NCBI GenBank assembly: GCA_025061115.1
Contig: JANZKC010000001.1
Location: 96,001-160,000 of the forward strand
DNA length: 64,000 nucleotides
Direction of reading: 5' to 3'
DNA from: Candidatus Culexmicrobium cathedralense
Lineage (GTDB): Archaea; Thermoproteota; Methanomethylicia; Culexarchaeales; Culexmicrobiaceae
The position numbers and the translations under genes are program-made. Under the pieces are notes generated by a model. That model saw only the letters and a list, made by a program, of their open reading frames with translations. It had not been told where the DNA came from and did no database searches. Below, piece after piece: positions 1-64,000 of this stretch. Position 1 is the first letter of the stretch; every line of letters begins with the position of its first letter.

Positions 1-1
1 T

Positions 2-982
2 TATTCCATCAAAGATCTAAGAAAATTTATTGAAGGAGATAATGAAGTAATAATAGCGTTTTATGGCGGCGAACCGCTAATCAACTCAAAATTTATAATG
101 CAAGTAATGGATGAAATCCCTCATGCTAAATTCGTAATTCAAACCAATGGCACGTTAATCTCGAAGCTCGATGAAGAATACTGGCGAAAATTCAAAGCCA
201 TACTTCTATCAATTGATGGGAGAAAGGAAGTAAATGATTACTATAGGGGGGCTAAAACTTATCAAAAAGTCATTAAAGCTGCAAGATGGCTGAAGTCCAT
301 AGGATTTAATGGAGATTTAGTTGCTAGAATGACAGTGTCCGAAGCAAGCGACATCTACAAAGAAGTAACTCACCTTCTCTCCCTAAAACTATTCGACCAT
401 ATTCACTGGCAATTAGATGTTGTGTGGAGTAACAGATGGAAAAACTTTGATGAATGGTGTAGGCACTCATATAAGCCTGGAATAAATAGATTGGCAAAAT
501 TATGGGTCAAGGAAGCCAAAAAAGGCAAAATTTTAGGTTTAGTTCCATTTCTAGGGATTTTGAAAGCAATGATTTTTGCTGGAAAGCTCGAATCTCCACC
601 ATGCGGAGCAGGCACTTCCGCAATAGCCATTTCAACCGATGGAAGAATACTCGCATGCCCCATAGCAGTTGACGTTAAATGGGCTGAACTCGGAAATATA
701 TGGAACTGCAAATGGATGGATGTCATAAATAAGGTTAGAATTGAGGAGCCATGCACTTCATGCGCATACTTCAAATATTGTGGAGGAAGATGCCTTTACG
801 CCTACTTTGAAAAGCTTTGGGGCGAGGAAGGATTTAGGAAAATTTGCAATCTCACCATTCACACAATAAAAGAACTACTTAAAATAAAAGATGAATTGTT
901 AAAATTAATAGATGAGAAAGTTGTTTCTACTGAAAGCATCATCTATCCAAAATTCAACAATACAACCGAAATAATACCCTAA
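2..982 (+). CDS. Radical SAM/SPASM domain protein (AF_0577/TIGR04084-like), 5'-truncated by the window edge
   Basis: The frame is open from position 2 (YSIKDLRKF...AFYGGEPL). It has QTNG and SIDG motifs and C-terminal SPASM cysteines (CGAG...CP...CxxCxxxxxCxGxC). The CxxxCxxC motif would lie upstream of the window. Confidence 0.85.
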   Translation, partial: YSIKDLRKFIEGDNEVIIAFYGGEPLINSKFIMQVMDEIPHAKFVIQTNGTLISKLDEEYWRKFKAILLSIDGRKEVNDYYRGAKTYQKVIKAARWLKSIGFNGDLVARMTVSEASDIYKEVTHLLSLKLFDHIHWQLDVVWSNRWKNFDEWCRHSYKPGINRLAKLWVKEAKKGKILGLVPFLGILKAMIFAGKLESPPCGAGTSAIAISTDGRILACPIAVDVKWAELGNIWNCKWMDVINKVRIEEPCTSCAYFKYCGGRCLYAYFEKLWGEEGFRKICNLTIHTIKELLKIKDELLKLIDEKVVSTESIIYPKFNNTTEIIP

Positions 983-986
983 ACCG

Positions 987-1247
987 CTACTTCTTCACAC
1001 TTTCAACAACCATCATTGTAAGAGTAGACCTAACTTTTGGCAAGCGCCTTATTCTCCAAGAGATTATTTCTTTAAGCTTATCCATATCTTCAGCTCGAAT
1101 CTTAGTAATGATATCGTAAACGCCATACACTATGTACGCTTCTTCAACTCCTTCAATATTCATCAACTCGTCCAGGAGCTCACCTTCAGTTCCAGTTTCA
1201 GCATTAATTAAAACATATGCTAGCGCCACCACAAACCCCTCTCCCAA
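987..1247 (-). CDS. Lrp/AsnC ligand-binding (RAM) domain protein, stand-alone
   Basis: AYVLIN...VYGVYDII...IRRLPKVRSTLT is the typical AsnC C-terminal domain; no HTH is present. Confidence 0.9.
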   Translation of the reverse strand: MGEGFVVALAYVLINAETGTEGELLDELMNIEGVEEAYIVYGVYDIITKIRAEDMDKLKEIISWRIRRLPKVRSTLTMMVVESVKK

Positions 1248-1304
1248 CTACCTAAAGCTAAATTAATTCTGCATTTAAGGATTTTGCTAAACTATGACAT
1301 TAAA

Positions 1305-1311
1305 TTTTAAA
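1305..1311 (+). promoter_or_regulatory. Probable TATA box for the C/D sRNA pair
   Basis: TTTTAAA lies about 25 nt upstream of the first sRNA's 5' end. Confidence 0.45.
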
Positions 1312-1334
1312 GGTACAATTCAATTTTACAATTT

Positions 1335-1393
1335 GGCGATGAAGAGCCGCTAGTGGGCCGAATTAAATGTGGAGCGCGTCCTTTACTGAGCGC
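1335..1393 (+). ncRNA. Box C/D guide sRNA no. 1
   Basis: C ATGAAGA 1339-1345; 12-nt guide; D' CCGA 1358-1361; C' ATGTGGA 1367-1373; 12-nt guide; D CTGA 1386-1389; short GCG/CGC terminal stem. Confidence 0.7.
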
Positions 1394-1450
1394 GGAATGA
1401 TGGACGGTCTCCCTTACTGAAAAGATGATGATTGTGGACCTCACTGACCG
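1393..1450 (+). ncRNA. Box C/D guide sRNA no. 2
   Basis: C ATGATGG 1397-1403; 13-nt guide; D' CTGA 1417-1420; C' ATGATGA 1425-1431; 12-nt guide; D CTGA 1444-1447; CGG/CCG terminal stem. Confidence 0.85.
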
Positions 1451-1526
1451 AGAATCCTTTTCCAACTTCCAACTGCTTTAGTTTTGCAAATTCAGCTAGC
1501 ATTTGCGCAGGCACACTCGTAAGGCC

Positions 1527-2020
1527 TCAGATGAACTTGGACATCATTATGAAATCCAATTTCATCCAGTGCTTTCTTAAGTAGCACTCCGGCACGAAAC
1601 CCATTTTTAGGTAAAATGATATTGTAGGTATGGCTATTGGAAAAGTATAAGCTATTATTTTGTGACATCCCTGCTTTTCGAGTACTCTATAATTGTTTCA
1701 AGAATCTTTCTACCAATGCCTTCCCCCTGCCATTCTGGGTCTACTGCTATCCATGAAATATCTGAAATTCCATATGTAACTTTGCCTAATGCAAGGCCCA
1801 CTACTTCATCCTCAACTTCAGCTACAAAGGCGTACTTATCTTTATCATCAATGAACTTCCTCAAAATGGCTGGCTTGTACAGCTTTAATTTCTCTTTCAA
1901 GTATTTACGCGGATAAATCGTATGATCGTACTTTTCCCATAAGTCAATTCTTGCTTTAATTGAAATTTTTGAACAAGCGTCTAAATCATTATAATTCATT
2001 TGCCTTACAATTAGATTCAA
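1527..2020 (-). pseudogene. GNAT N-acetyltransferase with a 1-nt frameshift at 1669-1671 (pseudogene or assembly error)
   Basis: Motif A is VDPEWQGEGIG. The C-terminus GCHKIIAYTF...FYLKMGF...FI* continues in another frame to the stop at 1527; one extra G in the minus-strand GGG run restores the frame. Confidence 0.8.
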
Positions 2021-2165
2021 ACATTCACCTACGATATGGAAAGTAAGCTTATTTCAAAAAGCTTTTCATGAAATTTTAGAAGCTAATTTTCAAAACTGCT
2101 ATTTTTAAAGTGCATTTTAAAATGCGAAGTTATTTGGAAATTTACTGTTTTAAGCTATGCATAGC

Positions 2166-2636
2166 TTAAAGTTTGATGAGCTTCCAACGTTCAATAGCTC
2201 TACCATCTGGTAGAAATTTTGGGTCGCCAACCATTTTCGCTTTTAGTCCAAACTGCTTTAATGCCGCAAACATGAGTGCGGTAGAAATGTGAGCTGGAAC
2301 TCGACCTTGCTTTACAAGTCTTTTCGCTCCAGGCGTAATTATTGGATTAAGCATTGTGTACTCGACTTCATTTTCAGACACTTTTCTAACATCTATATTT
2401 TCAACATAACCTACCTTTTTGAGCCAACTTGCCAATTTCCTTAATGCTTCGAAGGGATCTTTAGCTGTTGACGCGCCAATGCTATCCTTAATTTCATTGT
2501 AGACTATTTCTCCAGCTCTCCAAACTATTTCCCAAGTCTTTTCACCGAGCAAATCATATGCCGCATGGTATATTGCATAGATTTCTAGATCGAAGAATTC
2601 GGGGTCCACGCAAATCTTATTTTCAACTTTCTTCAT
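2166..2636 (-). CDS. Hypothetical protein, V4R/H-NOX-like fold possible
   Basis: 156-aa ORF with a GGTGA SD. The LGE...AGE helix pattern followed by strands resembles V4R-like proteins. Confidence 0.55.
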   Translation of the reverse strand: MKKVENKICVDPEFFDLEIYAIYHAAYDLLGEKTWEIVWRAGEIVYNEIKDSIGASTAKDPFEALRKLASWLKKVGYVENIDVRKVSENEVEYTMLNPIITPGAKRLVKQGRVPAHISTALMFAALKQFGLKAKMVGDPKFLPDGRAIERWKLIKL

Positions 2637-2796
2637 CGATAATCACCAATTCACCATATGAATGCATTAGATTAATAAGTTATATCACTCCTTAGAATCA
2701 TTTAAAGGTAAGCCATTTAAAATTACATGTTTGCACTTAAGTTTAAGTACCCCGAACATGTAATGGAAGAAGAGTGTAGGTAAATGGTGCCAGGAA

Positions 2797-3327
2797 ATGA
2801 GTAGAATACCAGCCGGCCCGAATCCCCCAAACGAGCTTTATGTAATAGTTGAAATTCCAAAGGGGTCCAAAGTTAAGTATGAATTAAAGTTTGAATTGAG
2901 CATATTATGTGTAGATAGAATATTATTTACTGCAATGGCTTACCCATACAACTATGGAATTATTCCCTGCACCCTCATGCCCGACGGAGAACCGCTGGAC
3001 GCCCTTATAATTACAAATGAAGAATTGCTTCCCGGATCTCTAGTTAAAGTTAGACCCATTGGCATACTTGAAATGGAAGATGAAAAGGGCGTTGACCACA
3101 AATTAATAACAGTACCATCAAGCGAAATTGATCCAACTACTGAAAATATCAATGATGTTGGCGATCTATCTGTAGCCACGCTAAATCAAATTAGGCACTT
3201 CTTTGAACATTACAAGGATCTCGAACCTGGGAAATGGTCTAAAGTTAAACGCTTCTTAGGGATTGATGAGGCAAAGAAAATGATTATTGAGGCTATAACT
3301 AGGTTCAAGGAGCATCATAACAAATAG
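2797..3327 (+). CDS. ppa: Inorganic pyrophosphatase (family I)
   Basis: EIPKGS.VKYE, YPYNYG, DGEPLD, DEKGVDHK and FFEHYK motifs. Confidence 0.95.
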   Translation: MSRIPAGPNPPNELYVIVEIPKGSKVKYELKFELSILCVDRILFTAMAYPYNYGIIPCTLMPDGEPLDALIITNEELLPGSLVKVRPIGILEMEDEKGVDHKLITVPSSEIDPTTENINDVGDLSVATLNQIRHFFEHYKDLEPGKWSKVKRFLGIDEAKKMIIEAITRFKEHHNK

Positions 3328-3355
3328 GAAATTAGTTTAAGCGAATGATGCTGGG

Positions 3356-3622
3356 GTGGCTGTATTGAGAATAAAAGTCAGATTCCTATCATATTTGATG
3401 GAAATTTTGGGCATTAAAGAACAAGAAATTGAGGCTCCAGATGGAATAAATCTTGGAGAACTAGTTGAAATAATAAAGGGAAAGTGGCCTCAACTACGCA
3501 AATTGGACATTGAAAGCGAAGGCCCAATAATAGTGCTTCTAAATGGAGCAACTGCAAAACTTGCAACAAAAATCAAAGAGGGAGATGAAATATCCATTTT
3601 GCCGCCCGCAACCGGAGGTTAG
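3356..3622 (+). CDS. MoaD/ThiS ubiquitin-like sulfur carrier (SAMP)
   Basis: 88 aa with beta-grasp signature LLNG...GDEISILPP and a C-terminal GG. Confidence 0.9.
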   Translation: MAVLRIKVRFLSYLMEILGIKEQEIEAPDGINLGELVEIIKGKWPQLRKLDIESEGPIIVLLNGATAKLATKIKEGDEISILPPATGG

Positions 3623-3623
3623 G

Positions 3624-4205
3624 TTAGCCTAACATTAATAATTCAATAAGCAAATATAATCCAAATATGATGAAGGATGCTGATGATAAAAGCTTAATCC
3701 ACTTAAACCTTAAAGCTCGAATGAGCTTAGCTCCAATCGCTACGCTTATGCTCATCACCAACAATGCGGATAATAAAACCCCAATAAAAGCGTGAAATGG
3801 AGAAGTACTTTCCAATGAAATTGCCAAGACAGCTAAATTCGTTTTATCAGCCAACTCCATAGAGGATACTAGTATGAATGTAGTTAAGAAAATGGAGCTA
3901 TTATCACTCTTAAGTTGCAATTCGTCATCTTCAAAGCCGCCCCTTAATGAAAGTATTCCAAACGCGATGAAAAGCACAGCGGCGCACATTTTAGCTAAGA
4001 AAGAGGAAATATGGATGTTCGCAAAATATCCTAGGGCAAAGCATATGACATTAACTGCTAGAAAGCCGGTAATGCTACCAATTAAAACGGGGATTGGCTT
4101 AAATCTTGATGAAAGCATGATGGTTGCAATTTGGGTTTTATCACCCAATTCAGCCAATGTAACTAATGTGAATGAAGCTATGATGGATGTTAGGTCGATG
4201 TTCAT
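3624..4205 (-). CDS. TMEM165/GDT1 (UPF0016) cation antiporter
   Basis: Two repeats of the family motif (ELGDKTQ, ELADKTN) with hydrophobic helices. The start is moved to the ATG at 4205. Confidence 0.9.
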   Translation of the reverse strand: MNIDLTSIIASFTLVTLAELGDKTQIATIMLSSRFKPIPVLIGSITGFLAVNVICFALGYFANIHISSFLAKMCAAVLFIAFGILSLRGGFEDDELQLKSDNSSIFLTTFILVSSMELADKTNLAVLAISLESTSPFHAFIGVLLSALLVMSISVAIGAKLIRALRFKWIKLLSSASFIIFGLYLLIELLMLG

Positions 4206-4284
4206 GGCCCAACTTCCACCTACATCATTCGCTAAATAATTGCATTGATCCATTTTAATATTATTGCCATTCAATGTTAATTAG

Positions 4285-5169
4285 CTACATCTGCTCTATG
4301 TAATTAGCTATCTTCATTAGAGCTTTAGCGCCATGGGAAGTTGGAGCTAAGTTTACTAGTGGAATGCCTTTAACGGATGCTTCAACGAATTTATCATCAT
4401 ATGGAACTTCAAATACGCCTTCAAAATCATTACTCAAAGCTACTTCAATTACTTCATCCTTAACGGAGCTTGGAATATCTGCCCTATTTAATATTAAGCT
4501 TCTATGGAGATTTAGCTTATTGAGTGCATTGCTAATCAACCTCAAAGTGTAGGCGCCAAGCGGAGTTGGCTCAGATACGACAAATGCCCATTCCACTCGA
4601 ATTAATGCTTGAATTACGGTATTTTGTATTCCAGGTGAAGTATCAACTATGATGAATTTATATTGATCTAAATCTTCTCTGCTGAAAACTGCGTCCATGA
4701 GAAGCTTTGCTACAATTGGAGATCTAGCCTCGCCAATCTTCAATTGAGCTCCAATTAAGGTTAGATTTCCGCTTTCAGCTTCGAAAAGCTCACCAATAAC
4801 TTTTCCTGCATCAGATATTGCATTAACTGGACACATAATAATGCAGGCTTTGCAGCCTGAACACCTTTCTATAAGAGGCATTGGAGGACTTCCTGGCTTC
4901 ATAATTAGTGCATGCTCCGGACAATTCTTAACACACTCACCACATGCTACGCACTTTAACTCATCAATATGCGGTGCAAATATCTTCAATTCTCCCACAA
5001 TTGAAGGCTTCATTTGAAGTAGCATAGCATCATTTGGGTTATCCACATCAGCATCCACTAAAAGTACTTTACACTTCCTACTTAGAAGAGTAGCTAAATT
5101 CACTGCAATAGTGGATTTCCCAGTGCCGCCCTTCCCACCGGTTACTGCAATCACCTTAGGCTTGCTCAT
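4285..5169 (-). CDS. MinD-superfamily P-loop ATPase with inserted 2x[4Fe-4S] domain (COG1149)
   Basis: GKGGTGKS, DADVD and two CxxCxxCxxxCP motifs. Confidence 0.92.
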   Translation of the reverse strand: MSKPKVIAVTGGKGGTGKSTIAVNLATLLSRKCKVLLVDADVDNPNDAMLLQMKPSIVGELKIFAPHIDELKCVACGECVKNCPEHALIMKPGSPPMPLIERCSGCKACIIMCPVNAISDAGKVIGELFEAESGNLTLIGAQLKIGEARSPIVAKLLMDAVFSREDLDQYKFIIVDTSPGIQNTVIQALIRVEWAFVVSEPTPLGAYTLRLISNALNKLNLHRSLILNRADIPSSVKDEVIEVALSNDFEGVFEVPYDDKFVEASVKGIPLVNLAPTSHGAKALMKIANYIEQM

Positions 5170-6071
5170 AAATTTAAAACCTCCAATAAGCTTTCAAATG
5201 CTTTAGTTAAGGCTTTAGATGCCCGCGAATCCGGATTAAATTCCAATACCGGCTTTCTTTGGGCAACCGACCTTAGAACTTCAAAGTCAAAGGGCACTTT
5301 GCCCAGCACATCGACTTCATAAGTGGATTTAAGCTCCTTCTCAATTTCAGTAATATAATTGCTGATATCAAATTTGTTAATTATAATTCCCACAGGCACT
5401 TTGAAGTGATGAGCAACTTCAATAACTCTCAATGCCCCCTTGAAGGATTGCGGAGTTGGCTCAACAATTACAATCGCATAGCTCGCACCTAGAAGAGCTG
5501 CAATCACTGGACATCCGATTCCTGGAGCCCCATCAGTTAAAATTAAATCTGCATTTATGCTTTTAGCCAACTCTCCTGCTTCATTCTTAACTACACCAAC
5601 AAGCAGCCCCGAGTTATGCTCTCCAACTTCAAGCTGAGCAGTTGCCATTGGAAAGCCATGAATAGTTTCGCCCGTAATTAGCTCTCCAGTCCTCACCATA
5701 ACTAGGTTAATCGCATTTACTGGACAAACTAATTTACATACTCCACAACCTTCGCACATAAAATGCGCAACTTCCAGCATCCCTGATTCATTTCGAGTTA
5801 TAGCGCCGTAAGCGCAGTGCTCCAAGCATTTCCCACACCCAATGCATTTCAAGTAGTCGATAACCGCCTTTCTAGATATTTTCACTTCAAATTTTTTAGT
5901 TATGTTTTTAAGTGGAATCAGCAACTTCAAACTGGGAGTATCAACATCAGCGTCTGAAGCTACTATTTTATATCCATTTGAATGTAGGAAGAAAGCTAAG
6001 CTAGCAGATATTGTTGTTTTGCCTACTCCGCCCTTACCACTTACAATTACAACCTCTCGTCTAGAATTCAA
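5166..6071 (-). CDS. MinD-superfamily P-loop ATPase with inserted 2x[4Fe-4S] domain (COG1149), paralog
   Basis: GKGGVGKT, DADVD, two ferredoxin motifs and DGAPGIGCPVIA. Confidence 0.92.
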   Translation of the reverse strand: MNSRREVVIVSGKGGVGKTTISASLAFFLHSNGYKIVASDADVDTPSLKLLIPLKNITKKFEVKISRKAVIDYLKCIGCGKCLEHCAYGAITRNESGMLEVAHFMCEGCGVCKLVCPVNAINLVMVRTGELITGETIHGFPMATAQLEVGEHNSGLLVGVVKNEAGELAKSINADLILTDGAPGIGCPVIAALLGASYAIVIVEPTPQSFKGALRVIEVAHHFKVPVGIIINKFDISNYITEIEKELKSTYEVDVLGKVPFDFEVLRSVAQRKPVLEFNPDSRASKALTKAFESLLEVLNL

Positions 6072-6874
6072 GATACGTACCTCAGTGCATCTTTAACTTT
6101 AATGTTTGGAGGTACAGTTACCATTCTAATCCCAAGGCTTTGAAGTACACTTGAAGCATTTGGACCAAACCTTCCAGCTATCACGACTTGAACTCCTTTA
6201 TTAGCTAAATACTGAGAAACTGCTATTCCAACTCCATGCGGCTGATAAATGTATTGATTAGGCTCTACAGCAACGTTCTTAACCTGTCCTTCCTCCAGGT
6301 CAATTATCGTAAATGCTGGAGCTCTACCAAATTGCATTGAAACGAAGTCATCAAGCCCACCTCGCCCAATACATGCAACTGCAACTCTTAGCATACCCGA
6401 CTTGACCCTAGGTCTTTGAGCAGTAGTTCGGGCAGTAGGAAACAGCGGCATCATTGGAGGAGGAAGTTGATAGGGCATAAATGGATATCCCCTCCTTCTA
6501 CCTCTACCATAAGCCATTCCGCTACATGAAGAAATTTGAGGATTATATGGAGTTAATTTCTGCTGCTTAACTTCATCAATAACTTCTCCAAGAGTCTTAG
6601 AGTTCGTTAAATATATTGATATACCTTTAGATTGGAATGCCGATGCAGCTCTAACACCAATACCCTTAACAATCACCGCATCTACACTTAGCTCATTCAA
6701 CAAGTCAATAACACCGCACCTATCTCCATGCTCAAGCATCACATTCTCAATTTTAAATGTCACATGACCATCACTGGTTAAAGCCACAATAGCATGAAAT
6801 GAAGCCCTACCAAAGTGATCTGACACTGGAGAGTCGAGTCCACAGTCATCGTCGAGGGGCACCAGAAACCTCAT
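6068..6874 (-). CDS. NifB/NifX-family (FeMo-co-binding-like) protein with two tandem domains
   Basis: Repeated motifs HFGRA...GIGVRA and QFGRAP...GRFGPNA. The start is moved to the ATG at 6874, after a GGTGA SD. Confidence 0.85.
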   Translation of the reverse strand: MRFLVPLDDDCGLDSPVSDHFGRASFHAIVALTSDGHVTFKIENVMLEHGDRCGVIDLLNELSVDAVIVKGIGVRAASAFQSKGISIYLTNSKTLGEVIDEVKQQKLTPYNPQISSCSGMAYGRGRRRGYPFMPYQLPPPMMPLFPTARTTAQRPRVKSGMLRVAVACIGRGGLDDFVSMQFGRAPAFTIIDLEEGQVKNVAVEPNQYIYQPHGVGIAVSQYLANKGVQVVIAGRFGPNASSVLQSLGIRMVTVPPNIKVKDALRYVS

Positions 6875-6942
6875 GAAATCACCAAAACATACCGAAATAG
6901 CTGATCTTATAAATTTTGTGCCATAGCACAAAACAACAACTA

Positions 6943-7269
6943 CTAATAAGATAAGATTATCGGCCTACCCTCAATAATAGCTTGAACAAGCTTTCTCCTA
7001 CCAGTTTCAAGACACCTCCAAAGAGAGCCTCGAGATAACCCCATTTTCTTGGCAGCCTCCTCCTGCGTCAGCTTTTCCACGTAGACAAGCCTCAAAGCCT
7101 CAACTTCATCCGGAGAAAGATGAATGGGCTCACCTTGAATTGGAATTCTAAATTCGTCAAGAGGAATGAACATCATGGCTTTAGGTTGAACTCCAATTAA
7201 TCTAGGCTTAGGTGGGCGGCCTGGTCCACCACGCCTCCAGCGCCATCTCCAGGGACCCTGATGCCTCAT
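6943..7269 (-). CDS. DUF134 (UPF0251) HTH protein
   Basis: GRPPKPR...EVEALRL...LTQEEAA.KMG.SR...RRKL; first gene of the cluster. Confidence 0.9.
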   Translation of the reverse strand: MRHQGPWRWRWRRGGPGRPPKPRLIGVQPKAMMFIPLDEFRIPIQGEPIHLSPDEVEALRLVYVEKLTQEEAAKKMGLSRGSLWRCLETGRRKLVQAIIEGRPIILSY

Positions 7270-7423
7270 TCTAACACCTATTCCAAAGTACACTCTCAAG
7301 CAATATAAATAATGTCATGTAAATGAAATTCGCTCATGAAAACAGACTAAGTAAATTTAACCATGAAAAGCTTCATTAAAAATCCTTAAAAGCAATAGCA
7401 ATCACCTTTTAGTTGGTGATGCC

Positions 7424-7771
7424 ATGAAGGGGAAGGCCGTGCACTTCACAGAAATTGAACTTGAAAAGGTCACTGCTCCAGGAGCTAAGAATACAGCCGT
7501 TAGATGGCTCATATCTGATAAGGACGGCGCTCCAACATTTGCCATGAGACTATTCGAAGTTGGAGTAAATGGAAATACTCCACTTCACAACCACCCATGG
7601 GAGCATGAAATATTCATACTTGAAGGCGAAGCAAAAGTGAAAATGGGAAATGAAGAATTTCACGTAAAGCCAGGATACGCCATTTACATTCCTCCAAACA
7701 TTAAGCACACCATAGTGAATACTGGAGAAGGCACATTGAAGTTTCTATGTATGATACCAATAAAAAAGTGA
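7424..7771 (+). CDS. Cupin domain protein
   Basis: HNHPWEHE...G.....PP...H metal-binding motifs. Confidence 0.9.
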   Translation: MKGKAVHFTEIELEKVTAPGAKNTAVRWLISDKDGAPTFAMRLFEVGVNGNTPLHNHPWEHEIFILEGEAKVKMGNEEFHVKPGYAIYIPPNIKHTIVNTGEGTLKFLCMIPIKK

Positions 7772-7792
7772 TTTAAAGTTGAATAAAGCGCA

Positions 7793-8920
7793 TCAACTAA
7801 ACAACTTCCATGCCAAGTTTACGTATATTTTACTCATCTTAATCAATTCTTTAATTGAAATGTACTCGTCAGCTCTATGAGCAGCTCCAAGCGCTCCCGG
7901 CCCAAAGGTAATTATCTCAACGCCCCCCTCAACAAAGTACCTCATGTCAAGGCCGCCAATGCACATCGTAGGCTTTGGAGCAACTCCCAAAATTTTACAT
8001 GCAGCTTCATCCGCAAGCTTAACTATCCTTGAATTTGGATCAGTTACACAAGCATTTGACTTGCCAAGCACTTCGAGTTCAACCTTCAATTGAGGATCCT
8101 TAAGCCTCATCTCTTCAAGGAAAAGCGTTATTTCCTCCAATGCCTCATCAGGCGACTCCTCTGGAACTATCCTTCTATCAATGGTGAAGCTGCATATTAA
8201 CGGAACAACATTTTTAGCTCCACCAAAAACTTCTCCCGCGATATTCATCGTTGCTTTAGCACCTCTAGGATCAATGTAATCGTAATTGCTCTTCTTTGCT
8301 TCAACTCATTAATCATTGCATGCGCAACTTCAAGCATTTCCTCGAAGGCATTAACTCCAAGCCATGGAGTAGAGCCATGCGCAGCCTTACCCTTAACCAC
8401 AACTCTAACCCACAGCACCCCCTTATGACTAAACCATATGCACTCGGTTGAAGAAGGCTCTGCTATTATGCAGTAATCAGGAAAAGCGATTCCCCTACTC
8501 AAGATATATCCGACGCTTGTTGCACCGCCTAACTCTTCATCAGGAGTGAAGGAAAGCTCAATAGACCCATTGAAGTTTGAGCAAATCTCTGCTAACGCCT
8601 TAGAAGCAATGAGAATTGAAGTTATGCCGCACTTCATGTCAGTTGAGCCTCTTCCATAAATTCTCCCACTCGCAACCTTGGCCTTGAAAGGCTCAGTTAT
8701 GCTCCAACCAGAACCCGGAGGAACCACATCATAATAGCCATTGAAATGCAAAACCGGCCTATCGCTGACCCCCTTCAACCTCGCAAGGGCAATGAAACGT
8801 GGGTAATCAACCAAATTAGGGTAGAATCGGACATTCCTTATAGTGCTCTCCAGGAGGCACAACTGTTGGAAAACCTATTAAGTCACTTAGTATCCTAATG
8901 ACCTCACCTTCCAATTTCAT
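7793..8920 (-). pseudogene. M20 peptidase (DapE/ArgE family) pseudogene in three fragments
   Basis: The N-terminus MKLEGEVIRILSDLIGFPTVVPPGEHY starts at 8920 and breaks at about 8830; a second break lies at about 8295. The metal-ligand His is lost (HFNGYYDVVP), while GRGSTDMK, DEELGG and AHRADE remain. Confidence 0.85.
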
Positions 8921-9077
8921 CGACAATTGAAAAGGCTTTCCTCAACAATTAGACTCGCCTAAAAATGCTGAGGAATATTAAGCATTTATAATTTGGCAAA
9001 ATCAGAAAGCATACTTTTAATAATCATCAAGCCAATATTTTAGTTGATGCCGCCAATTAATTAGGGAAAGTGAGAAA

Positions 9078-10130
9078 ATGGGTGGAATACTATTCATTGG
9101 AGCGGGAAGCGGCGGTGAAAGAATACTTTCAATAGCATATGGCACATTTAAAAATTTAAGAAGTCCTGAAAACTACTTCGTCGCTTTAAACACTAGCAGA
9201 AAAGATCATGAAAGGGTTAAGTCATACTTTGAAGAGAGGAGAATATCCTCATACCCAAACTTCATATTTGAAACCATTGGTCAAGCCGTTTTAAGTGGAT
9301 ATGGTGCTGGAAAAGACCCAAAATTGGGTTTAAAAGCTTATGAAACTGATAGAGAGCAAGTCGTTAACATGCTTAAAAAGCTACATAAAAAGCATAACTT
9401 CAAAATTGCAATTCCCATAGCAAGCCTAGGTGGCGGATGCGGAACGATGATTTTAGGGGAAATAGCCAATGACATTAGGGAGGAGCTTTCCCTTAGAGTT
9501 ATACCCCTATGCACCGTGCCATTTAGAAGGGAAGGAGACCTACTAATTGAAAATGCAATATTAGGGTTAAAGAACCTTTTGAGTAAGGGATTGAGCCCGC
9601 TCATATTTGATAATGAGCTTATGATGAGATTTAGCCAGACAGTTGGAGAAGGAGTTGACAGAGCCAACATAATAATTACTTCATTAATTTCAAGCCTAGT
9701 AGACTTGGTGGAGTTCGGAGGATTCGCAAACCCACCCATAGACATCATCGATTTAACGAGGCTGATACTGCCACAATGCGGCTTCTTTACAGTAGTCTAC
9801 CTAGACAATTACAGGGACTTTAAGAAGAAGTGGAAAGATTTCTTTGAATATCATAAGTCACTAATTTCAAGACCGATCGATGGAACAAACGCCTTTGTGA
9901 TGTTCAAGGCCAGAAGCTTTCCACATGAAATGGCTGAAAAAGTTCTTTCATACCTTCGAGTCAAGTATAAAGCTAAGGAGATAATACCCTCAACGCTTGA
10001 AGATAGGTCTTTCGGAGGATACACCATAGTTGCAATGGTTTGGGGAATGTCCATAAAAGACATGAAACCTAGACTAAAAACAAAGAGGCCACTTAGCGAA
10101 GAAATACTAAAGGCTTTGAGGCTAAGCTAA
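9078..10130 (+). CDS. Divergent tubulin/FtsZ-superfamily GTPase
   Basis: T1-like IGAGSGG.RI, T2-like ALNTS, T3 GYGAGKDP.LG, T4 SLGGGCGT, T5 PFRREG, T6 FDN and T7-like PIDIID. Confidence 0.85.
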   Translation: MGGILFIGAGSGGERILSIAYGTFKNLRSPENYFVALNTSRKDHERVKSYFEERRISSYPNFIFETIGQAVLSGYGAGKDPKLGLKAYETDREQVVNMLKKLHKKHNFKIAIPIASLGGGCGTMILGEIANDIREELSLRVIPLCTVPFRREGDLLIENAILGLKNLLSKGLSPLIFDNELMMRFSQTVGEGVDRANIIITSLISSLVDLVEFGGFANPPIDIIDLTRLILPQCGFFTVVYLDNYRDFKKKWKDFFEYHKSLISRPIDGTNAFVMFKARSFPHEMAEKVLSYLRVKYKAKEIIPSTLEDRSFGGYTIVAMVWGMSIKDMKPRLKTKRPLSEEILKALRLS

Positions 10131-10219
10131 TTCAACTTTTCTTTTTAAGTAAGATATTTAATTTAGATATCCAATTAATATTCTCGATTCTCACCTACAG
10201 CTATCTGGAGGTGGCGGCT

Positions 10220-10543
10220 GTGGGTGGGAAGCATAAGAAAAGCATTTCTCAAATGGAGAAGCAGCAGAGGTTAGCGCAACTAAGAGTACTAAGAGGTAAA
10301 AGGCGATTCGAAGCTATGGAAAAGACGGTAAGGGACATACTCGTTACAGATGAAACCATCAGTCAAATGAAGAGAGAAATACTTAAAATGTCATGCATAA
10401 CCCCCTCAGCAGTTGCATTAAAATTCAATTTGAGGTTAAGCGTAGCTAAAGACCTACTAGAAGAAATGGAGAAGAAAGGAGAAATAATTTTGATTTCGAA
10501 GAACAGGAGACTTTCAATATATAAGCCAGCAGCTGCATCCTAA
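10220..10543 (+). CDS. rps25e: Ribosomal protein S25e (eS25)
   Basis: MGGKHKKSISQMEK, ITPSAVA.KFNLRLSVAK.LL.EM...G.I and IY motifs; a GGAGGTG SD precedes the GTG at 10220. Confidence 0.88.
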   Translation: MGGKHKKSISQMEKQQRLAQLRVLRGKRRFEAMEKTVRDILVTDETISQMKREILKMSCITPSAVALKFNLRLSVAKDLLEEMEKKGEIILISKNRRLSIYKPAAAS

Positions 10544-11193
10544 ATGAATTCACTTAGCCTACGAGAACGCTTAACTTTAGGAAGCTTACCAGTAGCATTA
10601 ACAACGCCAATGGGAGAGTAAGTCACATAACCTAAATCAACAAGCTTCCTCAAAACCAAATCCGGCTTAGAAATGCCAAGCATCTTCAAATCCTCCAAAA
10701 ACCTTATGATTCCAACACTCCAGTAATCATTGAGATACTCTATGGCTTTCTCAAGATCTTCATCAGCCACATGCTCTTCAGCCTCTTCAATTACTGGCTT
10801 AAGCTCAGTTTTCTCCGCTTCTTTAACCTCCAATACCTTATCTAAACTCTCAATTTTCTCCTCAGCAGCTCCACACATGGAAGAGCTAGTTTGAACCTCT
10901 TCAACTGAAGAAGCCTCAGTTGACTTCTCGACTTCAATGCCTTTCCGTATTGCAACAATACGTGGCACAGGATAAGCTACAATATAATCTTCAGGCTCGA
11001 AAAAACCCTCAGGAGCAGAAATTTTCCCCTCTTCAATTAAGTCGTTCAACGCGATGCTCAAAGTTATACTTCCAACATTATTTTCCTCAGCCCACTTAGC
11101 TAACTCACTAAAGGAAACTCTGCCTCCAGCTTTCTCAATAAACCTGTAAAGTTCATTCACAATTCTCTTATAGTAGTCTTCAGCATTCATCAA
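10540..11193 (-). CDS. Hypothetical protein: two winged-helix-like domains, acidic linker and PIP-box-like C-terminus
   Basis: The L..L...G.(I/V) wHTH pattern occurs twice, joined by an E-rich linker; the protein ends RSRRLSEFI. Confidence 0.7.
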   Translation of the reverse strand: MMNAEDYYKRIVNELYRFIEKAGGRVSFSELAKWAEENNVGSITLSIALNDLIEEGKISAPEGFFEPEDYIVAYPVPRIVAIRKGIEVEKSTEASSVEEVQTSSSMCGAAEEKIESLDKVLEVKEAEKTELKPVIEEAEEHVADEDLEKAIEYLNDYWSVGIIRFLEDLKMLGISKPDLVLRKLVDLGYVTYSPIGVVNATGKLPKVKRSRRLSEFI

Positions 11194-11288
11194 TCAGCTT
11201 CACCGCCAACCATATAAAGCTTAATTTCAAGCTTAACCTCAATCAGCAATCTATTTCACTAACAACTATAAAGTTATTCTGGTGAACC

Positions 11289-11693
11289 ATGCCGAGAAAA
11301 CTTGAGAGAAAAGAGAGAAGAGCAGGGTACATGTACTTCAAATCCTCAGAAGTCAGAAGTAACATGAGACTTGAAGACATATTAAATATAGTGTTCACAA
11401 GAGCTGAGAAGTATAAGCACGCTGCACTAATAATACTTGAGGGAATTAAGGAAATCGCAAAATCGAGAAATAGAAAGCCACTATGGATAAGCGATAGCGA
11501 AATGTCCTTGCTAATTCATGAAAGACTTGGAGAGAAAAAGAAGAGCTTAGCTTATAGAGTAATCTCTGAATTCTTGGTTCCAATGGGATTCGTAAGCTAT
11601 AGGCCGGACGAGGGAAGATACTTCATAAGTAAGAGCTTTCAACTAGCATTAATAAGACTTGGAAATGCCTATGCAAGGTGGATTAAAAGTTGA
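11289..11693 (+). CDS. Hypothetical basic protein, winged-helix-like
   Basis: 134 aa with a GGTGA SD and a LVPMGFVSY...GRYFIS wing pattern. Confidence 0.65.
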   Translation: MPRKLERKERRAGYMYFKSSEVRSNMRLEDILNIVFTRAEKYKHAALIILEGIKEIAKSRNRKPLWISDSEMSLLIHERLGEKKKSLAYRVISEFLVPMGFVSYRPDEGRYFISKSFQLALIRLGNAYARWIKS

Positions 11694-12772
11694 AAGTAAA
11701 CTTGGAAAATTTAGCTTATAGGATAGCTAAAGTAAAAGCAAAATTCACAGTCACAGCAATGCCGGACTTCTTCATCGACCACTTCATAATATTCCCGTCA
11801 AGCATAGAAGAATTAGTGATGGAGATTAAGGAGGCTGCAAAACGTCATGGAGGAAACATCTTCAAGGGACACCAATACCTGCTAAGAGGAGGATGTGCAG
11901 CTAACTTCGCCTCAGCACTAGCCAAACTTGGAGTTAAAGTTAAATTAATAGCAGAAACCAACATCATCGGACGCCATATACTTGAAGTGTTCGCTGAAAA
12001 CGTGGACTTAAATCACCTGAAAATTGGAGATGAATATTCAATTACAGCAGCATTGGAAGTTAAAGTTCATGATAAAAATGTGAATATAATGATTAGCTAC
12101 CCCGGCCCGGCTAGCAACTTCGGGCCGGAGAAACTTAATGAAAGCGATTATGAGACAATCATGAAATCCGACTTCATTGCAATTTTCAGCTGGAATATGA
12201 ACAAAAGAGCAAACAACCTAATAAAGGAGGTATTCAGTAGAGCTAAAAACTCCGGTAAAAGTAAAACATACTTGGACCTTGGAGATCCAACTTCAAAGAA
12301 GGATGAACTGAAAAAGCTGATTCGAGAAGTACTTGTCAAAGACCTGGTTGACGCATTAAGTGTTAATGAAAATGAGTTAATTCAATTGGCAAGTGCAATT
12401 AACGTAAATATAGGTGGAGACCACCAAGGAAGATTGATAGGCACCTTAAAGGCAGTTTCAATGAAATTGAACTTGAGAATAGACCTTCACACAGCATGTT
12501 TTGCAGCAACTGCCTATGAAGGCGAAATCAAAGTTGTCCCAACATTTGCTGTTAAAGTGCTTAGAGTTACTGGAGCTGGAGATGCTTGGAACGCAGGTAA
12601 CATATTTGGTTGGGGCATAAACCTAACTGATGTAGAGAGATTGATGGTAGCAAACGCAGTAGCAGCATACTATATATCTAACGAGCACGCTGAGCACCCT
12701 TCATTAAGCGATCTAGCTCGATTCCTCATAAATAATAAATCAAATCTCCATAAACTTAATGCAAATTGCTGA
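11690..12772 (+). CDS. PfkB/ribokinase-family carbohydrate kinase
   Basis: GGCAANFA..LAKLG, NENE and TGAGDAWNAG motifs. Confidence 0.9.
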   Translation: MKVNLENLAYRIAKVKAKFTVTAMPDFFIDHFIIFPSSIEELVMEIKEAAKRHGGNIFKGHQYLLRGGCAANFASALAKLGVKVKLIAETNIIGRHILEVFAENVDLNHLKIGDEYSITAALEVKVHDKNVNIMISYPGPASNFGPEKLNESDYETIMKSDFIAIFSWNMNKRANNLIKEVFSRAKNSGKSKTYLDLGDPTSKKDELKKLIREVLVKDLVDALSVNENELIQLASAINVNIGGDHQGRLIGTLKAVSMKLNLRIDLHTACFAATAYEGEIKVVPTFAVKVLRVTGAGDAWNAGNIFGWGINLTDVERLMVANAVAAYYISNEHAEHPSLSDLARFLINNKSNLHKLNANC

Positions 12773-12783
12773 TAAAATCATAT

Positions 12784-13698
12784 TTAGGTAATAACTATGA
12801 CCTCCTTCTTTAAAACGACAACTGTATGTTCTGCCTGAGCAACCGGCTGCTCATTAACTTCAATCATCATTGGATACTCGCTGATAAAGCCCTTATCCAT
12901 AAGATACTTAAATGCTCTCTCAAATCGAGGGTTCCTGCTACTCTTTGTTAACCACCTCTTCGTAAATGGCAGAGTCTTGTAATTTCTCTGAATCTCTAGG
13001 AATAAACTTCGGGCAGCACCCATTTTGGGAGGCTTTTCGCTAACCAGCTTAAGTATGTTTCCTCCTCGCCTCCCAATAACTTCACCCTTCCCCTTCTTCG
13101 TTGTTGCGAAAGGCTCGATTGCATAGGCATTTTCAGGCTCCAATCTATTAAAAACATCTCTAAAAGACCTGACGTTTGGAATTATAATTCCCGTATGAAC
13201 CTTGTACTGGGCTAATTTATGACCGGCCAAATTAACAATGGGCTTAAAACCATAATATTTGATGGTCTTCTCAATGATCCTGCTGATCTTCGAGACCCTC
13301 ATTCTTGGCTCCAACTCTTTAACTACATTATCTAAGGCTTCCTCAACAGCAATGATCAGCTCTTCATGTTCAGAATTAACATTAACTGTAATTGCGGAGT
13401 CTGCAATAAATCCGCTGTAATGAGCGCCAACATCAACTTTGACGAGAGAGCCTTCCGGAATGGTTTTAATGCTATTTGCAGGAGGAGTGTAATGTGCTGC
13501 AACATGATCTATGCAAATATTACATGGAAAAGCAGGCTTACAGCCTAAACGCTCAACTATTCGCTCAACTTCCTCGCAGATACTTAACAGCTTAGCTCCA
13601 CTTCTCACAGCATTCTTTGCCCAATGCTTAGCTCTTTTAACTGCTTCGCCAGCTTTCAAGTAGTATTCGACAACCTCGTCCATACTCAATTTAATCAC
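12784..13698 (-). CDS. map: Methionine aminopeptidase type II
   Basis: AFPCN, AAHYTP, KVDVG.H..G.IADSA, GH, IEPFAT and AQAEHT motifs. Confidence 0.95.
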   Translation of the reverse strand: MIKLSMDEVVEYYLKAGEAVKRAKHWAKNAVRSGAKLLSICEEVERIVERLGCKPAFPCNICIDHVAAHYTPPANSIKTIPEGSLVKVDVGAHYSGFIADSAITVNVNSEHEELIIAVEEALDNVVKELEPRMRVSKISRIIEKTIKYYGFKPIVNLAGHKLAQYKVHTGIIIPNVRSFRDVFNRLEPENAYAIEPFATTKKGKGEVIGRRGGNILKLVSEKPPKMGAARSLFLEIQRNYKTLPFTKRWLTKSSRNPRFERAFKYLMDKGFISEYPMMIEVNEQPVAQAEHTVVVLKKEVIVIT

Positions 13699-13827
13699 GA
13701 TTAATTATTTGCCCACACGAGACTTAAAATCTTATTTGAGAAGAAAGCAGCTTCAATGCCTAATGATAATCGCTAAATAATAAAAGTTAATGGTTTAGGG
13801 CTCAGCCCTGAAATGATTGTTGTCAAT

Positions 13828-14253
13828 CTAGTAAAAGAATGGTACATCCTTCCAAGCTACGTCCATCCAGTCAAACTCGGTTACAACTTCACGTTTTGAA
13901 ACCACTTTATGCATTCCCTTAAGCAAAGCATGATGTCTAACCTCATCATCCAAAATATACCTCAATACATATGATATGCGCTTATCCTCTATGTCGCCTA
14001 ATAGCTCTTTAATAACTTCAACCATCTCAGCTTCAACTTTAATATGCTTATCAATAACCTTCTCAAGCGATAAATACTCTTCATCAGTTAATGGTTTGCT
14101 CAAACCTTTCAAGTGAATTATTAGGGCGCGAATTAGCTCGGCATGCTTCAACGAATCATGAACAACGCTTTTAATCAGCACCTTTACCAGCTCATTCCCC
14201 AGGGAAGACGTTGCCTCATCCAAAGAAAGTGCATTTTCCTTCTCAATTAACAT
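13828..14253 (-). CDS. Ferritin-like/rubrerythrin four-helix protein (true start may be the ATG at 14285 via a frameshift)
   Basis: Paired E...DSLKH and E...DEVRHH diiron-type motifs. Confidence 0.8.
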   Translation of the reverse strand: MLIEKENALSLDEATSSLGNELVKVLIKSVVHDSLKHAELIRALIIHLKGLSKPLTDEEYLSLEKVIDKHIKVEAEMVEVIKELLGDIEDKRISYVLRYILDDEVRHHALLKGMHKVVSKREVVTEFDWMDVAWKDVPFFY

Positions 14254-14355
14254 TTGTCTTTCTAATATTTCTATGAATTTTTCATATTTAATGATAATTC
14301 ATCATTAACTTAAATATTTAATGCAAGTTACAGCACCCGCAAGCCTAAATTGAAA

Positions 14356-15438
14356 TTACTTAAGTTTCATCACTGGAGCTCTACCTAAGAAACCCAAGTC
14401 AGCCATTTCTCCTGGCTCATTCTCAGTAAGTACAACTCTAATCCCTGAAGGCTTACCCTTAGATTTCAATAGAGCATATATGTCAAGCAGAAAATTTCTC
14501 AAAATCTTACTACTCATTTTAGGTAAAACTGCCATATCAAAACCAGCTACGCAAACCGCTGAAAGAGAAAGCAAGTTATATGCAGTTAATTTACCCTCTT
14601 TACCCAATTCCATAAGCCTAGAATCCTCCGCATATGGCAACATGACCTCATTGAAGCCAATGCACTTGAAACCTTCATTGACTATTTCTCTTATTCTTTC
14701 ATTTAGCTTAAAAATGGCATGGTATGTAGCCGGCTCATAGAAATCTTCACCACTAACCATTTCAATTAGTCTCGCAACGCTATCATCCATCCATGGTGAA
14801 ATCGATAAGTCAATGCCAAAATTATCAATACTAAGTTTATTAGAAATGAAATTTAAAATACACATCGCAGCATTATAACAAGCTTTAATTTCAGCAGTTA
14901 AAGATCCATTATTTCTTAGCGCACTAACTAAATTTCCAACATAAAGCAGTGCTGCTGAAACCCCTATTCTTCCCTTAACCGCTGAAGCAGCTGGAAAGTA
15001 GGGAGTTAATATGTGACTTTTAATTGAAAATGAAACTTTAACGAAGTGCTCTGGACTCAATCTATTCAAAATTAATTCAAGAAGCTTTTGAAAAACTCTT
15101 AATTGAACTTCATTTCCAGAGAGTGAAATAAAAATGCGTCTATGCATAGATAAAACTTCCAGTATTTTCGGTATATCATCTTCATTTGCATTTACTATAG
15201 GGATGGCAATGTAGTCGATTTCATCTGAAAGTCCCCTTTCAAGTTTTTCAGCTATCATAGCTACGCGCCCTGCTGGTTGTGGAGCTAAAGCTAATCTCTT
15301 TGTCCAAATTTCAATGCCAAATTTGCCATAAACATCGTTGATTAAATCGCTTAAGGTTGGACTAAATCGGCTTAAGTCACCCTTAAGCAACTCGGGATCG
15401 ACGTGAAATGTCAACGCGCGAATCTTCATTCGAATCAC
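14356..15438 (-). CDS. DUF711 family protein
   Basis: MKIRALT start, GIDLSISPW, GFNEVMLP..ED..L and S.VC.AGFDM motifs. Confidence 0.8.
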   Translation of the reverse strand: MIRMKIRALTFHVDPELLKGDLSRFSPTLSDLINDVYGKFGIEIWTKRLALAPQPAGRVAMIAEKLERGLSDEIDYIAIPIVNANEDDIPKILEVLSMHRRIFISLSGNEVQLRVFQKLLELILNRLSPEHFVKVSFSIKSHILTPYFPAASAVKGRIGVSAALLYVGNLVSALRNNGSLTAEIKACYNAAMCILNFISNKLSIDNFGIDLSISPWMDDSVARLIEMVSGEDFYEPATYHAIFKLNERIREIVNEGFKCIGFNEVMLPYAEDSRLMELGKEGKLTAYNLLSLSAVCVAGFDMAVLPKMSSKILRNFLLDIYALLKSKGKPSGIRVVLTENEPGEMADLGFLGRAPVMKLK

Positions 15439-15522
15439 TACTTAAATTGAAAGCATGTAAATAAATAAAATGTTTTCGAGAACAAGACATTAGCACCTTC
15501 TAAAGCACGCTATAAACTTGTT

Positions 15523-16665
15523 CTAGAGTAAGCCCGCAGTAAAAATGCCAGCGAATTTTAATGCCTTTGAAGGATTTAATAATAATTGAACCAGACTAGA
15601 AATATGATTATCATAATCAAATTCACGCATAACTTTATCTTGAAACTTTAATCTTTCTGCACCCTTAGCCATAATTTTTACAGGCAAGTAATCGTGAGCT
15701 CCAAGTACTCTAAAAGCGATATACGCAGCTCTTAACCCATTAATTAATGGCTTCACACTAGTGCAATACTCTCCTACAGCTCTTTTCCAGTCCAGTTCGC
15801 TGTTCAACAATTTATTCAGCTTATCAGCCATTAATTTTGCAGCAATAGTGATTGGGTATAGCCCACCTCCACTCAAAGGCTTTGTCATTTGAATGCAATC
15901 CCCAATACCAACAATTCTTCCTAAAGCTATTTTGCCAGCAACTCCGCGAATAATCGTGCCTCCGAAAAAGTATTTTAACTTCGATTTTCGAAGCTTGCCT
16001 TGGATTTCAAGCATTTTCTGAAAAGCCAGTAACCTCCTCTGCAATTTAGCGCTAGACTTTGAAGCTAATCCTATTATAGCTTCGCGCTTATCCTTTAATG
16101 GTATGAACCACGAGAAAAAACCATCGGCGAACTTATTTAAGTAAACTTCAATGCAATCACAATCAACTACACCTTTAATTTTCGCCTGCAAACCGTAATA
16201 ATCGTCGCTTTGACTTATCAAATTAAGATTTCTGGAGTGCAGCCTACTAGCTCCTTCAGCCAAAACAATGACTTCACCATTAAACTTCTCACCTCCTGCA
16301 ATCAAAAAACCCCGATCACTTACATGAGTAACTTTAAAATTCAGCTTAACTTCAGCACCTGCACTTAGGCTTTCATGATATAAGTGCTGCTCCAACCCAA
16401 CCCTATCAACTTTAACTGCCAGTGGGTTCCCCCTCCAAACAAGCGCACCACTCCCAGTGAAAATCTTCATCTCATTGAATGTCTCTTCCACAAGGAATTT
16501 TGGAAGCCGTAAAAGCCTGGCAGTTCTACTGCTAATTATACCTGCGCAATGCTCTGGACGACCAACTCTTCCATGCTCCTCAAAAACAACTACCCCATCT
16601 CCTAAAAAACTAGCTATCAAGAGTCCTGAAAATCCTCCACCGACAATGAGCACTCTTCCCTGCAA
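15523..16665 (-). CDS. Geranylgeranyl reductase-family FAD oxidoreductase (divergent paralog)
   Basis: GGGFSG, HCAG, GFFSWFIP and GD....KPLSGGG motifs. Confidence 0.85.
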   Translation of the reverse strand: MQGRVLIVGGGFSGLLIASFLGDGVVVFEEHGRVGRPEHCAGIISSRTARLLRLPKFLVEETFNEMKIFTGSGALVWRGNPLAVKVDRVGLEQHLYHESLSAGAEVKLNFKVTHVSDRGFLIAGGEKFNGEVIVLAEGASRLHSRNLNLISQSDDYYGLQAKIKGVVDCDCIEVYLNKFADGFFSWFIPLKDKREAIIGLASKSSAKLQRRLLAFQKMLEIQGKLRKSKLKYFFGGTIIRGVAGKIALGRIVGIGDCIQMTKPLSGGGLYPITIAAKLMADKLNKLLNSELDWKRAVGEYCTSVKPLINGLRAAYIAFRVLGAHDYLPVKIMAKGAERLKFQDKVMREFDYDNHISSLVQLLLNPSKALKFAGIFTAGLL

Positions 16666-16766
16666 CGTTACTCAATAAACTTAAATGCATAACCTAAAAT
16701 AGCTTTACTTTATCGTTAAATTAATTTTATATTTTAAGTGAAAACTTAATTTAACTGGGTGATTCG

Positions 16767-17522
16767 GTGCATAATAAGCTCAAAAGAATGCTGAAAAAAG
16801 GGTTGAACGCAATTGGTTTATGGGTTACGATAGATTCACCAGATGTTGCTGAGCTACTTTCAAACGTTGGATTTGACTGGCTTGTCATCGATATGGAGCA
16901 TTCTCACCTAACCATAAGTGATGTACAAAACTTAGTTCAAGTCATAGATGAGAATAATACTACACCAATAGTTAGGACTGCATGGAATGACCCAGTATTA
17001 ATTAAAATGGTTTTGGACGTAGGAGTTCATGGAGTTCTAGTACCATGGGTTAATAGTAGGGAGGAAGCCGAACTAGCAGTAAAGTCTGTCAGATATCCTC
17101 CTCAAGGCATTAGAGGTTATGGACCTAGAAGAGCTGCAATGTACGGCTTAAAGTTAAAGGAATACCTCAAAACTGCCGATCAGGAAGTTATGGTGATTCC
17201 TCAAATTGAAACCGCTAAAGCAGTAGATAATCTTGAAGAAATATTGTCGGTTGAGGGCATAGATGCGATATTTATTGGCCCATATGACTTAGCAGCATCA
17301 CTAGGATACCTGGGAAATCCAAGCCACCCAGTAGTTCAGGAAAAAATCAAATTAATATTAGATAAAAGCAGAACTGCAGGTGTGCCTGCAGGAATTTTCA
17401 CGTCACCTGAAGAAGCAAAAAGGTACATTGAAATGGGATTTCAGCTAATAGCTGCTGGAAGCGACATAGGGATACTCGCAAATAAATGCATGGAAATTTT
17501 AAGAAAACTAAAGAATCAATGA
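16767..17522 (+). CDS. HpcH/HpaI class II aldolase (GarL-like)
   Basis: GFDW.VID.EH, RYPPQGIRG, QIET and FIGPYDL motifs. Confidence 0.92.
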   Translation: MHNKLKRMLKKGLNAIGLWVTIDSPDVAELLSNVGFDWLVIDMEHSHLTISDVQNLVQVIDENNTTPIVRTAWNDPVLIKMVLDVGVHGVLVPWVNSREEAELAVKSVRYPPQGIRGYGPRRAAMYGLKLKEYLKTADQEVMVIPQIETAKAVDNLEEILSVEGIDAIFIGPYDLAASLGYLGNPSHPVVQEKIKLILDKSRTAGVPAGIFTSPEEAKRYIEMGFQLIAAGSDIGILANKCMEILRKLKNQ

Positions 17523-17610
17523 GTTCGCAACCCCATTTATTTAATTTAAAACTAAGTTAAGAGCCACGGCTACTAAGCAAGCTTTAAGTTAAATTTAATG
17601 CAAGTTTTAA

Positions 17611-17856
17611 GTGGTGGTCAGGTTGAATGATTATGAACTCATAAAGCATCCAAAGTTCATTGAATTTCTTTCAGGCATGCTTCTAACATTAGACAAATTT
17701 TACAAGCTTGACGAGGAAATGAGGAAGCTTATAATAAGGAGCTTTGAAAGCTGGCTTAGACGAGTAGGAGAATCGCCGCCTGCAAGAGCTGTCATTAGGT
17801 GTCCGTACTGCGGCAGACCCATTGAAGTCCAACTAACTGCTAGAAGCTTAGCTTAA
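17611..17856 (+). CDS. Small hypothetical protein with a CPYCG motif
   Basis: 81-aa ORF filling an intergenic gap, with a C-terminal CxxC. Confidence 0.6.
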   Translation: MVVRLNDYELIKHPKFIEFLSGMLLTLDKFYKLDEEMRKLIIRSFESWLRRVGESPPARAVIRCPYCGRPIEVQLTARSLA

Positions 17857-17864
17857 TCGAAGCT

Positions 17865-19325
17865 TTAAGCCAGCCTCTTATGCATATATGGGCTGTTGGG
17901 AAGCCTCCTATACCCAAATCTCCTATAATAATCTCTAACGCCAATTCCTGAAAGAACTAGCATGCGGCTTCTATCATACTCTTCTAAAGCCACCCTTTCA
18001 GCTTCAGCCAGAAGCTTGGTCCCCCAACCTCTATGCTGCCACTCAATCACCGGCTTCAAACCCACAGGCAACTGAGGGCCGTAAACGTGCAACTCCCGTA
18101 TAATTGCAGTCTTCGAATTCACCTCTCTTCTATGAGCTCTATCAGAAGGTATTCTTAACCTCAAAAAGCCTATTAGAATGTCTTGAACTACATCCTCAAA
18201 TGAGAGGAATATTTCAATTCCACCACTAGCCTCATAGGAAATTTTAAGCAGCCTTATGTTCTCAAGCTTTGGAACCAAGCCCTTCTTAAGCATTACATGT
18301 CCAACTTCACGGCACCTTATACAACTGCACTTCAAACCCCTTCTTTCAAGTTCCCAATGAACTAATTGCCTTAGATGCCCCTTATCAACTCCAGCTTCAA
18401 CAACGTTCACCGGAATATCCCTTTGAATTCTCTGAATTCTAACCCACCTTGGAATCTTAGGCAAAATTTTTACTAGAAATTCTATTGCATCCCCAGTCGT
18501 CATCGGCTTATAATCGCCTCTCAACCACATATCATAAAGCTTTGTCCCCTTAACTACAATTGTAGGATAGATTTTGAGCATGTCCGGCATAAAGTTTGGA
18601 TCACTAAAAATTACATTGAAAACCTCCTCATCCATGCTTAGGTCGCTTCCAGGGAGCCCCGGCATGATGTGATAGCAAACCTTGAATCCCGAATCCTTCA
18701 AAATCCTCGTTGCTTCAATGGTGTCCTCAACCGTATGCCCTCTTTCAAGACGAGATAACACCTCCTCAAAAACTGTTTGCACTCCAATTTCAACTCTTGT
18801 TCCTCCTAGGCGAAGCATTCTGTCAGCTTGTGCCTCCTTCGCCCAGTCAGGCCTAGTTTCAAATGTCATTCCGACGCATCTTATCTTTGCATGCTCGTTT
18901 CTCTTCTGAGCGCTTTCAAGGCTAATCCACCTTTTGGGCTTATCCCTAGGATACCTGTTCATGGCTTCAAGACACATAGTTACGAACCACTCTTGATAGT
19001 CAAGTGGAGTTGCCGGAAACGTTCCGCCCATAATTATTAGCTCAACTTTTGATGGCGTATGCCCGAGAAGCTCATATTGGCTTAGTCGAACTTTAACCTG
19101 CTCATAGGGATCATAATTACACATCTGCGCTCTCATCAATGCAGGCTCTTTACCATAATAGCTTTGCGGAGTACCATAATTCGGACCTCCAGGACAATAA
19201 ATGCATCTACCATGCGGGCAGGGGTATGGCTTAGACATTACTGCAACTACAGTTACCCCTGAAATAATTCTGACAGGCTTCCTCCTAGACCTTAAAAGCC
19301 TCTGTATGTTTTTGGCATCCAACAA
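17865..19325 (-). CDS. elp3: Elp3 tRNA U34 acetyltransferase (radical SAM + GNAT)
   Basis: CPHGRCIYCPGG, QSY.G.EP, ETRPD, RIQRDIP, IRCRE, RELHVYG and QHRG.G motifs. Confidence 0.97.
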   Translation of the reverse strand: MLDAKNIQRLLRSRRKPVRIISGVTVVAVMSKPYPCPHGRCIYCPGGPNYGTPQSYYGKEPALMRAQMCNYDPYEQVKVRLSQYELLGHTPSKVELIIMGGTFPATPLDYQEWFVTMCLEAMNRYPRDKPKRWISLESAQKRNEHAKIRCVGMTFETRPDWAKEAQADRMLRLGGTRVEIGVQTVFEEVLSRLERGHTVEDTIEATRILKDSGFKVCYHIMPGLPGSDLSMDEEVFNVIFSDPNFMPDMLKIYPTIVVKGTKLYDMWLRGDYKPMTTGDAIEFLVKILPKIPRWVRIQRIQRDIPVNVVEAGVDKGHLRQLVHWELERRGLKCSCIRCREVGHVMLKKGLVPKLENIRLLKISYEASGGIEIFLSFEDVVQDILIGFLRLRIPSDRAHRREVNSKTAIIRELHVYGPQLPVGLKPVIEWQHRGWGTKLLAEAERVALEEYDRSRMLVLSGIGVRDYYRRFGYRRLPNSPYMHKRLA

Positions 19326-19345
19326 TTTCGCACCACACTACTAAA

Positions 19346-20074
19346 TTATAAACAGCAATTTGAAGATGTCGGAGCTTTCACTCCAATTACAACATGATTT
19401 TCAGCGAAAAATCTCGATTTGAAGCTTTTACCATAAACCTTGATTACTTTAAATCCAGCCTCCCCAACCGTTTGAACAGCTTCTCTCCTCGAAAATAAGT
19501 GATAAAATCTATGAAATGTCCCTTTTCTAGACCTCCACGGAACATAAGTATCTCCGAATTCCCTGACTTTACCAGTAACGTATTTCCACAGCATGGCCGG
19601 AATTTTACTGAAAAATCGCGGTTGATATTTAGCCCACACGCTTAATACAAGCATTCCATTAGGCTTCAACGCTCTAAAAATCTCATTTAAAGCGGCGATC
19701 CTCGCACTTTTTGATGGTATGTGATGAATAGTAGCTAGACAAGCCGCACCATCGATGACCTCACCTCTTAATGGCATAAAATTCATATCGCAAAGAATTG
19801 GATGTAACAAGTACGATTTACCAATAACCCTAGACTTGTTAAGAGCTATTCTTAACATATCACGCGATAAGTCTATAGCTAAAACTTCGGATCCACATTC
19901 AATTGCAGCTATAGCATGTCTTCCTGAGCCGCACCCCACATCTGCAATTAATTGATCCTTTTTAGCTATTAGGTAAATTTCATCCCAAGGTCTACGCCTA
20001 GTTGCATCGAATTCTCTTGAAATTTCATTGAAAATCATCATTAAATGCCGCTTAACTCTAAATAGATCATTCAC
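19346..20074 (-). CDS. Trm9/ALKBH8-like tRNA carboxymethyluridine methyltransferase
   Basis: FNEIS.EFDATR.RPW, DVGCGSGR, ATIHHI...R, L.VW and RFYHLF resemble Trm9 motifs; the gene is adjacent to elp3. Confidence 0.75.
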   Translation of the reverse strand: MNDLFRVKRHLMMIFNEISREFDATRRRPWDEIYLIAKKDQLIADVGCGSGRHAIAAIECGSEVLAIDLSRDMLRIALNKSRVIGKSYLLHPILCDMNFMPLRGEVIDGAACLATIHHIPSKSARIAALNEIFRALKPNGMLVLSVWAKYQPRFFSKIPAMLWKYVTGKVREFGDTYVPWRSRKGTFHRFYHLFSRREAVQTVGEAGFKVIKVYGKSFKSRFFAENHVVIGVKAPTSSNCCL

Positions 20075-20077
20075 GAG

Positions 20078-20641
20078 TTAGCGTCCTCCCCAAAATTTTT
20101 CTCCAAGTCTAGACATGATTAGCGGAGCTGAAGCCAATGATCCTATCAAAATGAAGTATATTGAGGCACTTCTAACTCGCATTATTGGTATATTTCGTTT
20201 AGTTATCTTAATTCTGTAATCAACGGTCGCTATGCCTGAAAGCTCATTTGAAATCACGATTATTAACCTAACAGTTTGCTCGAAATTCACCTCACCAGAG
20301 TACGGCGAATCACCTTCAAATATCGCATTAAGCTGCCCAAGTGAATCCTTAATTTCACTAATATTGCATCGCCCACCAAGAAGGGGCGGCTCTAATATAA
20401 TGTCAGAGCTAGCAGTTACAATGTATATTTTAAGCCCATAACCTCGCACTTCAATTTCTATTTTATCCAATGGACTAAATATTTGAGAGCATATGACTTC
20501 TCCTTCCCCAACTATTAAGCTACTTGAGCCTGTGAACTCTGATGTGCTAAAGGGTATTTCTATCATGCTTGATGAGTAAAGCACTAAGCCAACTGTAAGT
20601 AGTATTAAACCTAATCTGCCGATGAAGTAGAGGATCCTCAT
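20078..20641 (-). CDS. Hypothetical membrane protein (N- and C-terminal TM helices), ABC-operon associated
   Basis: Hydrophobic termini; overlaps the stop of the upstream permease. Confidence 0.7.
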   Translation of the reverse strand: MRILYFIGRLGLILLTVGLVLYSSSMIEIPFSTSEFTGSSSLIVGEGEVICSQIFSPLDKIEIEVRGYGLKIYIVTASSDIILEPPLLGGRCNISEIKDSLGQLNAIFEGDSPYSGEVNFEQTVRLIIVISNELSGIATVDYRIKITKRNIPIMRVRSASIYFILIGSLASAPLIMSRLGEKFWGGR

Positions 20642-21453
20642 GTAGGCTCAAACCTCCTAATAAAATGTAAAGCAACAGCTGCAAGAACTCCAATTGAGAT
20701 GGCATAGTGAGCTATAAGGTACACCGCTGATTCTTCAAAGGTTAATGTTGGCAGATGAATGAAAGGAAGAAGAGACCCTCCAAAGTGAGAGGCAAAAGCA
20801 AAGAGAGGCTCAAGAATGAATAGAGCAACTTGATACTCATATCTTCTTGTTGTGCCCGCGAAGTAAAGCATTGCAATCTCGAGAATTGCAATGGCAAAAT
20901 ACAATGCAACCCCCATGCCAAGAGATGCGCCTCCTCTCTTAATTAAAAGTGAAGCTGCAACGACAATGGCTCCAAAAAGAATGCAGGGACCAGTGACCGA
21001 TAAAATTAGAAGAAGCAATTGAAAGCCGTAAAGATTGAAGACTTCTGGATATAATAAGTATGAAGCTAGCAGCAGCGTCAAGGTGAAGTATGTGAATGGA
21101 ATAAGAATGCAAGTCAAAATTTTAACGATAAATATATCCAAGCGCTTCAATGGGTACGTGAGGTAAGTTTGCATCAAGCCCTTCTCCACTTCACCTGCAA
21201 ATCCAAAAGCAATGTTCTTAGCCATTAAAATATTAGTTATAAACTTAGGCAGAACTGTTGAAAAGTACAGATATATGAGAAAAATCGTCATACCGCCTAT
21301 ACCACCAATATGGGGTATAGCCGAAACGATAAGGAAAAAGGCATACAATGCAGCGTAAAGCTCAGCCATTGGAAACCTGTAGGCTGAAGAAAGATCTATT
21401 GATAAAAGCTCTAGTAGAGCTTTAAGCCTACTATAGCCAGCTTTAACCTCCAT
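20638..21453 (-). CDS. ABC-2 type exporter permease
   Basis: GEVEKG....LTYP..R.....K motif and about 6 TM helices. Confidence 0.88.
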   Translation of the reverse strand: MEVKAGYSRLKALLELLSIDLSSAYRFPMAELYAALYAFFLIVSAIPHIGGIGGMTIFLIYLYFSTVLPKFITNILMAKNIAFGFAGEVEKGLMQTYLTYPLKRLDIFIVKILTCILIPFTYFTLTLLLASYLLYPEVFNLYGFQLLLLILSVTGPCILFGAIVVAASLLIKRGGASLGMGVALYFAIAILEIAMLYFAGTTRRYEYQVALFILEPLFAFASHFGGSLLPFIHLPTLTFEESAVYLIAHYAISIGVLAAVALHFIRRFEPT

Positions 21454-22393
21454 TTGAAGCCACCCTCTTGTAAAGCTCTTCTAATGAAGCTGCCTTCAAG
21501 TCGACGCCGAAAAGCTTAACTCCCGCCTTTCTTGCAGCTTCAGCTACATCAGAGTAGAAGTGCTGCTCATATCCCTCCTTAACTTTCACTAAAACTTCAA
21601 TTCTAGTCATGCTTATCTGCTCAACATAGGGTAATTTAACTAGTTCTGCTACTAGCTTCCTAGGATCATTAGATGAAACTCTAAACATGGCTAAACCAAA
21701 CTGCTTAAATAGCTCGTCTAGGCTACCCTCGGCTTTTATCTCCCCCTCATGTATAAAAGCAACCCTATCACAAACCCTGGCAAGCTCTGGTAAAATATGA
21801 GAAGAAACTATGAAATCAACATCCTCCTCATCTCTCATCTTCCTCATTAAACTCAAGAAGTTTAATCTAGCAAGCGGATCCAAATTCGACGTAGGCTCAT
21901 CAGCAATGACCAACTTTGGCTTATGCACCAACGCCTGAGCAAGCCCAAGCCTTTGAAGCATACCTGCGGACAAGCCCCTAATTAATCTCGATTTCACTTC
22001 AAGCAACCCCACCAGCTTTAACACTTCCATAACTCGACGCTTAGGATTTTCAACGCCATAAATTCTCGCCACATGAAGCAAATACCTCTCGCAGGAAACA
22101 TAAAGAGGATACGCTAGCTCCTCATGCAAAACTCCAACCAAAACTTTAACCTTAGGATTATCCCAGGGATTTTCACCAAAAAGCTTGACTTCACCCTCAT
22201 CAGGCTTCAACAATCCTAATATAATTCTAAGAGCAGTAGTTTTACCTGCACCATTAGGGCCAATCAACCCGAAAAAAGAGTTTTTCGGTATGGTTAATGT
22301 TAAGCCTTTAAGTGCAACTACGTTGCCAAACCTCTTAACTAAACCTTTACACTCAACGACATTCATAATGCTGCCCTCATCGAGAAACATCAA
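21443..22393 (-). CDS. ABC transporter ATP-binding protein
   Basis: GPNGAGKT, LSAGM, DEPT and SSH motifs. Confidence 0.95.
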   Translation of the reverse strand: MMFLDEGSIMNVVECKGLVKRFGNVVALKGLTLTIPKNSFFGLIGPNGAGKTTALRIILGLLKPDEGEVKLFGENPWDNPKVKVLVGVLHEELAYPLYVSCERYLLHVARIYGVENPKRRVMEVLKLVGLLEVKSRLIRGLSAGMLQRLGLAQALVHKPKLVIADEPTSNLDPLARLNFLSLMRKMRDEEDVDFIVSSHILPELARVCDRVAFIHEGEIKAEGSLDELFKQFGLAMFRVSSNDPRKLVAELVKLPYVEQISMTRIEVLVKVKEGYEQHFYSDVAEAARKAGVKLFGVDLKAASLEELYKRVASNGG

Positions 22394-22846
22394 CTAATAA
22401 TATACCTCAATCAGTATGGTACGCGCTCCTCCTTAATAGCTTTTTGAATCTGCTTTAAATTGGAATGAAAAGCTTAATGTTTAGCAGTAAAACTCTAATA
22501 AAGCATTTATATCAAATACAGTTAATTTAATCTCGCACCTTTCAAAATATTTGATAATAGAAATTTCAATGCAATTTAATTGGAAAGCTACTAGCAAACT
22601 TAAGCAAGAGCTATGTCAAGCATCCAATTAAGCATGCATTGAGGAGAAGGTCTTAAAGGATGAATGAGTTTAAAGCACCTCAATGCAGTTAAATGCTTCA
22701 CTGCAATATGTGGCATTTATTGAGCGTGCACATAGGCTACTTCTATTAAATTCAAGAGTACAATTAATTATCCAGGTAATAGTCGAAATCAATTTCAACC
22801 CACAAAATTATTTTGTTAGTAATAAAACTAATTTACATGATAAATA

Positions 22847-23371
22847 ATGGAACGCAAAATCGTTAAAAGCAAATACTTTATTTTTGCAGCATATGTTGGA
22901 GCGCTTATAGGCGTTCTAGCAGGCATTTTAACTATCATAGAAATGCTCATAATCAAAGCTTTAATTTCACCATCAAGAGAAGAAGGGATATTCATCTTGG
23001 CATGCATTTTAGCTCCAATCACTGAAGAAGTTTTAAAGCCAATTGGACTCATATCTTTTAGGCGCCATGCAAATCATATGCACCTAAAAGACTGGGCCGT
23101 TCTAGGCTCATTTATAGGAGTAGGATTTGCAGCTCTAGAAAATGCAATCTATTTCATGTCAGCATTATTGACTGGAGGTAAAGCTCTTGCAATAGCAACA
23201 GCCATATTCAGGACATTCACAACCTTACCGATGCACGCACTTACATCCACCATTTCAAGTTTAGGTTTTGGACTTTGGTTTTCTCTGAGAAAACCTCTTG
23301 CCATCCCAGTATTCTATGTTATTTCCATAGTAATTCACAGCACTTTTAACTTTGCCATAATTGCCATTTAG
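22847..23371 (+). CDS. PrsW-family glutamic-type intramembrane protease
   Basis: EEVLK, GFAALEN, R......H and H..FN motifs. Confidence 0.88.
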   Translation: MERKIVKSKYFIFAAYVGALIGVLAGILTIIEMLIIKALISPSREEGIFILACILAPITEEVLKPIGLISFRRHANHMHLKDWAVLGSFIGVGFAALENAIYFMSALLTGGKALAIATAIFRTFTTLPMHALTSTISSLGFGLWFSLRKPLAIPVFYVISIVIHSTFNFAIIAI

Positions 23372-23560
23372 CTCACCTAATTTTGCTTTTCGAACAATTT
23401 CAGCAATATCAGAATAATGGTCTGCGCCACCAACTATAACTCCCTTACTTACTTTAACCCTCCTACCACACCTAAAACACATAAAGGTCTTGACCTTGCA
23501 TGAAATAGCTCTATAGTCGCCGCAATACGGACATTTCACTGCTAAGTAACGGGGCCGCAT
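23261..23560 (-). CDS. Zn-ribbon protein (DUF1922-like)
   Basis: CPYC...KTFMCFRCG. Its 3' end overlaps the convergent PrsW gene by about 110 nt. Confidence 0.65.
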   Translation of the reverse strand: MRPRYLAVKCPYCGDYRAISCKVKTFMCFRCGRRVKVSKGVIVGGADHYSDIAEIVRKAKLGELNGNYGKVKSAVNYYGNNIEYWDGKRFSQRKPKSKT

Positions 23561-24040
23561 TGCTCCAATCACAAAATTTCATAATAGATCACATATTTAA
23601 ATTGCAACTAACCTCTTCAACAAGAATGTTTAGGATTATTAAAATCATCACGGAAGAAGAATCGGCATATTATATTCACATCAAGATTACTCGCTGAAAT
23701 TTCAAGATTAAAACCCTAGCTCATATAGAAGTTAGCATCCACATCAATAAGTTAAACTCTAAAAAGCAAGTATAAAATTAAGATACTTTAAGTTATAAAT
23801 GGATTTAGATTATAAAAACTTTAATAAAAAACAAAAAATCAGATAATAGTTATCATCAATGCTAAAATTAGCAGCAATTAGTAGAAAGGTAAAAATGATG
23901 ACAATCAGCCACACTCATTTGAAAATTCTAACGCTGAAATAAATGCAAGTTAAATCACTAATCTTAAATCAAAAATAATTTTTAAATTTTTTATGCGTAA
24001 AACTAATTAATAATAATTAACATACAATTTTTCACAAAGC

Positions 24041-24844
24041 ATGGTGATGAATTTGGAAAAATACGTTCCCAAAGATGTCATGAGCTTTGTAAGCTTACCA
24101 AAAAGAAAGTTGGCTGAATTCATGGTTAAGTTGAAAAACGTTCCTGGGGCATTGGCTGAAACTTCAGATCTTCTATTTAGGTATGGAGTGAACATTTTAA
24201 CTGGTATGCATATAGTTACGGATCCTGAATTTGGATATTGGATATTCTTTGCAGATTTTACTCGTGCTAGGGAAAAAACAAGTCAAGTTGCCAAAGAATT
24301 GCGGAGCCTCGATAAAGTTCTAGACGTAAAGTATGAGGAAGCTGAAAACTTCATCGTCGAGAGCTTCCTCTACCCTGTGATGTCATGGGACTGGCGATTT
24401 GTAATCATGAATGCTGAAAGGCTAAGTGCAAGCTTTACCAGAATAAAGGAGCTTCTGGGAAGCGGCGCTGCAACAATTCTATTTTATCAGGGGTTTGAGT
24501 ATGGAGCAAATCTAGCTTATTGGATAAAAGAGTCAATGGACAACATAATAAATCCAAAAGAATTACTTGAAGTTATAGTGAAAATCTACAGGACAAATGG
24601 CTGGGGAGATGCAGAAATATCTAAGATGGACCTAAATAGCAAGGAATGCATAGTAAAAGTTTACAACTGCTTTGAAACGCTAAGTAGTGCAGTCGACACC
24701 ATGAATACTACCTGCGACTTCAATCGAGGATTTTGGAGCGGTGTATTCACAAAAATCCTCCAAACAAGAATGAAAGCTGAAGAAATTAAATGCGCTGGAA
24801 AGGGAGATGAACACTGCGAATTCGTGATAAAGCCTTGGACATAA
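24041..24844 (+). CDS. ACT + V4R domain protein
   Basis: ACT motif NVPGALA...GVNI and V4R motif GWG...NCFE...CDF.RG...E.KC...GDEHCEF. Confidence 0.88.
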   Translation: MVMNLEKYVPKDVMSFVSLPKRKLAEFMVKLKNVPGALAETSDLLFRYGVNILTGMHIVTDPEFGYWIFFADFTRAREKTSQVAKELRSLDKVLDVKYEEAENFIVESFLYPVMSWDWRFVIMNAERLSASFTRIKELLGSGAATILFYQGFEYGANLAYWIKESMDNIINPKELLEVIVKIYRTNGWGDAEISKMDLNSKECIVKVYNCFETLSSAVDTMNTTCDFNRGFWSGVFTKILQTRMKAEEIKCAGKGDEHCEFVIKPWT

Positions 24845-24898
24845 ATTATAAGCAACTAATAGAGAACCTAAATATTCCACGCACCATTAAAATAAAGC

Positions 24899-25765
24899 TT
24901 GATGACTAAAGAGCCCATAATGTTAAAAGCTGCTAGAAAAATCATGAAAGAGGAAGACGCCAAAAACGTCATTAAAGGCATAGATATTATTGGAGACATA
25001 GCAGTAATTAAGGTTCCACATAAACTTATGGATAAGCGATTTGAACTAGCTAAAGCATTACTTGAAACTATTCCAAACATAAGAGTTGTTTTAAGAAAAG
25101 CTTCGATCATCAGTGGATTGCATAGACTTATGGAGTTGGAGTGGCTTGCAGGAGAGAAGCGCTTTGAGACGACATACAGAGAGCATGGATGCATATTTAA
25201 AGTCGACTTAAGAAAAACATTCTTTACTCCACGATTATCAGGCGAGAGAATTAGAATCGCAAAGAAAGTCAAAGATGGAGAAGTAATAGTAAACATGTTT
25301 GCAGGAATTGGCACCTACTCAATAATAATTGCAAAACATGCAAATCCTCAAAAAATACTCTCCATAGACATTAATCCTCACGCATACAACCTCATGAAGA
25401 TTAACATTAATTTAAACAAAGTTGAGGATAAAGTAATTCCATTGCTTGGAGACGCTAGAGATATAGTACTTGAGAAGTGCGTTAACCTAGCCAACAGAGT
25501 ACTCATGCCACTACCCAAATTATCTATAGAGTATTTACCATACGCTGTTAAGGCATTAGAAAACGCCCGCGGATGGGTACATCCATACGAATTCATAAAG
25601 GCAGATAAAAGCGAAAACCCGGTAAAAAAGGCAGCTAAAAAATATGCTGAAAAACTAAATGAGATCGGAGTTAAATTTAACATAGCCTACGGCCGTACAG
25701 TAGGTGAAGTTGCACCTAGAAAATATAGGGTTGTGCTAGACATTAAAATTGAAGGATTCAAATAG
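24899..25765 (+). CDS. trm5: aTrm5/Met-10+ family tRNA-37 methyltransferase (aTrm5a/Taw21-22 subfamily possible)
   Basis: DIIGDIA, E.G..FKVD...FF.PRL..ER, MFAGIG, DINP.A and MPLP motifs; the D1 domain is absent. Confidence 0.8.
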   Translation: MMTKEPIMLKAARKIMKEEDAKNVIKGIDIIGDIAVIKVPHKLMDKRFELAKALLETIPNIRVVLRKASIISGLHRLMELEWLAGEKRFETTYREHGCIFKVDLRKTFFTPRLSGERIRIAKKVKDGEVIVNMFAGIGTYSIIIAKHANPQKILSIDINPHAYNLMKININLNKVEDKVIPLLGDARDIVLEKCVNLANRVLMPLPKLSIEYLPYAVKALENARGWVHPYEFIKADKSENPVKKAAKKYAEKLNEIGVKFNIAYGRTVGEVAPRKYRVVLDIKIEGFK

Positions 25766-25805
25766 ATGAACTAGACCATCATTAACATAAAATTGAAAAT
25801 ATAAC

Positions 25806-26174
25806 TCAAGCCCTTGAACCTGGAAGAAAAAGCCTATAAACTATGCTTATAAACTTGCTCAATAAGCTTCTTAAAGTCTTCTTCCGATCATCCGCAGAAA
25901 TTTCCCCCTTAACGATTAAGTCGCGCAAGACCTCACCAGCACTTACACCTGCATAAGCTTGAATCTTCCGAATCAAGAGCATTAATTCACTCTTAGTGGC
26001 GTAATCTATGGGCTCACCTTTCTCCCCATTAAATTTCCATCTCTCATATAAATCATCATTCAACCTTGAGACTTCAGAGTCATTGTAAAATGCAGCCATA
26101 GCCCAGACATTTGACTCTAAATATATTTTGTGAAGGTCAATGAAGCGCTTCTTTAATTCATTTGAACTGCTCAA
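25806..26174 (-). CDS. Hypothetical protein
   Basis: 122-aa ORF with a TTG start after GGTG and a possibly amphipathic C-terminus. Confidence 0.6.
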   Translation of the reverse strand: MSSSNELKKRFIDLHKIYLESNVWAMAAFYNDSEVSRLNDDLYERWKFNGEKGEPIDYATKSELMLLIRKIQAYAGVSAGEVLRDLIVKGEISADDRKKTLRSLLSKFISIVYRLFLPGSRA

Positions 26175-26278
26175 TCAAAGCACCGTGAAATATTATGTGA
26201 TCCAACTAATAACATTGGCGCTATTAAATCTCACAACAAGCTATATTACGTATTTTCTGTAAATTAATTTAACATGAA

Positions 26279-26896
26279 ATGCACAGCAAGAGCATAGTTA
26301 GTATGGGCGTCGACTTGGCAGGAAGTGAAAGTAGGCCGACGGGCCTCTGCATATTAATTAATAACCTGGTTAGAGTCTACACAGTTCGCAGAGATCAAGA
26401 AATAATTCAAAAAGCTTTAAGCGTAAAGCCCGACGTGATAGCCATTGACGCTCCACTAGCACTACCTAAAGGTAAAAACTTGAACTCAAAAAACTGCATA
26501 CGAGAATGCGATAAAGCCCTTAGAAAAATGGGAATAAAATTTTTCCCAATCAATTTTGGAGGAATGAGAAAGCTAACCATTAGGGGAATTAGGCTGAGAG
26601 AAATTCTTATAAAATTAGGATTTGACGTTATTGAAACATACCCTGGAGCAGCTCAAGACATACTTGGACTTCCAAGAGCTAAAAGAAATTTAGAGGGGCT
26701 CAGGCTTGGGCTAATAAAAATGTTCAATTTGAAGGGAGATATCATTAAAAGTGTAACTAAGCATGAAGCTGATGCAATCACGTGCGCAATAGTAGGTAGG
26801 CTTTACTTGGAAGGAAAATATTTAGCCTTGGGAGATTCAAGTGAAATACTAATGATACTTCCAAACCTATCTATAGCAAATCAATCAATAAAATAA
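26279..26896 (+). CDS. DUF429 RNase H-fold predicted nuclease
   Basis: GVDLAG, AIDAPL, RECD, IETYPG and HE.DA motifs. Confidence 0.88.
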   Translation: MHSKSIVSMGVDLAGSESRPTGLCILINNLVRVYTVRRDQEIIQKALSVKPDVIAIDAPLALPKGKNLNSKNCIRECDKALRKMGIKFFPINFGGMRKLTIRGIRLREILIKLGFDVIETYPGAAQDILGLPRAKRNLEGLRLGLIKMFNLKGDIIKSVTKHEADAITCAIVGRLYLEGKYLALGDSSEILMILPNLSIANQSIK

Positions 26897-26948
26897 CATT
26901 AATAATATTAAACAAAATTAAATATAATTAAGAATATAAATGAAAAGC

Positions 26949-27970
26949 TCAAATTTTTAAACCAAGTAAAATTGCAATGAATATTGAAGATGCAAGAACA
27001 TCAGCTGTGGAACCTGGATTCAAGCCTTCAACTGCAAGGTCATTATCAAAAGCTATTAGAGCCTTTCTCCCCTCACTAGTTGCTAATCCACCTAAATCCA
27101 AAATTTTTCTAGCACGATCTGAAACTTCCATCGCTCTCTCAAGCCCAATCTCAACAGCTTTGACTATATCATCAGTGTATTTTAATCCAACTTTCCTCGC
27201 AATTAAAGTGTCAGGCCGAATTGAAAGTAACTTTAAAAACGTATTAACAATAGCTACGTTGATATCTCCGATTTGATCATAAAAGTTGATTAATGCTGGA
27301 TAGCCAATTTTAAAGGCAGTTTCCAGCCCATTCACCAACTCCCAAGCAACAATATCCCAGCCTGAAGCAAACTTCATCACGTCGTAAAGGGTCAGGTTCC
27401 GCTGAATAATTCTATTCTTGAAATCGTCATTCATTAAGTCAGGCATATATTCATGCTTAACTTGGCCCATCCCTCCAGGCTCTGCAATTCTTATAGCTAC
27501 ACAAGCTTCAATCGCATCGTCACAGGTAGTAGCCTTTACAATGCGCACGTAGTTTCTTTGCAAATCTGTAACTGAAAATCTCCGCGATCCACAATGCACA
27601 TCCCAGCTGAAATAGCCAATGGGGTGAACAGCATTATAATTCCAAGGTGCGTATTACCGCCCTTATGCCAACATTTCACATCTTCAACTGCTCTCCTCCA
27701 TAGTGAGCCTACGCCAACTTCGCTTAACCCTATTTCTCCTAATGCAACATTCATTCCAATTGTAGCTGCCCTTCTCATTGTAGGACCTATAGCTATTGAG
27801 CCTGCAATGAAATGTTCGAAGCGAGTGTCATGAAAATCACGCAGCCTATGAACATTACCAGGTTTTGGGTAGCCGCATACTTCAAGACAGGAGGCTAGTT
27901 GCGCTGCCCTCATGATGTCGTCTGCCTTCTTACTAAACTCCGAGCAGGAGGTTACTTTGCGCTTCGACAT
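26949..27970 (-). pseudogene. CitG-like triphosphoribosyl-dephospho-CoA synthase family protein with a 1-nt frameshift at 27575-27578
   Basis: LEV...PKPGNVHR, NTHLG, PDTLIARK and NPGSTAD motifs. One extra T in the minus-strand TTTT run joins the two ORFs (...RGDF-SVTDLQ...). Confidence 0.85.
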
Positions 27971-28052
27971 GATTAACCTCCAACTTCACCATCCCATGAA
28001 ATAAGAACCCGCACTTCCACATGCTAAATCAACTAAAAGCTTAAATTAAACT

Positions 28053-28763
28053 CTACAATTTTGCGTTCAACAATACTTTAACAGGCCTTTTCACCCTCAC
28101 TTCCAGAAATGGCACTGATAGTGAAGCGACATAAGCCAATATCGTTACTCCGCAATTATGTGCATTTAAAAGTGCTTTGGAAAATTTGGGGTCAGTATCC
28201 CAATTAGGCATGAAGAACTCGGCATCTTCACGCATTATCAAGAACATAATCATGGACTTAAAGCCTCGTTTAACTGCATCAATAAGGTGAAGCACATGCT
28301 TATACCCCCTACTCGTAGGAGCGTCCGGAAACAACGCTAAACCATCTTTAACGAGCGTACATCCTTTGACTTCCATTAAAGCTTTAAAGCCGCTTGGCGA
28401 CTGAAGCAGAAAGTCTATTCTACTGCCTTTAAGCTTAAACTCCCTTTTCAGAATAGCATAGCCTTCAAGCTCAGCAATCAAATTCTCCTTAATAGCCTCC
28501 TCAACAATTTTACTGTGAAGTGAAGAGTCAACTAAAACCCACAAGTCACCATGCCTAACTGCAAGTAAGTAGTAATCCGTCCTCCTATTAGGACTTTGAT
28601 GCTCCCTAATGAGAACTTCAGCGCCAAAATAAAGCAATTCAGTTAGTCTTCCAGGGTCATGAATATGAACTTTATGAATCTTGCCGTCAATTTCTACTAC
28701 TCCAACAAATCTATTCAACCTCCTAATAAACACGCCTTTAATCGGCTTCCAAAGCAATTTCAA
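28053..28763 (-). CDS. sfsA: SfsA DNA/RNA nuclease (sugar fermentation stimulation protein)
   Basis: RLNRF, HDPGRL.EL, SRIDF, EVKGCTL and FPDAPT.RG.KH motifs. Confidence 0.93.
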   Translation of the reverse strand: MKLLWKPIKGVFIRRLNRFVGVVEIDGKIHKVHIHDPGRLTELLYFGAEVLIREHQSPNRRTDYYLLAVRHGDLWVLVDSSLHSKIVEEAIKENLIAELEGYAILKREFKLKGSRIDFLLQSPSGFKALMEVKGCTLVKDGLALFPDAPTSRGYKHVLHLIDAVKRGFKSMIMFLIMREDAEFFMPNWDTDPKFSKALLNAHNCGVTILAYVASLSVPFLEVRVKRPVKVLLNAKL

Positions 28764-28828
28764 AGCTTAACTACTCCTAGAGCGCACTTCAAAGTCATCG
28801 GCATCACATTCCTATGGAAATTAGATTT

Positions 28829-30271
28829 TCAGTACAAGATGAACTTCGGCCGTTTAGATACTAGGAGTGGATAGTACCTTGGCTTCCTAGGATACCCTTC
28901 AGTTTCTAATTCAAGAATCTTAACCAACTCTTTTATCGCCAACACTTTTTGCTCTCCAGTCCTTCTAAATCTTACATTAAGAGTCCCGCTCTTCAATTCT
29001 GTTTCTCCAACAACTGCAATATAGGGAATCCACTCCTTCTCAGCATCCACTATCTTCCTGGACAACGACCTGTTGGTATCATCAACATCAACCCTGAACC
29101 CTTTAGCTTCAATTTCGCGCGCAACGCTTAATGCATATTCGACATATTGGATTTTTACTGGAATAATTCTAACTTGAACAGGGGAAATCCAAACTGGCAG
29201 CATCGGCTTATTTAACCTTAGCGCGGAGTCAAAGAGAGCATAGATGTACCTTTCGATTCCCCCAATAATTGCTGTATGAAGAATTACTGGATATCTTTCT
29301 TCGCCATCTTCATCAACGTATTTAATGCCAAATCGCAAAGCATTTCCAACATCAATCTGAACTGTGCCGATTTCTTTAGGCCTGCCAAGTTTATCAATAA
29401 TAACATATTCGATGTTGAGCGTCCAGTAGTAGTTAAGTCCAGTTGCAGGATATATTGCAATTAAAATTGGCTTACCAACATCCTTCGCAAGCTCAACCAA
29501 AAAATGCTTGTAATGTTCATATTGCTTCGGGCTTACAACATTAACAAGAAGCTCATATTCCCTGCCAAGTTTCCTCATTTCATTCATGATCCTTCTATGA
29601 ATTTTGAGCATCCAGTGCTTAGCTTCCTCCTCATCCCTAACGAAAATGTGCAGGTCCGGCATGTAAAAGCGCCTCAACCTAAAGCACAGCTCAACTTCAC
29701 CGCTCTTCTCAAACCTATATGAATCAGCTACTTCAAACGCGCCGAAAGGGAGATCTCTATATGAGATGAACCAATCCTTAATCATTGAAAACTGCTGATG
29801 ACACGCAGCATACCTTAAAACAAAGCTGCTTTTATCCGTCTTTAAGACGTAAAGCCTATCGCCGTAAAGAGCAGCATGCTCCTTAACAGGCTTCATCTTC
29901 AAGTCAAAGAAAGCTGTGCCCTTTACCTCAAAAATAGGTAGATCAAAAGATCGCACAACTTGGCGAGCATACTCCAAAACGAGATCAAATATTAATGCAG
30001 CATATGGACCAAAGCGCATATGACCATAATCGGAGTAAGGCTCCCACTCAAATCCAAAGCGCTTCAGATATCGAACAATTTCCGGATGACCTCCAGCTAA
30101 CTCCTCCTTAAGAGCCTCCTTCTTAACTAGAATTTGAAAATCACCACTCAGCGATGAAAGAACTTCTGGGCTTGGTTCAACTTCCTCACCACTTGGATGC
30201 AATATCACGTATTTACGATCGCTCACAAACATACCTCCCAAATTAACTGCCAAACATTCTCTTCTAAACAT
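28829..30271 (-). CDS. thrS: Threonyl-tRNA synthetase, archaeal type, catalytic + anticodon domains only (start may be 30232)
   Basis: LRYAAC, SYRFE.SGE...FRLRRF.MPDLH, TVQID, ILH...G.IER and LP.W.SPVQVR motifs. Confidence 0.93.
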   Translation of the reverse strand: MFRRECLAVNLGGMFVSDRKYVILHPSGEEVEPSPEVLSSLSGDFQILVKKEALKEELAGGHPEIVRYLKRFGFEWEPYSDYGHMRFGPYAALIFDLVLEYARQVVRSFDLPIFEVKGTAFFDLKMKPVKEHAALYGDRLYVLKTDKSSFVLRYAACHQQFSMIKDWFISYRDLPFGAFEVADSYRFEKSGEVELCFRLRRFYMPDLHIFVRDEEEAKHWMLKIHRRIMNEMRKLGREYELLVNVVSPKQYEHYKHFLVELAKDVGKPILIAIYPATGLNYYWTLNIEYVIIDKLGRPKEIGTVQIDVGNALRFGIKYVDEDGEERYPVILHTAIIGGIERYIYALFDSALRLNKPMLPVWISPVQVRIIPVKIQYVEYALSVAREIEAKGFRVDVDDTNRSLSRKIVDAEKEWIPYIAVVGETELKSGTLNVRFRRTGEQKVLAIKELVKILELETEGYPRKPRYYPLLVSKRPKFILY

Positions 30272-30514
30272 TTGATATTTCGGATTAAAATAATATGCTA
30301 AAATGAAGTTAATAAAGCCATAAAGCGTAACTCAAGATGAAAATTCGAAATTTGAGCGAGGCAAGGTTTGCAAAATAAAAATAACAAAGGTAGTTGTAGG
30401 AGCTATTACTTCATAGTTGATTTCAATAGCTAATTTAAATGTACAATAAAGGTTGTAATGCACATTTCATCCGATAAAGCTAAAAGAATTAAGAAGAAAT
30501 GATTTGCAAAGAGG

Positions 30515-31249
30515 GTGGTTAGCTTGAAACCGATCATCGGAATAACCTGCTCCTATGACTGGAATAAGGGATATTTTAGGCTTAATAGAGCATATGTAAC
30601 TGCAATAGAAAGGGCAGGCGGAGTTCCAATAATACTTCCATCCATTTCCCCGGATAATATACGTGAAATAGTAGGTATTGTTGACGGAGTCCTACTATCA
30701 GGGGGAGTAGACATTGATCCCCACCTTTATGGCGAGAAGCCCATACATAAAATGGGGAAAATAGATCCAGATCGAGATTTATTCGAGATTGAATTGACAA
30801 AGGAAGTTCTAAGGAGAGAATTGCCTCTCCTAGCAATATGCAGAGGAATTCAGGTACTGAACGTAGCTGCAGGAGGAACTTTATATCAGGACATTGAAAG
30901 TCAAGTTAAAGGCTCAATCAAGCATAAGTGGCACACACCAAGTGGATTAGATGCCCCTCCATCATACCCAACGCACATAGTCAAAATCAAAGCCGGCTCA
31001 ATGCTTCACAAGATTTTTGGAAAGCAGGAATTAAGAGTAAACAGCTTCCACCACCAAGCAGTAAAAGATGTTGGGAAGAAATTCATAGCTACAGCTTGGG
31101 CTGAAGATGAAGTAATAGAAGCAATAGAATACACTGGAAGTAGCTTTATTCTCGGAGTGCAGTGGCATCCAGAGTGGATGATGAATAGTGAGATGATGAA
31201 GATATTCGAGGAATTCGTTAAAAGAGCCGCTGAGCTAGCTAGAAGTTAG
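30515..31249 (+). CDS. Peptidase C26 / gamma-glutamyl-GABA hydrolase family (PuuD-like)
   Basis: GG.D.DP..YG, ICRG.Q, VNSFHHQ and GVQWHPE motifs. Confidence 0.93.
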   Translation: MVSLKPIIGITCSYDWNKGYFRLNRAYVTAIERAGGVPIILPSISPDNIREIVGIVDGVLLSGGVDIDPHLYGEKPIHKMGKIDPDRDLFEIELTKEVLRRELPLLAICRGIQVLNVAAGGTLYQDIESQVKGSIKHKWHTPSGLDAPPSYPTHIVKIKAGSMLHKIFGKQELRVNSFHHQAVKDVGKKFIATAWAEDEVIEAIEYTGSSFILGVQWHPEWMMNSEMMKIFEEFVKRAAELARS

Positions 31250-31789
31250 CTCCAAAACCATGTGAATAACAAAATTGCTAGAAAGTTTTCTACTCTCATC
31301 AAATTCCTTCAGACCAACAATTCTAAATCCAAATTTTCTGTAGAAAAGATATTGACTATAATTTGAGTTGCTCACTTCAACATGAACATAGCGAGCACCA
31401 TGAAACCTACAGTAATTCAAAGCTCTTCTAAGCAAAAGCAATTCGATCCCCGCATCTTTATATGCATCATCAACAATAAGCCAATTAACTATTGCGTCGT
31501 CATTTGATAAATTTAAATCTAAGAAGCCTGCAAAACACTCATAATCCTTAACTACAAGTTGAAGCCCAGTTTTAGACTCAATTCTACGGCGAATCTCATT
31601 TAAATCGCTCTCTCCAAATTCTATCAAAGTAGTCTTAGGCTCATCAAGCAATTCTTCCCTCAAATTAAAAACGACACCAAATTGAGACTTTCGCTTCTCC
31701 AACATCAGCACAACGCTTGAAGTTGAAGATGAACTTATCCGACGAAGCTTAGAAAAATCCTCCAGCTTCAAGCGCTCAACTATAAACAT
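31235..31789 (-). CDS. GNAT family N-acetyltransferase
   Basis: V...YK.AGI...L, N.....FYRKFGF motifs. Confidence 0.75.
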   Translation of the reverse strand: MFIVERLKLEDFSKLRRISSSSTSSVVLMLEKRKSQFGVVFNLREELLDEPKTTLIEFGESDLNEIRRRIESKTGLQLVVKDYECFAGFLDLNLSNDDAIVNWLIVDDAYKDAGIELLLLRRALNYCRFHGARYVHVEVSNSNYSQYLFYRKFGFRIVGLKEFDESRKLSSNFVIHMVLELTSS

Positions 31790-32000
31790 GACGTGTCACA
31801 CAGTCAAAAATTATCAATTACCGAAACCAATAAATTTTGCCATTCAAATACGAATTGGTATAAATAAAAATATTGATTAGTGCAGGTAGATTCTACCACC
31901 TATAATTAAATTGCAACGCAAAGTGAAGTTCTCACCAAGAATCAACTCATAGGCAATGCTTAAAGGTTCCAATTTACATCATCTCATTTGAGGTGTAAAC

Positions 32001-32846
32001 TTGAAGGCATTCATATCGGTTGACTTGGAGGGTATGCCCTACATAGTGAGCCCCGAGCACTTAACGTTAAGGCGCGCGCTCTATGATGAAGCTAGGAAAA
32101 TTGCAACTAAAATAACGAAGATTGCAGCCGAATCCTTAAAGGAGCGTGGCTTCGATGAAATAATAGTCGCCGACAGTCACGGCCCAATGGTTAATCTGCT
32201 TGTTGAAGAACTTCCAGACTACGTTGAAATCGTAAGGGGTTATCCTAGGCCGCTCAGCATGGTTGCATGGATTCAAGAGTGTAATGCAGCCATATTTCTA
32301 GGTTATCACGCCAAAGCAGGAACTGCAAAATCAACCTTCGACCACACATACAGTGGAACCACCATTGCAAAAGTTGAAATCAACGGCATTGAAGTAAGCG
32401 AATTCCTATTAAACGCATATGTTGCAGGACATTATGATATTCCAGTAATATTGGTTGGAGGCGAAGCAAAGCTACTTGAGGACGACGTAGCTAAGCATGC
32501 ACCCTGGGCTGAAAGAGTAGTCTTTAAGCGATCTGCAAGCAGATACGCGGCAATAAGCCCCAGCATGGCCAAAATAAAGAAGGCTTTAAGGGATGCAGTT
32601 AGCAAAGCAGTATTGAAGTTTAATAAGGGAGAGGCTAAGCCGCTAAAAACTAATTATCCTGTTAATGTAGCTATAACATTTCTCAAGAGCAGCTTTGCAG
32701 ATGCAGCTGAGCTGCTTCCAGGAGTAAAGCGCATTGGCGGATTAACGGCCAAGTACGAGGCTAATGACATACTCGAAGCATATAAGGTTTTTGAACTACT
32801 AGTACTAGCTGCATCGGCAGTTAATGTGATGACTCAGCCAAAGTAG
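32001..32846 (+). CDS. M55 D-aminopeptidase (DppA-like)
   Basis: S.D.EG, DSHG, GYHA.AG and HT motifs. Confidence 0.92.
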   Translation: MKAFISVDLEGMPYIVSPEHLTLRRALYDEARKIATKITKIAAESLKERGFDEIIVADSHGPMVNLLVEELPDYVEIVRGYPRPLSMVAWIQECNAAIFLGYHAKAGTAKSTFDHTYSGTTIAKVEINGIEVSEFLLNAYVAGHYDIPVILVGGEAKLLEDDVAKHAPWAERVVFKRSASRYAAISPSMAKIKKALRDAVSKAVLKFNKGEAKPLKTNYPVNVAITFLKSSFADAAELLPGVKRIGGLTAKYEANDILEAYKVFELLVLAASAVNVMTQPK

Positions 32847-32849
32847 TTG

Positions 32850-33833
32850 CTATAGCGAAATCTCTTTACCCACACCCTTTTTCAAAGCCAATCGGTAGGC
32901 TTTTAAGGCTGTTGAAGCATCTTGAATTGCTAGGCCAACTGACTTAAAGATGGTTATCTCTTTATCATTTACTCTACCAGGCTTTGCTCCCGTAACTAGT
33001 TCACTAAGCTCAGCATATATGTGATCTCTACCTATAACGCCTTCATTAATCGGAATTATTATGTCTCCAGCCTCTCTAAAACAGGCTTCAATAGAATCTA
33101 CAACAACCTTCGCCCGCATAATTATGTTTGAATCCAACTCTCTACTCGTTGGAGTATGAGAGCCAATGCCATTAATGTGCGTTCCATCCTCAACCCACTC
33201 TCCCCTAAAAACTGGGGTCTTTGAAGTTGTCGCCGTCACTATTATGTCGCAGCCCTTAACAGCTTCAACCGGATTTTCAACCGGCCTTACGTCGATTCCA
33301 AGCTGCTTCGACATTTCATCAGCATATTTCTTGGAAGCGCTATAAATAACATCGTAAACTCTAGCTTCTTCAATTGGTCTAACTTCGCATAAAGCCATTA
33401 ATTGAGTTCTAGCTTGAACTCCAGCACCAAAAATGCCGACTATTCTTGAATCACTTCTAGCAAGATATTTACTTGCAACTCCACTTACAGCTCCAGTTCT
33501 CATTGCAGTTATAAAGGCACCCTCCATTATGGCTAGTAAGTCGCCAGTTCTCGGATCGTTTAGAAGAACGGTACCTAGAGTTGTTGGCAAAGCGTACTTC
33601 TTGGGATTGTCTGGGTAAACTGAAACAATTTTGACTGCAAGCGCATCCATATCAGCTATGTAGGCCGGCATATATAGAATTAGCCCATTGTAACCTTCAA
33701 CTTTTATGACGGGTCTTGGAGGCATCGAAGCTTTCCCCAAGCCGTAGCACTTAAAGGCTTCTTCAACGGCATCAATCACATCCTTCATAGTTAAAATGGA
33801 CTTCAAATCATCTCTACTTAGGACTAACACCAT
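32850..33833 (-). CDS. Ornithine cyclodeaminase/mu-crystallin family (archaeal alanine dehydrogenase-like)
   Basis: MPAY, K.VSV.P.N, RTGA, GAGVQA and FKSVG.A.QD motifs. Confidence 0.92.
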   Translation of the reverse strand: MVLVLSRDDLKSILTMKDVIDAVEEAFKCYGLGKASMPPRPVIKVEGYNGLILYMPAYIADMDALAVKIVSVYPDNPKKYALPTTLGTVLLNDPRTGDLLAIMEGAFITAMRTGAVSGVASKYLARSDSRIVGIFGAGVQARTQLMALCEVRPIEEARVYDVIYSASKKYADEMSKQLGIDVRPVENPVEAVKGCDIIVTATTSKTPVFRGEWVEDGTHINGIGSHTPTSRELDSNIIMRAKVVVDSIEACFREAGDIIIPINEGVIGRDHIYAELSELVTGAKPGRVNDKEITIFKSVGLAIQDASTALKAYRLALKKGVGKEISL

Positions 33834-33897
33834 AATTCCACCAAAGAAATATATTGAAATTTAACTATGATAAAAACATCGGTTGAGCGGCGTTGGT

Positions 33898-34071
33898 CTA
33901 CTCCTTCTTCTCATGATGTTCGCACTTGAAGTCCGAGTAATCTTTATTAACTCGGTAGAAGCGCCATCGGCCATCATTCTTGTACGGGCACCTAATGAAT
34001 TTCACGTCAGGATTTATTTCACTTGAATTTATTTCGGCGTGCTTACATGACAAACACGGCAATTGCCCCAT
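33898..34071 (-). CDS. Small four-Cys protein (57 aa), below the ORF-track cutoff
   Basis: MGQLPCLSCKH...RCPYK...FKCEHHEKKE*, preceded by a strong GAGGTGA SD 5 nt before the ATG. Confidence 0.75.
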   Translation of the reverse strand: MGQLPCLSCKHAEINSSEINPDVKFIRCPYKNDGRWRFYRVNKDYSDFKCEHHEKKE

Positions 34072-34181
34072 TTATTTCACCTCTACGTTTTATATACTTA
34101 TGTCTAAGCTATATTAAGTGTTTCGACAAACATATAGCGTAATAATAAAATGCATTTATAGAAGTGTTGTTGACATTAGTG

Positions 34182-35126
34182 CTAGCTGTGTCTTTTAATC
34201 ACTGGATTTTTAATTGAGCCGATTTTTTCTATGTAAACTTCAACTACATCTCCATGCTTAAGGAATTTTGGAGGCTTCTTCGCAAAGCCTATGCCGCTTG
34301 GAGTCCCAGTCAAAAGTATATCCCCTGGAATGAGAGTAATTCCACTCGAAATGTAGCTAATTAGTTTGCTAACATTGAACATCATATTTTTAGTGTTTGA
34401 ATCCTGAACAACTTCACCATTAACTTTGCAAGTTATCCTTAAATTATTTGGATTACCAACGTCTTCGTGCAATACTATGCCAGGACCAATTGGGCAGAAA
34501 GTGTCCAGCGACTTGCTCCAGAAAAGTCTAATTGGATTTTTAAATTCAAGATCTCTAGCCGTGACATCATTTGCCGCCATATAACCTAAAACGAAATTCA
34601 ATGCATCATTCTCAGCTACATCCTTACATTTAGCACCGATTACAACTGCCAACTCAGCCTCGTAATCTACTTGATTTGAAATTTTTGGTAGAATTATTGG
34701 ATCGTATGGGCCTATGATTGAGCTTGGAGCTTTGGCAAAAACAACTGGTTCCTCCGGCGGCTTTCCTCCGGTTTCAGCTATGTGATCTAGGTAATTTAAG
34801 CCTATGCAGATTATTTTGCTTGGACTTGGAATCGGAGCTTTAAGCTCAACTTCGCTGATGGGATATGCCACACCCTCTAACTCTATCAAATCTTCAATGT
34901 GGCTCCTCACAACATTGACAACATCAATAACTTTTAATCCGCGTTTAATCAATTTTTGAGGGTTAATTGGGGCTTCCCTACCAGCTTTTGCTCTAGCTTC
35001 AAGCTTTGTAAAACCAAAGCTCACGAGTAAGTGGTAGTACGCGCAGTTGAGATTTACTGCAACATCTTCAATTAAAATTCCGCTAAAAATTTTCCTTAAA
35101 CCCTTGGGCTTAAATGCTATGATCAA
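34182..35126 (-). CDS. Fumarylacetoacetate hydrolase family protein
   Basis: CIGLNY..H, DYEAEL, NDVTARD, K..DTF.P.GP and TGTP.G motifs. Confidence 0.93.
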   Translation of the reverse strand: MIIAFKPKGLRKIFSGILIEDVAVNLNCAYYHLLVSFGFTKLEARAKAGREAPINPQKLIKRGLKVIDVVNVVRSHIEDLIELEGVAYPISEVELKAPIPSPSKIICIGLNYLDHIAETGGKPPEEPVVFAKAPSSIIGPYDPIILPKISNQVDYEAELAVVIGAKCKDVAENDALNFVLGYMAANDVTARDLEFKNPIRLFWSKSLDTFCPIGPGIVLHEDVGNPNNLRITCKVNGEVVQDSNTKNMMFNVSKLISYISSGITLIPGDILLTGTPSGIGFAKKPPKFLKHGDVVEVYIEKIGSIKNPVIKRHS

Positions 35127-35136
35127 GATTTCACCT

Positions 35137-36537
35137 CTAATCCACGGGAACTACTTTTAATTGCTTAATTCTTAGACTTGGTGCAACAGCATAATTACCC
35201 CATTGCCCAGCGACCCTAACATCATTTGCAACTGCATCGACATTGGATAACATTTTTAGTATATTATCCAGAATTCTTGATTTCTTCACGGCATATGCTA
35301 TTTCTCCATGTTCAATTTTGTATAGCCCCATTCTAAGTACAGCAGTATAATCTCCAGTTACAGTATTGCTTATCCTTGCATAGTGCAGGTGCTTTACTAG
35401 AAGGCCGTTCTTGACTTCAGAAATTAAATCATCCAAACTGTCACTTCCACTCCTAATGACCAGCGTTGAGGGCCTTGGAGTTGGTTCAGTAATATAAAGC
35501 TTCCCTGGAAGCCTCGTAAAGCCGGCAGGGCCTGGAGGCCTAAAGCCATTACCAGTGGACTCCTTGCTCTCCATGGCTGCCGTCTTTGAGTCATAGTAAA
35601 AACCTTTAAAAACTCCATTTTCAAGGAGGTATTTAGTTCTAGTTGGAACACCTTCATCATCAATGGAGCACGAATGCGGTCCTTTAGGCATCCTTGGATC
35701 ATCAAGTATAGTTAATTTTTCACTTGCAACAAGCTCTCCCTCCTTACCTAGAAAGAATTGAAGAGTAGTTTTGGCAATAATTGGATTAGAGAACGTTCCA
35801 ACTCTTAAGGCTATATCTGCAGATGCTCTTGGAGCAAAAATTGCAGTGTAAGTTCCTTCAGTCAACCTCTTAGCCTTAAGCCCGTCAACAGCCATCTTAG
35901 CTGATTCGCGGCCTATGAATTCAGGATCAAAGTCCGATAGGTATCTGCACTTCAAGCTTTCATAGCCTTCACTTTCAACTCCATAATCCTTAGCAGTTGT
36001 CGCGATAACGCCCTCAATAAAGGTTCCTCGATCCTCAGCTTCAAGGCCATTTGAATTAACTATCCTCACTTGATACTTAACGATATTGATGGTTCCTGCT
36101 ATGTCAACTATTTTATCGCTATACTCTTCGGCTGAATTAATAGCTTTATGCGCTAATTCAACGGCATGCTCCCTAGTTAAATTGGCAAGTTCACCATCAA
36201 AAGTTCCTTCGACAATACTATACTTTTGAGGTTTAGGCATAGAGTACTTGAATTTCAATTTTCTTTTGGATGCAATTTTAATTGCTCTACTAATAGCCTC
36301 CCTAATTCCTTCCTCATCCAGCTTGCTTGTGGATGAAAATCCCAATCCATTATCTCTCGTTAAAACTCTTACTGCCAACCCCCCATCCACGGCACCCTTG
36401 GCTTCAACAATCTTCCTATTAGCTATCCTGGCTGTAAATACGTCGTTTTTAAGGTAGAATGCTTCTGCCTCAGCTGCTCCAAATTTAATTGCGGTTTCAA
36501 CTACCATTCTAACTTCATCTAAATTCAAATCATTCAC
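35137..36537 (-). CDS. PmbA/TldE family protein (pair 1)
   Basis: GA..AE, DDEGVPT and ENG......D motifs; no HExxxH; coupled to TldD. Confidence 0.88.
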   Translation of the reverse strand: MNDLNLDEVRMVVETAIKFGAAEAEAFYLKNDVFTARIANRKIVEAKGAVDGGLAVRVLTRDNGLGFSSTSKLDEEGIREAISRAIKIASKRKLKFKYSMPKPQKYSIVEGTFDGELANLTREHAVELAHKAINSAEEYSDKIVDIAGTINIVKYQVRIVNSNGLEAEDRGTFIEGVIATTAKDYGVESEGYESLKCRYLSDFDPEFIGRESAKMAVDGLKAKRLTEGTYTAIFAPRASADIALRVGTFSNPIIAKTTLQFFLGKEGELVASEKLTILDDPRMPKGPHSCSIDDEGVPTRTKYLLENGVFKGFYYDSKTAAMESKESTGNGFRPPGPAGFTRLPGKLYITEPTPRPSTLVIRSGSDSLDDLISEVKNGLLVKHLHYARISNTVTGDYTAVLRMGLYKIEHGEIAYAVKKSRILDNILKMLSNVDAVANDVRVAGQWGNYAVAPSLRIKQLKVVPVD

Positions 36538-37949
36538 CTCCCAACAATATTAGCTACTCCCCTTATGTGAGGGCCACCATTACCAACATAGAGTAGCTGG
36601 TAAGGCTCGCCCTTGCCACATCCTGGAATAGGTCTAATGGTCAAGTCATTTGCAACAGCATCAATGCTCTTAAAGAAACTTGGAGCAGTGCCCATAACCC
36701 AGATATTCTTTAAGTGCTTCGTCAATTCGCCATTTTCAATTAGCCAACCCTCCTTGGCTGAAATAGTCCAGTTAAACCTCTTATCGTCGATGCTAGGGGT
36801 ATTTCTTCCACAAACATAAATACCAAACTTGGTTTCCTCAATTATTTCATTAGACTTCCAATCTCCAGGCGCGATGAAAGTATTGCTCATCCTTATAAGC
36901 GGAAAGTATTCATAAGTTATTGCCCTCATACCAGCATTAGCTTCAGCATTAAATATTGCTGCGGTCTCCCTACTGTGCATATGATCTTTCAACACTCCTC
37001 TTTCAATTAGAACTTTCCTCTTAGCTGGCGTTCCCTCATCATCATATAGGTAGAAACCAAGGCCTCCGGGAATTGTAGGGTCGTCATAGGCAGTTAGGAG
37101 ATCTGAGCCTATTTTCTCGCCTAGCTTGCCAGCCCACCACGTAGTTCCAGCCCATGCAGCTTCACGCCTCAAAACCCTATCTGCTTCACTTGGATGCCCG
37201 ATAATTTCATGGGTTAATAGGGAGACGAAATCTGGATCCATAACAACTGGGACATTCCTCATGGACTTAGCCGGCTCAGCATCCAAAAGTTCAATTGCTT
37301 TTTCAGCCACCTTTCTAGCGGAATTTAATAGCACTTCCCCGCTTACAAGCTCGTAGCCCCCGCTTCCACCCTCAACCCACCTGTACCTCGACCTGCATGC
37401 TCCACGCTTAGCATTAGCTGTAACCCTCGACCAAGTCACGGTATTCTTAAAACTTATCCTTGCACCCTCGCTGCTTGCAAAGAACTTTTCCATCTTAATT
37501 CCAGTATAGGAGAGGCTTCTTGAGGATATCTCCTTGTAGGAAGCTAGAAGCTTATCAGCTTCAATTAAATCATCGATTTTACTTTCTATTGGGATATTCT
37601 CTATGTCAAATTTAACTTCAGCAACAACTTTGTCCTTGCATACCTTGATTGGAGCAAGCTTAACTGGCTCTTTAATTCTCATGCTAGACGCCCTAGCAGC
37701 TTTAACTGCAAGTTCAACAGCATTCTTAGCTTCAACCATAGAGATTTTTGGCGAAGCCTGAAAGCCCCATGCACCCTCAACAATAACTCTAACCGAAAAT
37801 CCCGATTTACTTAATGTTAATGCTGAGATCACTTCCCCATTAATCATTGATATGCTTTCATTATAATAGGATTCAATCCTCACATCAGCATATGAAGCTC
37901 CGAGCCTGCGCGCATAATCAACGATGAACTCAGCCAAATCCTCCCTCAA
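36534..37949 (-). CDS. tldD: TldD family metalloprotease (pair 1)
   Basis: HEIIGHPSEAD, DDEG, RMSNT and CGKG motifs. Confidence 0.9.
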   Translation of the reverse strand: MREDLAEFIVDYARRLGASYADVRIESYYNESISMINGEVISALTLSKSGFSVRVIVEGAWGFQASPKISMVEAKNAVELAVKAARASSMRIKEPVKLAPIKVCKDKVVAEVKFDIENIPIESKIDDLIEADKLLASYKEISSRSLSYTGIKMEKFFASSEGARISFKNTVTWSRVTANAKRGACRSRYRWVEGGSGGYELVSGEVLLNSARKVAEKAIELLDAEPAKSMRNVPVVMDPDFVSLLTHEIIGHPSEADRVLRREAAWAGTTWWAGKLGEKIGSDLLTAYDDPTIPGGLGFYLYDDEGTPAKRKVLIERGVLKDHMHSRETAAIFNAEANAGMRAITYEYFPLIRMSNTFIAPGDWKSNEIIEETKFGIYVCGRNTPSIDDKRFNWTISAKEGWLIENGELTKHLKNIWVMGTAPSFFKSIDAVANDLTIRPIPGCGKGEPYQLLYVGNGGPHIRGVANIVGR

Positions 37950-38067
37950 TCATGACACCAAAATAATTATATTTTGAGTGAAATTTAATGCTTTTCAACA
38001 TCCAATAATTGCTTATAACATAGTTAATCTTAATTAAACAAGCTCACCTAATTAGATTACGAGAACC

Positions 38068-38802
38068 ATGCTGATCAAACATTTAAGAGAGAAATGGTGG
38101 AAAAGAGTTTTAAATGCAGGACTCGAAGGCGAGGAGGTAATTGTAAAAGCTAGCCCCTTAACTCCCATCGAAGCAATTGGCAATCCAACAAAGTGGACAT
38201 TCCCATTGATGACAGGTCGTGAAGTTATGATTGAAGCAGTAATTGGAGAAGCTAAAGGTCAAGCATATACGGATAAGCCCTCCAACTTTGAAGGCAGTTT
38301 AAGGGATGTGAAAAACTTAGAATTGAACACCAATGCTAGCAGAGCAATATTCATTGCAACCGTAAATGCAACCTACAGATTACTTGGATTAGTGGAAGGC
38401 ACGAGACACTGCAAAAATGATGGTCCGGAAAAATGCGCTTCAAAAATAGCCTCATGGATTTACGAGAAACATGGAAGTGCAAGAATTGGCTTAATAGGAT
38501 ATCAACCCGCCATTCTCCACCATCTAGCTCTAAAGTTCAATCATGTTAGAGCAACAGACATGAACCCAGAAAATATAGGAAAAAATATTGATGGACAAGT
38601 TGTTATCGAGCCGCACACCAACAATTACGACGTAATCAATTGGAGCGACGTAATTCTAGCTACAGGCACAATCATAGTCAATAATACGATTGATAAGATT
38701 ATTGAAGCAGCTAAAGGTAAAAACCTCTACTTTTATGGAGTAACCATTGCAGCTGCTGCAAAAGAGTTTAATTTAAAGAGATTATGCTTCGAGTCAAATT
38801 GA
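38068..38802 (+). CDS. DUF364 Rossmann-like (putative heavy-metal chelation) protein
   Basis: RAIFIAT.NA, HC....P..C, IGYQP and TGT.IVN.T motifs. Confidence 0.8.
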   Translation: MLIKHLREKWWKRVLNAGLEGEEVIVKASPLTPIEAIGNPTKWTFPLMTGREVMIEAVIGEAKGQAYTDKPSNFEGSLRDVKNLELNTNASRAIFIATVNATYRLLGLVEGTRHCKNDGPEKCASKIASWIYEKHGSARIGLIGYQPAILHHLALKFNHVRATDMNPENIGKNIDGQVVIEPHTNNYDVINWSDVILATGTIIVNNTIDKIIEAAKGKNLYFYGVTIAAAAKEFNLKRLCFESN

Positions 38803-39185
38803 AGCTCAAACCATTAAGCATTAATTCCTAAAGGAACTGAAAATCATAGTATAATGATTATTTTAACTGACACAATTAAATTCAGCAAACATCCACTCAC
38901 CATAATTGGCTGCGGCGCGGACCAAATCGAAGAAGAACAGCTCGTACAGCTAGGTAAATGCTTGAAAGTTGATAAGGAGGAAACATTAAGGATGTTTAGG
39001 GACTAGCTAAGGAATTGGCTTACCAAGGCTATGAAAATATGTAAAGCTCAGCCTTTAAAAATCAGGTAGAAATGGGAAGTCATCTTTTAAATTTATCTAA
39101 TATGAAGTTAAATGAGTAAAACTTATTTATTTTTTACAAGTTTTATGAATTGTAACGTGGAATAACTAAAACTGGAGGAAAAGCA

Positions 39186-40142
39186 TTGAACAGTGCTGTA
39201 GCAATAAGAGAGCTCACGAAGCACTATGGAAGAACAAAAGCCGTCGACTCACTAACGCTGAACATCAAGAGGGGAGAAATCTTCGGGCTACTTGGACCAA
39301 ATGGAGCTGGGAAAACTACTACCATTTTGATTACCGTCACAGTTCTCAAGCCAACTAAAGGCACAGTAATAGTTGAAGGATTTGACGTGATTAGGGAGCC
39401 CGATAAAGTTAGAAAGCTAACTGGACTTGCATTTCAAGAGCCGAAGGCTCTACACGTGGATAAAGTCTACGACATATTGATGTGGCATGGAAAAGTATGC
39501 GGACTAAGGGGAAATGAACTGAAAAGAAGAGTTAGGGAAGTTATGGATAGACTTGGACTTTGGGAGCATAGGAACAAGCTTTTCATGGAGCTGAGCGGCG
39601 GATTTAGAAAGAGAGTTGAAGTTGCCAAAGTTCTAATTCAAAAGCCAAAAATAGCTATTTTCGATGAACCTACAGCCCAAATAGATGTTATTGGAAGGCA
39701 TGAAATTTGGAATGCCATCAGAGAGCTGAGAAGCGAGGGATCAACCATAATTGTCGCCACCAACAACATGAGCGAAGCAGAAGCCCTATGCGACAGAGTC
39801 GCCATAATACATAAGGGGAAGCTTGTAACTGTTGGCTCCATTTCAGAGCTAAAAGATCAAGTACCTGGAGGAGACATAGTTGAGATAATAACAAACAAAC
39901 CAGTTCCGAGCGATTTAATTCGACAAGTGTCTTCACAGGTAGATGCTTCTTCATTTAAATGTGAAAGAAACTTAATAGTTTTCTACCTCAACAAGGGGGA
40001 AACTGCAATACCCCAAATAGTTAAAATGCTGAGCAGTAAAGGATATGAAGTTAAGCAGGTGAGAATGAAGGAGCCAACCCTCGATGATGTTTTCTTCTAC
40101 TTTACAGGAGCAACTTTACTGGGAAGGCGAGCGGAGGTGTAG
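39186..40142 (+). CDS. ABC transporter ATP-binding protein (DrrA-like)
   Basis: GPNGAGKT, LSGG and DEPT motifs; the H-switch position reads ATNNM. Confidence 0.93.
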   Translation: MNSAVAIRELTKHYGRTKAVDSLTLNIKRGEIFGLLGPNGAGKTTTILITVTVLKPTKGTVIVEGFDVIREPDKVRKLTGLAFQEPKALHVDKVYDILMWHGKVCGLRGNELKRRVREVMDRLGLWEHRNKLFMELSGGFRKRVEVAKVLIQKPKIAIFDEPTAQIDVIGRHEIWNAIRELRSEGSTIIVATNNMSEAEALCDRVAIIHKGKLVTVGSISELKDQVPGGDIVEIITNKPVPSDLIRQVSSQVDASSFKCERNLIVFYLNKGETAIPQIVKMLSSKGYEVKQVRMKEPTLDDVFFYFTGATLLGRRAEV

Positions 40143-40143
40143 C

Positions 40144-40905
40144 ATCATCACTTCAAGAGGCATAATTGCCATAATTGAAAGGGACATCAAAAAAATGAGC
40201 AGGTACAAGTTCTTCCTAGCGATGAGAACAATTTCATTCATAGTACATGTATTAATATTTGGAGTAACAGCTTCAGCAATAGTGAATTACCCTAACTTCT
40301 ACAAGTTCTACCTCCTAGGAGTTTACTCCTCAATCCTATTTTCAATGTCCACCTACATGGGGTATGATGTCATTGATGAAGCTCAGGACGGCTTATTCGA
40401 CTACTACCTTTCACTTCCAATCTCCAGAAGAGAGCTAATTATAGGTAAGACCATTGGAAGCGGATTGACAGCACTATCGTACTCCCTGCCAATGCTCATA
40501 ATAATATCATTATTAATAGGAATTAATTCCCCATATAGAGTGCTTTTAGCAGTATTTTCAGCTTCCCTCTTCGCCTTAGGAGTTAGTGGCTTCATGATAT
40601 CGATAACATTAGCCATTAAGTCTGCAGACATAGCAGACATAGCTTTTGGCGTCGTGAGCACTCTTCTAATTAGGCTCAGCACGATCTATTATCCACTAGC
40701 TGTGATGCCAACTTATTATAGGGTTCTAGCCGAATTCAATCCAATAACGCACTTAGCTGACTTCTTAAGATTCGTAATTTTAGGTGAGGGTTACTCCATC
40801 CCACCTGAAGGCTCATTAATAGCTTTAATTGGTTTAGCAGCAGGTTCCATTTCAGTAGCAGTAATCCTCATTGAAAAGGCCATTGAAGGAGGAAGGTGGC
40901 GATGA
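40144..40905 (+). CDS. ABC-2 permease, probable non-canonical ATC start
   Basis: IIERD...LSLP.SR...GK...YYP...NP.T motifs; GGAGGTG SD at 40133-40139. Confidence 0.85.
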   Translation: MITSRGIIAIIERDIKKMSRYKFFLAMRTISFIVHVLIFGVTASAIVNYPNFYKFYLLGVYSSILFSMSTYMGYDVIDEAQDGLFDYYLSLPISRRELIIGKTIGSGLTALSYSLPMLIIISLLIGINSPYRVLLAVFSASLFALGVSGFMISITLAIKSADIADIAFGVVSTLLIRLSTIYYPLAVMPTYYRVLAEFNPITHLADFLRFVILGEGYSIPPEGSLIALIGLAAGSISVAVILIEKAIEGGRWR

Positions 40906-41669
40906 GCATAGTAGCTCTAGTAGAAAGAGACCTCAATAGATTTTGGAAGTATAAGTGGTGGCTTGCAGGCATTATAGCCATAAATTTAGGCGACCTGCTC
41001 ATCATGGCACTAGTATTCGGCAACCTAGTTAGAAGAGAATACATTCCAAATTACATGCAGTTCGCAGCTCCAGGCATAGCTATAATGGCATTATTCATAT
41101 CAGCATTCTCAATTGGAAGAGAAACTGCCCAGGAATTTAGGAGAGGATATAATCAGTACCTTCTATCACTACCATTCAGCGATTGGCAATTAGCAGTTGG
41201 CAAAATGTTAGCTGGAACAGTTAGGGGACTAATTTACGTAACTCCATTTCTTATGCTAGTAGCAATATTGGTGGGGCTGCCACCTCAACTAGACTTAATT
41301 TCAATAATCCTTGCAGTTACTCTAACATCAGCTTCGATGTCTAGCTTGGGATTAGCACTAGCTCCACTAGTTAGAAAGCTCAGCATATACGTAACATTGA
41401 GAAGCCTAATATACTTCATAGTATTCTACTTCAGCACCATATTCTACCCGGAAGAAGCACTAAAACAACTTGCCCAAGCAAATAGCGCATACAGCATGGT
41501 ATACTATATAGCTAAGGTTAATCCAGCTTCAATAGCAGTTGAAATAATCAGAACTGCATTTAAAGTGCCTCAAAGCGCAGAGCCAAATATACCAGCATTC
41601 ATAATAGGAAATCTAACACTTACAATTTTGGGAGCAATAGTGTACGTTAAAGCTCTAAGGCGTGGATAA
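40896..41669 (+). CDS. ABC-2 permease
   Basis: VERD, APG, LSLP...GK, STIFYP and NP motifs. Confidence 0.9.
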   Translation: MAMSIVALVERDLNRFWKYKWWLAGIIAINLGDLLIMALVFGNLVRREYIPNYMQFAAPGIAIMALFISAFSIGRETAQEFRRGYNQYLLSLPFSDWQLAVGKMLAGTVRGLIYVTPFLMLVAILVGLPPQLDLISIILAVTLTSASMSSLGLALAPLVRKLSIYVTLRSLIYFIVFYFSTIFYPEEALKQLAQANSAYSMVYYIAKVNPASIAVEIIRTAFKVPQSAEPNIPAFIIGNLTLTILGAIVYVKALRRG

Positions 41670-41711
41670 CCCGATAAGGCATGCGCATAAATTTCGATGC
41701 AATAAATCAGC

Positions 41712-43574
41712 CTACATCCATGGAGACTCTATTTCGCTAATCTTGCTATAATGCAATTTTGTGTACCATTCCTTCACATAATCTGGAAGTAGTTCTAAGT
41801 AGCCCAAATAACGATCATCTGCAAGAACGAGAACAGCTTTATCATCAATGCTTCTAATAGCTCTTCCAAGAGCCTGGGAAGCCCGCCTCAAAGCCGGAAG
41901 AATATATGCATAGAGCTTTCCTTTATCCTCACCGTAAAGGCTTTTGTAGTAATCTATGTACAATTTAGTTCTAGTCGTAGGCTTTTCAAAAGGAATGCCT
42001 ACGAGAAATATTGCTTCAAGCTCCTCTCCAGGAAAGTCGGCTCCCTCAGCGAACCTACCTCCAATAGGAGCGACCAGAACACTCAACTCAGATTTACCTA
42101 ATTCCTTAAACTTCATTAATGTGCTTCTACTTTCAGGCCCGCTCATTCCTCTCCTTTCAATAAACATCTTATAACCTATACCTTCTACCTTCTCCTTCAA
42201 ACCTCTATTAAGCAATTTACTCTGAACTCTATAGCTCGCAGTAAATATGGCAGAATTAACTTTAATTTTTTGAAGGAAAATGCTTATCGCATTAACATAC
42301 CTATCCGCCATCTCATCGCTTAGCTCTTCACCTCTAGTTGTAACTCCAGTTAAAATGTAAACTTTGACGTTCTCCTCATGGTAAATGTTTGGAACTTTAA
42401 TTTTCACATAATTGCCCAAACCTACAGTTTCAGCAAAAGCATCAATCGGTTCAAGTGTTCCGGAGCAAAATATGCATCTATGAAATAGAAGCCATCTATC
42501 CGCTAAAATTTCAGAAGCCCTCATATCCCATATGTTAAGCTTCAGATTGTCACCATTCCTCTCAGCTATAAAGGATATTCCATCAATGCCCTCCAAGCTT
42601 AATGCTGATAGCATAAATTCAGCAAAGTGATGTAGGGATGATCTGGGGCGCAATCCACGCTCAAGCCTACTTCTCCTCACAAGCTCTCCAATATGCACGG
42701 CATCTTCAAGTAGATAGTAACTTCCATGTGGAATTAAATCTTCAGGATTAAACGAGGCATCTTCTTCATCCTTGAGTTTCGAATGAATCTCAAGAGCTTT
42801 ATCCTCAGCATGATGCAACATGGAAACTAAATCTTTAGCTTTAAATTCCTCAGCTTCCCTAATAGCTCTACGAATAATGCCTAGAGTTATAGTATCAGAG
42901 TTTAGCTCCAAGCTTTGAAGGTTATGAGCTTCATCAACAACTAGAATTGACTTGCCAAACGGTATAAGAGGCCTAATGCTCCACTCCAATCTTTGGTCAA
43001 CGACGTAATTGTAGCTTAAGGATATCACGCTAGCATATTTTGCAAGTGCCCGTTGAATATAGTATGGACATGCCTTCAACTGTCTTCCAATACTATAAAC
43101 TTCACTGTAGGTTAATGGCCCATGGGCGAGGTAGCTTTGAGGCCTAAATTTTCTCTTAAAATTCTTATAGAACATGCACTTATCCTTATAGGAGCTACAC
43201 ATGTATGAAACATCAGAGTAGTCGAGGTCCCCACCATAGCTTTCAGCTAAAAGACACATATCCCTCTTACCTCTATATGAAATTCCGAAAATAGGTAAGC
43301 CAAGCTTATTAACCATCATTTTAAGCTCATCGATGGGTCGATCCGTTTCATTGCCAGTTCTTACAGCCCAGATGACTCTTAAACCCCTTAAAATGCGAGG
43401 AATTAGTGTAGATAGAATCACCACCGTCTTTCCAAAACCTGTTGGAGCGTGTAGGCAGACATGCCTAAAGTTCAAGTTCGCCCTAATTTTGCCAATAACT
43501 TCCTCCTGATAAGGCCTTGGAGTATATGGAAAGTATGTCAGCACATCTGGACGTCGAGGCATTGCAGCTCCCAA
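41712..43574 (-). CDS. xpd: XPD/Rad3 Fe-S DNA helicase
   Basis: Q motif PRPYQ, APTGFGKT, Fe-S cysteines with CPYY, DEAHNL, SGTL, EGADF and QALGR.IR. Confidence 0.9.
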   Translation of the reverse strand: MGAAMPRRPDVLTYFPYTPRPYQEEVIGKIRANLNFRHVCLHAPTGFGKTVVILSTLIPRILRGLRVIWAVRTGNETDRPIDELKMMVNKLGLPIFGISYRGKRDMCLLAESYGGDLDYSDVSYMCSSYKDKCMFYKNFKRKFRPQSYLAHGPLTYSEVYSIGRQLKACPYYIQRALAKYASVISLSYNYVVDQRLEWSIRPLIPFGKSILVVDEAHNLQSLELNSDTITLGIIRRAIREAEEFKAKDLVSMLHHAEDKALEIHSKLKDEEDASFNPEDLIPHGSYYLLEDAVHIGELVRRSRLERGLRPRSSLHHFAEFMLSALSLEGIDGISFIAERNGDNLKLNIWDMRASEILADRWLLFHRCIFCSGTLEPIDAFAETVGLGNYVKIKVPNIYHEENVKVYILTGVTTRGEELSDEMADRYVNAISIFLQKIKVNSAIFTASYRVQSKLLNRGLKEKVEGIGYKMFIERRGMSGPESRSTLMKFKELGKSELSVLVAPIGGRFAEGADFPGEELEAIFLVGIPFEKPTTRTKLYIDYYKSLYGEDKGKLYAYILPALRRASQALGRAIRSIDDKAVLVLADDRYLGYLELLPDYVKEWYTKLHYSKISEIESPWM

Positions 43575-43613
43575 TCCCCTTCATTAAATAAATCACAAAA
43601 CAATGCTTAGTAA

Positions 43614-43829
43614 CTAATTTCTCAAGTCCCCTAAGCCGCTCTCCTTCTCCTTAACTCCAGGAACTTCATATAAAACTCCATCTTCCGAAAGGACAAGAAC
43701 ACTTCCGCAATCTAAACACCTAAAGTACTTATTAACTCCACTTTCACTCCTCTCTATACCTAAAAATTCAATTCTAGCATGCTTACATTCACTTTTACTC
43801 AAATACGATCCCCATCGATACTTCCGCAA
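43614..43829 (-). CDS. Small Zn-ribbon protein
   Basis: CKH...CLDCG motif. Confidence 0.6.
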   Translation of the reverse strand: MRKYRWGSYLSKSECKHARIEFLGIERSESGVNKYFRCLDCGSVLVLSEDGVLYEVPGVKEKESGLGDLRN

Positions 43830-43926
43830 CCATAAACATTAACTTTTTCACAACAACATGCTGAAGTAAATTTGCAATAAGCTTTTAAAAAATTAAAATA
43901 AGTATTAGGTTGAAGGTGAGTTTAAT

Positions 43927-44205
43927 TTGGAGGAAATTAAGGAGAGAAAACTTGTAGAAGTTGGGAGAGTTACGCACTACTATTCAAGAATTGGAGTTGC
44001 AGTCATTGAGTTGAAGGCGCCATTGGCAATTGGAGATAAAATTCTAATTAGGGGCAGCACAACAAACTTTGAGCAGACGGTTGAATCCATGCAAATTCAA
44101 CACAAAAATATTGAAAGAGCTGAAGCCGGCCAAGCAGTTGGACTAAAAGTTTTGGAGAGAGTTAGACCTAAAGACATTGTATATAAGGTAGTTGAAAATA
44201 ATTAG
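43927..44205 (+). CDS. EF-Tu domain II-like / U32 C-terminal beta-barrel protein
   Basis: VG.VTHYY..IGVA...L..GD.I...G.TT.F.Q.V.SMQ motif. Confidence 0.85.
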   Translation: MEEIKERKLVEVGRVTHYYSRIGVAVIELKAPLAIGDKILIRGSTTNFEQTVESMQIQHKNIERAEAGQAVGLKVLERVRPKDIVYKVVENN

Positions 44206-44287
44206 CTTGATTCAGAATACCTCCAGCAGCACTATACCATAACCATTAAAATAGTATGGGATGACTCTGAGACGTTATGGAGAACTG

Positions 44288-44509
44288 TTAGCCGCCACTT
44301 ATAGTTGGCATTAAAGTAACTTTATCGCCGCTTTTAACCAATGCATCAAGTGTTGCAGGTTTTCCATTAACAAGCACTATTACTCTCGATTCAAAGTTTT
44401 GGGGAAGAGATATTAGTTCTCTTATTTTCACTGGCTTTTCACTTTGAATTTCGAATTCTCTTCCACCTATTGCCTCCGCAATGTACCCTATTGCTCTTAT
44501 TTTTATCAT
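44288..44509 (-). CDS. MoaD/ThiS sulfur carrier associated with AOR
   Basis: VLVNG...GD.V...P..SGG C-terminus; lies downstream of aor. Confidence 0.88.
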   Translation of the reverse strand: MIKIRAIGYIAEAIGGREFEIQSEKPVKIRELISLPQNFESRVIVLVNGKPATLDALVKSGDKVTLMPTISGG

Positions 44510-44519
44510 GGCTTCGACT

Positions 44520-46352
44520 TCACTCTGACAGCTTAACGTATTTTTCCAGTTCATTTATCACGTAATTTAATCCGAGCTCTCGGAGCGTTGACTTCCTAGG
44601 AACACCCCTTTCATCCCATCCTCTCTCCTCATAGTACCAGTCGAGAAGCTTATTCCAGTTTTCTCGATCCAACTTTGAACCTGCAAGCGGCCCTTTAGTT
44701 ATTGGTTCTTCAAACCACCTTGCAGGAGGAGTATCCATTTCTCTACTCCAATTTCCGCCAAACTCCCTGACCCAAAAGGCCCTTATTAAAGTGTAAATTC
44801 TATCTCCAACTTTAAATAGCTCATCAAGAGCCAATTTAACTCCTGTCGCAGCTTCAAGGAACCTGGCATACCATTCGAGGCTGAAGCCCAGCTCTATCCA
44901 TGGAAGTCTGCAAGTTACCAGTGCTTCAAACATGCCTCCCCTAATTCTCTGAAACTCAATTACCTTATCTACTTTTGATTTAACATAATCGAATCTTCCA
45001 ACTTTCATTTCCCACGCAATTACCCATGCATCCTTATGATGAGCCCCAATTGGAGAGGTGCCAAAAGCAAGTGCCATTGCTGGAGCTGCGTGGCAGTCAT
45101 ACGCAGATATTTCAAGACCTTTAATATGCATTGCCCACTTGTAAGATTCACCGCCAATTTTCTCGGAAATCCTTTTAACACCTTCAGCCAACAAGTCTCC
45201 AAGTCCACGCCTATATGCCATGTCATAAAGTAGCTGCTTTGCCTTATCGTAATCTCCCCATTCAACTTTATCTTCAATTAGCTTTTTCTCCGAAGCCTCC
45301 ATTATAAAGCCTAGGACGTTCCCAGCTGAAATGGTGTCTAATCCAAGTTCATCGCAGACCCTATTTAGGACAGCCACCTTCTTTAAGTCTCCAACTCCAA
45401 TGTTTGACCCTAACATTGCCACGTTTTCATAGTCCAATTCAGACTCCCTACCTTCAGCGTCGGTTATAACGTTGCCGCACTGCATATTGCAGAATGGGCA
45501 TCCTCTCCGTTTAACCTTGTACTTCTCCATGGTGTAGCCGTCGATCTCCTTAGCGTAATCAAATACGCCTTCCCTGTAATTGTAAGTTGGTAGCGTGCTG
45601 TTCTCCTGGCACCACTCTATGGTCATCATTGTCCCCTGCCTAATCCAGAAGTCATAGCCGCTTGCACTTCTAATCTCTTCATACCCTTTCATTCCAAGAT
45701 CCTTAAGCTCACTTGGGTTAGCCACTGGAATCTCTTCAGTTCCCCTAAATACCACTGCTTTAACCTTTTTTGACCCTAATACTGCTCCCATGCCAGGTCT
45801 GCCACCAGCTCTACCTTCTTGAGACACCACTGTAGCAAATTTAACCAAATTCTCCCCAGCAGGACCAATGAGAACTAATCCTACATCTTTACCATGAATT
45901 TCTTTGAGCTTTCTCTCAGCTTCAAATGAATCTAAACCCCAAATGTCACTTGCATCCTTAATCTCGACGCTATCATTTTCAACGTAAATGTAAACTGGCT
46001 TTTCAGATGCACCCTCCAATACCACTGCATCATATCCAGCTCTCCTAAGGTGGAGAGAAGCTAAAGTTCCAACATTTCCATCGCCATAACCATACGTAAG
46101 CGGGCTTTTTGCTGCAATAACCATTTTACCGCTACTAGCTATAGGTAGGCCTGTTAGCGGGCCGGCAGCCAAAATTAACTTGTTAGCGGGAGATAGTGGG
46201 TCAACTCCAGGCTTAAGCTCATCCCACAAAATCTTGATTGCAAAGCCTCTTCCACCAATGAAGTTCAGCGCAAGATCGGCACCATACTCTTGAATAGACC
46301 ACTTCCCTTTCGATAAGTCTATTCTCAAAATTTTGCCATTCCAGCCATGCAT
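44520..46352 (-). CDS. aor: Tungsten-family aldehyde:ferredoxin oxidoreductase
   Basis: GW.G.ILRIDL, KSPLT, IGPAGE, GR.G.GAV.GSK, CxxCxxxC, DYE and DELGLDTIS motifs. Confidence 0.93.
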
Positions 46353-46557
46353 GCAATCACCACTTTAAAAGAATAATAATTCGCTTAAAGCATTTACGAA
46401 TAACATCCACATATTTGCTAATTCGCATTTCATCGTCACATAACATGGGAAATAAGAATACATCCACTAAATTTATGAGTAAAATCCGCATCCGATCAGC
46501 AACAATTTAAAATTCTTAAACCTAAAATACTTCTGTTCAAATTGCGAGGTGCTTAAA

Positions 46558-47856
46558 GTGAGCGAAAATAGATGCTTAACCTTAGCTGCAACTGGAGATT
46601 CATTCATAGCAACTAGACTCTCAGTTTACAATGAGCCCGAATTCATGGAGCTAATTGAAATAATTAGAAGCGCTCATGTAAGATTTACAAACCTTGAAGT
46701 TCTAATTAACGACTTTAAAGGTTATCCGGCAGCTCAAAGTGGAGGAACATATGCTTCAGCCGAAAGCTACGTCGCTGACGAACTTAAGTGGATGGGATTC
46801 AACATCGTTAGCAGAGCAAACAACCATGCAATGGACTATAGGCTTGAGGGCATGCTAGAAACTACAAAAAATCTGAATAGAGTTGGAATTATCCACGCTG
46901 GAGTAGGAATGAATCTAGGTGAAGCAAGATCTCCATCATACCTAGATACTAGCGTTGGAAGAGTTGCCTTGATATCAGCTGCATCAACATTCCCAAGGGA
47001 GGCTTTAGCTGGAAATGCGAGGCCAGACCTTCAAGGAAGGCCGGGAGTAAATCCGCTGAGATACAGCGCACAGTACACTATTACCAAGGAGGCATTTAAG
47101 GACCTGGTTGAAATTGCAAAGCTACTTGGCTATAAGCTTAAGGAGCCAATTGAAAAATTAAGGTTATTTGGAGCGACAATTATTGCTGGAGATAAAGTTG
47201 AAGTTGAATTTAAAATCAATAAGCAGGATGAAGAGGGAAATCTGCGCGCAATCAAAGATGCCAAGAGGATGGCTGACTTCGTAATATTTTCACTCCACGC
47301 TCATGAAAGATTTCAAAGCATCGAGAAGCCAGCTCCATTCATAGAATATTTTGCCAGGAAATGCATAGATGCAGGCGCAGACATATTCATCGGACATGGC
47401 CCGCACGTGCTTAGAGGAATTGAAATCTACAAAGGGAAGCCAATATTCTACAGCCTTGGAAACTTCATATTTCAAAACGACTTAATTAAGAAACAGCCAG
47501 CAGACCTATATGAGCGATATAAACTTGACTGGAGAGCTACCCCAGCAGACCTGTACGACGCTAGAGAAAAAGGACTACCAGAATACATATCAATGGGCTT
47601 CAAATGGTTCACAAGCGACTCCAAGTACTGGGAAACAGTATTAGCATACTGCACATACGTCGATTGCAAATTAGTGGAAGTAAGACTGTATCCAGTTGAT
47701 TTAGGCTTCGGAAAAAGTAGGTGGGAAAGGGGAAGGCCAATGCTGGCTAAAGGAGCGAAGGCAGAGAAGATAATTAGAAGAGTTAAGGAGCTATCCAAAG
47801 TCTACGGCACCGAAATAAAGTTTAAAGATGGAATTGGCATTATAGAGCTCAACTAG
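46558..47856 (+). CDS. CapA/PgsA-family metallophosphoesterase (poly-gamma-glutamate synthesis protein-like)
   Basis: TGD, TNLE, RANNH..D, GHGPH and YSLGNF motifs; GAGGTG SD before the GTG at 46558. Confidence 0.88.
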   Translation: MSENRCLTLAATGDSFIATRLSVYNEPEFMELIEIIRSAHVRFTNLEVLINDFKGYPAAQSGGTYASAESYVADELKWMGFNIVSRANNHAMDYRLEGMLETTKNLNRVGIIHAGVGMNLGEARSPSYLDTSVGRVALISAASTFPREALAGNARPDLQGRPGVNPLRYSAQYTITKEAFKDLVEIAKLLGYKLKEPIEKLRLFGATIIAGDKVEVEFKINKQDEEGNLRAIKDAKRMADFVIFSLHAHERFQSIEKPAPFIEYFARKCIDAGADIFIGHGPHVLRGIEIYKGKPIFYSLGNFIFQNDLIKKQPADLYERYKLDWRATPADLYDAREKGLPEYISMGFKWFTSDSKYWETVLAYCTYVDCKLVEVRLYPVDLGFGKSRWERGRPMLAKGAKAEKIIRRVKELSKVYGTEIKFKDGIGIIELN

Positions 47857-49211
47857 CCAATCTTGACTTTAAACTCGCTAATTAAATCATCAACCATTTT
47901 ACTCCACTTTGGAAAGTCGGTTGGACTTGAAGGGTATTGCAAGTAAAGTTTCTTGACCTTATCCATGTAATCTCTAACTAGCTTAAGCTTATATAGCAAT
48001 GTTGGGCGGGAAATGAGTCTTAGTGCTCTAAAGACCTTCTCCTCAACGCTCAACTTCAATTCCCCAACCATTCCAATGAAATGCACTTCATCTCCAGTGA
48101 TAACCTTCTTCCTAAAGGCAAAGTTCAGGTCCTCATCGGTCAATCTCTGCAAGAACATTCTGAAAATGTCAAGTTTAGCTTGTTTAGCGCCATAATTCTC
48201 AATGTATTTTATTGGATAGCTCCAAAGGGATTCCATAGATGCTGAGCCGTAATTCTCAAGTGCATCAATAATGGCTTCAGCTGCACACTTAGCGCTAACC
48301 ATCGATGAACCAATGCCTCCACCATGAATTGGATTGCAAGTAAACGCAGCATCACCAATAGTTAAAATTCCATTGCCAACTGGGCAGTGAATAAACCTTC
48401 TTGTTGGAACAACGCCTCCGCCGGCATGGTGCACCTTCGCGCTTTTAAGCTCCTCCCTAACCTTAATAAAGCGGTTAAACTGGCTAATTGGGTTCGGCGC
48501 CTCCTTACCAGGCTGAACACCTAAGCCGACATTTACCAAGTTCTTCCTTTTAGGGAAAAGCCACCAATAACCTCCAGGGGCAATTCTTCTTGACAAGTAA
48601 ATCACTGCATATCGATCATCAAATTCAAATCGAGTCTCAAGTATTTCGCGATAACAAACATTTGTATCTTCATGCTTTAGCTTTTCACTAATCCACCAGT
48701 CACTCGGCAATTTAGTTCTAATTGCCCCACCAACACCTGAAGCATCAATTGTAACTTTACCTCTAAACTCATGCTTGGATTTTCTAGCAAGGTCCACAGC
48801 CCTAACTCCTACAACTTTTCCATCCTCAATAATTGGAGATGTCGCGTGGTGTTGAGCATAAAGCTCAGCGCCACCATCAACTGCCATTTTCAATAGCCTT
48901 CTACCAAATTTGTAGCGATTAACTGCAAAGCCCTCACCCTTAACTATGATGAAGTGCTTCTCATCTGGGGAGTAAATGACTACGCCATTAAAGACTCCAT
49001 CAAGCTCGTCTCCACTTGGATAGCTCAAGCCCAAATTGTCGAAGTGATGCTTGCCAATTGCGTCACCGCACACTTTATCTCCAATTTTAGCTTCACTCTT
49101 CCTGTCGAGCAACGCCACTTTCAATCCATGTTTAGCTAGTAAGTAAGCAGCATAAGCTCCAGCAGTTCCAGCACCCACAATTACAACATCGAATCTAGGT
49201 AAAGTCAACAT
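47853..49211 (-). CDS. Digeranylgeranylglycerophospholipid reductase (GGR)
   Basis: GAGTAG, KVCGD, PGGYWWLFP (YxWxFP) and GDAA...NP.HGGG motifs. Confidence 0.9.
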   Translation of the reverse strand: MLTLPRFDVVIVGAGTAGAYAAYLLAKHGLKVALLDRKSEAKIGDKVCGDAIGKHHFDNLGLSYPSGDELDGVFNGVVIYSPDEKHFIIVKGEGFAVNRYKFGRRLLKMAVDGGAELYAQHHATSPIIEDGKVVGVRAVDLARKSKHEFRGKVTIDASGVGGAIRTKLPSDWWISEKLKHEDTNVCYREILETRFEFDDRYAVIYLSRRIAPGGYWWLFPKRKNLVNVGLGVQPGKEAPNPISQFNRFIKVREELKSAKVHHAGGGVVPTRRFIHCPVGNGILTIGDAAFTCNPIHGGGIGSSMVSAKCAAEAIIDALENYGSASMESLWSYPIKYIENYGAKQAKLDIFRMFLQRLTDEDLNFAFRKKVITGDEVHFIGMVGELKLSVEEKVFRALRLISRPTLLYKLKLVRDYMDKVKKLYLQYPSSPTDFPKWSKMVDDLISEFKVKIG

Positions 49212-49442
49212 TCCTCCTCCGCGCTGGCTACATTATTTGAAAGCAGCTGCAATTATATTAGCTTAATTCTCATAAGTTTAATCCTCCACTGCCAACATGA
49301 CTGTATGGCTGTGCCCACGCTAAGCATTGAGTTAGAGCTGTGATTCTCCATTGAAAACTTAAGCGCCAAAGCTCAGCCCAAAACTAAGCTAACGTTAGAA
49401 TTATTAATCGAGTGAAGTCTAAACTATGCTTGAGGTGTCTTC

Positions 49443-50597
49443 ATGAAGGCTGTTAAGGCAGATTTCCTCTATACTGGAAAGCCAGATGAAGTCGTAAAAA
49501 ACGTATATGTAATTTTTGAAAACGAAAAAATCATAGACGTAACATCCGAAAAACCCAAGGGCGCCGAGATCATCGAAGTTGAAGGTGCAGTGGTTACGCC
49601 AGCATTTATAGATGCGCACTGCCACATTGGAATGGCTAGACACGGAGAGCCTTCAGCTGAAGATGAAGCCAACGAGAAATTTGACACAGTACTACCGCTA
49701 GCTGATGCACTATACTCAATATACCTAGACGATAAGGCATTTAAGGAGTCCATAGAGCATGGAGTACTATACTCATGCGTACTGCCTGGAAGCGGAAATA
49801 TTATTGGCGGAAAAGGAGTTCTAATTAGAAACTACGGCGAAGACATTGAAGAAGCCTTCATCAAGTACGCTGGAGTTAAAGCAGCATTAGGGTACAATCC
49901 AAGAAGCACCACGGAGTGGAAGGGAACGAGACCCTTCACGAGAATGGGTGCAATAGCCATTTTAAGGAAGTGGCTTGAAAAAGCCAAAGACACCTTAACC
50001 CTCATTGAAAAGGGCAAAAAGACAATAGAGGAGATTGAACCTGAAATAAAATACCTATTCCCAATAATAAAGGGAGAGGAAATACTGCGAGTGCACGTCC
50101 ACAAGGTAGATGACGTGGCAGGACTCCTACTATTGAAGAAGGAATTCAAATTCAAAGCAACCGTAGAGCACCTATGCGACGTAAACACTAAGCTGACATT
50201 TGAAAAGCTAAAGAAAGAGAAAGTTCCAATAATTTACGGACCAGTAGATGCATTCGCATATAAAACAGAGCTGAAACACGAAGACTGGAGAAACGTAAAA
50301 TACCTAGTTGAAGTGAAGCCTCTATTCGGATTAATGTCAGATCACCCAGTAACCCTCCAAAGGAACATCTACCTACAGCTAAGGTACTTTAGGAGATTTG
50401 GAATGAGCAAAACAGAGTGCATATCAATATTAACTCAAAACAACGCGAAAATCCTTGGAATAGACGACAAGCTTGGAACAATAGAGAAGGGCAAGTGGGC
50501 ATCAATGGTCATTTGGAGCGGTGACCCATTCAACCTAGACTCATACCCAGTGATCGTTATAGGTGAAGGAAAGGTACTCCACGAGGAAAAAGCATAA
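49443..50597 (+). CDS. Amidohydrolase family protein
   Basis: DAHCH, PGSGN, HVH, SDHP and GTIE.GK motifs. Confidence 0.9.
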   Translation: MKAVKADFLYTGKPDEVVKNVYVIFENEKIIDVTSEKPKGAEIIEVEGAVVTPAFIDAHCHIGMARHGEPSAEDEANEKFDTVLPLADALYSIYLDDKAFKESIEHGVLYSCVLPGSGNIIGGKGVLIRNYGEDIEEAFIKYAGVKAALGYNPRSTTEWKGTRPFTRMGAIAILRKWLEKAKDTLTLIEKGKKTIEEIEPEIKYLFPIIKGEEILRVHVHKVDDVAGLLLLKKEFKFKATVEHLCDVNTKLTFEKLKKEKVPIIYGPVDAFAYKTELKHEDWRNVKYLVEVKPLFGLMSDHPVTLQRNIYLQLRYFRRFGMSKTECISILTQNNAKILGIDDKLGTIEKGKWASMVIWSGDPFNLDSYPVIVIGEGKVLHEEKA

Positions 50598-50624
50598 ACC
50601 CAAACCCCCATTATTTTAATTACA

Positions 50625-51503
50625 ATGCCCAAGAAGTTGATAACGTACAAATACAAGTATAATTCCAAGCCCTTAGCCACGAAATTCACTGCCAAAAGAA
50701 TTTTAGAAGCTAAAGAACTTGGAGCTAAGAGCGTAATTGTCAGCTTAGACCTAGGCTTTACAGAAAGTAGAGTTGAAATTCTAAATGATGAAGTAAGTAT
50801 AAGCGCCAACAAGCTACCATTAAGTGCCTTAAAGAAAATAGTTGATGATGATGGAGTATTTATCATTGAAGCCAATCAACTAGTGAAAATAGCATTTTCA
50901 TCTTGCGGCAAATACTACAAGCTAAAATGCATAGCTGAAAATGCTGCTCCAACAATTGAAATCAGCGGAATACACATGCACAGAATTAAAGAGGTAACTC
51001 CATGGCAGGACGCTTTAATGAAGGTTAAAGCTGCTAGAATTCGACCAGGATTAAAGGTTTTAGACATATGTACAGGCCTGGGCTACACCAGCATAGCTTC
51101 CATACTTAGAGGAGCAAAAAGCGTACTAACAATCGAAAAAGATGAAAATGTATTAAAAATAGCGTCGTATAATCCATGGTCTAAAAAGCTTCAAAATGAG
51201 AAAATCAAAATAATTTTGGGAGATGCATTTGAAGTCATACGTGAATTAAATAGTGAATACTTCGACAGAATAATACACGACCCACCCAGATTCTCACTTG
51301 CAGGCAATCTCTACAGTAGAGAATTTTACAGCGAAATTTATAGAGTATTAAGGTCTGGAGGAATTCTCTACCACTACACGGGACAGCCTGGAGTTAGACG
51401 CAGAGTTAGCATTATCCAAGGAGTTTCAAGAAGACTAAGAGAAGTTGGATTCAGCGTGAAAATTAGTCGCAAAACCCTTGGAATAATAGCTTTCAAAGAT
51501 TAA
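50625..51503 (+). CDS. Archaeal SAM-dependent methyltransferase (COG2521-like)
   Basis: SLDLG, PTIEISGIHMH, LD.CTGLGY and HDPPRFS.AG.LYS motifs. Confidence 0.85.
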   Translation: MPKKLITYKYKYNSKPLATKFTAKRILEAKELGAKSVIVSLDLGFTESRVEILNDEVSISANKLPLSALKKIVDDDGVFIIEANQLVKIAFSSCGKYYKLKCIAENAAPTIEISGIHMHRIKEVTPWQDALMKVKAARIRPGLKVLDICTGLGYTSIASILRGAKSVLTIEKDENVLKIASYNPWSKKLQNEKIKIILGDAFEVIRELNSEYFDRIIHDPPRFSLAGNLYSREFYSEIYRVLRSGGILYHYTGQPGVRRRVSIIQGVSRRLREVGFSVKISRKTLGIIAFKD

Positions 51504-51504
51504 A

Positions 51505-52317
51505 TTAAGCAGCCAATGCTATGCAACATGCATTACTAGTCGCAGCATCAACCTCATCAAAAGTATAAACCCTATCTCCACCCCAATCAACTTTAAAGAA
51601 ATTCAATGGCTTAAATCCACATTCAACTAAATAATGTGACAATTCAGTAATTGTAAAGACTCTCAGAAGGTGATTTTCAGTAAAATGATCTATAACCCTA
51701 TAACCCTTAATCACATAGCACTCAATCTCAAGTTTCAATAAGCTCTTAGATATTATGAACTCACCCTTCATCAACCTTATGATCGTAATGTCATTCTTGA
51801 CAACTTTCCTAGGCGTATACCATCTTTGTCGCGTAACGTAGGAGGTTGTAGGCCAAAAGTCAAAAATGAATATTCCACCATCAACTAGATGATCTCTAAT
51901 ACTTTTCAATGCTTGAAGTAAATCCCAATCGGTTATCATGTAGCCTATGCTTCCAAAGAGGCATAAGGCAGCATCAAACCTCCTATTTAACTTTATTTTC
52001 CGCATATCCTGAACATGGAAGATAGCTTGCAAACGCATGTTCTCAGCTTTCTTCCTAGCTTGCTCTATCATCACCTTGGAAATATCGATTCCAGTGACAT
52101 GATAGCCTTTCTTAGCAAAGATTAAAGCGTGACCACCAGTGCCACATGCAACATCAAGAATGCTTTTAGGCTTAATTTTGCAGAATTCTTTGAAGTAATC
52201 TTCAATGTTACTACATTCGATCTCATAATTTTTATCATGATAAATTAAGTCATAGTATTCGCCATACTTAGCGTATATGTTCACCAAGCACGTGCACCTT
52301 TTAAATTTAATTCCCAA
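51505..52317 (-). CDS. Class I SAM-dependent methyltransferase (start probably near 52287)
   Basis: YYD.IY..K.Y, LDVACGTG.H, GID.S and QDM motifs. Confidence 0.9.
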   Translation of the reverse strand: MGIKFKRCTCLVNIYAKYGEYYDLIYHDKNYEIECSNIEDYFKEFCKIKPKSILDVACGTGGHALIFAKKGYHVTGIDISKVMIEQARKKAENMRLQAIFHVQDMRKIKLNRRFDAALCLFGSIGYMITDWDLLQALKSIRDHLVDGGIFIFDFWPTTSYVTRQRWYTPRKVVKNDITIIRLMKGEFIISKSLLKLEIECYVIKGYRVIDHFTENHLLRVFTITELSHYLVECGFKPLNFFKVDWGGDRVYTFDEVDAATSNACCIALAA

Positions 52318-52334
52318 ACAAACTAAAAACTTAC

Positions 52335-53861
52335 TTATGATTTTAGGCCTTTAATTAGCATAAGCGCATCAGCCAAGTATGGCTCTAAGAATATTAGAAT
52401 GATAAGCCTCACAACATCCGATACCATTCCAACTTTGAACATGCTCCACAGCCTAACATATCCAGACCCGTAAACTATGGCCATTGGCGGAGTTGTGCTT
52501 GGAAGAGCACTAGATATCGATGAGGCCAATGCAGCTGAAATTATTGCTGGCATAGGATTTAGTCCAGCTCCCTTAGCTAGGGCAGCAGCTAATGGACAAG
52601 CTATCAGCGAAGACGCAGTGTTCGAAGCTGGATAAGTTATTAGAAAGCCGAGAAAAGCGCTTATAGCCGAAATTGCCCAGGGGTTTTTAGCCCACTCTCC
52701 ACCGATGTGGGTAACTATCAAAGCTAACCACTCGGAGAAGCCGCTATTTTGAAGGGCAGCCCCCATCACTATTCCACCGCCAAAGAGGAATATCACGTTC
52801 CAGTCAATGCTGGTCTCAATTTCATCCCAAGTCAATAGAGGGCGATCGCCAACTCTAATGAAGCCTAAAAGAAAAATTGCAAGAACAGCTGGAAGAACCT
52901 CAGGAATATAAGTTTTAGCAAGATTTGCCAAAGGCTCATATTCAGACCAAATGTTTGAAAACACCAATAAAAGGCCTGGAAGCATCCAAAGCAATAATGT
53001 TAAGATAAATATCATTGTAACCAGCTTCTCTTCAAGCTTCATGGATCCCAGAGACCTCATCTTCTCCTTAATAAGAGACTCATCTATATCTATCTCCTTA
53101 ACCTCAATTTTGATTAAAGTGAAAGTTGCAATCCAAGTAATAATAAGGCCAATAAATGCATGCAAACTTCCAACAATAAACCAGTCAAAAAAAGTTAAGT
53201 TTACGCCAGGCAAATATTCTTCAACAACTCTTTTGGCAATCAAGTTTGGAGGAGTGCTTATTAGCAAGAACATTGCGCCGGCAGTTGCAGCTTGACCTAA
53301 TGCGAGCATGGTGGCTTCAGCGAATCTGCTGTCCCGACTGAAACCCATTGTTGATAGGTATGCAAGCACAATTGGATACATAAGCGAAGTCGATGCAGTT
53401 ATTGAGCCTGTAATAGTTAAGGCGAAAACTGGGAGGCAAGCTATGAAGAAGGCGCTAAGCATTGGATTTCCACCCTTATAAATGGTTGAAAGCTTAAAGG
53501 CAATTCTTTTATCCAACCCCCACGCTTGAAAAGCCCTAGCTAAAACGAATCCACCCATGAAAATCCATATAATTGGATCCATAAATGATCGAAGAGCAGA
53601 CTTCCAAGAAATAAGGTTAAGCGAGGAAAAAAGCATTGGAGCTATAAGCGCTGAAAGGCCTAAAGGGATAACCTCGGTAACCCACCAATATGCAATCCAA
53701 AGAAGAACTCCAAGCGCAACTTGAGGAGCATTACTAAAAGGTGCATCAGCAAGGACTGCAGCTTCCCTCACATATGGTAGGGGAGGCAGTAGCAGTAAAG
53801 CTATGAATATGACTGGACCTAAAGCCAGCTTGACTGCGTTTTTGAGCGCACCGCTCAACAT
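52335..53861 (-). CDS. DASS/SLC13 sodium-coupled anion symporter
   Basis: WVTEVIP, STPPN, DW...FLFGGG, SNTA and TPP.AI motifs with many TM helices. Confidence 0.92.
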   Translation of the reverse strand: MLSGALKNAVKLALGPVIFIALLLLPPLPYVREAAVLADAPFSNAPQVALGVLLWIAYWWVTEVIPLGLSALIAPMLFSSLNLISWKSALRSFMDPIIWIFMGGFVLARAFQAWGLDKRIAFKLSTIYKGGNPMLSAFFIACLPVFALTITGSITASTSLMYPIVLAYLSTMGFSRDSRFAEATMLALGQAATAGAMFLLISTPPNLIAKRVVEEYLPGVNLTFFDWFIVGSLHAFIGLIITWIATFTLIKIEVKEIDIDESLIKEKMRSLGSMKLEEKLVTMIFILTLLLWMLPGLLLVFSNIWSEYEPLANLAKTYIPEVLPAVLAIFLLGFIRVGDRPLLTWDEIETSIDWNVIFLFGGGIVMGAALQNSGFSEWLALIVTHIGGEWAKNPWAISAISAFLGFLITYPASNTASSLIACPLAAALAKGAGLNPMPAIISAALASSISSALPSTTPPMAIVYGSGYVRLWSMFKVGMVSDVVRLIILIFLEPYLADALMLIKGLKS

Positions 53862-54089
53862 TATGCCGCCTCACCACTTTTTACAAATGTAAAGGAATAT
53901 AAAAAGATGACCCACAAAGGCTCTCTCAAATCATCACAAATAAGACCTCTTAAAATTTATTCAATAAATTTAAATTTTCATAGATATTAATTTATAAATG
54001 AAATTATTGTAATATAAAATTATTTTAATAAAACATTTCTAGCAAAATATTTATATATTTGATTTAATAAATTAATTATAGGTGTTTTT

Positions 54090-54350
54090 ATGATAAAAGT
54101 TGTAAAGAGAAATGGTAGAGTAGAAGAATTCGCCAGGGAGAAAATCACGGTTTCATGCTTAAAAGCTGGAGCTGACATTGAAACTGCTAGAGAAATAGCT
54201 AGAAGAATTGAAGAAGAATTAATTAAGAAGGAAAGAATAAGCACAAATGAATTGCGATCCAAAGTCTTGGAAATGCTAAAAGAGAAGAACCCAAAGTGGC
54301 ATGAAAATTGGTTAGTGTATGATAGAGCTGTTAAAAAAAGGACAACCTAA
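54090..54350 (+). CDS. Stand-alone ATP-cone domain protein
   Basis: VVKRNG.VE.F...KI..S..KAG...ISTNEL motif. Confidence 0.9.
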   Translation: MIKVVKRNGRVEEFAREKITVSCLKAGADIETAREIARRIEEELIKKERISTNELRSKVLEMLKEKNPKWHENWLVYDRAVKKRTT

Positions 54351-54502
54351 ACCCCCATTTTTATCAAGCAGTTTACCTTCACCATGAACCCAATACAATA
54401 TTCGAAATCACTTCCACTTTAATCAAAACAACCCATTAAAGTTGAAGCTCAACAATCAATGTTATAAGGCAATTGGCATGCAATTTATGTCGGTGACAAA
54501 TT

Positions 54503-55633
54503 ATGAACTTTGAAATGTACAGAGAGGAATTTCCAATAGTGAATGAATACATCTATTTAAATCATGCAGCCCACTCACCAGCCTCAAAAAGGGTAGTTGA
54601 AGCAATTAAAGAATGCTTGGAAACACTAAAAAGCAAGGGAGAATACTCCATAAACGCTAGAGAAACTAAAAGAGCATTTGCAAAATTAATAAATGCAAGT
54701 AACGATGAAATAGCACTCATCACAAACACGTCTCAAGGACTAAATATTATAGCCAACATGCTTAATTTCGCTCCAGGCACAAATGTAGTGATAAACGACA
54801 TGGAATACCCTTCAAACACATATCCATGGATCAAGCTTAAAACCAAAGGCGTTGAAGTTAGGTTTGTTAAAAATGAAAATGGCATTATACCACTAGAAGC
54901 TTATGAAAAGGCAATTGACGATAAAACTGTAGCCGTAGCTGTAAGCCATGTAAAGTGGATAAATGGATTCAAGCACAACTTAAAGGAACTTGCGGAAATA
55001 GCGCACAACCACGGAGCCTACTTGGTTGTTGACGCAGTTCAATCAGCTGGAGCAATGAAAATCGACGTGAAGAAAATGGATATAGATTTCCTAGCTTGCG
55101 GATGCTATAAATGGCTTTTAGGTCCAACTGGAGCAGGGTACCTATACATTAAAAGCGACCTAATAGGCGAGTTTACTCCACCATTCGTTGGCTGGGCAAG
55201 CGTGAAATACCAAGAAGACCCGCTGACATTCAACATACACGAAATCCACTGGAGGGAAAATGCTAGCAAATTTGAAATTGGATCAATGAGCCACCTCAGC
55301 TACGCTGGAGCTCAAGCAGCCATAGAGCTAATTCTCGAAGTAGGAATTGAAAATATTGAAAAAAGAATTTTGCAACTAACCAAGCACCTAATTGACAGAT
55401 TAATGGAAGCTGGATATGAAGTTCAAAGCCCACTAGAAGATGAATATAGATCGGGAATAGTAAACTTCAAAGTTGAAAATGGATATGAAGTGCAAAAGAA
55501 GCTCGCAGAAAGCAAGATAATAACCTCCTTTAGAGGTGGAGGAATTAGAGTGTCACCGCACTTCTACAACACTAGGAACGAAATTGACATGCTTTTAGAA
55601 AAAGTTAATGAAATCTCTAAGATCAAAAAGTAA
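54503..55633 (+). CDS. Class V PLP aminotransferase (SufS-like fold, no catalytic Cys evident)
   Basis: YLNHAA, NTS.G, DAVQ, YKWL.GP.G.G and RVSPH.YN motifs; the Cys loop is replaced by SFRGGG. Confidence 0.9.
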   Translation: MNFEMYREEFPIVNEYIYLNHAAHSPASKRVVEAIKECLETLKSKGEYSINARETKRAFAKLINASNDEIALITNTSQGLNIIANMLNFAPGTNVVINDMEYPSNTYPWIKLKTKGVEVRFVKNENGIIPLEAYEKAIDDKTVAVAVSHVKWINGFKHNLKELAEIAHNHGAYLVVDAVQSAGAMKIDVKKMDIDFLACGCYKWLLGPTGAGYLYIKSDLIGEFTPPFVGWASVKYQEDPLTFNIHEIHWRENASKFEIGSMSHLSYAGAQAAIELILEVGIENIEKRILQLTKHLIDRLMEAGYEVQSPLEDEYRSGIVNFKVENGYEVQKKLAESKIITSFRGGGIRVSPHFYNTRNEIDMLLEKVNEISKIKK

Positions 55634-55764
55634 GTCAACATCGTCAAAGGACGTTGGATTTAAATTAACCCATCCTTTTTAATGTAATCTAAATGAATAA
55701 TGGTGAGCATCAACTTTATTTACAAAAAATTACACATACTAAATAATTCACGGGAGGATTTATT

Positions 55765-57207
55765 ATGGAAGATCTAGCTCGAAAAGCCATTGAAACGGCA
55801 CTTTCTGCTGGAGCCACCTACGCAGACATAAGAATTGTAGAGCAGAAATGGGAAAACATCACAACAAGAAACGCTAAAGTCAGAGTAGTAGATGCGGGCA
55901 GCAGCATGGGATTTGGAGTGAGAGCCATAGCAGATGGAGCTTGGGGATTTGCAAGCCACTACGAACTAACGCCAACAGAAGTGGTTAAGGTGGCTCTAAA
56001 AGCCGTTGAAATTGCAAGGGCAAGCGCTAAGGTAAAGAAGAAGGATGTCAAGCTAGCTCCAGTTAAGCCTGTAAGGGACACGTATAAAACGCCCATAATT
56101 AAAGATCCGTTCAAAGTGCCCCTTGAAGATAAAATTGAACTTCTAACTGAAAGCGACAAGAGAATTCTATCAAAGGGAGAACTAATTAAAGTTGCAACTT
56201 CAAGCATGAGAATATACAGGGAAAATAAGATTTTCTCAAGCAGTGAAGGAGCATTCATAACACAAGAAATAACATGGTGCGGAGTAACAACGAGAGCAGT
56301 AGCTGTGGGCTATGGAGAAGTTCAGGATAGATCATATGATGGAAGAAACTTCAACACTGGAGGATACGAGATAATAGAAGAGGTTAACCTGCCTGAAAAG
56401 GCGGAGAAAAGCGGTGAAGAAGCAATAGCTTTGTTGACGGCTAAGAACTGCCCAACCATGATAACCGACCTGATAATTGGAGGAAGTCAACTGGCCCTCC
56501 AAATTCACGAATCATGCGGACACCCAACAGAGCTTGACAGAGTACTAGGTACAGAGGCAAGCTATGCTGGCACAAGCTTCCTAACCCCCGAAAAGCTCGG
56601 GAAATTTAGGTATGGCAGCGATAAAGTTACTATTGTAGCCGATGCAACTGCGCCTAGAGGATTAGGGACATTTGGATACGACGATGAAGGAGTTCCAGCC
56701 CAAAAAGTCTACTTAGTTAAAGAAGGAATATTCGTCGGCTACTTGACGGATAGAGCGTCTGCAGCTGAGCTCGGATTACCATCAAGCACGGGAGCAGCCA
56801 GAGCATCAAGCTGGAACAGAATACCCCTAGTAAGAATGACTAACATAAATTTAGAGCCAGGAGACTGGGACTTCGAAGAGCTAATTCAAGAAACAAAGAA
56901 AGGAGTATATGTTGAAACAAATAGGAGCTGGAGCATAGACGACAAAAGATTAAACTTCCAATTCGGAACTCAAATAGCATATTTAATTGAAAATGGAGAG
57001 TTTAAGGAACTTCTCAAAAACGCAATTTACACTGGAATAACGCCTGAATTCTGGCGTTCATGCGATGCAGTTTGCAATGAAAAATACTGGACAATGTGGG
57101 GGACGCCAGGCTGCGGCAAGGGTGAGCCAGGACAAGTAATGTATGTGGGCCACGGAACAGCTCCAGCAAGATTTAAGAATATTAGGGTAGGTGTTGGGAA
57201 ATGGTGA
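55765..57207 (+). CDS. tldD: TldD family metalloprotease (pair 2)
   Basis: HESCGHPTELDR, DDEGV, RMTN and CGKG motifs. Confidence 0.92.
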   Translation: MEDLARKAIETALSAGATYADIRIVEQKWENITTRNAKVRVVDAGSSMGFGVRAIADGAWGFASHYELTPTEVVKVALKAVEIARASAKVKKKDVKLAPVKPVRDTYKTPIIKDPFKVPLEDKIELLTESDKRILSKGELIKVATSSMRIYRENKIFSSSEGAFITQEITWCGVTTRAVAVGYGEVQDRSYDGRNFNTGGYEIIEEVNLPEKAEKSGEEAIALLTAKNCPTMITDLIIGGSQLALQIHESCGHPTELDRVLGTEASYAGTSFLTPEKLGKFRYGSDKVTIVADATAPRGLGTFGYDDEGVPAQKVYLVKEGIFVGYLTDRASAAELGLPSSTGAARASSWNRIPLVRMTNINLEPGDWDFEELIQETKKGVYVETNRSWSIDDKRLNFQFGTQIAYLIENGEFKELLKNAIYTGITPEFWRSCDAVCNEKYWTMWGTPGCGKGEPGQVMYVGHGTAPARFKNIRVGVGKW

Positions 57208-58574
57208 TGGGTAAAGAAACATGCTTAGAAATAGCCAATAGAATTATAAATGAAGCATTAAAGCTCGGTGCAACCCAAGCTGAAGCAAGAGTGATGAGCT
57301 TCACGAGCTACTTAACTCGATTCGCAAATTCAATTATACATCAAAACGTTGGAGAAACCAACGTAACCCTCACATTAAGATTCATTCTCGGAAAGAGAAT
57401 AAGCGTAGTAAGTTCAAATGAAACTGGGCTGGAAGCAATAAGGAAGCTTGCCGAAAAAGGATTTAAAACAGCTAAAGTTCAAGAAGAAAATCCAGAATTC
57501 GTAAGCTTGCCAGAGCCCGAGCCGATCCCAGAGCTACCAGGACTATACATTAAGGAAACAGCCGAATGCACGCCGCTCATGAGAGCCGAAATGGTAAAAG
57601 AGCTAATAGACGAAGCACACTCCCTATCACCAAAAGTCGATAGCGTGGCAGGAGCACTATCAACAGCATCATATGAATTGGCAGTAGCTAACTCTCTAGG
57701 AATAAGCGCATACACGATGTCAACAGTCGCATCACTGAATACAAACGTAATCTCAAAGGACAATGGAGTTGAAGGATTCGGATATGCAGCAGACGTCTCA
57801 AGAAACGTCAAAGAAATAAATCCAAGAGAGGTAGGTAAAGAAGCAGCTGAAAGATCGGTGAAAAGCCTATGGGCCAAAAAGGCAGAGCCAGGAGAATACG
57901 AAGTAATCTTAGAGCCATATGCAGTTTCAACAGCACTACTATACACCGGCTATGTAGGCTTAAATGCCCAAGCAGTACAGGATGGAACAAGCTTCATGCT
58001 AGACCTAATGAACAAAGAAGCATTCAACAGACAATTAACAATATGGGATGACGGAAGAGACCTAAATGGATTAGCATTCCCATTCGATTTCGAGGGAGTG
58101 CCAAAGAAAAAGGTGGTTATGATTGAAAATGGAGTGCCAAAGGCAGTAGTTTACGACTCATACACGGCCCATAAAGAAGGAAAGAAGTCAACCGGACATG
58201 CAGGAAGATTCGGACCAATACCAGCCCACATGTTCATGAAGCCAGGAGACGCAACCAAAGACGAAATGATTAAAGAAACTAAGCGAGGACTATTAGTAAC
58301 AAGATTCCACTACGTGAGAACAGTTCACCCAAGAAAACTCGTCCTAACAGGAATGACTAGAGATGGAACATGGCTAATAGAAAATGGAGAAATAAAATAT
58401 CCAGTTAAAAATCTAAGATTCACCGAAAGCATGCTCAGAACATACGCCAACATAGAAATGATAGGTAAAACGGTGAAAAGAACAAGGATTGGAAGGTGGT
58501 TTGGCCAAGGAAGCATAGTAGTACCAGCATTAAAAATAAGCAAATTTACATTCACAGGAACAACAGAATACTAA
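57201..58574 (+). CDS. PmbA/TldE family protein (pair 2)
   Basis: TRFANS.IHQN, PGEY.VILEP, FD.EG and TG.TRDG motifs; no HExxxH. Confidence 0.9.
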   Translation: MVMGKETCLEIANRIINEALKLGATQAEARVMSFTSYLTRFANSIIHQNVGETNVTLTLRFILGKRISVVSSNETGLEAIRKLAEKGFKTAKVQEENPEFVSLPEPEPIPELPGLYIKETAECTPLMRAEMVKELIDEAHSLSPKVDSVAGALSTASYELAVANSLGISAYTMSTVASLNTNVISKDNGVEGFGYAADVSRNVKEINPREVGKEAAERSVKSLWAKKAEPGEYEVILEPYAVSTALLYTGYVGLNAQAVQDGTSFMLDLMNKEAFNRQLTIWDDGRDLNGLAFPFDFEGVPKKKVVMIENGVPKAVVYDSYTAHKEGKKSTGHAGRFGPIPAHMFMKPGDATKDEMIKETKRGLLVTRFHYVRTVHPRKLVLTGMTRDGTWLIENGEIKYPVKNLRFTESMLRTYANIEMIGKTVKRTRIGRWFGQGSIVVPALKISKFTFTGTTEY

Positions 58575-58639
58575 AACTCATTCCATTTTATTTATTATTT
58601 TAAATGTAAATTGAATTTAAAGTCTAAATAATAATTCAA

Positions 58640-59431
58640 TTAGCGCTGAGAAAACGCAGGTTTTAAGCGGAACTCGCAGCAATCATCTCCTCTAGCAATA
58701 CATGAAACCTCATTAGCCATAAGATGTAAGCCATAAACCTTCGAAATAAATCCTGAAAGTAATCCGCGCATAAATTGGCTGTTCTGCTTTTCGCGCTTAA
58801 CATATCTACACTCAACTAGGTCAAATAGCCTAATTGTAATTTGCTTGGCATTCCAATCAAAATCAGAAAGTTCCCAATCCCTCCACCAGCCATAGCTTCT
58901 ACCTAAAATCAAACCAAATTTAATCAATTCCAAACCTCTCAGCTTCGAACACTTACTAAGTATTTCATATGATTCATATCCAGCCATTTCACCAATATAA
59001 TAAAGCACAACTTCTCCAGCCGAACCCCACTTATCCTTTAATGAATTAAGTATATTCGAAAAGTGAAGGGCCCTAAGAATAACCACCTGAACTTTACCCA
59101 TCATTGGAGGATAAACGCCTGAATATATCCCCAATCCTCTAAACGGAGACTTATAAATTTCAAAATTTAAAATATCTTGGCTATCAGCGATATTTTTAAT
59201 TAAAGTATTAATAGAAATGGCACTCATGGAAGTATCGATTAAGCCTCTGACATCTATATAACTACCACCCTTAACATCAACATCCATATGAATTATTCTG
59301 CAACCGAGCGCCTCAGCTTTCCTAATAAAATCATCTAAAATCCTCATGCACTTAACTTTAATGTAAAACTCCCAAAAAACACTACCATCAGATCGCATTA
59401 AAGGCAATATTTTCACTGGCCTCAAGCGCAT
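58640..59431 (-). CDS. ACT-like + V4R domain protein
   Basis: V4R C-terminus EC...RG..SG...E..CIARGD.CCEF; same architecture as 24041..24844. Confidence 0.8.
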   Translation of the reverse strand: MRLRPVKILPLMRSDGSVFWEFYIKVKCMRILDDFIRKAEALGCRIIHMDVDVKGGSYIDVRGLIDTSMSAISINTLIKNIADSQDILNFEIYKSPFRGLGIYSGVYPPMMGKVQVVILRALHFSNILNSLKDKWGSAGEVVLYYIGEMAGYESYEILSKCSKLRGLELIKFGLILGRSYGWWRDWELSDFDWNAKQITIRLFDLVECRYVKREKQNSQFMRGLLSGFISKVYGLHLMANEVSCIARGDDCCEFRLKPAFSQR

Positions 59432-59556
59432 AGCTTAGCAACTCCTATTGCGTACGAAAAGTATATATTTATATCAAAAATTAGATAATAAATTCAATAT
59501 TTAAATTTTATCGCTGATATAAATACTTATTTCAATTTTAGAAAAAATAGTAAAAT

Positions 59557-59877
59557 GTGGGGAGCTTGAAGCTGAACATATTTCAGCTTCTAGCATTAAA
59601 GGGAACGACAAAAATCATATTGGCATTATCAAGAGGAAGCGAATTAACTTATTCACAACTAGTATCGCTGGTTGGACAACCAGCAACGACAAGTAGAGCG
59701 CTCAAATTATTGACAGACCTAAATCTTGTTAAGAGAAGAGTAGTAGATGCAAAGTATAGGCCGGTAATGTATTCGCTAACAGATATAGGCATAGAACTTG
59801 CAGACTTAATTGAAAAACTAATAACTTTTGAGGAAGAGAACTTAAAGAATCGAAACAAATACACCAACCGCAATTAA
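59557..59877 (+). CDS. HxlR/MarR-type winged-helix regulator
   Basis: SRALK.L....LV.R......P.V.YSLT..G motif; divergent from the V4R gene. Confidence 0.85.
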   Translation: MGSLKLNIFQLLALKGTTKIILALSRGSELTYSQLVSLVGQPATTSRALKLLTDLNLVKRRVVDAKYRPVMYSLTDIGIELADLIEKLITFEEENLKNRNKYTNRN

Positions 59878-59909
59878 ATCACTACAGACAACGCAAAAAC
59901 TCAAAATAA

Positions 59910-62888
59910 TTACAACCTATTTAAATCTAACTCTAAAATTAGGCTTCTAACCAGCTTTGCAGCATCATCGGCATGCTTCTCAGGCTTCAATCCGTAAGCT
60001 CTCACTCTTAGCAGAGCAATGCACCTATCATCCTCAACCTTAACTTCAAGAAAACACCTTGCAACATGCCTTGACATTCCAGCTCCAGCATCATATATAA
60101 AGACAAGCCTGTTAATTTTAGCCTCCTCACTCCCCAATACTTCAAGCGAAACAACTCTAACACGGATTTCCTGCAATTTAGGATAATGTTCAAGCTTAAC
60201 TTTAATTGATTCAATGAATCTACGAGCTAAATTAGGACTTAACTTCACCGGTAAGAAGTAAACCCACTCAAAAACATCCTTCGAAGGTTCAACATCCGGT
60301 TTTATCCTCCAGATTTTCGATGGAACAACTATTAAAGCTGACCTTAAAGTTACAGCGGAACCAATGAAAATACTTAGAAATCCAAGTAGAAGTGATAGAA
60401 TGGTCCACATAAAAGATATTTTAGGCCTAACATCTACTGGATTTAATATTAGTAGTTTATAAAATCCTAGGCCAACAACATATCCAATTGCGCCTCCAAT
60501 CATGCCAAGAATTGCTGCCTCCAGAACAAATATTTTGAATAAATTTAAGGGCGATGCACCTATAGCGGATAGCGTGAGTGTTTCACGCCTCCTCTCATGA
60601 AGTGCAGTCATCGAAGTTATAATTGAATTTAGGACTATCAATCCAATGGCAATATATGTTTCAAATCCTTTAGCTTCAACTAACTCCATCAAAATGAAAT
60701 TGCAGGCTTTACCCATATCCACAGCTGTCGAAATATACCCTTCACGTTGAACGGCGATCCCCCTAGCATAGGCTTGAAGCTCATCCCATGAACAATTCAT
60801 ATAGACGAAAACTCTCGTAGGCTTAATGCCGAATTTATCAATATCTCTCCATGAAATCAGAATAACGCTCAAAGGCTTGCAAACCTTACTTTCATAAATA
60901 ATTAGCCCAGTCTCCTTTTCAATTATTTTAACCCTTAAACAGTAAGGCAGAAAAGGCCTGCCACTAATTTCACGCATATTTTGAATACGTTCATCGTCAA
61001 GTATTCCAACAACTTTCAACTCTAAAATCTGATATGGACTTTGAAATCTAACATTATCGCCAACCCAGACATCAAGGGATTCAGAGGCACTGAGACTAAT
61101 TGCAACTTCACCTTCACCAAACGGAAGCCTACCAGCAATTAAGCATGAATTCAATCTAATGGCCATAGGATCAATTGGACTTGAAAAACTTATAACATTC
61201 ATAACTGGAATTAGGCCCTTAAAGCCAACTGTCGATAAGATAAATCCAATTGAATGCAATCGAGCAACATCCTCAGCCCTATAAGTAATGTAGCTAACCT
61301 CACCAGTCAAATTTAAAACGCTTAAAATTGAAAGATCAACTGGAAGTCCATGAGAAACTTCATCAAAAGCATACCTCTCAAAACTGATTCCACGCACTTT
61401 AAAATCACAATAATATTCACCGACAGAAATTTTCCGCTCAATAGCAAAGGATGTAAAGGCAATTGACGCCGCAACAAACAGAACGACTGAAAGCAACATA
61501 GCAGAAGAACGTAATCTCCGCCTCCTCAAATTCCTCTTAGCAAGGGAAGTAATCTCACCAAAATTCTCCATCACTCTAAACGAAAATACATTGTATTTCA
61601 AGAATATATTGTAGGTTAAATAGAGCAAAAAAGCAAGCATGGAAATGGCGTAAGTCAATATCGGATTAACCGAGATAAATCCTGGAGAGAACATTAATAG
61701 AATGAAGTAAAAGAAATGAACGAAAATACAGGAGAGAAGCACCTTTAACTTAAAATTTTCAGTGACAAAATAACTTAAAGCAATTGAACTTAATGAAATG
61801 AAAATAGAAAGTAACAACGAAGACCTATAAGCCTCAAACCTAGCCCACCTCAAGTAGCCAAGAACGTTTATTAAGTAAAGCTTAGCCTCCTTGAGCAAAC
61901 TATAACACGAAGCATAATCTCCAACATTTAAAGCTGAAGAAGCATCATTCAATATCAATTCAACCTTATCTATTTCCTTCTCAAGAAAAGCCACATAGAA
62001 ATTTTCAAATCTAGCTCTAGCAACATCCCTACGAACAGGGTCAACTAAGCTAGAGACATAAATTAATGAAGTTTTAAGAGAAGCCTCAGTTAATGAAACA
62101 TTGAAAACTTCACCAAACCCAAATGAAGTAGGTTCATCAAAAAGATATATTGAAACAACATTTTGCTTACCTAAATAAAACCTATAAAATCTAATCAGAA
62201 AGTACGCATCAACCAAAATATTAATTTCAACGTCCGCAGGAACAACAATGACGTTGCTACTTATATTAAACATGCTAAACACAAATTTAAGCGTAGGATC
62301 CAACGTACCTCCATAAACACATATAGAGCCATTATGTTCAAACCTCAAGCCATTAGAATCAACCACAGTAAACCTTACAGCATGAGCAGGCTCACTAAAA
62401 TTCACATGTAGAAAAATGCCTGAACAAACAATTGTTGCAGCCCTATTAAGTAAAAAAGAAACAGTATACGAGCGCTGGGAATTTTCACTATTAATAATAA
62501 GAGGATACTTGGATGGAACGTAATCTACGCAAGGTGAAGATGAATTATCATAATATGCATAAAGCTCTATCAGCTCAAATGGCTTAGAAAATCTGACACT
62601 GAAATTCAATGCATATTCACCACCAGGACCAGTCCAGCACTCAGCTAGAAGCGTGGAACCATAAACCGCAAAAACTCTAGCTCCACTAATGCCAAATAAT
62701 TCATCTGCATCCAAAACCTTTCCGGAAACAAAGATATTAACCTCCTCAGCTGCAAAGCAAATAGCATTCGAAGTAAAAAGTAAAAATGAAAATGCGAGGA
62801 TGCAGCCAAACAAGATTAAACTTTTATTTTTAATCATCATTCTAAAAATACTTACATAAAAATCAGTATTATAAATTTTAACTTCCAA
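59910..62888 (-). CDS. Large FtsX/MacB-like ABC permease with extracellular domains
   Basis: Signal-like N-terminus, RNLRRRRLRS TM block and ERRRE...L.AIGASP......F..E FtsX motif. Confidence 0.85.
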   Translation of the reverse strand: MEVKIYNTDFYVSIFRMMIKNKSLILFGCILAFSFLLFTSNAICFAAEEVNIFVSGKVLDADELFGISGARVFAVYGSTLLAECWTGPGGEYALNFSVRFSKPFELIELYAYYDNSSSPCVDYVPSKYPLIINSENSQRSYTVSFLLNRAATIVCSGIFLHVNFSEPAHAVRFTVVDSNGLRFEHNGSICVYGGTLDPTLKFVFSMFNISSNVIVVPADVEINILVDAYFLIRFYRFYLGKQNVVSIYLFDEPTSFGFGEVFNVSLTEASLKTSLIYVSSLVDPVRRDVARARFENFYVAFLEKEIDKVELILNDASSALNVGDYASCYSLLKEAKLYLINVLGYLRWARFEAYRSSLLLSIFISLSSIALSYFVTENFKLKVLLSCIFVHFFYFILLMFSPGFISVNPILTYAISMLAFLLYLTYNIFLKYNVFSFRVMENFGEITSLAKRNLRRRRLRSSAMLLSVVLFVAASIAFTSFAIERKISVGEYYCDFKVRGISFERYAFDEVSHGLPVDLSILSVLNLTGEVSYITYRAEDVARLHSIGFILSTVGFKGLIPVMNVISFSSPIDPMAIRLNSCLIAGRLPFGEGEVAISLSASESLDVWVGDNVRFQSPYQILELKVVGILDDERIQNMREISGRPFLPYCLRVKIIEKETGLIIYESKVCKPLSVILISWRDIDKFGIKPTRVFVYMNCSWDELQAYARGIAVQREGYISTAVDMGKACNFILMELVEAKGFETYIAIGLIVLNSIITSMTALHERRRETLTLSAIGASPLNLFKIFVLEAAILGMIGGAIGYVVGLGFYKLLILNPVDVRPKISFMWTILSLLLGFLSIFIGSAVTLRSALIVVPSKIWRIKPDVEPSKDVFEWVYFLPVKLSPNLARRFIESIKVKLEHYPKLQEIRVRVVSLEVLGSEEAKINRLVFIYDAGAGMSRHVARCFLEVKVEDDRCIALLRVRAYGLKPEKHADDAAKLVRSLILELDLNRL

Positions 62889-63420
62889 TCACTTTCTCCT
62901 GGATATTAGAATTACCGCCACCATAACCACTACAATTGTTGAAACATAAGAATAAATGTTAATTGATGCTATCGGCTTAACTTCAAATTCAACGATCATG
63001 CTACTGACAGTTAACGAGCCAGAAATTACAGGTCTAGTTTCTAACGAAATGACGTATGTAGATCTAAGACCTGCAGGAGGTATACGAAAATAAGTAGCAT
63101 TAATTGGAATATTTATCCTTGTAAATTCCAAGTACGCACCAACAGGAGGAATAGATTTGAGTCTTAAATATGACTCGGGAGTGCGGACGATATTGTACCT
63201 ACTAATGAAGTCAATAGTCATCAAGCTGCATAAACCAATACCTGGCTTAACATCAAAATAGCTTTCATTAATTTATCATAAGTAAAATCATTAAATAAGC
63301 AGGAGTAATAATGGGACTCTTATTTCTTCCCAGTAAGAAGGACTGATAAACGTGGCAGTTTCACTCTTAAGATCCGTATGCGTGGCATTAAAAAGTAATG
63401 ATAATCCTTCAACAATTTTT
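62889..63420 (-). pseudogene. C-terminal remnant of a membrane-anchored surface protein
   Basis: A 111-aa ORF with a C-terminal TM and RRK tail. Upstream coding-like text (VEGLSLLFNATHTD...) is broken by stops and has no clear start. Confidence 0.5.
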
Positions 63421-63527
63421 CAACACAATATTTTGAGTCATCAAACGAAATGAAATTAACATCATAAGAGCTGAAAATAGGCTTAAATTATCGCTATATT
63501 AAAATTTTGATATAGAGGTGATGAATA

Positions 63528-63982
63528 TTGACTAGAAAGCGCGCCATATTCTTCTAATTGTAATTATTTTCTCATGCTTATCTATTTTCATGTTCGAGTC
63601 CTTTATACCAAGAATCGAAGTTCAAGTTGAAAGTTATGTGGATGGTGAAGTCATTTTAAATAATGGCGGATTAGAGAATGGTACTATTGGCTTTGAGTCG
63701 GTTCGCGGCATAATTTTTGAGGGCGAAGCATTTGAAGAGTCTAAGTCATTGTTAATGATTGATGGTGGAGGACTTGTATGTAGCTTTGTTAGACCAATTC
63801 CTGCAAAGGGTTGCACAGTGATGTTTGCCTTCAAATTAGTGAATTTAACTGCTGATATGTGGATGTGCATAGTTTCCGCATGCTTAACGACAAAAATCGG
63901 GGCAACAAATTATACTATCAAGCTTGGCTATAGCGTTGGTCCATATGAATATGAAGCGTCAAGCAGTGAATATCCGAAGTGA
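63528..63982 (+). pseudogene. Secreted-protein gene, apparently frameshifted in its signal peptide
   Basis: GAGGTG is followed by TTG ACT AGA AAG CGC GCC ATA, and the hydrophobic LLIVIIFSCLSIF is in the frame of ORF 63590..63982. Confidence 0.45.
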
Positions 63983-64000
63983 ATTTCACGTAGGGTTGGG

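Follow-up and report, generated by a model that had tools for sequence, protein, structure and literature searches.

How archaea divide that lack both FtsZ–SepF and the Cdv/ESCRT-III system is an open question, and the gene described here raises it for the order Culexarchaeales. It lies within a stretch of 64,000 nucleotides from Candidatus Culexmicrobium cathedralense, referred to below as the window, and encodes a 350-aa FtsZ-like protein of the tubulin superfamily (P0001). The preferred reading, which in its full form is given a probability of about 0.5, holds that this protein belongs to a clade already in print, assembles into a GTP-dependent head-to-tail polymer and acts in SepF-independent cytokinesis in the Culexarchaeales.

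The gene, its product and the GTP-binding loops

The gene occupies positions 9078..10130 of the + strand, from an ATG to the stop codon at 10128-10130, according to the ORF list and its translation. The closest in-frame stop 5' of the ATG is found at position 9045, and a longer start for this ORF is therefore impossible. The intergenic region 8863..9077, assigned to neither strand and read directly from the sequence, is AT-rich and common to the divergent M20 peptidase gene. It contains the TATA-like stretches TTTATAA and TTTTAATAA, and a purine-rich GGGAAAGTGAG precedes the ATG at 9078 by a few bases; the region is the putative promoter and ribosome-binding site of the FtsZ-like gene. The stretch is contained, whole or in part, in eight DNA runs of hydrothermal-vent or sediment metagenomes, one of them possibly being the source sample.

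The first-pass annotation had taken the product for a divergent stand-alone member of the tubulin/FtsZ superfamily, and both profile and structure comparisons bear this out. Pfam PF00091 (Tubulin/FtsZ) matches residues 4-185 with 50.3 bits (cut-off 33, E 4.5e-13) and passes this threshold in every one of the 47 family members aligned. The AlphaFold2 model (pLDDT 93.5, pTM 0.90) is tubulin-like, with FtsZ and CetZ as best Foldseek matches (E about 1e-20, TM 0.70-0.76). VIA-align alignments to FtsZ/CetZ chains span 297-322 residues at Z 32-33, among them those to CetZ2 4b45_A (Z 33.2, rmsd 3.5, 318 aligned), to Methanocaldococcus jannaschii FtsZ 2vap (Z 32.8, rmsd 2.9, 307 aligned) and to 3zid_A (Z 32.5, rmsd 3.8, 322 aligned). 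The product is predicted with high confidence to adopt the two-domain FtsZ/CetZ fold, consisting of a nucleotide-binding domain, helix H7 and an activation domain. A homodimer prediction with GTP and Mg gave scores of 0.06 and 0.10 against a mark of 0.42; it was run without controls, and nothing is inferred from it.

The N-terminal GTPase (nucleotide-binding) domain with helix H7 comprises residues 1-215 (9078..9722; + strand, like all features that follow), as delimited by the Pfam match at 4-185 and a long model helix at 189-216. The GTP-binding loops, including the T1 loop GAGSGG and the unusual GGGCGT signature, each occur once and in the order that the first reading had given. In the T1 loop (residues 8-13, 9099..9116), all 47 members keep G10 and S11, and conservation is at least 90% at G12 and G13. 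A single NTS motif follows at residues 38-40. The T3 loop GYGAGKDPKLG (residues 74-84, with GAGKD at 76-80; 9297..9329) aligns to FtsZ GxGAGxxPxxG, with G74, G76, G78, K79 and G84 invariant. In the T4 signature loop LGGGCGT (residues 117-123, 9426..9446), L117 and G118-G120 are invariant and C121 and G122 at least 90% conserved; Cys replaces the canonical Thr, and a few family members have Phe or Ser. The T5 loop PFRREG (residues 148-153, 9519..9536) aligns to FtsZ PFxFEG, and P148, R150, E152 and G153 are invariant, as are N38, S40, D178, N179 and N197 in the 47 sequences. Between T2 and T3, a family-specific insertion noticed at first sight has been located at residues 48-59 (KSYFEERRISSY, 9219..9254) from profile gaps; in the model it forms the end of helix 41-53 and a loop. 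Profile–profile alignment makes it 12 residues longer than Thermoproteota FtsZ and 9 longer than CetZ_C-type proteins.

The T7 (synergy) loop FANPPIDIID (residues 216-225, 9723..9752) aligns to FtsZ NxDxxD, from whose spacing it had been described as departing. This held in part. The PP is present and the Asn region altered, N218 being variable across the family (N/V/T/I/F), but P219, D222, I223 and D225 are invariant, as is F216, and the DxxD spacing is therefore retained. The alignments conflict over the prolines, which appear as a 2-residue insert after the FtsZ Asn in some rows, including that of M. jannaschii, and as a Pro replacing this Asn in the A. aeolicus row.

The C-terminal (activation) domain, residues 230-337 (9765..10088), has model strands and helices at 234-324, aligns with the FtsZ C-terminal domain and closes with a conserved KP.L..K stretch, in which P331 and L333 are invariant. 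Its basic and aromatic character, pointed out in the first-pass annotation, is reflected in 19.0% K+R and 14.0% F+W+Y in residues 230-350, against 12.1% and 7.9% in residues 1-215. The absence of an FtsZ-type N-terminal extension and long linker was likewise seen correctly, the Pfam domain beginning at residue 4 as against 15-40 in 19 FtsZ_C-bearing reference proteins. The short C-terminal tail PLSEEILKALRLS (10089..10127) ends in the motif LSEEILKALRLS (residues 339-350, single occurrence) and is modelled as an amphipathic helix at 339-349 with a pLDDT of 61-79. The potential amphipathicity is consistent with the hydrophobic moment of PLSEEILKALR, which is 0.65 compared with 0.58 for the 95th percentile of the protein's own 11-mers, but the mean hydrophobicity is only -0.04. 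The tail is variable in the family and missing in 2 of 47 members. Its helix lies inside the spans aligned with 3zid_A (model 1..350) and 4b45_A (model 2..345), spans that are defined only by their outermost aligned residues.

Judged from the sequence, the loops that would serve GTP binding and polymerisation-dependent hydrolysis are retained, and the FtsZ-like protein is probably a polymerising GTPase. It would bind GTP and polymerise head to tail, with the T7 loop (D222, D225) of one subunit completing the GTPase site of the next. The changes in T4 and T7 might instead mark the loss of this classical mechanism in a decayed or repurposed, non-polymerising tubulin fold, for example a monomeric GTP-binding regulator. 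Such a fate would agree with the replaced signature Thr, the non-conserved T7 Asn position and the low score against TIGR00065 (48.4 versus a cut-off of 295.2), and it would have a precedent in a thaumarchaeal FtsZ-like protein that reportedly does not localise to the division site. It is nevertheless improbable, because neither the T7 aspartates nor any of the glycine-rich phosphate loops vary among aligned members that are 31-87% identical to the window's protein, a single copy is kept in 10 of the 12 genomes of the order, and the model is a complete and confident FtsZ/CetZ structure in which helix H7 and the activation domain are both present.

A published clade, its sister group and the gene context

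The protein had been put forward as a candidate for a new archaeal cytoskeletal family, a claim that does not survive comparison with the literature. In the sections of it available here, PMC9723716 (ISME Commun 2022) assigns "Culexarchaeia FtsZ-like" proteins to a new, deep-branching clade, which lies between FtsZ2 and CetZ and includes sequences from Bathyarchaeia, Thermoplasmata and Geothermarchaeota. The record names of the other family members match this composition (Bathyarchaeia, Thermoplasmata, Geothermarchaeota/Geothermarchaeales). Orthologues in the same gene order are present in Ca. Culexmicrobium thermophilum GB-1845-036 (83% identity) and Ca. Culexarchaeum nevadense GBS-70-058 (77%), both measured over 349-350 residues. 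The window's protein is almost certainly a member of this clade and thus nests within a described group. With a clade from the same archaeal order in print since 2022, the family is therefore not new, only uncharacterised. In those same sections, PMC9723716 treats the clade as a phylogenetic note, without motif, structure or biochemistry, and the parts available of Santana-Molina et al. (PMC9871819) and of the CetZ survey PMC9856176 do not mention it. With the clade and its position on record, the remaining gain is biochemical and cell-biological.

The family is small and tight, with 48 clusters among 5.8 billion, and it is monophyletic in the tree with a support of 99/97. It lies outside the FtsZ_C set, a single clade (99/97) in which FtsZ1 and FtsZ2 are unlabelled, and outside four CetZ_C references (100/100), which are all metagenomic and include no euryarchaeal CetZ. 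These references are P0068, from a cluster named Nitrososphaerales, and L051, L053 and L055 from one Bathyarchaeia genome, with CetZ_C scores of 134-152 bits. This separation from both sets is consistent with the placement between FtsZ2 and CetZ given in PMC9723716; by profile, too, the protein falls in neither the FtsZ nor the CetZ HMM family.

The tree also separates the family together with an unnamed sister group from the FtsZ_C and CetZ_C sets (support 100/99). The sister proteins (alignment A2: P0065, P0082, P0086, P0094, P0168 and others) are 380-415 aa long and match the family over the full length in a profile–profile comparison (probability 99.94, E 9.7e-37, 338 columns). Both groups have the PPID..D T7 loop, a KxWK motif and a C-terminal GxxxxxIxP stretch, whereas the sister group differs in its T4 loop (GKGTG instead of GGGCG), its T1 loop (GSSA) and its longer inserts. 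It is rare, comprising 15 clusters at E <= 1e-10, and turned up in none of the 401 Thermoproteota genomes searched; its only named record carries the label Deltaproteobacteria. As to a viral origin, scanning viral contigs for the patterns of the two profiles gave 5 matching stretches for the family and 62 for the sister group, none of which was confirmed as a relative.

The nine adjoining ORFs encode DUF134, cupin, split M20 peptidase, S25e and PBP2-domain proteins, a product without family, PfkB and an M24 peptidase. Neither sepF nor any other division gene is among them, as the first-pass annotation had also noted. The gene thus sits amid housekeeping genes (S25e, methionine aminopeptidase, PfkB), and this order is kept in five Culexarchaeia loci. 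No neighbour conserved beyond the order was found, either when the ORFs lying within 5 kb at 11 related loci and the window were all compared with one another, or in a Pfam search of 33 neighbours at nine loci outside the synteny block of the named Culexarchaeia MAGs (L014 and L025 being one and the same place). An M20 peptidase gene also adjoins the family gene at the Bathyarchaeia locus L013, but in the other orientation and with 24-25% identity, and was dismissed as coincidence.

The housekeeping, syntenic and chromosomal context also bears on the idea of a TubZ/PhuZ-type motor that partitions the DNA of a plasmid, virus or integrated element. This idea draws on a weak profile match to RepX 4ei7_A and on viral tubulin clusters among the protein-atlas neighbours, which are leads only. 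It is very improbable in view of this context, of the missing TubZ_C match at E <= 10, of the viral-contig scans, which confirmed no relative, and of FtsZ and CetZ scores far above that of RepX.

Division genes and the role of the protein

In the window's own genome (99.99% complete, 7.65% contamination), the protein is the sole PF00091 match, as is the family member in three tested genomes of the order, and profile searches of the own genome returned no matches for SepF (PF04472), CdvA, Snf7 or MIT. Canonical FtsZ, SepF, CdvA and detectable ESCRT-III are thus absent, and an actin-family gene is present. At E <= 10, the best Snf7 candidate (E 0.37) was a 252-aa coiled-coil gene, which resembles BLOC1_2 and was rejected; it lies downstream of the actin-family gene. 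Two Vps4_C matches proved to be double-AAA proteins of the Cdc48 type without MIT domain, and CdvC is therefore not confirmed in this genome. This is at odds with the statement of PMC9723716 that CdvC homologues are encoded in Culexarchaeia.

The search covered all 62 genomes of the class. All genomes used are metagenome-assembled, and the FtsZ-like family is known here from genes alone. It is present as a single copy in 10 of the 12 genomes of the own order, the two misses being 90% and 45% complete, and also in G248 (family f5) of the same class. Snf7/ESCRT-III is present in 45 of 45 genomes of families f4, f6, f8 and f9, none of which has the FtsZ-like family; the own order yields a single sub-cut-off Snf7 match, in a 649-aa frame. 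Within the class, the FtsZ-like family thus occurs only where ESCRT-III is missing. As the class splits into ESCRT-III orders without tubulin homologue and an FtsZ-like order without ESCRT-III, the FtsZ-like protein is an obvious candidate for an alternative division machine, and the class is a natural case for studying lineage switches between the two systems.

Like the own genome, families f1 and f3 of the order have an actin-family gene that is followed by a coiled-coil gene. No actin-family match exists in the six genomes of family f2, which also have no other tubulin homologue and no Snf7 (nor SepF in the three of six searched); apart from the FtsZ-like protein, the cytoskeletal families searched yielded no candidate in them. 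According to Pende et al., as cited in PMC9723716, archaeal FtsZ systems use a SepF anchor. SepF was over cut-off in all three family-bearing genomes with other tubulin homologues, but in none of the eight (the own genome and seven more) in which the family member is the sole one. In two Bathyarchaeia genomes, the family occurs alongside FtsZ_C-type proteins and SepF, G403 having three CetZ_C-type proteins as well, and it is therefore not needed there as the only division protein.

Taken by itself, a role of the FtsZ-like protein in division is an evenly balanced proposition. Culexarchaeales filaments would act in cytokinesis without SepF, and the basic C-terminal region or the short tail may provide the membrane or partner contact. 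Such a role is supported by the own genome and order, where FtsZ, SepF, CdvA and detectable ESCRT-III are missing, and by the f2 genomes, where no rival candidate was found among the cytoskeletal families searched; PMC9723716 likewise infers an alternative division mechanism for Culexarchaeia. Several points weigh against it. No neighbour gene is conserved outside the order, and hence context indicates no partner or anchor; T4 has Cys for Thr, and T7 departs from FtsZ around its Asn; and the tail is inconstant. Moreover, the complementarity with ESCRT-III may come down to two or three evolutionary events in closely related lineages rather than 62 independent genomes. Finally, the actin-family and coiled-coil pair could carry division in f1 and f3, as has been proposed for Thermoproteales according to PMC9723716.

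This last point leads to the main rival, in which the same polymerising GTPase has a CetZ-like role in shape, motility or another cytoskeletal task, and division proceeds via the actin-family system or another machine. It is a possible but somewhat unlikely explanation. The actin-family gene in the own genome, f1 and f3 would fit it, as would an additional paralogue next to FtsZ and SepF in Bathyarchaeia. So would the resemblance to CetZ, which provides the best sequence match among solved structures (3zid_A) and the top Z (CetZ2), has a last helix that the modelled tail helix appears to overlay, and shares the lack of an N-terminal extension and long linker. However, none of the 47 members has CetZ_C, the tree places the family outside the CetZ_C set, the six f2 genomes would be left with no known division candidate, and the complementarity to ESCRT-III within the class is strict.

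The cytokinetic reading can be extended to a broader, rather doubtful proposal, in which the family and its PPID sister would together make up a deep archaeal lineage of the tubulin superfamily, the fourth after FtsZ1/2, CetZ and the tubulin-like groups. Its Culexarchaeales members would supply a SepF-independent cytokinetic filament replacing the ESCRT-III/Cdv system of the sister orders, with the basic C-terminal region and tail as its own membrane or partner contact.

Comparison with known tubulin-superfamily systems

The protein is not of the eukaryote-like tubulin or artubulin type. No Tubulin_C match was obtained, and tubulin chains are reached at E 4e-4 or weaker, compared with 3e-11 to 1e-7 for CetZ and FtsZ. 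TubZ/PhuZ and FtsZL1 (Tubulin_2) share the GTPase domain of the same superfamily; a Pfam scan of the window's protein at E <= 10 gave no TubZ_C or Tubulin_2 match, and the TubZ-like RepX 4ei7_A is reached weakly by profile (E 8.8e-6, 28.1 bits), FtsZ and CetZ being far higher. The protein-atlas neighbours, as noted above for the viral ones, are leads and not evidence, and comprise only generic tubulin, CetZ and TubZ clusters.

With canonical FtsZ, the protein shares the fold (Z about 32-33), the aligning T3, T5, T6 and T7 DxxD motifs and a profile–profile match across both domains (280 columns, E 3.8e-18, with Thermoproteota FtsZ). It differs in scoring far below the cut-off of the NCBIfam ftsZ equivalog TIGR00065, and FtsZ_C (PF12327, E <= 0.01) is found in 0 of 47 family members as against 19 of 19 Thermoproteota and Bathyarchaeia FtsZ references. 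The protein also lacks the N-terminal extension and the long linker with C-terminal peptide.

CetZ, represented by Haloferax volcanii CetZ1 and CetZ2 and by Methanosaeta thermophila CetZ (4b46, 4b45, 3zid), resembles the protein in fold (Z 32.4-33.2) and in lacking an N-terminal extension; the short C-terminal helix of CetZ may also have its counterpart in the modelled tail helix. The top sequence match among solved structures, M. thermophila 3zid_A, has an E of 3.2e-11 with the single sequence and 70.4 bits with the profile. In contrast, CetZ_C (PF21011) is missing from the family, the profile–profile alignment ends after T7 (235 columns, E 1e-14), and the Cys for Thr in T4, the PP in T7 and the separate clade in the tree set the family apart.

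Canonical FtsZ carries GGGTG[ST]G and NxDxxD, motifs that are visible in references L028-L048, whereas the window's protein has GGGCGT and N-PP-IDIID. The two functional elements that are most conserved across the superfamily occur here as natural variants, namely a signature loop with Cys for Thr and a T7 loop rich in proline.

The gene, its relatives and its neighbours

The ORF at 9078..10130 (+) begins with ATG and encodes a protein of 350 aa (P0001) in the ORF list and translation; a longer N-terminus is excluded by an in-frame stop at 9045. A direct motif check on this strand found the GTP-binding loops once each and in the order that the first-pass annotation had claimed: T1 GAGSGG (residues 8-13), NTS (38-40), T3 GAGKD (76-80), T4 GGGCGT (118-123), T5 PFRREG (148-153) and T7 ANPPIDIID (217-225). 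The tail LSEEILKALRLS (339-350) was likewise present once. The Tubulin/FtsZ GTPase domain PF00091 matches residues 4-185 at E 4.5e-13, its 50.3 bits exceeding the cut-off of 33, and the score against the NCBIfam ftsZ equivalog is below cut-off (48.4 bits, with 295.2 required).

Besides P0001, 47 close relatives are found among 5.8 billion protein clusters (45-87% identity, E <= 8.5e-87), after which the next matches are three FtsZ_C-bearing proteins with E values of 3e-4 to 5.5e-4. When 1.84 billion representatives were scanned with HMMER without filters, 890 matched at E <= 1e-3, 12 at 1e-10 and 4 at 1e-30. The closest titled records belong to Ca. Culexmicrobium thermophilum GB-1845-036 (83% identity) and Ca. 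Culexarchaeum nevadense GBS-70-058 (77%). Further records are labelled Methanomethylicia/Methanomethylicota, Bathyarchaeota/Bathyarchaeia, Thermoplasmata UBA9212 and Nitrososphaerota, and one cluster is labelled Geothermarchaeota. Mean column identity in the 47-member family alignment (A1) is 67%. Invariant positions are G10, S11, N38, S40, D43, G74, G76, G78, K79 and G84 in the N-terminal part; L117, G118-G120, P148, R150, E152, G153, N159, D178, N179 and N197 in the middle; and F216, P219, D222, I223 and D225 around T7, where N218 is variable. Conservation is at least 90% at C121 and G122. PF00091 matches all 47 members; the C-terminal domains FtsZ_C and CetZ_C match none of them at E <= 0.01.

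As a reading of the sequence, the proposal of a candidate new family was correct, but the family is already in print: according to the available text of PMC9723716 (ISME Commun 2022), every Culexarchaeia MAG encodes an FtsZ homologue, and these FtsZ-like proteins form a deep clade of their own, placed between FtsZ2 and CetZ and shared with Bathyarchaeia, Thermoplasmata and Geothermarchaeota. Beyond that paper, full-text searches pairing FtsZ with Culexarchaeia, Culexarchaeales, Methanomethylicia, Verstraetearchaeota or Geothermarchaeota matched only PMC7203096; no experimental work was found in the literature examined. The present analysis adds a definition of the family by its motifs (a T4 Cys, PP-x-D-x-x-D as the T7 pattern and 12 residues inserted between T2 and T3), together with a confident model, a sister group, a SepF co-occurrence rule and a class-wide ESCRT-III complementarity with a positive control.

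The gene is flanked by genes for a DUF134 protein, a cupin, an M20 peptidase in two ORFs, S25e, a PBP2-domain protein, a family-less ORF, a PfkB kinase and an M24 peptidase. In line with the first-pass annotation, Pfam assigns no sepF or other division gene to the surrounding ORFs. The order cupin / FtsZ-like / (S25e) / PBP2-like / 134-aa ORF / PfkB is common to five Culexarchaeia loci, the window included, and was not found in any of the family loci compared from outside the Culexarchaeia. The FtsZ-like gene is therefore chromosomal, in single copy and genuinely stand-alone.

The acidic PBP2 (PolB1-binding-protein-2) domain protein of 217 aa (10540-11193, -) and the 134-aa ORF with no Pfam family (11289-11693, +) follow the FtsZ-like gene directly in three of the five loci; in the window and in locus L005, S25e comes in between. 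Because these loci are close kin, a functional link is not implied. The M20/M25/M40 peptidase occupies 7793-8248 and 8245-8862 (-), with a 4-base overlap; profile positions 3-104 fall in the upstream ORF and 112-204 in the downstream one. A frameshift, a pseudogene or an assembly error accounts for the split, and the closest relative locus (L012) likewise shows the peptidase as two separate matches.

Division genes in the genome and across the class

The genome (1.98 Mb, 25 contigs, 99.99% complete, 7.65% contamination) contains one PF00091 match, the FtsZ-like gene, and profile searches gave no match for SepF, CdvA, Snf7 (ESCRT-III; E <= 0.01) or MIT. Of the canonical FtsZ and Cdv genes for which a check had been suggested, neither FtsZ nor CdvA is among the matches. 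An alternative division mechanism was suggested by missing CdvA and CdvB in the available text of PMC9723716, which also reports CdvC homologues and a crenactin-plus-arcadin kind of pair for Culexarchaeia. The only two Vps4_C matches (C4:65723-65836 and C1:194494-194604; loci L002 and L003) do not confirm a CdvC homologue: both proteins are of the double-AAA Cdc48 type, and no MIT domain was found. The check for crenactin revealed one actin-family gene outside the window (C1 ~729,900-731,950; L004:838-2106, +; 423 aa, 51.7 bits). Its end overlaps by 5 bases with the next gene, which encodes a coiled-coil protein of 252 aa (L004:2102-2857, +) with weak BLOC1_2 and Snf7-like matches. The two look like a crenactin-plus-arcadin-type pair.

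Among 401 Thermoproteota genomes sampled, 11 contain a true family member (E <= 5e-95) and a further 61 weaker matches only, of which all 17 scanned are FtsZ_C proteins. Within the 62-genome class (families f1-f9), the family occurs in 10 of the 12 genomes of the order Culexarchaeales (f1-f3; the two misses are 90% and 45% complete) and in G248 of f5, with distant relatives in two more f5 genomes. It was not found in f4 (0/32), f6 (0/10), f7, f8 or f9. Snf7 is present in f4 (32/32), f6 (10/10), f8 (1/1) and f9 (2/2), which serves as a positive control that the model detects ESCRT-III in this class, and is absent from f5 (0/4) and f7 (0/1). ESCRT-III and the FtsZ-like family are mutually exclusive across the class: the four Snf7 families have Snf7 in 45/45 genomes and the FtsZ-like family in 0/45, and the 13 genomes of Culexarchaeales and f5 with the family or its distant relatives have as their only Snf7 a sub-cut-off match in G302 (15.8 bits, 649-aa frame), the single one in the order. 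Four genomes (G326, G406, G120, G165) have neither. Behind this complementarity stand only a few evolutionary events in related lineages.

SepF scores over cut-off in G360, G402 and G403, exactly the three family-bearing genomes with other tubulin homologues, but not in any of the eight whose sole tubulin homologue is the family member. The Bathyarchaeia genome G403 has, besides its family member, three CetZ_C proteins and one FtsZ_C protein, which makes the family a separate paralogue and not a local variant of either. Actin-family matches occur in f1 (5/5, this genome included) and f3 (1/1) and are missing from f2 (0/6).

A role in division is given roughly even odds; its main rival is a CetZ-like function in cell shape. 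The proposal rests on the ESCRT-III complementarity, on FtsZ and SepF being absent, and on the genomes of f2, where no other cytoskeletal candidate was found. Division cannot fully explain the protein, since Bathyarchaeia retain it alongside a complete FtsZ/SepF set.

Predicted structure and the C-terminal tail

The AlphaFold2 model of P0001 computed with A1 (mean pLDDT 93.5, pTM 0.90) supports the proposed tubulin-like fold: a nucleotide-binding domain of the usual strand-helix type and a C-terminal domain with four strands, along with a long helix at 189-216 and a final helix at 339-349 predicted at lower confidence (61-79). Every Foldseek match listed is to a chain of FtsZ or CetZ, with E values of 7e-21 to 3e-17 and query-based TM scores of 0.66-0.76. 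VIA-align comparisons with CetZ2 4b45_A (Z 33.2, rmsd 3.5, 318 aligned, model 2..345), M. jannaschii FtsZ 2vap (Z 32.8, rmsd 2.9, 307 aligned) and M. thermophila CetZ 3zid_A (Z 32.5, rmsd 3.8, 322 aligned, model 1..350) are tied for this model.

The protein combines this fold with conserved phosphate and ribose loops, two conserved T7 aspartates at FtsZ spacing and strong cross-class conservation. By analogy with FtsZ and tubulin, GTP would be held in the N-terminal domain, subunits would assemble head-to-tail, and the T7 aspartates of the next subunit would trigger hydrolysis on reaching the gamma-phosphate.

Since the aligned ranges reach the tail, its predicted helix would sit at the place of the CetZ C-terminal helix, and one reading makes it the counterpart of that helix. 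The other reading is a membrane- or partner-binding peptide. The hydrophobic moment is 0.65, against a 95th percentile of 0.58 for the protein's own 11-mers, with a mean hydrophobicity of -0.04. Across the family the tail varies, is missing in 2 of 47 members, and is replaced in one Bathyarchaeia-type subclade by a longer one ending ..RTKI.

Place in the tubulin superfamily and a sister group

Against solved structures, the A1 profile scores best with 3zid_A (70.4 bits), followed by Aquifex FtsZ (65.1), CetZ2 (58.4) and M. jannaschii FtsZ (57.8); TubZ-like RepX reaches 28.1 bits. In profile-profile comparison, 13 Thermoproteota FtsZ sequences align over 280 columns spanning both domains (E 3.8e-18), and six CetZ_C-type proteins over 235 columns ending after T7 (E 1e-14). 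The strongest match (E 9.7e-37, 338 columns) is to A2, an alignment of unnamed tubulin-fold proteins of 380-415 aa from outside the window (P0060, P0065, P0082, P0086, P0094, P0168, P0221-P0230).

A maximum-likelihood tree of 66 rows, built without tubulins, TubZ, FtsZL1 and artubulins and with groups labelled by Pfam C-terminal domain rather than by named proteins, places the family (21 rows) in its own clade (UFBoot/SH-aLRT 99/97) outside the FtsZ_C (99/97) and CetZ_C (100/100) sets, and joins it to A2 (100/99). The four CetZ_C references are all metagenomic (P0068 belongs to a cluster named Nitrososphaerales, and a single Bathyarchaeia genome supplied the remaining three). Eight long-branch rows were left out (P0112, P0097, P0122, P0076, P0123, P0060, P0129, P0070), and the program warned that long branches meet. 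A quick tree of all 74 rows gave the same groupings.

A 378-aa protein encoded in G254 of f5 (L068:1273-2406, +) represents a third tubulin-like type, more divergent again, with T4 VGHGFGSG and T7 GMDKSD. It scores 63 bits with the A2 profile and 42 with the family profile, against 29-30 with FtsZ or CetZ-like profiles; G088, also of f5, has a similar weak match.

A2 comprises 15 clusters at E <= 1e-10, most with no Pfam match on record, and its sole named record carries the label Deltaproteobacteria. Searches of the 401 Thermoproteota genomes and of viral contigs found no member. No description of the group was seen in the literature examined, and it appears to have gone unnoticed. Its motifs are T1 GSSA, T4 GKGTG and T7 [CS]PPIDWSD. 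A2 and the family have in common a KxWK motif and the T7 loop PPID..D, whereas the GKGTG form of T4 sets the sister group apart.
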